A stretch of 64,000 nt of DNA. Origin: Albugo candida. Its lineage: Eukaryota. Location of the stretch: positions 124,001-188,000 of the forward strand of contig JBDOQK010000032.1 in the NCBI GenBank assembly GCA_040437565.1, given 5' to 3'. Positions 1 to 64,000 of the stretch are shown piece by piece. The notes under the pieces are model-generated. The model was not told the origin of the DNA and did not search any database. It was given only the letters and a program-made list of their open reading frames with translations. The position numbers and the translations under genes were made by a program. Each line of letters starts with the position of its first letter. The stretch's first letter is position 1.

Positions 1-912
1 TCAGCTTGAGCAGCGGGGCTATTGCCAGGAGTACCAGAGGCCTTAAAAGACTGTACGTACGCTCCACGCTCGGTAGTACAACTACATAAAGAGCCCGCAT
101 CTTTACTTATTACCAACGCCAATAATGCTGATACATGAAATTCTCTTACCTTTGGCCAAGTAGAAAGGGATCAGCGATGGTGTAGTCCCCGTGTAATTCC
201 GATACTTCCACCAGGTCGTCTCATTGCCCAAGTGAATGACTTGTGAGATGTTTTGAAGCCCTATTGGATTCTTACTGCTGATAAATTCCGCAATGTAATT
301 GAAATCCTCCAAGAAAATTTGATTGTGAAAACCACACAATGGAAGTAAACTGTGTGCGATTTCCGCTAAAACAAAGCAATGCATGATCGCACAGAGGTAT
401 ATGGGCTCATACCCGCTGAAGCGTTTGGCTCGACAGAGCGATAATAGAATAGGAACAGGTAGTATGACGATAATGCAGCTTAGTATGATGTTTGAAATTG
501 CTAAAAGGCGTCTAGGTCCATCCTCATAATAAATTAAAACAATGTTGTGCATGATATACGCAAACAGCGCGACCCAGCATCCGACGGCGGCAAAACACGC
601 AGGTTTCAAATTCGTTTGGATAAAGTAGGCCTGATACTCCATTTCTGCAAGTGTATTGAGGCAGAATGAATTTGTCAGATAGTGGAAACCATACTTCTCT
701 TCCATCTGCTTGGTTAAGCGAGTTGAATCGCGATAATCCTGGCTGGATCGCGGAAAGATCACAGTGGACAATGGAAGGCTAAAAGAGGAACGTCGAGAAG
801 ATTCATCTTCTGATACTGTGATTCCTAGTAAGGTAGCTGATATAGTCGAATTCACCTTTTTCTTATCCATCTTCTGCGCTGTATCAATGGCGCTACTTGG
901 TTCCGGTGTCAT
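1..912 (-). CDS. 5' part of a multi-pass membrane protein that runs off the window start; possibly a cyclic-nucleotide signalling enzyme (cyclase/PDE) N-terminus
   Basis: 269-aa ORF with several hydrophobic helices after a cytosolic N-terminus ending in F..L.E.EY..YF; GTAAG donor near 149. The family guess is weak inference because no catalytic domain is in the window. Confidence 0.5.
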
Positions 913-1314
913 CGTCAGACCGATCTCGAAACGGCGTGCATACTACCGTAACGGTTACCAGTTCGTTAACTGCTATATCGGTTATCGGTAGAATTTTCGC
1001 CATTACCAATACTTTTGGTATCTCATTTTTCCCGNNNNNNNNNNNNNNNNNNNNNNNNNNNNNNNNNNNNNNNNNNNNNNNNNNNNNNNNNNNNNNNNNN
1101 NNNNNNNNNNNNNNNNNNNNNNNNNNNNNNNNNNCTTTTGGTATCTCATTTTTCCCGTTAAATTGTTTCTTTACTCTTAATCCTGTCGTTTTCCTCCTTT
1201 GCGCTTGTGCACTAGTACATTTTCTAAACGCTCAATTGTATTCCTATTGTATTGTCCTGTACACTACCCGCGCTTGTATTACAGAATTTATCAAAGTTTT
1301 CGTATTTTGTACCG

Positions 1315-2769
1315 ATGGACGCGGATTGCAAAACCTTATGGATGGGTGACATTCAATTGAATTGGGATGAAGCATACATTGGCTCGTTATTTGCTTCAGC
1401 GGGTAGCGTATGACTCCTTTTTGTCTTATTTGCGCGTTTAAACTCATACACTCACTTGATAGTGGAGCAGCCTTCTATTAAATTGATCCGAGATAAAGTC
1501 ACTGGGTATCCTGCTGGATACGGGTTCCTGGAGTTTCCATCGCAACAAGGCGCACAGGCTGTTTTGAACACTTTTAATGGGCAGATTGTTCGTACGTGTT
1601 ATCATGTCGACACGTTGGATTCATTTGACACTTGCTTTGTAGCAAACACAATTCATCGATTTCGTCTAAATTGGGGTGCTGGAGGTCGACGGATTGACAC
1701 AGTCGAAGATCATTCGATTTTTGTTGGAGATTTGGCCCCAGAAGTCAGTGATGAGTTACTTTTGAGTACATTCTCGACGAGATTTTCAAGTGTGCGTGGA
1801 GCCAAAGTCGTGATTGATCCTGTTACTCGGATGCCAAAAGGCTTTGGATTCGTGCGTTTTGGAGATAAGGGGGAAGCGGATCAGGCACTACAAACTATGA
1901 ATGGCGTATATTGCTCGTCCCGACCGATGCGAGTGAGCGTGGCCACCGATCGAACAAAGACACGTGGTATAATGCCACCTCCAATTAGCTACCCGGTAGT
2001 TGGGACGGGGAATACTGAGGAAGAGGGAGCAAATACGACAGTTTTTATAGGTGGTCTAGACCCCAGTACAACAGAAGATGATCTCCGTGCACGCTTTGGC
2101 GTTATTGGAGAGATCATGTCGGTCAAAGTTCCACCAGGTCGAGGATGTGGATTCGTGCAATATGTTACCAAAGATGCAGCAGATGTCGCGATCAATCAGA
2201 TGAACGGAGCTCTCATCAATGGTGTCAAAGTGCGATGCGCTTGGGGAAGATCTGCAGCCGCGAGATTAGCTGGTTCCAGTGTTCCTGCAGCCGGTTATTA
2301 TCAGCAGTATCCTTACCAGCAACCGGCGTATCAAAACGCTTATGGGTACAATTATTTTCCTCAGGGATATGCACAGCAACCAGGATCATATACTTATAAT
2401 GCGTATGGAGGATACCCTCAAGCTGAAGGAATGGCATCAGCTTACAATCAACAAGCTTCGATTACAGGGCAATCACAGTCCACCACTCATGGCGGCGCTA
2501 ATTCGCAAATGTTACATCAACCTTATCAAGGATCTCAGCGACGTGATCCTTTCGACAATTCCATGGATTTTACTCGACCAGACGATGATGAAAATCTGAA
2601 TCAAAACTATGTTGCTAAGCACGCCTATCAGGTACATACACGCATATAAATGCTCTGATTCAGTCCTAATGTTCTGTGTTGATAGTACATGCCACCAGCG
2701 ATGAACGCTTCTTACTCACCCATTTCGGCTCATTTGGCCAAAGGAACCGCGATGGAAAGATCATCTTAG
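1315..2769 (+). CDS. Triple-RRM RNA-binding protein, RBP45/RBP47 (Nam8/TRNAU1AP) family
   Basis: MDADCKTLWMGD start at 1315; RNP motifs GYGFLEF, GFGFVRF and GCGFVQY; FRLNWG, SIFVGDL and TVFIGGL; Y/Q-rich tail. GT-AG introns 1403-1462, 1592-1642 and 2632-2685; stop at 2767-2769. Confidence 0.92.
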
Positions 2770-3120
2770 ACATACCGTTGAGAGGCATTTATCATTGGAG
2801 CAATTAAATTGAATGAATAGGAATCCGCTGAATTTATCCCTCTCATTACTTTTTGCCTTCTCGTGCCATTATGACGTTGAAACACAATGGCTCTCCATTC
2901 TCAGTGGTTATGCGCAGGCCCTTTGTCAAAGATTCGGACATTTGAAAACGGGATGATCTCAGAAACAAGCACGCCGACATACAGCGTGTCACATGAAAAG
3001 CAGTCAAAGCCAGTTGAGAGTTGAGTTTAACGGTAGCATACACCTGGTAAACTACAGTTTGCTCAGCGCTCGACTTTGTGGTGTTCAGTTTGCTGTGTAC
3101 TCGGCCCCTCTGAAGCGAAA

Positions 3121-3864
3121 ATGTCGATTGAATTTCCGAACCTTCCTTACTCGTACAGCGCGTTGGAGCCGTACATTGACACTCTGACGATGAATTTGCA
3201 TCACGCTCAGCATCATCAGACATACGTACACTCACTGAAAAAGTTTTTGGAGACGGTGTGGCTGAATTGTACATTGAAGCTCATACTTTAATGGGAATTT
3301 GACTTGTTTTTGTAGGAGCAAAATGGAGAATTGAAAGGAAAAGATATTGTGGAGATCATACAAAATGCAAAAGCAGAAAAGATTCGAAATAACGGTGGCG
3401 GACATTACAACCACAGTCTATTTTGGCTCTGGTTAGCACCACCTGGAACTGCCAATAGCGCACCTTATGGAAATCTCAGTGCGAGAATCGATGCTGATTT
3501 TGGGTCTATCGATGCGATGAAGACTCAATTTAACGCCGCAGCTGCAACACGGTTTGGATCAGGTTGGGCTTGGCTTGGTGTTGGGAGCAACGGGAAATTA
3601 GGCATCACATCGACACCAAATCAAGATAATCCACTCATGCCGGATGTCGATGAGCCAATGATCCCGATACTTGGGTTGGATGTGTGGGAACATTCTTACT
3701 TTCTTAAGTATCAAAATCGACGACCCGAATACATTCACGCTTTTTGGAAGTTGGTGAATTGGGATCAAGTCGTATACTGTTATGATGAGCATGCTTCCAA
3801 GCAGAAGCCTGTCCCCGTGGAGATGGTAGATTTGCCGTCAGGGAAATCGGTAGCTGGTAAGTAG
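3121..3864 (+). CDS. Mn superoxide dismutase, copy A (no targeting peptide)
   Basis: [46 protein letters not shown] and DVWEHSYF motifs; GGG and NQD are Mn-type signatures; one intron 3256-3315. Confidence 0.95.
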
Positions 3865-4100
3865 TCAGAGGAATCTATCGGTGTACAGCGTCAGCCTTGT
3901 TCTGGCTGGCATTTGGAGTAATACGTGGATCGGGAATGTCGTTAGGGTAGCATATAATCCGATAGGAATGAACTTTGTATTCTTGTTCTCATGGTAGTTG
4001 CTGTATCGAGATATTCTGCTGCTAGCATAAGTGTGTTTCTCATATAACTGGCAATTACAGCTGCGACGTTACCGCCAGGGACATGCAAAGTAAACTGCTC

Positions 4101-4186
4101 GGCTTTTTGCCTTCAAAAGAGCCTCATAACTGAATTTTAGGGCGCTGGGCCTTTTGCTTTCGCAGGAGCCTCACAACTGAATTTCT
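4101..4186 (+). promoter_or_regulatory. Imperfect tandem duplication of a ~38-nt unit with an Inr/FPR-like core promoter, directly upstream of SOD copy B
   Basis: ggctttttgccttcaaaagagcctcataactgaatttt versus ggccttttgctttcgcaggagcctcacaactgaatttc; each ends in a TCA....AATTT segment resembling the oomycete initiator plus FPR. Confidence 0.5.
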
Positions 4187-4195
4187 AAAGTGACG

Positions 4196-5015
4196 ATGGT
4201 ATTCAAGCTTCCATTACTGCAGTACCAATACAATTCGCTTGAGCCGTATGTGGACACGATGACAATGAGCATCCATCATTCCCTCGAGCACGAAGTTTAT
4301 GTTCAATTTATTAATGAATACGTTGAAAAAGCAAGTGCCTTGACCTTTGATAACACACGTTCTAAGACGCTACTATGAACAGTATCAAGGTGGCGAGCTC
4401 AAAGATAAAGATATCGTTCAAGTGGTTCAGAATGCCAAGGCTGAGCCTATTCGAAATAACGCAGGCGGGCACTACAATCACAGGTGTACCAATAAGTAAT
4501 TACATTTTGGAGCTCAGTGTAATGACTTTGCGTGTATTAGTCTTTTCTGGACCGTTATGGGCCCACCGGGATCGGTATCTCAAGCTCCAGGGGGGAAGTT
4601 GAAAGCCAAGATTCAGGAAGCTTTCGGTTCCATTGATCGGATGAAGGAGGAATTTGGAACAGTTGCTGCAGAACGATTTGGCTCAGGTTGGGCCTGGCTT
4701 GGCGTGAAGCCGGACGGCACCGTTGGCATCACGTCGACCATGAATCAGGACAACCCGCTCATGCCAAATGCAGTAGATCCCATGATTCCCATCATGGGTC
4801 TTGATGTAAGTCTCTATCATTGCTACACGGCCCGCAACCCATCCACTAACTTTGGGCGTTTTCAGGTTTGGGAACACGCTTACTACCTAAAGTATCACAA
4901 TCGTCGGAAAGAGTACATCTCAGCGTTCTGGAACATTACGAATTGGGATCAAGTGACTGCTAATTACGACATGTTCGCATCGAAACAAAATCCTATTCCG
5001 ATCCCAGGAAATTAG
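4196..5015 (+). CDS. Mn superoxide dismutase, copy B (divergent substrate funnel)
   Basis: [54 protein letters not shown] and D|VWEHAYY; introns 4331-4382 (probable GC-AG), 4484-4540 and 4806-4865. Confidence 0.93.
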
Positions 5016-5197
5016 CTCGTGACCTTTCGGTATAAATGTAAACAGAGATTTTGCTATTGTAACGATCACCATAGGCTATCGTTTGTAAGAGGGAACCAAA
5101 TTACAAAGGCAAAATGAATGGGTAGAAATAATTTTCAGGCTTTATCGTGACATTTTTTCAAGGTCCAATTGCAGTCGAAATTGCCACGTTCGCAACA

Positions 5198-6068
5198 ATG
5201 AAAAACACTGAATCTGTCAAGTATCACCTCGTCGAAGCAGAGGAAGTTTCTCATTCTAACACTTCTAATGACTTTGCACGATCAAGTAAACAATTCCGAA
5301 AAGGTAGGTGCTCGAATCCTTTTTGTTTGATGCCTAACGGCTTCACACAGGCAAAACCAATTGGAAGCAGCACCATACTGAGCTTGGCGCATCGACATAT
5401 TACCCAAAAGACCAGTACGGCTCTAAACATGAGCAGCGGTCTTATCGAGGCAACAAGCGAAGTAGTCGTTCAAAAGCGTACTCGCAAGCTTGCAAGCAAC
5501 AAAGGTGGAGCATGGACGATCCTTACTATCAAAACGAGCATGTCGAGTACACTCCTCACGGAACCTATCAAAACGGCGTTTTCGTACCGAATCCTGATGT
5601 TAGAATCACAGCTCAATGGGCCAAACAACAAATGTAAGTCGTCATCTATTCGCACACATTCAGTCTCAGACATTATCTCAATGTAGAGAGTTTTATTTTT
5701 CACCAGAGAATCTCGTCCGCGATATGTTTCTCCGTCAGCATATGGATGTGGACGGATACGTACCGTTGGCGTTTGTGGGAAGTTTTCAAGCAGTATATTC
5801 ACTTCATCAAGACTATCCTTCACTTCTCGAAGCCATGCAGTCGTCTGAAGTAGTGGAATTCGATCATGTAAACGAAAAAATACGATTACGGTACGGATGG
5901 GAAAAATGGTTGTGGCCTAATCCTGACGGAACGTACGGAGTCCCATCATATGTGAAAATGAACATGTACTCTCTTGATCCCGAAGCAGGCGAGTGGGGAC
6001 ACCTACAACCAGAATACCCGCAAAAATTTGCCTCGTACGGTGAGCAGTACCCAGCAGCGGCATACTGA
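5198..6068 (+). CDS. La-motif (LARP-type) RNA-binding protein
   Basis: Spliced QQI|EFYFSPENLVRDMFLRQHMDVDGYVPLAFVGSF matches the La HTH motif; introns at about 5304-5350 and 5634-5686. Confidence 0.85.
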
Positions 6069-6325
6069 TAGAATGATCCTTCGATAAGTGACCTGAATTG
6101 TATTGCATTTCGCATGTATTTTGCATAACACCATAAAGCGGTATATAAAATCACGTAAACATTCTCACTGTTGTCGTCAAAGTAAAGTGATTGCACCTAC
6201 GGCAATAAAGTAGAGAGAAATTCAGGACCGTGCCAAGTCGCAGAAAATTGGCGGACAAGTGATTAATTCTTTTTATCTCAAAGTTTGGTCACTACCAATA
6301 GATTGAGAGCCGAGACTTTTTGGCC

Positions 6326-7066
6326 TTAAAAAACTGGCTCAACAGTTGGAGCAGCAACAATAGGAGCTGGTGGAGGAATCATTGACTGAGGTTGAGGAAC
6401 TGGAAAGACAAGAGGAATATCTTCCTTCGGCTCCAGAATAGTAACAACGTCATCCAAGTTCCGCTTTGGTCCTTGTTTGCCGGTTGGGTCTTGTGGAAGC
6501 ATGATGGACACCTTGACTCCCAATACACCTTGACGCATGAGCACGTGTCGTACAGCGGTATCCACATACTCTTGCCTCGCGTTACCAGTCTTAACCATGT
6601 ATCCTTCCTTGAACTTCATGGATTTTGCACGCTGCGCTCTCAGCTTACCGGACACGATAACTTCACATCCTTTTGCTCCAGCTTCCATAACAAATCGAAG
6701 CACTGAGTAACACGCTCGACGGACCGCGAGTCCTTCCAACAAACGATATTTGAGTGATTCCGCTTGCGCTTGCGAGCAAAGTCCTCTGTTCGCAATACGC
6801 TCAGCGTAAAGCTCTACTGATCCCTCTGCAAAGTTGAATCTTTTCTGGACAACCGACGTCAATTCACGAATTCGCTGACCTTTTTCACCCAATACTTCTT
6901 GTGTTCGCGTTGCACGAATAATGATTTCCGTGCGAAGAGGAGTGACACGAACTTCGACACCACTGTACCCGTCTCCATACAGCTCACGTTGGAGCAGTTC
7001 ATTCAGTTCAGCGTAGAATACACCGTCCGCCACGAACTTGCGCTTCTTTGAGATATTTGTCGCCAT
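6326..7066 (-). CDS. RPS3: 40S ribosomal protein S3 (uS3), intronless
   Basis: [19 protein letters not shown]...[20 protein letters not shown], the hallmark eukaryotic uS3 sequence. Confidence 0.98.
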
Positions 7067-8976
7067 TTTCTGAAAGTATTATGGATCAAGGAGTCCTCTA
7101 TTCAAGGTACGAGTCATTGGTGTCCAATGATTTTAGACTGTGCAAACCTCATATTAGGATATCCTATCATTACGTCGCCACTTCAATTCAGGAAGCTTGT
7201 CCTTTGTGTAAGATACTTTGTCCGCTGGATCTAAAATGCATCCTTCCTCTATTTTGTATATAGCAACTAGCGCGTTACTGGTGGAATACATCACCAAGCA
7301 AAGACAAGTGGGAAGGACATAGCAATATCTGATGGGATTACAGACCCTGATTTGAGTTTATAAATAAACTTTTCCAGCTTTACACGTTGGAGAACATGCG
7401 AAGATATCTTTCGATGTCGATTCCTTTCTTACAGCTCTATTTTTGTGCGCTGGGTTCATATACATGGCCTGAATTCCATCCACCTAACTCCGATAATCTG
7501 GTAAATGGTACTGATCCTCAAGCATATTGCATCGCATTGTAGCAGGATGTATGGTCTTCGCGTCTATGAACCAAGCTTACCTGTAAATTCGCGGTCTGCA
7601 ATGTGGTGTCTACATCCAACTGTTCATGTCAACATATTTCAGTGCGAATTTGACTCTTTCGATGAGAGTTTCAATATGTGATGTCTCATCCTGTTTCGCA
7701 ACAAATTGCTAAATGTAATACAACGGCTCGAGAGCCTTAGTGTTTACTTGGTGCAAGGTCCATAACAATCATCGGAAAAGAAGGCAACAGGAACACATTG
7801 CTTGTACAACTGGCTGACGGGCCCCGCTTCGAGAAATCTTGTAGAGCGAGGATCCGATTCAGAGCAGTGCGTATGTCAACCGAGCTGAAGGCGAGGGCCC
7901 TATCTACTCGACATCGAAAGCTATTGCTATACGCGAGATACGACTTCTATATAATTAAATTCCATGCTAAAAAGCTGCATTTCCATTAGAGGCTTCTTCG
8001 TCCTACAACAGAATTGCATATATCACTACATACAACACGACGTACGTGACAACTCCATTTCGGAAAATGCTCAGCGATAAATCATGGTGTGCGTGTATTT
8101 GCATCCGAGAAAAAATCCTGATGAATATTTCTACAACAGTGAAGACCTTCTGACTCCGACGGAATTTTCAATATCAAGGACTCCATAGGTAAAATGCCAT
8201 TTTCGCAACTATCAAAAGTCTACTTTGTCATCTCCCAGCTGAATTATAAGAAAGTATGGACAGGAGAGAAATATCGCTTTTCTAACACATCAATCTTTGT
8301 ATAAGAAGAGGCTCTATTTGAACAGCATCGTATCACACTATTGCGTGTTTATCTACGCTAGCAAGTATCGCGACCAATATCGCATATTTGGTCAACTACA
8401 AACTCATTAGCTTTGTCACCACTTCTTGACACGCGAATGCCCCAGTCAGGATTTCATCTCAATAAATCGGGCTCACAGCACAGCGTTCTCGCAATATCCC
8501 TGCATTGTCGGCACTTTCTTCCGGTATGCGGTTCTCACATTTTCCATAATTTCTTGCACGAGAGTCTCTCACTCATATACCTTTTTGCGTCGCAGTAATA
8601 ACACACAACGTCTTCTATCATATTCATCAAGTCGTAGGAACTGTAGAACGCTGATTGAATTCTCATTCTTCGAGGATCCGAGTGCACATAATCAACTCCC
8701 CAGCCCAAAAGTTGACACCACCTCATTTATTTGATCATCGTCCAAAATATAGCAATCACAGAATCCAATACAACCAAATAGCCTGGCTACAGCCCGCATT
8801 ATACAATTCCAAGTTTGCTTAAACAGAATGGACGTGTTTCAGAAAGAAACACAAATCAGCTATATCGACAACCATTAGAGCTGCTTGCTGCTTAGAATTG
8901 TGTATACGATTGTCAATGATGCTTTTGTACCCCCTTTGCCAACATCCCATTTCAATCAGCATAGCATCGTCAAAGA

Positions 8977-11937
8977 CTATTTAATCACTGGGGCTCTTCC
9001 TCCATCGTGTCGCTGGATATATATTTCCAATGGTGCGATCAAATGAGACGCCAAATTTCCTCTGTATCTCGCTTGAACCTCTTCATTTATACGCGCGAGA
9101 ATCTGATTAAAGCCCTTGCATATTATCCCAATGCGCTTATCATCGAATTCTGTGTGATCCCTTGCGGGACTCTCTCGAAATGGCTCGAAATTTGTACCAA
9201 GATTTTTCTCAAGCAATTCGACCACTTTGCTGCAATTCCGTCGCGTAAATCGTAACATGTCAAGTACTTTGTCTAATGCACGCTTTTCGACTTCGAATAG
9301 AATCCGAGCGTACACAGCGTCAAAGATGTCATTTATTCCCTGATTTTGTACCCATATTGAATCCCATTGCATTGCCGGAGACTGAATACGATTCAACGCT
9401 TCCAAAACCAATTTCGATATGGAAGGCACAAAAGATACATTTGGCTCAGAAAGCGAACCAGACGTCGAATGTATCATTCCGTCAAACTCTGACGTAAATT
9501 CTTTGGCGAGTTTCTCGTGAGAATTTGTGTTTTTTGACGGCTTTGTGTATCGACTCACTTCATTACGGATGGCCAGAGGGAGCTCCTTATACACTTGAGT
9601 GTCAACTTGTGAGAAGAATACGTCATTGAGTGCTACAGAATCGGTGCTATGGCTCTCTATTGACCCATCAGATATCTCTGCTGGTCTGAAAAATGGATTT
9701 GCTCGCTTTCGAGTGGGAACATTACGAATGGATCTCTTGCTGGGTTTCTTCACTTGTTGAGGGCGTTTTCTTTTCTGCTTTGGAGCGATTTGTATTGTTT
9801 TTGGAAACGCGGTCATAATCTCGGTCTGAATATAAGTTGGAAGCTCGTGCAAAACACTCTTATCAATTTGGCTCGCAGAAGGCCTTCTCCACTGCTTCTC
9901 AGTAGTAGTAATCGACAAGCTTTCTTGTGTAGTTCCAGCACTCTGCACACGCTGTTTGCTACTTGTGGAAGACAATGCAGGCGATCCATGCTCGGACTGA
10001 GCCGAAAAGATCCATTTTCGGAGAGTATCTTGCTTGGTTGCAACCTCGGGATCCAGACCCATTCTCTCTTTCGGCTGTTTTTGCACCAGTTTTGTAGCAA
10101 GTAGACCAATGCCTCGCAAATCGGAATCGGGGAAGCGAAACTGATGCAATAAATGAATAGCCACACGTGCGATTGCATCATCGTCGTCCGTAGCTTCCGC
10201 GAGAATCTGCGTCTTGGAATAATCATCACATTTACCACAACCCATATACTTGAGTGGTTCGATCGACTCTCCTTTCTTGCGCTTCTTCACTTGGAGCGTG
10301 ATTGAACGCGTCAGCATGGACAGCTCTTGAAGACGTCTTTGTACCTCTTTAGCTAATTCAGTAAGAAAATCCACAGAATCTTGCCAGTTTTCAAAACGAA
10401 TTCCAAAATTCACAACTGCGGAGACCGATTTTCGCATCAGAGTTGCTTCCATGGACACTAAACGATGATCGATCCCCCGCGCGAATTGATACAAAGACTC
10501 GCCAAGCTTTACTCCACCCATTTTATCAGCCAATTCGGATTTGGTGAGTTCTCGGACCTGCCGCACAGTATCAATACCAAATGAATCGAGACGTTCCGCA
10601 GCCCGCTTTCCAACGCCTGGTAGATCCTTGACGTTCAAAGCGAGCAGGAAATCATCGGCATGTTCTCGATCTGCAATGTGATAGACTCCATTTGGTTTTG
10701 CCTTCCCAGTTGCCAGCTTTGCCAATAAAAGATTGTACGAAATACCAACACTTGCAGTGCACTGTGTTTGCTGAAATATCGCGTCTCGAATTTCGACCGC
10801 TTTCTCGGTACCATCGATTTCAGTACCAAACTCCAAAAACGCTTCATCGCAGCTCATTGCTTGAACAAAAGGCGTATGCTGAAAGAAAATCGTATAGATA
10901 TCCACCGAAGCTTTCTCAATCGCTTCGAAAGAGTATGGTAGAACCACCAAGTCCGGGCATAGCTCTCTTGCAGTATTCATAAACATCCCAGCATGAAGAC
11001 CAAACGATCGTGCAAGATAATTACACGAAGAGATCTCAGAGGTTCCAGCACTCGATGAATGTGCAACAGCGACGGGTTTCGACTCAAGTTCTTTATGCAA
11101 GTGGTGGCATTTAATCGCTATAGCTACGAAAAAACAGTCCATGTCAACGTGCAGAATGACCCGTTCCTCACTTTGCGGTGACGCTCGATGCATTGGTGAT
11201 TTTTTATACAGCGCTGCAAACTCATGCGCTCGCTGTTGGAAACGGGTACGCCATGTCCCGATATGATGCAATCTGGATTTAGCGAAAAAGCTTTTGAGAA
11301 ATTCCGGTCCGTCTTTCGAAGAATTGGTTTTCTTATTCACAACAGCGTCTTCTTTCGGCGTTTTTTTGATCTTCCGATCAAGCGAATATTCACACTTGAG
11401 CTCTTCACTCGACCGCTGCGCCAATTCGACTGAAACTTCTTTCTCAGAAGAAGCGATCGGGAGAGAGCTCTCTGACAACTTAAAACTTGCAGGAAGTGTT
11501 TCTTGCGTGGATTCATGAATCCCGGGGTAGAGAAAGCTCTTAATGCCCAAAATCTTGCTTTGCGCAACACATTGTACGATCCATTCCGGTGTCACAATTG
11601 GTGGCGGATGTCTCATCTTTTTGTATTGCCGCAATTTGGCGAGTGGTATATGTGTGGCGATAATGTGCGTCACGAGCGATGTCTGATAATGCTCGAAATC
11701 ACCGCCGTGTTGGATAATCAGTCGTCTCAATTCCTCTTTACTTGGTAAAGTGTATCCGTTGACAAAGATAACAATTTGTGCAAACAATTGTGAGCAAAGA
11801 ACCGAACCGCGGAGAATATCATTTTCGCGACGAAGCTTTTGGATTTTATGCGACATGTAGACATCAAAGTCGCCTTCATGATGCTCTCCAACAGCGCGGC
11901 ATCGTTTCGCAGAAGCGCTCGAAGAAGACCCAAGCAT
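8977..11937 (-). CDS. REV1: DNA repair protein REV1 (Y-family deoxycytidyl transferase)
   Basis: N-terminal BRCT (IFVNGYT..THIIAT..VTPEWI), SRLHHIG N-digit, HVDMDCFF and SCDE catalytic motifs, two UBM-like SQ(I/V)D...ELP repeats and a C-terminal REV1 domain; start placed at MLGSSS. Confidence 0.95.
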   Translation of the reverse strand: MLGSSSSASAKRCRAVGEHHEGDFDVYMSHKIQKLRRENDILRGSVLCSQLFAQIVIFVNGYTLPSKEELRRLIIQHGGDFEHYQTSLVTHIIATHIPLAKLRQYKKMRHPPPIVTPEWIVQCVAQSKILGIKSFLYPGIHESTQETLPASFKLSESSLPIASSEKEVSVELAQRSSEELKCEYSLDRKIKKTPKEDAVVNKKTNSSKDGPEFLKSFFAKSRLHHIGTWRTRFQQRAHEFAALYKKSPMHRASPQSEERVILHVDMDCFFVAIAIKCHHLHKELESKPVAVAHSSSAGTSEISSCNYLARSFGLHAGMFMNTARELCPDLVVLPYSFEAIEKASVDIYTIFFQHTPFVQAMSCDEAFLEFGTEIDGTEKAVEIRDAIFQQTQCTASVGISYNLLLAKLATGKAKPNGVYHIADREHADDFLLALNVKDLPGVGKRAAERLDSFGIDTVRQVRELTKSELADKMGGVKLGESLYQFARGIDHRLVSMEATLMRKSVSAVVNFGIRFENWQDSVDFLTELAKEVQRRLQELSMLTRSITLQVKKRKKGESIEPLKYMGCGKCDDYSKTQILAEATDDDDAIARVAIHLLHQFRFPDSDLRGIGLLATKLVQKQPKERMGLDPEVATKQDTLRKWIFSAQSEHGSPALSSTSSKQRVQSAGTTQESLSITTTEKQWRRPSASQIDKSVLHELPTYIQTEIMTAFPKTIQIAPKQKRKRPQQVKKPSKRSIRNVPTRKRANPFFRPAEISDGSIESHSTDSVALNDVFFSQVDTQVYKELPLAIRNEVSRYTKPSKNTNSHEKLAKEFTSEFDGMIHSTSGSLSEPNVSFVPSISKLVLEALNRIQSPAMQWDSIWVQNQGINDIFDAVYARILFEVEKRALDKVLDMLRFTRRNCSKVVELLEKNLGTNFEPFRESPARDHTEFDDKRIGIICKGFNQILARINEEVQARYRGNLASHLIAPLEIYIQRHDGGRAPVIK

Positions 11938-11987
11938 GCGGGTATACATATGACATGTGTATATCTTGCGTATAAACTGTATAATAA

Positions 11988-12060
11988 CCAATCATACGAA
12001 TCTGTATAGCATCCCGCAGTCAGCCAATCAAGAGTATAGAAGCACATTAATTTGACCAAT
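11988..12060. promoter_or_regulatory. Three CCAAT boxes in the short REV1/GCH1 divergent intergenic region
   Basis: CCAAT at 11988, 12024 and 12056, each followed by CA, within about 195 bp between head-to-head start codons. Confidence 0.5.
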
Positions 12061-12132
12061 CAATCGATGCTGCCCTATAACGAGTGGCGGCAGCGTGTTT
12101 TCTGACTCGAAAAAGGTGACAATAAAATTGAA

Positions 12133-12909
12133 ATGACAACATCTTGCGAGCTACAAGCCTCAGCTTCGTGTAACGATCAGTCTTCTCTTACCAATACGGT
12201 CAGTACTATCACAAAGTCTGAAGAACTCAATCAAAGCGGATATCATCATTCAAAGACGGTCGTAGTGAATGGATCGAATACAGTCGACTTGGAGACCCTT
12301 TCCAGCACATTACCATCCCGATACGAAAAAGACTATGAATCAGATCATATTAAACTCAATAAAATGGCGGATGCAGTCAAAATACTGTTAGAATGTATGG
12401 GAGAAGATGTCGAGCGTGAAGGCCTCCAGAAAACCCCGCTGCGAATGGCAAAAGCGTTGTTATACAATACGAAAGGGTACTCACAGTCTCTCTCTCAAGT
12501 GCTGAATCAAGCAGTATTCGAAGAAGAGCATGACGAAATGGTAATCGTGCGCGATATCGATTTGTATTCGCTTTGTGAGCATCACATTGTGCCTTTCATC
12601 GGGAAGGTACACATTGGGTATATTCCCAATGGTAAGGTCTTGGGACTCAGCAAGTTGGCTCGAGTCTCAGATGTGTTTGCGAGACGTTTACAAGTCCAAG
12701 AACGTCTTACAAAGCAGATAGCTCAAGCAATTATGGGTGTCATTCAACCTCGCGGAGTTGGCGTTGTCATCGAAGCCACTCACATGTGTATGGTGATGCG
12801 TGGTGTAGAAAAGAGCGGAGCTAGCACAGTCACAAGCTCGGTATTGGGCTGCTTCAAAACGGACCCACGCACACGAAGTGAGTTTATGGCGTTGATTCAT
12901 CGACGATGA
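12133..12909 (+). CDS. GCH1: GTP cyclohydrolase I
   Basis: [38 protein letters not shown] and [12 protein letters not shown] motifs. Confidence 0.97.
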
Positions 12910-13038
12910 AAGAATGGAGTTGTATTGATAGAAGGTTCTAATTGCATCGCCTCTACCGTCGATTTAGATGGAGACGCCATGTCCTTACGACTGATAGGAA
13001 GCTGTGACGAATGATAAAGCCTTATGTGTTGTCTGTCT

Positions 13039-16000
13039 TTATTCCACCTCACCCACACATCGTAGGAATGCCAGGTAATCGATGTCTGGATTCTTACTTT
13101 GTGACTGGCTTGTAGGCACGCAAAAGTGCCCGGCTAAACTCTCTGCTTCGGAAGGCTGCAGACCAACCTTCATTCTGTCCAGAACGGCGGTAAACTGAGA
13201 CTTTGTCACGCGGTGACCTCGCATAGGATCATAATCCTGCAGATAAGGCTTCAACTGCAGTCGCTCCTGCTGCACTTTGAGACGAAGGCGATCAAGAATT
13301 TGCTCAATCATGGGCGCGAGGTGCTGATTGTCCCCATTCTGATCCAATTCCGACAAAGATGTGTGTTCGAGTGCGTCCAGGAAAGCGCGCCAATCAATCT
13401 TATCCTTATGGCAAGACGACTGGAATTGCATTGTGAGTGTGCGAATATCAGTCGCATTCAAAGTGCATCCACATCGATTCAAAGCAGTGTGAAACTTTGA
13501 AATGGTAATCTCACCCGTACGCAGTTTGTCGCCTTCTGTGATGAATTCTTTGAGACGAATACGTTTGGCGATAATCTGTCGACGGAGTTTGGCAACCACA
13601 CGCTCCAAATCGATGGATTCTTCTCTCTCTTCTAAACGCATACGACGCGGTGATGCAATCGCTTTGTGTCCAGAGCCACTCACTCGATTGCGATTGCTGA
13701 TACTATCCGGTAAGATTAAAGGCTCTAAAGTCTCCGTTTCCATCAGTTCCAACGCGTGCAAAAATGCACGATAATCGAATTGAACTAACGTTTCCAATGG
13801 ATTTGGGCTCTTTTCGCGAAATTTACGAATTATTAGTCGACAGAGCTTTGCATTCGGCAGCAAATTGTGCACAGAGAGTACTCTTTCAAATTTGCTTGTC
13901 GATATGTATCCATGTTTGGCGGTATCGAAATCTTCCAATGCGTCTTTGATCTCAAGTCGATTTCGTTTGATCATCGAATGAATGTTCCGAATCGTTGTGG
14001 TGACCAGAGCTTCCTCATCGATATCGAGGTCTTGCGTCTCACTATTTGATATATTTGATAGCTGGCGATTTGTATTGAAAAGCGGCGTGCGCTCCAAGCC
14101 TTTGACTGTGAACACACTATCGACATCATCCACAAACAACTTCCACTTTACGAGTTTTCTTCCTTGCGCGTCCGTCTCGTTGCAAGCATACAAATTCGCC
14201 AAAATGTCAACTTCTTCCGGCGACACAATAAAGCCACACGCATTCAAACCAGCACAAAATTTAGCAAATGTGAGCTTTCCATGACGCAGTTTGTCGAAAT
14301 CGCGAAAATTCTCTTCGATACGTACGCGATACTGCTTCACGTGTTGCTGCATGTAATGTAAAAGGATCGGAGCGGTACGAGCGGCTACTTTGCCTTCAGC
14401 TTCTTTAGTTGAAAGCTCACTCAATCGTAAAGGTGAGAGGATCTCTGAGATAATATGCGAATTTGCAGAGTTTGGACGTTGATTTGGAGCTTCCAACGTA
14501 CCCAATTGCGCCAAATCGAGGCAAAATGTCACGTAATTGATGTAGGAATCATCCAAAGCGCTTTTGTATCGGAGTAATATCACTGCGCGTTCTTGTTCAG
14601 ATATCACGAGTTGAAGCATATCCATCACCCGAAAGAATTGCGGAGTCGTGATGACTTCTCGTCGAGTCCGATCAAAGTCCTGGAAAGCAGGCTTCAGATT
14701 CATTCGTCTTGTACAGCAGTAGGTTCCCAGACGCTTCATCAGCGCATCAAAGATTTTGGTTTCCCGCTCATCCAAAACGCCCCGAATGTCGCGGGAACAT
14801 TGAGAACCTTTGCTCGCAGTTGTAAGCTTTGAAAGAGCATCCTCTCCGCCTTCGAAACAAGCAGCAAACGCTGCGTAATCGATTACAGCATTTTCCATAC
14901 TTGAATTCGCGTACTTGTTCGCCAGCAAATTCAATTGTTGTTCGGAGATTGTTGTGAAGCAGAGCTTCACACACCGTTCAAATTGCGGACGTGTGATTTT
15001 TCCCGTGCGAAATGAATCAAAATCAGTAAAAAAACTCCGTACTCGAATTCTGTCCCTCGCAGCGAGTTGGCGAAGCTGAGATTCCAAATCGCATACTCCT
15101 TCGATTTCCAGGTTCTCACAATGTACGCGTTGGCGACGCCGCTCAGGGAATTGTGGCCTTGCAATTGATGCATTTATATCGCTTGGAGATCGACTGATAT
15201 CATAATGTAGCGCTCTGTAATTCACATCCAACTGATTCCCATACGCTTTTTTCAATACATTGAGATCGGACTCATTCAAACGCACAATGCCGAGGATTCC
15301 GCGACTGAATTCTGCACGTGTCACGTATCCAGAGTTATTGTGATCCAAATCTCGAAAAACATCTTTCAAAATGATTCCACGCGGCCGTGCTGCTGCTTCA
15401 AGATTTTTCTTAATTCTGTCGAGAACGTGAGCTTCCGTTTGGGTAATTGGATCCAAGCCGTATTTCGGTTCAACAATATCAATACTTTTAGTCTTTTGCA
15501 TTTCGGGTCGTGCTTCCAGTCTTTTAATTGTAAACACTTTATCGATCAAATCGCAAAAGCGACGATAATCGNNNNNNNNNNNNNNNNNNNNNNNNNNNNN
15601 NNNNNNNNNNNNNNNNNNNNNNNNNNNNNNNNNNNNNNNNNNNNNNNNNNNNNNNNNNNNNNNNNNNNNNNGGACTCATTCAAACGCACAATGCCGAGGA
15701 TTCCGCGACTGAATTCTGCACGTGTCACGTATCCAGAGTTATTGTGATCCAAATCTCGAAAAACATCTTTCAAAATGATTCCACGCGGCCGTGCTGCTGC
15801 TTCAAGATTTTTCTTAATTCTGTCGAGAACGTGAGCTTCCGTTTGGGTAATTGGATCCAAGCCGTATTTCGGTTCAACAATATCAATACTTTTAGTCTTT
15901 TGCATTTCGGGTCGTGCTTCCAGTCTTTTAATTGTAAACACTTTATCGATCAAATCGCAAAAGCGACGATAATCGACAAAAAGACGATCGTTTGGAAGAC

Positions 16001-16211
16001 AATACTTGGCGATGATTACGTTCACCTCCTTTGATGATAATTGCACACCACTCATATCGATAGCTCTTTTAAATTGATCCGTTTTGATCTTTTTCACGCG
16101 ATGCACATCAAACGTCTTCATGAATTCTTCGAGTCGAATTCGACGTTGTTTGCATATTGCTCGTATTTTCGCCTTCACAGAGCGAAATTCCACAGAATCG
16201 TACTGGTTCAT
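13039..16211 (-). CDS. Large multi-EF-hand protein (EFCAB6-like, probably flagellar); split by an assembly gap
   Basis: Repeated F.DFD..R.G.IT..QF units. Removing the gap plus duplicated overlap (15572-15975, 404 bp) leaves one open frame of 923 codons. Confidence 0.8.
15268..15975. other. Assembly artefact: duplicated overlap across an N-gap
   Basis: 15268-15571 repeats at 15672-15975, separated by 100 N. Confidence 0.9.
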
Positions 16212-16372
16212 GGATAGCTACGAAGGGAAATCGACACGGTAGGGAATCCAAGCGATCAGAAGGAATTGCCAGCGTACTTTGGGTCGGGGTCTTTGAGCAA
16301 ACAAAAATACTGCTATTAAAATAGATTTTACCGTGGAAAGCCTATGGCAGTTTCCTAATGACACGCAATGGA

Positions 16373-18848
16373 TTAATTGACATCATCAACTGCCGGTATT
16401 GTTTCTGTAAAGTGAGAGGCTTTTGTGATAGAAATATCTCCAAATGGTTCTGCTTGCTCGATCTGGACGTAATCTAGCGTCTTCAGTTGAAGCAATTCAA
16501 AAAAAATGCCAGCCGCTGTTCTTCGACTATGTGTGTGCCGCGTGAGTTGTCGGTAGGTCACTTGTTGCTAGACAATCAATTTCGCATGTCAGAAGAGGCT
16601 CAAAGGTGTACTATGAAAGCACTTGCCTTATTCTGTAACGAAGTACGCAAAACCTTCATCACTTTGACCGTATGCGGATGCCATTTGTGTGAGGATGTTG
16701 AGAGTTGTACCAGGCTATGATTCATTGAATCGTCGATATTCGCTTGGAGATCATTCACTGCGGCTAGTTCTAGATCGAGACTTGGATTTTCTAATTCCAC
16801 AGCCATGGGAGCAGGCTCAGTTGGATTGTCTTCCGGTAACTCTGGCGCTTCTAGCGGTCTGGGGATATATGTCAATAAGGATGTGTTTGAATATGAATGA
16901 CGTACTCTTGGTTGAATTCAAAATCAGCTTCATTTTCCTTTTCCACTTCCATCAGCGGGCTCAGCGATTGGCTGGGGTCATGGAGCAAACTATCCCGGTT
17001 CAGTGAATCCTATCGAGCATTACAGGGAATTGATCGCGATGATACTTTTAGGAAGACTTACCATGCCATCAGATGCTCGTCGAGCTTGCTCAATATCCTC
17101 ATCGCTATTCTCGTCACTTTTTTCCCCTTTTTTGGTACTTCCACTTGGTTTGTCTTGGAAACACTTGAGTTTCTTTTTCATGGTCAGATCGAACATTGCG
17201 AGAAGTTCATCAGCAATATCCACGAGGCAAGGACGAGTAAATAGATCCTCGTGTGACATGGCACACGCACTTGTACGTTTTCGTTTTCCGTACATTTCTC
17301 TTGTGCATGTGATATCGGAGACGTCCGCCATTGCTTTTTTTATAAACGAAGAGCTTAATTCCGTGACGCTATCACGACCGATTTTTCGCTTCTTCTTTGG
17401 CCGTAAGTCTCTCTCATTGACTGAAGGTGCAACGTCTTCTCGATCATTCAGAAACGCCGCTTCAATTGAATCATTCATGAGATTCTTATCGACATCTGTT
17501 GATATCTCCAGTGGATTAACATTTATATTCGATGAGTTCTCGACGTCGACATCTTGAAATTCGCCAGCAAAATCATCTTTTGCAAGCGAGGTATCCACTT
17601 CGGTGGGGTTCTCTTTATCAGCAGCCGTTAAACTAGCATCATCCAAGCTCTTCTCAGCCAGATTTTCCATCAAGGATGAATCACTCAGGGCGTTTTGTAT
17701 ACTAGTATCCGCTTCACGAGCAATTTCCACATCACTGACCAAGCTCGTATTCAACATAGGATTTCTATTGACGTCTTCGTCTCTCCCATACTCAAAAGCT
17801 TCATCAATCTGGAACGCTTGCCAATCTCCACCACCAAAAGAATCGTCGACTATCGAAATAACAACTTGAGCTTCTTTCCTCACAATTCACTCAAACACAT
17901 CGTACCAACATTCTCTTCCTGTACTTGCTGCAGTGTGTTTTCCAACATGATATCTTGTCGACGGCCAGCACTCTGACTAGAGGCTGTGATCCATTCATCC
18001 AGCGAAGGTGCTGTAATAGAGCTAAAATGAATCCATCAGTAAGGCCCCACTACATCGGATGAAACAGCNNNNNNNNNNNNNNNNNNNNNNNNNNNNNNNN
18101 NNNNNNNNNNNNNNNNNNNNNNNNNNNNNNNNNNNNNNNNNNNNNNNNNNNNNNNNNNNNNNNNNNNNATTGACGTCTTCGTCTCTCCCATACTCAAAAG
18201 CTTCATCAATCTGGAACGCTTGCCAATCTCCACCACCAAAAGAATCGTCGACTATCGAAATAACAACTTGAGCTTCTTTCCTCACAATTCACTCAAACAC
18301 ATCGTACCAACATTCTCTTCCTGTACTTGCTGCAGTGTGTTTTCCAACATGATATCTTGTCGACGGCCAGCACTCTGACTAGAGGCTGTGATCCATTCAT
18401 CCAGCGAAGGTGCTGTAATAGAGCTAAAATGAATCCATCAGTAAGGCCCCACTACATCGGATGAAACAGCGTACTCGATAGAGTATGTGAGCTCCGCTTC
18501 AAATTCACCAAAATTGCTGACATTGATGGCTTGTGTGCTCGCTTGCTGATGATGAGCTGGAAGATCGACAAGACCTGGACGGAACGCCAACTTAATTTTG
18601 ACCAGTGCTTCGCTGCAGTCTGAATACAGATATTTGACTTTCCTCGAGTATATTCGCACCACACCAAGCAACAAGTGGCCACTGACACGGAGCGCTAATG
18701 GCACTTGCGGGTTGACAATAGAGTCGACAGAGCTCTGGATATCCGCAGTGAATATCTGATGCTTATTGAGCTTCTTGTCCCAATGTGCCGCGAGCCAGAT
18801 TTTCCCTAAAGGACCTTTCTTTGCGAGAATTATCTGCGAGTAAAACAT
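16373..18848 (-). CDS. RAD21: Cohesin kleisin RAD21/Scc1
   Basis: MFYSQIILAKKGPLGKIWLAAHW...LALRVSGHLLLGVVRIYSRK N-terminal domain; C-terminal winged helix RRTAAGIFFELLQLK..QAEPFGDI; several short introns; 402 bp of gap plus artefactual duplication inside. Confidence 0.93.
17767..18470. other. Assembly artefact: duplicated overlap across an N-gap
   Basis: 17767-18068 repeats at 18169-18470. Confidence 0.9.
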
Positions 18849-19017
18849 CTTTTAGCTCTTAATTGGCGTCTGTTTTCGTGCTTGCTTTTTTTCCCTCGCT
18901 TCGGATTATGTGCCGCCAAAAACATCAAACAAGGATATCTAATTTACGTGGAGCACGCTACAAACAAATGCATTTAGGAAGATCCATTTCTTCAACAGAT
19001 AACTCTCATAGCGGATG

Positions 19018-22000
19018 CTAATAAACAATGAATCCTCTGCAACAATCCTGGGTCGGAACCCGCCACGCATCGCCATTATGATCGATCAATACAAAGCTCG
19101 CGGATATCCTGTACGATCCTTTCACTGTCAGATGTTTCGCTTCGATATAAACGTCCGATACAAACATTCTGTACAGTGGTGTTGTGCCATTCCGCTTGCT
19201 ACCGCCACAAACTTGCCTCATGTCGCTTTTTGAGTGCCAAGTACCGTCATTCTCAAACTGAAATCCGAGAATTCGTGAAGACACTTTTTCGTGCATCAAA
19301 TGCTCTTTATCAATCGCATGTACGGTGATGTCGATCTCCATTTTTTGATACTCCAGTTGTCGTATCTCTTTTAGATAGCCTTTGCCCAGTGACAATGCAC
19401 CATGGAAGAAACAAGTGAATGCACTGCCGAGTGACACGCCCAATTGCGATCGCGCTCGAGGCTTTGATAAAAATGTGTTGGCCTCAGCAAAAGTTAGGAA
19501 TTGACCACTGCCTTGAACGACCCGGAGTTTTGGTATCTGTGTTTGGAAAAAAACACGAGGTAGAGCACAGGGTACGCGACGAAGGAAAGCGGAGATAAAG
19601 TGCTGGACAAAATTTACGATCCAGGCAACCTTGTCTTCCTCCGTAATGCTTTGATCAAGCATTCGTATCTTCCCGTCGACTGCGTTTTCCAAGACGATGC
19701 AAAAACGCATAAGGGGAGGCAAATGGGTGTTTGAAAGATATTCGCCATAGCATGTAGACTTGAGAATCGGAAAAGTGGAATGCCTCGAGTGGTTGGCTGG
19801 TACCACTAGAGTCTTGACAATGATTGAAAATAAATAAGCACACCGACCATACGCAATCAAAACCAGTGAATCGTACTCGCTGGTGCCCAATAGTGATAAT
19901 CGGAGCGTTTTGTATCCATCACCGACTGCTGCAAAATGAGTGGCCAACAAGTCAAACTCGTGGTCTCGTTCAATTCTGGCGATAAGCTCCACTTCTCCGA
20001 TCAGCTGCTGTAATTCCTGAACAAGTTGTAAAAACTGTAGTCGAAGAGATATGTACTGGCGTTGAAATACGAATTTCTGTGATGAATCAATGCTTCCTTC
20101 CAAGTATGTGAGTGCTTGGCTCATCTCATACAGCGTGTCCAACCCGACGACTGTGCGATTTTCTAATAAACCTGTCGGGTCAGCCACGGTGAACGAGGAC
20201 TCTGCCGAACACATTTTCTCCAGCATTAGCAAAAATCCCGTAAGCTGCTCATGTTCTGTGATATCGGCAAGTTTTGGTAGAACGCCCAATGCTAATCCAA
20301 AGAATCCATTGTGCATAACTTCTCGTGTGATTTCGTACTGCAAAAGCGAATTCCCATAGGTTTCCACTAGATGCATCATTTCAGTTAAGATCGCATTGTC
20401 TTCTTTAATCGAGTTGTCAAGAGTTCTGAGAAGAATGACAGCTAGAGCCAGATAATAACGATTGATTTCGTTGGAAAAAGAAGCTTCCTTCTCAATCATA
20501 CGAAACTCCACCATAAATGTACTGATCGCTGATTTTCGTGTTTTTTCCTTCGCAAAGCAGGCAATATGCGATATAAACACGATAAGAGCCCGTTTGATCT
20601 CCACCCGATCCTGTACGAGTACACATGGTTCGTGCACAACGACTTCGAGCAAATCCAGCAGAACAGCTGAGATGTGTGGAGCGATAATCGAAAGAAATTG
20701 CTGACAGACTTCTTGCAAACGATCCAGCACATTCTTCCACATACCAATATGAAACCAGCTTTTTTGAAAATTCTCGAACTGCAGGAACTGGAGCAGTGAC
20801 TGCAAGAAAGAAAAACTCCGTTTATTGTCCTCGTTGATTGAGTGCCTGGCGACATCGTGACTTTGGAACGCATGTATTGCAAGATTGCAAAGAATCCGCG
20901 TATAAACGCTAAATACTTTTGGACTAGTAGGATTCCGATGTACGACAATTTCGAGATTCTGCACGATTGCGCCGATATCATTGGATCTGAGCACATTGTT
21001 ATGTTTTGCTAGCTTATCCAGTAAGTAACAAGCTGATAGAAGAAACGGCGTTTCCGAGTCGAAAAGTGACCGAGTCATATCCTTACACACCTGAAAGACT
21101 TTTTCATCAATGTGGCTCTGGCACTCCAAGAATTTACACACATTTCGTATCGCAGCATTTTGAATTCGACGGCGAGCGTCGAATTTGATCACATTTTGCA
21201 TATACTCCAAGAAGACTTTTGTAAAACTAACGTTGATCGGTTCTACACATGATTGCACAATAAGACGCATTGATTGCAATACGTTGATTGCATCTAAATC
21301 NNNNNNNNNNNNNNNNNNNNNNNNNNNNNNNNNNNNNNNNNNNNNNNNNNNNNNNNNNNNNNNNNNNNNNNNNNNNNNNNNNNNNNNNNNNNNNNNNNNN
21401 TGCGATATAAACACGATAAGAGCCCGTTTGATCTCCACCCGATCCTGTACGAGTACACATGGTTCGTGCACAACGACTTCGAGCAAATCCAGCAGAACAG
21501 CTGAGATGTGTGGAGCGATAATCGAAAGAAATTGCTGACAGACTTCTTGCAAACGATCCAGCACATTCTTCCACATACCAATATGAAACCAGCTTTTTTG
21601 AAAATTCTCGAACTGCAGGAACTGGAGCAGTGACTGCAAGAAAGAAAAACTCCGTTTATTGTCCTCGTTGATTGAGTGCCTGGCGACATCGTGACTTTGG
21701 AACGCATGTATTGCAAGATTGCAAAGAATCCGCGTATAAACGCTAAATACTTTTGGACTAGTAGGATTCCGATGTACGACAATTTCGAGATTCTGCACGA
21801 TTGCGCCGATATCATTGGATCTGAGCACATTGTTATGTTTTGCTAGCTTATCCAGTAAGTAACAAGCTGATAGAAGAAACGGCGTTTCCGAGTCGAAAAG
21901 TGACCGAGTCATATCCTTACACACCTGAAAGACTTTTTCATCAATGTGGCTCTGGCACTCCAAGAATTTACACACATTTCGTATCGCAGCATTTTGAATT

Positions 22001-23149
22001 CGACGGCGAGCGTCGAATTTGATCACATTTTGCATATACTCCAAGAAGACTTTTGTAAAACTAACGTTGATCGGTTCTACACATGATTGCACAATAAGAC
22101 GCATTGATTGCAATACGTTGATTGCATCTAAATCATTCGTAAGATTTGAAAATTCGGCCTGTAATGATCTCCAAATCTACCAAATATCATCAGTGATCGA
22201 CCTGTAGCTCCTTGTGTATCGATAAATTACCTTCTCCATCTTGTCATGTGATTCAATGACGAGATGTCTCGCCAGTATGCGGACATGCGGAATTAACGAG
22301 CCGCACTCCAGCAACCAGTCCTGCAGTTCACGAGAATGTGGCATCAATACGGCCAAAACGTCTAGAACATTTTCCGTTTGGCAACAATAATCATTGCTGC
22401 AGAGATTTAGCAGCCTACATTTAAAGACTCAGTTCGAGATTCATTTGTTAAAGACGAATTCCTTACATCTTCATAGACTCCTGTTCCTTTGCGACGTGAA
22501 CTGATATGGTTTTCATCATTCGAGCAGCAAGTCCCATCGCGTGTTCGTAGTCGAAAGAATCGTTTCTTTCTTCGACACATTGGATAAAGTGTTCCGACAG
22601 AATCGTGGTGATCTACACGCAGAGACTCCTTGACCGACTTGATTAGAGGATTTGAGTATATGAAGCACGTCACCTTTTTCGCGTCGCTGACACTTTTCAA
22701 GTGCATGTCTTGAAATTCTTCATATATCAATGCAATTGCCGAACGTATCGAATTCCGATCGCTTTCATCGCATTAAATACGGATCAAATTCACGATAATG
22801 AATAAACGCACCTAAGAACAAAGTGTTCCGCCAATCGTGTGAATGCGATACTCAAGAAATCTGGCGAGCAGAGTGTTTCAATCGTGAAAAGCCGGCGATA
22901 AAAGGAGATTTGCTCTACTATCAAGCCTTCCATGTTTCTTTCAGCTCGATGTTGCTGAAAAAATAACTTGACTTTCGCTTCTAGTTGAAGAAATGCGCGA
23001 ATGTGCCAGTCAGAAGACGTGGTATTTGTATGTGGCTCCTGAAGACATTTGTAGTCTAATAGTTGTGCATTCCTTTGACGATTTATGAAGAACGCTGTTT
23101 CGGAGTGAAGTGCGCGATAACTTGATCGATGCAGACTTACTTCCTCCAT
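19018..23149 (-). CDS. INTS7: Probable Integrator complex subunit 7 (helical-repeat protein)
   Basis: N-terminal RRLF...LSIAFTRLAEHF...NSIRSAI and C-terminal LPRVFFQ resemble INTS7 motifs as recalled (AFLKLADVF..NNFLR, PRYFFQ); multi-exon; 834 bp of gap plus artefactual duplication inside. Confidence 0.6.
20567..22134. other. Assembly artefact: duplicated overlap across an N-gap
   Basis: 20567-21300 repeats at 21401-22134. Confidence 0.9.
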
Positions 23150-23536
23150 TATTCCCAAAAGGTTGAGCGTATCAACGAGCCACCGATAAAGTGGTCCACG
23201 CAAAATGCTCCAAAGTCAAACGCCACCCCGCCATCATCGCACGAAGCTACTTGCAAAGCTATACTACTACACATTGCAAGTTTATCATCATTCCGTTACC
23301 ACTACTACTATATTCTAGTTCCAGCTCTGTACTATGAAGTTCGAACGGCCTTTAACGCTCACATCCACGTGTTTGTCTGAGACAAAATGTGGCAAAATGC
23401 AATTTCAACTCAGTACACCTGACTCGGTTTCTTTTGTGAACCGGCGGAAAGCCCGCAGCAAAAAGATTTATTACCGACTGAGCCTTGACCTTCTAAACTA
23501 ATCGTCTTCCTTGATATTCTGATTGGTGTAACATAC

Positions 23537-26500
23537 TCAGACATGATACTCCAGGGCTGATTGTGTTTCAACTCTGTGTATTTCCACTTGGCTAAAACTC
23601 TTTTCCATCTCATCCACAAATTCACATTGAGAATCAATGAAAGATTCCGTTGTATCACTTTCACTATCCACTCCCATCTCACCTTCGTCCGATGAAGACG
23701 ATAGTCTCGACACAGTCTGTGAGTCTAAAATACTATTGAGCAACTGATCCCCCGTAGATTCTATACTTTTGTGACCTAGGATTGGCTCTATCTGTTCATC
23801 ATTTTCTCGGTCAAATGTCATGTCAGCTGCACACGGAACATCTTCCTCTGAGTCTATATCTTCCTCTTTTGCTTCAACTGGAGATGGTAACTCATCGATA
23901 GAGCTACGCCTCATGAGTTCTTCCGTTAACGTCACAAAGTTTGTCGCTGCTTCAGTTTCAGCCTCAATCTCCGATTGCTCAAGTTGTTCATTTTCCGTTT
24001 GTATGGAATTGCTGTCATGAGAGTGCTCGACCAATGCATCGAGTAATTCCAGTTCAATCCATTGATCAGCGCTGTCGGTGATTTCATGACCTTGATTATC
24101 AGACTGTAAGGGAAGATTCACAACTGCTGCTGCATTCGGACTATCTTGGGGAACTCCAAGCCTTTCAAGCTCATCATCCAGGCATGTAGGCTTGTCTTGA
24201 TCAGGATTCGTATCAACGTACTGCTCGAAAGGACCTGTCTTGCTATAACCAAGGTCCAGGTCCAAAACACGAGTCTTGGACTCTACTTCTTCATCTATTT
24301 GAACCTCCGATTCACTGGGATGCGGAAACAGCATGCTATTGATTCCACTACTAGAGAAGACGGATGAAGGGCGATTTTGTAATGATGCAAAGCAATTTTC
24401 TGGAACACTGGGTGCATATTCGGCCGGAACGGAATCGATAAAGTCGGCTGATTTGATTTCTTCTTCAGCATACAATTTTGATGGAAATGGGTCGAGACAC
24501 GACTCATCTGCTAGACTTTGCTCTCGACTATCGTTGCAGTCGGTGTCAAGGTTTAGCCTGACTGCAGAGCTCCGTCTAGAAAATTGCTCTTGCTTTTCCC
24601 AGATGTTAAAATTATCCTGCTTCTCAGAATGACCGAACGCATGACTCTTTTTCGCATTTGGGGAAGGCGTAGTGTCCAGATCAAAAGCATGGTCCACGTC
24701 GCGGCTTTGATGACGCGGGGGTCGATTGGAATGAAGCATTTGTGCATTCGAATCGAGAGAAGATTCATCCTCATTATGTTGGCGATCAAAAATTGACCAT
24801 GGCATACCATGTGCATCACGTTCCGTTCTTGGACTACCCGGAATCTTGCTCCTTTGCCTCATCTCATTACCGTCTTTTATAGCGAGCCGGATTGTATCTC
24901 GGGTTTGCTCTCGATCGACCTGTCGCTCGTGAATGATCCTTTGGCCCACTAGTGCCACAAGTTGAGATTGAGAGCCTTTTCCTCTAGAAGATGTATTCGA
25001 AAAACTCGAGGAGAGCATTCCATCAGATACAGCGTCTTCGACATGACGTTGTTTGAGCGATTGATGTGATTGTCGAAAGTCAACAGGATGATGAGGACTG
25101 AAAGATGCTTGTGTCTGCGTAGCTGCCAAGTGTGCATCATCATGGTATCCAATGAAGGGATGGTTGATAGACTCCATATTGCTACGTGTCCGATGATTTG
25201 ACACTGCCCTACTCGAAGTCCTTTGTTCTCTTCGAGAGGGATTCGACAAGCATCCTGATGCTGTTGTGATGATCTTGTAGCAATGTAAGCATATGCGAAC
25301 GGTGTAATGAGAACTGAGGTCTTCTCTTGACACGAGATCGAATTCCTTGCTACATGCACTGCACACAACTTCACCGCATTTCCGACAATTGAGCTTGCGC
25401 AATAGCAATAAATGGAATGGGTCATGGCAAACAAAACACCGAGAGCGTGTCTTCTTAGAGACGAGCGCTAAATCGCCCAAATATCGTTGCTCGTTGAGAC
25501 GTTTTCCTCTCAAAATATCATACAGCCGAGAGATGCACGCTACACGTTCTCGAAGCATTCCATAGGGAGCTGCATCACCGCTTTTGAGGTTTACTTGTAC
25601 GATATGAAGGATGTCCACGTGGTAAGGTTGTTCCGCGTTGGTGATAATGATACCTGATTGATAAATACTTCCTCGACATAGACCAAATTCTTCAAGAAGC
25701 TCGTGACATCCAGGTAATTTGATAGAATGAATGCTTAAAACCCATCCTTTTCGACCAAACGTGTCAATGAAACAATCCTGACATTCTAAAACGCAAAAGT
25801 CTCGGGTTCGTAGAGGTGGAGGACAAGAAGTAACCATCCACTTGGCAGCGATCTGATTGAGTGAGTTCTCTTTAGTCGGTTCTTGGAGAGGATATAAAAC
25901 GAGACCATCCTGAAAAAACTCTGGAAACACTTGACCAAATTGACGCATTCTATTCGTGGACGCCATGTTGAATAAAGAAGCCACCTCTTTCACCGTTCCT
26001 GGGACTCGAGCCACTCCACACATACACATAGTACTATCAAAACTAGACGTTCGTGCCTTGCCTCGATAAACTTGTACACCATTGTATTTTTCGACATATT
26101 GCCATTTGATAGGACCTCCCACACTTCTACCACGCTCCACAACTGCTTGTGCTGTCTGACAAGCTTTCCGGATAAGGTAATGCTGTTCTTTAGCCGTGAG
26201 TACTGGCATGCGAAAGTAGTTGGTTTGTAGTGGACTCCACAAATTCTCAAATGTCGTCTTGTGCGAAGCAGATGCTTCATCGAAAGAAGCGGAGTGTGAA
26301 AATGCGGATCGAAATGCGTTACGTTGAGGGTTCACGGGAGTGCTAGTGGACCGAACAAATTTCTTTAAGCTTGACATTTTAGACCTGTCATTGGATCGTT
26401 TCTTGGATGCGTTCTGGAGTGTATTATAAAATTCCAGCAAAATGTTCGGACGCGGTTTGGTCGATGCGCATCCGACCACTTGCTCGCCAGACATGCATTC

Positions 26501-26605
26501 TGGATCCACACTCACTGAATGGCTATCTTGGCCCTTTGGTCGTTTCCCAGTGAGCGGATCACACCAAATCGAGTCCTTCATGAGCTCTTCGCTTGCTTGA
26601 TCCAT
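23537..26605 (-). CDS. START-like plus FYVE zinc-finger protein with long acidic disordered tail (oomycete-expanded family)
   Basis: WQYVEKYNGVQVY, RTRDFCVLE START-like segment; C..C..F.LLLRKLNCRKCGEVVCSACS...RICLHC FYVE-type finger. Confidence 0.85.
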   Translation of the reverse strand: MDQASEELMKDSIWCDPLTGKRPKGQDSHSVSVDPECMSGEQVVGCASTKPRPNILLEFYNTLQNASKKRSNDRSKMSSLKKFVRSTSTPVNPQRNAFRSAFSHSASFDEASASHKTTFENLWSPLQTNYFRMPVLTAKEQHYLIRKACQTAQAVVERGRSVGGPIKWQYVEKYNGVQVYRGKARTSSFDSTMCMCGVARVPGTVKEVASLFNMASTNRMRQFGQVFPEFFQDGLVLYPLQEPTKENSLNQIAAKWMVTSCPPPLRTRDFCVLECQDCFIDTFGRKGWVLSIHSIKLPGCHELLEEFGLCRGSIYQSGIIITNAEQPYHVDILHIVQVNLKSGDAAPYGMLRERVACISRLYDILRGKRLNEQRYLGDLALVSKKTRSRCFVCHDPFHLLLLRKLNCRKCGEVVCSACSKEFDLVSREDLSSHYTVRICLHCYKIITTASGCLSNPSRREQRTSSRAVSNHRTRSNMESINHPFIGYHDDAHLAATQTQASFSPHHPVDFRQSHQSLKQRHVEDAVSDGMLSSSFSNTSSRGKGSQSQLVALVGQRIIHERQVDREQTRDTIRLAIKDGNEMRQRSKIPGSPRTERDAHGMPWSIFDRQHNEDESSLDSNAQMLHSNRPPRHQSRDVDHAFDLDTTPSPNAKKSHAFGHSEKQDNFNIWEKQEQFSRRSSAVRLNLDTDCNDSREQSLADESCLDPFPSKLYAEEEIKSADFIDSVPAEYAPSVPENCFASLQNRPSSVFSSSGINSMLFPHPSESEVQIDEEVESKTRVLDLDLGYSKTGPFEQYVDTNPDQDKPTCLDDELERLGVPQDSPNAAAVVNLPLQSDNQGHEITDSADQWIELELLDALVEHSHDSNSIQTENEQLEQSEIEAETEAATNFVTLTEELMRRSSIDELPSPVEAKEEDIDSEEDVPCAADMTFDRENDEQIEPILGHKSIESTGDQLLNSILDSQTVSRLSSSSDEGEMGVDSESDTTESFIDSQCEFVDEMEKSFSQVEIHRVETQSALEYHV

Positions 26606-27142
26606 TATAAGCTTCAGAGCATAGATAGTAGAGAATACGAGACTTCACGTGCAATGCTCTGTAGGAGTAGTGGCACTAAATTGCAGCAGGTATAGCGAAT
26701 GTAAGAACGCGAACAGCTCTTTTCGTGCGATCGATTCACGCTGTCTATAAAGCCGCGTCGATTGGTTGAAATTCTAAAGAAGAAACTGAATGCAATGAAT
26801 AGGGAGCTACTCAACAGAAACTTAAGGTATGATTTGACAGTCTTCATGCAGTAGAAGCTCGACAACGATTGCGATGTCTGAGAGGGGTAGAGGCATGCTA
26901 CTTTCAAGATCAACGGGCTTGTTGTATTGGCGAATAGAATGTATAGAGTACATTTAGGACGATAACTGCTGGCGAAAGATCACGGAGCGCAGACTTCTTG
27001 GATGCCATGAGGGCTTGCAATTCTGAGAAGCTTGTGTCTATGTTTTTCTAAACGTCTTGCGTGCACGTTGACCATATATGACATATTGATGCGAGCCGCG
27101 TTCGTCGAGTAATATTGAGCAAGTAGCAGAAGACTGAGGAGC

Positions 27143-28060
27143 TTACTCGGAAGAGTCCGGAAAGCTCAACCGCCAAAAGTCGTCTGGGGTTTGATAAGGT
27201 TCGAATCGTGCACGATGTCGGGAACATTTCATTTTGTGTGACTTGACGTTTTCATTTGAGTCGGATGCTCTCATTGGAAAATCCATTTTTTCGATCGCAT
27301 CATAATATTTGCTGCAATCACGACAATCATGCGCGGGCAAAGTAGCTCGAACGTCTCGGTTTCGGATCACTTCAATGTAGGAGTAGTCAGACTGTTTGTG
27401 TTTCGGAAGAAGCTTCTTGTGCGCTGATGAATCGTGCATACGTGCAGGGCGTGGCATGACATTACATTTCATGGAATCGTCAAGTTTGCATTTTTTCGTG
27501 CTGCTGATATCTTTGCAAATCACATTGGAGCTTCTTTTACACTGAATCCATTGTGGTTTGTCACGTTCTGAAAACTTTGCATGCTCCTTAGTGGTCACTT
27601 TCTTGTCCTCATCACTTGATTTGTCAACAGGCTCTATATTCTCCGTATCCTCTTCAAATCTCCGATTTGAAGTGTTCTCATTTCTGGTCGAATGATTGTT
27701 ATGAACGTATGCTGGCTGCAAGGCGAGTTCTGGTTCTGGTATTTGCCTTCGAGAGCAGAATTCATTCCCCTTACTGGTATTTGAAGGTGATCTTGAGACC
27801 TGCTGCACACCTTCTGCGAAATCAGGTGAGTCCAGTATGTCAGCAGTACGTTGTTCCTCTCGTATTGCATGTAGAGGAAAGCGGACCTTGAGCAATGTTT
27901 TCTGATATTGGTCCAGCACACTTTGCTGTCGAAGTAATGTATTTTGCAAGAGTTTGAACCGCTTTGTGAGTCTTTCAGCATATTCCTTTTGTCTCTTAAT
28001 CGTATTGAGCAATTTCATTCTCTCTACTTTCCATTCTGTTCCAGCTTTATGCTCATTCAT
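27143..28060 (-). CDS. CtIP/SAE2/COM1-family DNA end-resection factor
   Basis: N-terminal coiled coil; C-terminal YIEVIR...LPAHDCRDCSKYY...CSRHRARF...TPDDFWRLSF, i.e. the CxxC, RHR and CDK-site TP motifs of the SAE2 domain; start placed at MNEHKAG. Confidence 0.88.
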   Translation of the reverse strand: MNEHKAGTEWKVERMKLLNTIKRQKEYAERLTKRFKLLQNTLLRQQSVLDQYQKTLLKVRFPLHAIREEQRTADILDSPDFAEGVQQVSRSPSNTSKGNEFCSRRQIPEPELALQPAYVHNNHSTRNENTSNRRFEEDTENIEPVDKSSDEDKKVTTKEHAKFSERDKPQWIQCKRSSNVICKDISSTKKCKLDDSMKCNVMPRPARMHDSSAHKKLLPKHKQSDYSYIEVIRNRDVRATLPAHDCRDCSKYYDAIEKMDFPMRASDSNENVKSHKMKCSRHRARFEPYQTPDDFWRLSFPDSSE

Positions 28061-28274
28061 ACTTTTCCCGCGCACACGAAAAGGCAATCGTGAAAAAGAT
28101 GTCCAATCAGGGCGCTGACTATAAAAAGCAACCAATATTATGCCTTTATATGCTAGCACTTCAGTTTCAAAGAACGACACTGAAGTTTCATCGGTACCTA
28201 GTCCTAGTTGGATGGCATTGTTCCGCCTAGTGTGGCGCACACCGATTAGCAAATCACAATACTTTTGGACCATT

Positions 28275-28309
28275 TTTACAAGTTTACAACTTTACAGCAT
28301 TTACAAGCT
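28275..28309. repeat. Short imperfect 8-mer tandem repeat (TTTACAAG-like, about 4 copies)
   Basis: tttacaag tttacaac tttacagc atttacaag. Confidence 0.6.
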
Positions 28310-28779
28310 GGACACAGTCTCGTATTAAGGGTGCTGAGGCTACTGCGANNNNNNNNNNNNNNNNNNNNNNNNNNNNNNNNNNNNNNNNNNNNNNNNNNNN
28401 NNNNNNNNNNNNNNNNNNNNNNNNNNNNNNNNNNNNNNNNNNNNNNNNCAGCATTTACAAGCTGGACACAGTCTCGTATTAAGGGTGCTGAGGCTACTGC
28501 GATACTAGATTATCAACGAGAATCATCTCTCACAGGTATTTCACGAAACGGTATTTATATGTATATATGTTATTTAAGATAGCCTAGGCAACTAGAGAAG
28601 TCAGTTAGTCTAATTCTAGTAATATAGACATCTTCAACTAAAGTTTCATCGGTGTAGCAAAGTCCACGGAGAGGAAGCACCGCTAATAGCAAATGTCACG
28701 ACGCTGATGATCGATGGTCACTTCTGTGATTTGGTATCTGATTAACTACTAGTTCATTTGGATCAACTTTTACACCTGA

Positions 28780-29682
28780 TCAGGTCTTATCGCTGCACAT
28801 ATGATAAGCAAGAGCTGCTAATGAAGGCAAAGAGTGATCAGAACCCTCTTCGTATCCGCTGTGGGAATGAGAGGAATCTGTACGTGTCGAATGTTGTACA
28901 TCTCTATCTATCAAGGAAGCGGATTCGAATGGCGCGGTTTGCGTTTCTTTGATTTCATTATCTTGAACAATCGTCAAAAGAGACTCAGTATCTGTATTCT
29001 GATTAGTACATTGTAAATTCACATGTGTTTGGTCTTCTTTCATTGTTGAGACTGTGATCCCTTCATCTACAGAATTAGATGGACAGCACGTGCCATTCTT
29101 TGTCTGATGCAACCGGATGAACTCTTCTGTCATGTAATCCATGATTCTCTGATAGACTCTGGTTCTAAAATTTACTCGTTCTTGTCCTTTCAATACAGAG
29201 GGAAGCGGGACAACAATTCCGTCGAAATCTCGCGTCAAATTCATTTCTGATTGGACTCTAGAAGGAAGAAACACCGCAGAAGGTGGTGTAGCATCGAACG
29301 AAACACTTGATTTTGGTGTCAGCTTGGCTTGAGAGGCAATGGTGGAGAGATTTATTTGCATTGCTGTACTTGGATTATTGTTCAGTTCTGAGTCAGAGGT
29401 CATAAGGTGTTCACCATTTTTTCCAAACCCTACAATGTCGGAAGTATTAGATTTTATGTATGGAGCATGTCGGGTTCCTTGTCGAGAGCTTTTTGTTTGT
29501 TTTTCCTTTCGATACAGTCGATTTTTGGCATCGAGTCGACGTTGATGCTCGTTTTGCCGATTCCGATGTTCATCACAAAGGTTGTGTGCTACACCAGACG
29601 TCTTCAAGGCACGTTCATTGGTGCATTTTCCCGTTTTGTACAAACATTTGCCGCGGTATCCGGTTCGGGTTTCCTCTGTCAT
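28780..29682 (-). CDS. Oomycete-type putative Zn-finger/basic-region regulatory protein
   Basis: KCLYKTGKCTNERALKTSGVAHNLCDEHRNRQNEHQRR (C-x-Y-x4-C...C-x2-H plus basic helix), followed by a low-complexity region. Confidence 0.7.
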   Translation of the reverse strand: MTEETRTGYRGKCLYKTGKCTNERALKTSGVAHNLCDEHRNRQNEHQRRLDAKNRLYRKEKQTKSSRQGTRHAPYIKSNTSDIVGFGKNGEHLMTSDSELNNNPSTAMQINLSTIASQAKLTPKSSVSFDATPPSAVFLPSRVQSEMNLTRDFDGIVVPLPSVLKGQERVNFRTRVYQRIMDYMTEEFIRLHQTKNGTCCPSNSVDEGITVSTMKEDQTHVNLQCTNQNTDTESLLTIVQDNEIKETQTAPFESASLIDRDVQHSTRTDSSHSHSGYEEGSDHSLPSLAALAYHMCSDKT

Positions 29683-29855
29683 TCTGAACACGAGCAGAAT
29701 CAGAGCTGATCGGGGACTTTTTCCTCTGATTCTCTTATACAACCGTGACCAGACAATACCACTAAATAAGGTGTCTGCCCACTATAAAATACATTGAAAT
29801 CGAATAACTTTCAATAAGGTTCCACACCCTATACAGTACAAAAGTGGCGTAAATT

Positions 29856-30076
29856 GGGTTCTAACGATGCTGATTGGTTTATATTCTCTCGCTCGGTGAC
29901 CATCTCTCGCAATGCATCTTCACATTTCGCTAGGCCAAGTGTTACGATTAAAGTAGTGTAATCGCCTATAGGAACTAGTGCTTCACATGTCTCTATGCAT
30001 TAGCACCGGAAACTCCGACACAACGTTCACTTCCTCTTCGCGAGATAATATGAACCAATCAGCATCATTAGAAGCC
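29856..30076. repeat. 37-bp inverted repeat pair around a ~147-bp spacer (MITE-like or fold-back)
   Basis: 29856-29892 gggttctaacgatgctgattggtttatattctctcgc versus the reverse complement of 30040-30076, ggcttctaatgatgctgattggttcatattatctcgc (4 mismatches). Confidence 0.75.
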
Positions 30077-31516
30077 AGGTGTCGGGTTTGAATCCATTAT
30101 TCTCAGGGTACGGGAACGTATCAGAAAACCGAGGGACATTTATGCGATTATATCAGAAATCGTAGGGAAGTGCAGAAAAGCGAACGGCTCACTTTTTTCA
30201 GATGATTTCTCTGAATATTTGATCCAATGTTATACAGAGGACGATGCAGGTGTGTGGTTGTGACCCTCATCAGCACTTTTTCTGCTCAATTCGAATCATT
30301 CGCGTGACATCTAACTGGAGTGATGTCGTTCTACATGCCCTGCAGTTATGACAACGTGGGACTCGAATGATCAAATAGGTGATCGCACGTATGTATATTT
30401 ACATACATGGGTTCAAGCGAATTAGTCATTTTCAAATCAGCACGGAGAAATTCAGTCACAGTGATGCAATTGATTCGATACAACGTCTTTTTTACCCTCT
30501 TTCTGTCCTGCAAATGCGCAAAGGAAACGCCTGGAGAAAAAGAAAACTGGAACCTGAGATTACGTTTCAACCGCAATTTTACACCAAGTACATCTCTGAA
30601 GCAGCCTCAACAGATTTCTGCTCGGAATATTGTATCAAGTACCCCGGCCACCCATGATACTCCACAAGATATAAAAAAGGAAATCGTGGAAAGACAAGGC
30701 AATGCCGAACGTGTTAATCAATTTGACATCATGCACACGGGCAGTATACTTTCTAGATAAATTGACAATATACAAATCCGTAAGAAAATCCATTTTACTT
30801 GTCTAGGATCACTAATCGTGCGTATTAGCCTTTTTCAAAGACACGCATCTACAGTATGGATGTTATTTGCGCCAAATCAATCGCATTACTCAGTCGAATT
30901 CACCAAGTGCGGAGGCTCAGTCTGGAATTTCAGTAAGAACGCCAAACGATTTCGTTGTATCATGTATAAGTTAAAGAAGCCGTTCGCTCGTAATATATTG
31001 AAACTCTGTGCTGTTCCGAACACAAACATTTCGAGAAGCCGCTCTATGGAAGATGACAAAGTTTCACAGCTCATCGTACCGGTAGCCGATTAAAAGGATC
31101 CGATGGCATCTGCCGACGTTCAAGCCGCAAAAGCTTTCGTACAGCTGACAAGTGACTTGAGTACCACGCATCAAAGCTGAGACACCAATGTAATGTACAA
31201 CAGCACAATCTACCTCTACTCATTCGTATGATAGAAGGGAGTCTGTACTGGACAGAGTAGATACCATCAATCGAGTGCTGACAGATTTCATTCGCTCTGA
31301 TCACTGCACATTATAGAGTTGCCGTATGCAAGTGTTACGAGCAAGACACAATTTCGGCATGGTAACAAGTAGCATGCCGATTTTTCTTGGCGATTGGAAC
31401 GATCAAAATGCTGCATTAGTATTCTCAAGAAAAATGGGCAAAAAGTCTTGTGACTTTGATACAGACTGTGTCAGCATTGCCGCTTCGCACCGACCGTATC
31501 CATCCTTGCGATCGGC

Positions 31517-34500
31517 CAAGCAACAACAGCAAATACTGTCACTTCCTCAATATCAGATTTCAAATGACGAGCCTTCTAGAATGGTTTACCAAATAGTCCC
31601 TCATCTGCGCTTGATGCGGTGAGATTGGCTCGAAAACGCTCGCTTTTCTGCCTTTACAAGAAACCTTCAAGCTCTACCACTATTATAAGGTAAGCTCCAA
31701 CGAAACATCATGACTAAGGCAAACCTAAATGTACGCATTAAAATCGTTGAGAATATGTGGAAAAAATGCAGAATTGTTTGGGAGAAGATCATTACAAAGG
31801 CCAACGGAACTTGCCGAGATCAACAGATACATGACATTTATGTCTCGAAATCTTATCAATCGAACTCGTTGGATTTGCGCAACGAGAAATATCCGTAACC
31901 GATTGTCGAACTCGACACGTTATTGAGTCTCTTCAGTTGCAATTTGCACTACACGATCGATCCAGGAAACATGTGCGTTCGTTGACGACTCACATTTCTT
32001 TTGTCCATTTGACCCTTTTATCGCAAGACATATACTTGAAGACGATTGTTGGTGCTTGTCGGAATTTTGTGAATCTGTGTAATATATGCCATAAACAATG
32101 ACCACTGCGGATACGTTTTGAGCTTACTATCAGCATTAGGAGCCTGTACTACATGCCTCGGTCAGCCATCGAAATGCATCCAAAATATTTTAAGAATAAT
32201 CTCCCAAATTAAAGTCCGAGGCGACCAAATAAAAAGACTTAGACTCGAATCCTCAATCGATCGCAATAACGAGGTTCCACTGAGTTTGTCTTTATCTCCA
32301 CATAATTATTGGACTCTGGAGTTTGACTCAAAATACCTTTGAACTCTTCCAACCCATTCTAATTGATAGATTGATCTCACACATGATGTACTATGCCTAA
32401 TTAATCTAGAAACACGCGCCAATAGCCACTCCAAATTCTACAAAAACTACTTCTGCCTGAAAGCATATGGAAAGGAGAGAGATTTCAGACAAATTTCCGG
32501 GTTTGTATCAGGACCAATACAAATAGTAAAGTAGCCACGTTCTGAAGCGAGATTAGGAGTAAACTACAAAGCACAATTATGTACATGTCTGAGACATGGA
32601 TTGATATATCTCGGAGAAGCGACACGAGCTCGGGTCTCAACANNNNNNNNNNNNNNNNNNNNNNNNNNNNNNNNNNNNNNNNNNNNNNNNNNNNNNNNNN
32701 NNNNNNNNNNNNNNNNNNNNNNNNNNNNNNNNNNNNNNNNNNCAAGCAACAACAGCAAATACTGTCACTTCCTCAATATCAGATTTCAAATGACGAGCCT
32801 TCTAGAATGGTTTACCAAATAGTCCCTCATCTGCGCTTGATGCGGTGAGATTGGCTCGAAAACGCTCGCTTTTCTGCCTTTACAAGAAACCTTCAAGCTC
32901 TACCACTATTATAAGGTAAGCTCCAACGAAACATCATGACTAAGGCAAACCTAAATGTACGCATTAAAATCGTTGAGAATATGTGGAAAAAATGCAGAAT
33001 TGTTTGGGAGAAGATCATTACAAAGGCCAACGGAACTTGCCGAGATCAACAGATACATGACATTTATGTCTCGAAATCTTATCAATCGAACTCGTTGGAT
33101 TTGCGCAACGAGAAATATCCGTAACCGATTGTCGAACTCGACACGTTATTGAGTCTCTTCAGTTGCAATTTGCACTACACGATCGATCCAGGAAACATGT
33201 GCGTTCGTTGACGACTCACATTTCTTTTGTCCATTTGACCCTTTTATCGCAAGACATATACTTGAAGACGATTGTTGGTGCTTGTCGGAATTTTGTGAAT
33301 CTGTGTAATATATGCCATAAACAATGACCACTGCGGATACGTTTTGAGCTTACTATCAGCATTAGGAGCCTGTACTACATGCCTCGGTCAGCCATCGAAA
33401 TGCATCCAAAATATTTTAAGAATAATCTCCCAAATTAAAGTCCGAGGCGACCAAATAAAAAGACTTAGACTCGAATCCTCAATCGATCGCAATAACGAGG
33501 TTCCACTGAGTTTGTCTTTATCTCCACATAATTATTGGACTCTGGAGTTTGACTCAAAATACCTTTGAACTCTTCCAACCCATTCTAATTGATAGATTGA
33601 TCTCACACATGATGTACTATGCCTAATTAATCTAGAAACACGCGCCAATAGCCACTCCAAATTCTACAAAAACTACTTCTGCCTGAAAGCATATGGAAAG
33701 GAGAGAGATTTCAGACAAATTTCCGGGTTTGTATCAGGACCAATACAAATAGTAAAGTAGCCACGTTCTGAAGCGAGATTAGGAGTAAACTACAAAGCAC
33801 AATTATGTACATGTCTGAGACATGGATTGATATATCTCGGAGAAGCGACACGAGCTCGGGTCTCAACAAGCTAGGTATTGATATTGTAAGGAATAATAAA
33901 CCAATTCAAGACACTGAACGGCATAGTATACAAAGGCTCGCGTCCATTTTTGCATGCTTTAAACTGAACGAATCTCTCACCATTTGGATCAAAATCCTCG
34001 ACCACATATCGCCTAATAGATCCTGCAGTTTTCCTTCATCCCACACAGGTATTATAATTCTTTTTACAGTCATATCGTTTGATAGTGAGCTACAACGAGG
34101 CGGGTATGAAGATGTAATTCTTACACTTTGACCGCACGGGCATCTTGACTTATCTAAGACACAGGGTCACTATGNNNNNNNNNNNNNNNNNNNNNNNNNN
34201 NNNNNNNNNNNNNNNNNNNNNNNNNNNNNNNNNNNNNNNNNNNNNNNNNNNNNNNNNNNNNNNNNNNNNNNNNNGGTATTGATATTGTAAGGAATAATAA
34301 ACCAATTCAAGACACTGAACGGCATAGTATACAAAGGCTCGCGTCCATTTTTGCATGCTTTAAACTGAACGAATCTCTCACCATTTGGATCAAAATCCTC
34401 GACCACATATCGCCTAATAGATCCTGCAGTTTTCCTTCATCCCACACAGGTATTATAATTCTTTTTACAGTCATATCGTTTGATAGTGAGCTACAACGAG

Positions 34501-34575
34501 GCGGGTATGAAGATGTAATTCTTACACTTTGACCGCACGGGCATCTTGACTTATCTAAGACACAGGGTCACTATG
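31517..34575. other. Assembly artefacts: two duplicated overlaps across N-gaps
   Basis: 31517-32642 repeats at 32743-33868, and 33874-34174 repeats at 34275-34575. Confidence 0.9.

Positions 34576-64000: not shown

Follow-up and report, generated by a model that had tools for sequence, protein, structure and literature searches.

In the white-rust oomycete Albugo, two tandem genes for Mn-type superoxide dismutases (SODs), here called copy A and copy B, lie on the + strand of the window (the whole 64 kb stretch of DNA analysed), and each encodes one residue of the canonical His30–Tyr166 pair: copy A has His30 with Phe at position 166, and copy B has Glu at position 30 with Tyr166. Taking the gene models, alignments, phylogeny and fold prediction together, we propose, at about even chances, that A and B are specialised cytosolic SODs of the Mn type, that they stem from an old tandem duplication and have been kept by selection, and that they would form mixed A:B dimers. 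The two proteins are natural, conserved "mutants", one for each end of the His30–Tyr166 bond, encoded by adjacent genes. As such they are a natural system for testing the role of this bond, and whether duplicated homodimers become asymmetric heterodimers through the splitting of a cross-subunit contact.

Organization of the two SOD genes

Copy A (3121-3255 + 3316-3864) encodes a 227 aa protein and contains a single GT..AG intron of 60 nt. Exon 1 (3121..3255; 45 codons) codes for His26, Tyr34 and the His30 equivalent (codon CAT, 3211-3213), and is represented in spliced contigs of sequencing runs X18 and X20. The intron (3256..3315), in phase 0 after codon 45, is removed in one contig of each of these runs (joint 3254>3315, cut +1), and exon 2 (3316..3864, including the stop codon) codes for His74, Gln143, Asp159, Glu162, His163 and an acidic C-terminal tail. 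There is an in-frame stop at 3034 with no upstream in-frame ATG, and the reading frame is ended at 3864 because the X18 contig continues unspliced to 3973.

A spacer of 331 nt (3865..4195), flanked on both sides by + strand genes, separates copy A from copy B, and an in-frame stop at 4178 precedes the copy B ATG. Copy B (4196-4330 + 4383-4483 + 4541-4805 + 4866-5015) encodes 216 aa and has three introns, the first with a GC donor. Its exon 1 (4196..4330; 45 codons) includes the gateway segment IHHSLEHEVY, and intron 1 has the same position and phase as the copy A intron; the GC donor at 4331 was picked because the B orthologs read ...NEYVEKYQ.G, this junction resting on orthologs and lying outside the RNA contigs. 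Exon 2 (4383..4483) is followed by intron 2, which is spliced out in an X18 contig (joint 4481>4539, cut +2), and exon 3 (4541..4805) encodes Gln143 within STMNQD. Intron 3 (4806-4865, GT..AG) is placed by ortholog alignment alone, and exon 4 (4866..5015, including the stop codon) encodes VWEHAYY, with the Tyr166 equivalent at TAC 4884-4886, and the invariant tail PIPIPGN. Two introns only, that of copy A and intron 2 of copy B, are backed by RNA contigs. A tblastn search over the 64 kb window gave SOD matches to A and B only.

The assembled letters are repeated by independent runs. X18 and X20 contigs span 3315-3973 with 0 differing letters, and an X5 contig spans 3713-5100 (leaving 3697-3712 outside it) with one difference, a synonymous C>T at 4703 (GGC>GGT) in exon 3 of copy B that is also found in X19. 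The copy B Glu codon is unchanged in X5, the sole run covering it. In X18, whose run type is a guess and which we call RNA-like, A and B are each represented by a spliced contig; X20 has one for A, and X19 consists of unspliced pieces; these contigs report presence, not level, cell or stage. With the same residues recurring in orthologs, the substitutions are real and not sequencing errors.

Substituted positions and retained active site

The preliminary description, which recognised A and B as tandem paralogs, located the two substitutions exactly: the Phe at the Tyr166 position of copy A is TTT at 3700-3702 (A residue 174, the last letter of DVWEHSYF), and the Glu at the His30 position of copy B is GAG at 4286-4288 (B residue 31). 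Human numbering was assigned by motif and agrees with the residues named in PMC9208312. Alignment bears out that all four metal ligands (His26, His74, Asp159 and His163) are present in both copies, together with H31, Y34, W161, E162, Y165 and the C-domain Gln143. This Gln, in the NQD motif, is the Mn-type marker and is found in every A, B and canonical row, the metal type being assigned by sequence only. Neither copy is thus a pseudoenzyme partner of the Chromera PsaSOD1 kind, in which one protomer is minus a metal ligand. Copy A matches the Pfam domains Sod_Fe_N in exon 1 (55.2 bits; cut-off 27) and Sod_Fe_C in exon 2 (134 bits; cut-off 20.9), and copy B likewise exceeds the curated cut-offs, for Sod_Fe_N in exon 1 (42.7 bits) and for Sod_Fe_C in two parts (64.5 bits at 4542-4805 and 48.6 bits in exon 4). 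The full-length orthologs P0001 (A) and P0016 (B) match both domains (PF00081 and PF02777).

In canonical MnSODs, a hydrogen bond runs across the subunit boundary from His30 to Tyr166, an arrangement that neither A nor B can provide by itself. As was originally pointed out, the His–Tyr bond is impossible in A:A and in B:B, and an A:B dimer would have one, at A's site only. The fixed changes specific to A are Tyr166 to Phe plus Thr33, and those specific to B are His30 to Glu, Lys29 to Leu, Thr or Met, Gln32 to Glu, Ala33 to Val and, in most sequences, Gln170 to His. The contacts at the core of the dimer (FGS, NQ and WEH) are the same in A, B and the canonical copy.

Conservation among relatives

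Both substitutions are rare, each is confined to its own type, and the pattern goes beyond chance. Among 229 database relatives, position 166 is Tyr in 219, Phe in nine (all A-type) and a gap in one; position 30 is His in 204, Glu in five (all B-type), Ser in one and a gap in 19; and no protein of the 229 has Phe166 and Glu30 together. When 150 representatives of 50%-identity clusters are considered, 145 have His30 and 146 have Tyr166; elsewhere, Phe166 recurs only in P0403 and Glu30 only in P0261, a degraded B-like sequence. P0403 is from an unrelated lineage and has Gln30, Ala34 and Phe166 within a single chain. A lignin-oxidising Sphingobacterium MnSOD reportedly also has natural replacements near His30/31. 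In the alignment rows, Phe166 is present in 8/8 A-type sequences, and Glu30, Glu32, Val33 and Tyr166 each in 8/8 B-type sequences; His30 and Tyr166 are both found in 10/10 canonical oomycete rows.

Copy A is 95% identical to A. laibachii F0WB03. Between A. laibachii and G. ultimum or P. insidiosum, identities are 69.9 and 71.7% for A and 79.6 and 80.1% for B, and the canonical copy of A. laibachii is 79.3% identical to that of Phytophthora. Because their conservation about equals that of the canonical copy, A and B appear to be under constraint, with no drift.

It is therefore very improbable that A and B are redundant duplicates drifting neutrally next to a canonical cytosolic MnSOD, or products of sequencing or assembly error. 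The preliminary description had named a third canonical SOD with neutral evolution of these two as a reading that would undo its proposal, and its first part holds: a canonical third MnSOD is present in A. laibachii (P0021 = F0WDR7) and in P. insidiosum (P0251). The second part is contradicted by the conservation, with identical residues in orthologs from no fewer than five named species and Albugo–Pythium identity on a par with that of the canonical copy, and artefact is countered by the same letters in independent runs and by both genes appearing as spliced transcripts.

Conservation also bears on the original proposal of complementary degeneration after duplication, giving an obligate heterodimer in which only A's site works and B is a largely silent structural partner contributing Tyr166 and Glu162. 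We consider this improbable. A His30–Tyr166 pair is indeed possible in A:B only, the Chromera PsaSOD1/2 pair has one dead subunit (PMC12830998), and human Y166F is less stable and less catalytic (PMC9208312), Tyr166Phe and His30Gln each lowering kcat about 30-fold (PMC8024262). Against it, B has four ligands, Tyr34, Gln143, Trp161 and an invariant Glu30/Glu32/Val33, whereas decay should leave a site variable; B, unlike the dead Chromera subunit, has lost no ligand; and mutants at these positions are impaired, not inactive. The reported k1 values for human MnSOD are 0.2 for Y166F, 0.21 for H30N and 0.57 for H30Q, with 1.5 for wild type (PMC9208312, Table 1). Rate constants of such mutants are still roughly 10-40% of the wild-type values, so the homodimers need not be dead, and an "obligate" heteromer does not follow. 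The invariant gateway together with the intact ligands suggests that selection favoured a specific site in B, with no decay, and the half-site-active dimer is not borne out.

Phylogeny and gene order

The tree contains 44 rows, namely 42 database proteins selected from 195 (leaving aside fragments and the majority of unnamed algal and bacterial matches) and the two window proteins; the first 82 residues of P0001 were trimmed beforehand, the corresponding window sequence being interrupted by an in-frame stop. A-type sequences form a clade (99/95), as do B-type sequences (100/100), and the two are sisters (98/96); the pair is nested within the oomycete cytosolic MnSOD clade (98/94). The tree shows that a diverged copy of the canonical oomycete cytosolic MnSOD was duplicated in tandem before the split between Albugo and Pythium–Globisporangium, each daughter gene altering one end of the inter-subunit His30–Tyr166 proton-relay bond.

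The A-type gene adjoins the B-type gene in P. oligandrum (Poli38472_007492, B, and Poli38472_007493, A), P. insidiosum (three assemblies: PINS_up019309/019310, PINS_up004624/004625 and ATCC90586_005360/005359), G. ultimum, A. laibachii and this window, with K3W5B6/K3W5B7 and F0WB02/F0WB03 as neighbour pairs in UniProt. H30E and Y166F thus co-occur as adjacent paralogs in Albugo, Pythium and Globisporangium, as the preliminary description had suggested looking for. Retention or loss of both genes is not independent evidence, because a single deletion takes out both neighbours. Three fused gene models also read A then B on a single strand. We rejected these (P0233, 897 aa; P0237, 409 aa; P0238, 546 aa) as natural A–B fusions or as evidence of binding, since they lack parts of the proteins or include spacer read as protein, and the same species also have A and B modelled as distinct genes.

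We did not see the A/B pair in Phytophthora or downy mildews. Absence of the canonical copy from Pythium is ruled out, as P. insidiosum P0251 falls in the Phytophthora cluster. The presence of the pair in Albugo, Pythium and Globisporangium may mark differences in the handling of oxidative stress among plant and animal pathogens. No description of a split A/B pair was found in the literature searched; these genes could be listed in supplementary tables of oomycete genome papers.

The predicted A:B dimer and possible roles of the two sites

A fold test with P0001 residues 83-309 and P0016 scored 0.90, compared with 0.59 for the best of three controls, with 100% contact agreement between runs and a partner pLDDT of 93; 51 of 78 solved complexes and two of 108 mismatched pairs attain the mark used for this test. 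The score, obtained for A:B, does not tell it apart from A:A or B:B, and the pass may reflect solved SOD dimers already known to the predictor. The predicted interface includes positions 30 and 166 of both chains (A Phe, P0001 residue 256; B Glu, P0016 residue 31). Clade-diagnostic positions fall in the predicted interface in 2/3 cases for A (Fisher p 0.023) and 2/7 for B (p 0.13), numbers too small to weigh, and the alignments, which include few species, showed by eye no sign that interface positions covary between the A and B orthologs. A mixed A:B dimer is plausible, given the unchanged core interface, the fold-test pass and the precedents described below.

Our proposal is that both proteins would bind metal and dismutate superoxide, with proton delivery and gating retuned, and that mixed dimers would form where both are made, perhaps as one species beside A:A and B:B, given an unaltered core interface and the spliced contigs of both genes in run X18. 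Such a dimer would have two unlike sites: the A site with the canonical pair, His30 from A and Tyr166 from B, and the B site with an acidic gate of Glu30 and Glu32 from B opposite Phe166 of A. A stronger form of the proposal, which we regard as rather unlikely, is that A:B is the selected physiological form, an asymmetric MnSOD with one canonical His30(A)–Tyr166(B) site and one re-engineered site in which Glu30/Glu32 are set against Phe166(A) and Val33. If true, the B site would differ in proton delivery, product release, metal preference or even substrate, and a division of labour between subunits would exist in a textbook symmetric enzyme, older than the divergence of Albugo and Pythium.

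Several considerations weigh against a mixed dimer. The two extra Glu residues and the lost Lys at the mouth of the B funnel should repel superoxide. Simple chemistry favours B:B, because Glu30 in A:B would face Phe166 and be partnerless, and in B:B it could in principle act as a hydrogen-bond acceptor paired with Tyr166. There is also no compulsion toward a mixed dimer, because engineered Y166F and H30 mutants stay active. Another reading, which we treat as a tenable possibility, is that A and B are separate homo-oligomeric isozymes, B:B with a Glu30–Tyr166 bond and an acid-gated funnel, and A:A equivalent to a naturally occurring Y166F variant whose relay is slower but coupled less tightly, each for its own condition (metal supply, pH or peroxide signalling). 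The two ends of one bond would then have been altered by coincidence, aided by the shared active-site shell. Within B, Glu and Tyr form a self-consistent pair (each in 8/8 rows), and the B changes are clustered in one invariant gateway segment at positions 29-33. P0403, altered at positions 30, 34 and 166 in one chain, indicates that such sites can be retuned within a homomer. Mutants at either position are active, H30N alters product release and, in C. elegans, metal uptake (PMC9208312); H30N takes up iron with 22% of activity kept, and the effects in the human H30N/Y166F double mutant are non-additive (PMC9208312). Separate isozymes fit less well with the tree, in which the reciprocal pattern arose on sister stems right after a single duplication, with the tandem order retained in five named species and the window, and with a core interface that is invariant over A, B and the canonical copy and so presents no visible bar to mixing; SodA and SodB mix though more diverged (PMC3212961).

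Comparison with known systems

A and B share with the canonical oomycete cytosolic MnSOD (the Phytophthora cluster P0010 and A. laibachii P0021) the fold, both Pfam domains, the lack of a presequence, the ligands, Tyr34, Gln143 and the core interface, with about 60% identity to each, and in the tree it is the parent clade of A+B. The canonical proteins have Lys29-His30 and Tyr166 in 10/10 rows and a short ...SKGKPV.. end, whereas A and B each lack one end of the His–Tyr pair and have derived features in common, an EQ.GELKGK loop, NWDQV and KQ.P.P tails.

The positions altered in A and B are the same two that have been altered in engineered human MnSOD (Y166F, H30N/Q/V and H30N/Y166F) and C. 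elegans H30N, and neutron structures locate a proton shuttle on the His30–Tyr166 bond (PMC8024262). The human mutants are laboratory changes in a homotetramer, whereas those in A and B are natural, fixed in their clades and divided between paralogs, and the Glu at position 30 of B is not among the engineered mutants listed in the passages of PMC9208312 considered.

Duplicated homomers often give heteromers (PMC6711710), and paired paralogs of the Fe/Mn SOD family are found in plastids. PAP4 and PAP9 (FSD3 and FSD2) form a plastid FeSOD heterodimer through the homodimer interface (PMC11561172), and the protomers of Chromera velia PsaSOD1/PsaSOD2 are functionally differentiated, one being without a metal ligand (PMC12830998). 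These are Fe-type plastid proteins docked on RNA polymerase or photosystem I, whereas A and B are Mn-type, have no targeting sequence and are predicted to form a dimer. In enterobacteria, SodA and SodB yield a hybrid dimer whenever they are co-expressed (PMC3212961, citing Clare, Blum and Fridovich 1984). This hybrid is a by-product of reduced activity with neither reciprocal active-site substitutions nor conserved gene linkage, whereas the A/B pair has both.

Gene organization and transcription

The two MnSOD genes of the window, copies A and B, lie on the + strand 331 nt apart and both contain introns. Copy A (3121–3255 and 3316–3864) codes for 227 aa with one intron, and copy B (4196–4330, 4383–4483, 4541–4805 and 4866–5015) for 216 aa with three. 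In each, the two Pfam domains of the Fe/Mn superoxide dismutase family score above their curated cut-offs, and no other SOD was found in the 64-kb window. The sole intron of A and intron 1 of B fall at the same codon and in the same phase, as expected from tandem duplication. B introns 1 and 3 were placed by ortholog alignment only; intron 1 (4331–4382, + strand) was assigned a GC donor (GCAAGT...AG) because B orthologs read ...NEYVEKYQ.G. Splicing from the closest GT, at 4322, would remove a Val-Glu-Lys present in all of them.

In public run X18, an 870-nt contig spanning 3044–3973 joins 3254 to 3315 (A without its intron) and a 245-nt contig joins 4481 to 4539 (B without intron 2); run X20 also has a spliced A contig. 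The RNA type of both runs is a software guess, accepted here because the contigs lack introns whose ends are GT..AG, and the contigs speak to presence, not to level, stage or cell.

In-frame stops lie upstream at 3034 (A) and 4178 (B), with no in-frame ATG upstream of either start in the window's reading frames, so that an N-terminal extension would need a further intron; from this we infer that both proteins are cytosolic. The public Albugo laibachii Nc14 model of copy A (F0WB03, P0001; 309 aa), the best database match of A with 95% identity across exon 2, carries an 82-residue N-terminal extension. Since the matching window frame is interrupted at 3034 and lacks a start codon upstream of 3121, and the spliced contig begins at 3044, this extension is probably an annotation artefact. 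Full-length identity to the A. laibachii proteins is 94.3% for A and 96.3% for B, which places the window in an Albugo near to, yet distinct from, strain Nc14. By eye, the upstream open frame 1831–2649 resembles an RNA-binding protein whose tail is rich in Gln and Tyr, and the downstream frame 5616–6068 looks La-motif-like; ten runs of exactly 100 N (one at 1035–1134) are scaffold gaps, none within A or B.

The substitutions and their read support

As the preliminary description reported, A has Phe (residue 174, TTT at 3700–3702, + strand) at the position of human Tyr166, and B has Glu (residue 31, GAG at 4286–4288, + strand) at that of His30. Both copies keep the metal ligands His26, His74, Asp159 and His163, together with His31, Tyr34, Trp161, Glu162, Tyr165 and the C-domain Gln. 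The window or part of it is contained in 20 rows of public runs from 14 studies, three of them possibly source data. Contigs of X18 and X20 cover 3315–3973 with 0 differences, and an X5 contig covers 3713–5100 with one, C>T at 4703, also seen in X19; it is synonymous (copy B Gly133, GGC>GGT) and the only difference over 2101 bases compared in four runs. As far as covered, the runs agree with the window at both sites, Phe in X18 and X20 (X5 lacks 3697–3712) and Glu in X5 alone.

Distribution and evolution

In a careful IQ-TREE analysis of 44 rows, the A clade (support 99/95) and the B clade (100/100) are sisters (98/96), nested within the oomycete cytosolic MnSODs (98/94), with stem lengths of 0.11 for A+B, 0.12 for A and 0.29 for B; branching order within clades is weakly resolved. 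Five named species have both types: A. laibachii, Globisporangium ultimum, P. insidiosum, P. oligandrum and, in a fused model, [Pythium] brassicae. The check suggested in the preliminary description, co-occurrence as paralog pairs in related species, gives a positive answer. All named matches listed (best 120 of 8000 per search) from Phytophthora, Peronospora, Plasmopara, Hyaloperonospora, Peronosclerospora, Aphanomyces, Saprolegnia and Achlya are canonical (His30 and Tyr166), and absence of A and B from these genera is provisional on that depth.

Adjacency of the two genes is conserved. Locus tags (given as B/A) are consecutive in P. oligandrum (007492/007493) and in three P. insidiosum assemblies (019309/019310, 004624/004625, 005360/005359), as do B/A accessions in G. 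ultimum (K3W5B6/K3W5B7) and A. laibachii (F0WB02/F0WB03). Three fused gene models (P0233, P0237, P0238), from P. insidiosum, [Pythium] brassicae and one further record, place A ahead of B on a single strand, the window order; P0233 adds an unrelated upstream protein. We take these for annotation read-through and not for natural fusions, the A–B spacer evidently being short in those genomes too.

Albugo and Globisporangium/Pythium sequences share 69.9/71.7% identity for A and 79.6/80.1% for B, against 79.3% for the canonical copy between Albugo and Phytophthora, so that constraint on A and B is of the same order. In A. laibachii (P0021) and P. insidiosum (P0251) the pair does co-exist with a canonical copy, but the neutral evolution of the pair that such a third enzyme might have allowed is at odds with this constraint. 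Neutral drift or artefact is very improbable.

The two substitutions define clades, A and B respectively. Among 229 database relatives pooled from searches each listing the best 120 of 8000 scored, 9 (all A-type) carry Phe at position 166, against 219 with Tyr and one with a gap; at position 30, 5 (all B-type, also with Glu32) carry Glu, 204 His and one Ser, and 19 have a gap; no protein listed has both Phe166 and Glu30. His30 is retained in 145/150 and Tyr166 in 146/150 representatives of 50%-identity clusters. The sole further Glu30 there is P0261, a degraded B-like sequence, and the sole further Phe166 is P0403 (265 aa; SOD-family, signal-peptide-like start), which combines Gln30, Ala34 and Phe166 in one chain with metal ligands kept; here the entire outer proton relay has been lost in an independent lineage. 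The representatives also include P0295 (1217 aa) and several proteins of 500–900 aa with one to three SOD-like stretches, perhaps SODs of fused or multi-domain build.

Consequences for activity and dimerization

According to published work, His30 and Tyr166 of the partner subunit are joined through the buried nitrogen of His30 and share a proton in a low-barrier bond, and Tyr166Phe and His30Gln each lower kcat ~30-fold and kcat/Km ~10-fold (PMC8024262). Against a wild-type k1 of 1.5, Y166F has 0.2, H30N 0.21, H30Q 0.57 and the double mutant 0.1, and C. elegans H30N retains 22% activity and takes up iron (PMC9208312, Table 1 for k1). Loss of the bond therefore impairs the enzyme without abolishing its activity.

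The preliminary description read the reciprocal loss as complementary degeneration, giving a half-site-active A:B dimer. With B ligands intact and Glu30, Glu32 and Val33 invariant (8/8 B-type rows), we judge this model, with a silent B, improbable. Lys29 is replaced by Leu, Thr or Met and, in 7/8, Gln170 by His; so consistent a charge-shifting change at the funnel mouth argues that selection has favoured a specific site and that B is not decaying.

ESMFold2 passes the A. laibachii A and B orthologs as a pair (score 0.90 vs 0.59 for the best of 3 controls; contacts agree 100% between runs, partner pLDDT 93), at a mark reached by 51/78 solved complexes and 2/108 mismatched pairs. Solved SOD dimers are abundant, so the pass may reflect those known structures, and it cannot place A:B above or below A:A and B:B. 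The predicted interface core is invariant in A, B and canonical proteins (Asn70, Phe-Gly-Ser 125–127, Asn-Gln 147–148, Trp-Glu-His 169–171), its variable positions are exactly 29, 30, 33, 166 and 170, and nothing visible would prevent mixing. Whether A:B dimers form and matter we regard as evenly balanced. Against a selected heterodimer, co-loss of adjacent genes would be a single event, Glu30 opposite Phe166 would have no partner in A:B, and B:B is chemically self-consistent, with Glu30 a putative hydrogen-bond acceptor for Tyr166. That A and B act as separate homo-oligomers is the less probable alternative.

Comparison with known systems

The observation is thus confirmed and widened: A and B are a transcribed, linked paralog pair, and the pairing is conserved in other oomycetes. 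No description of the pair was found in the literature searched. The Fe/Mn SOD family and the theme of heteromeric SOD paralogs are known already, and this pair is a variant within both. In published work, duplicated homomers often give heteromers (PMC6711710), a SodA/SodB hybrid forms on co-expression (PMC3212961), PAP4 and PAP9 pair via the homodimer interface (PMC11561172), and in the Chromera PsaSOD1/2 heterodimer one of the two protomers is ligand-deficient (PMC12830998).
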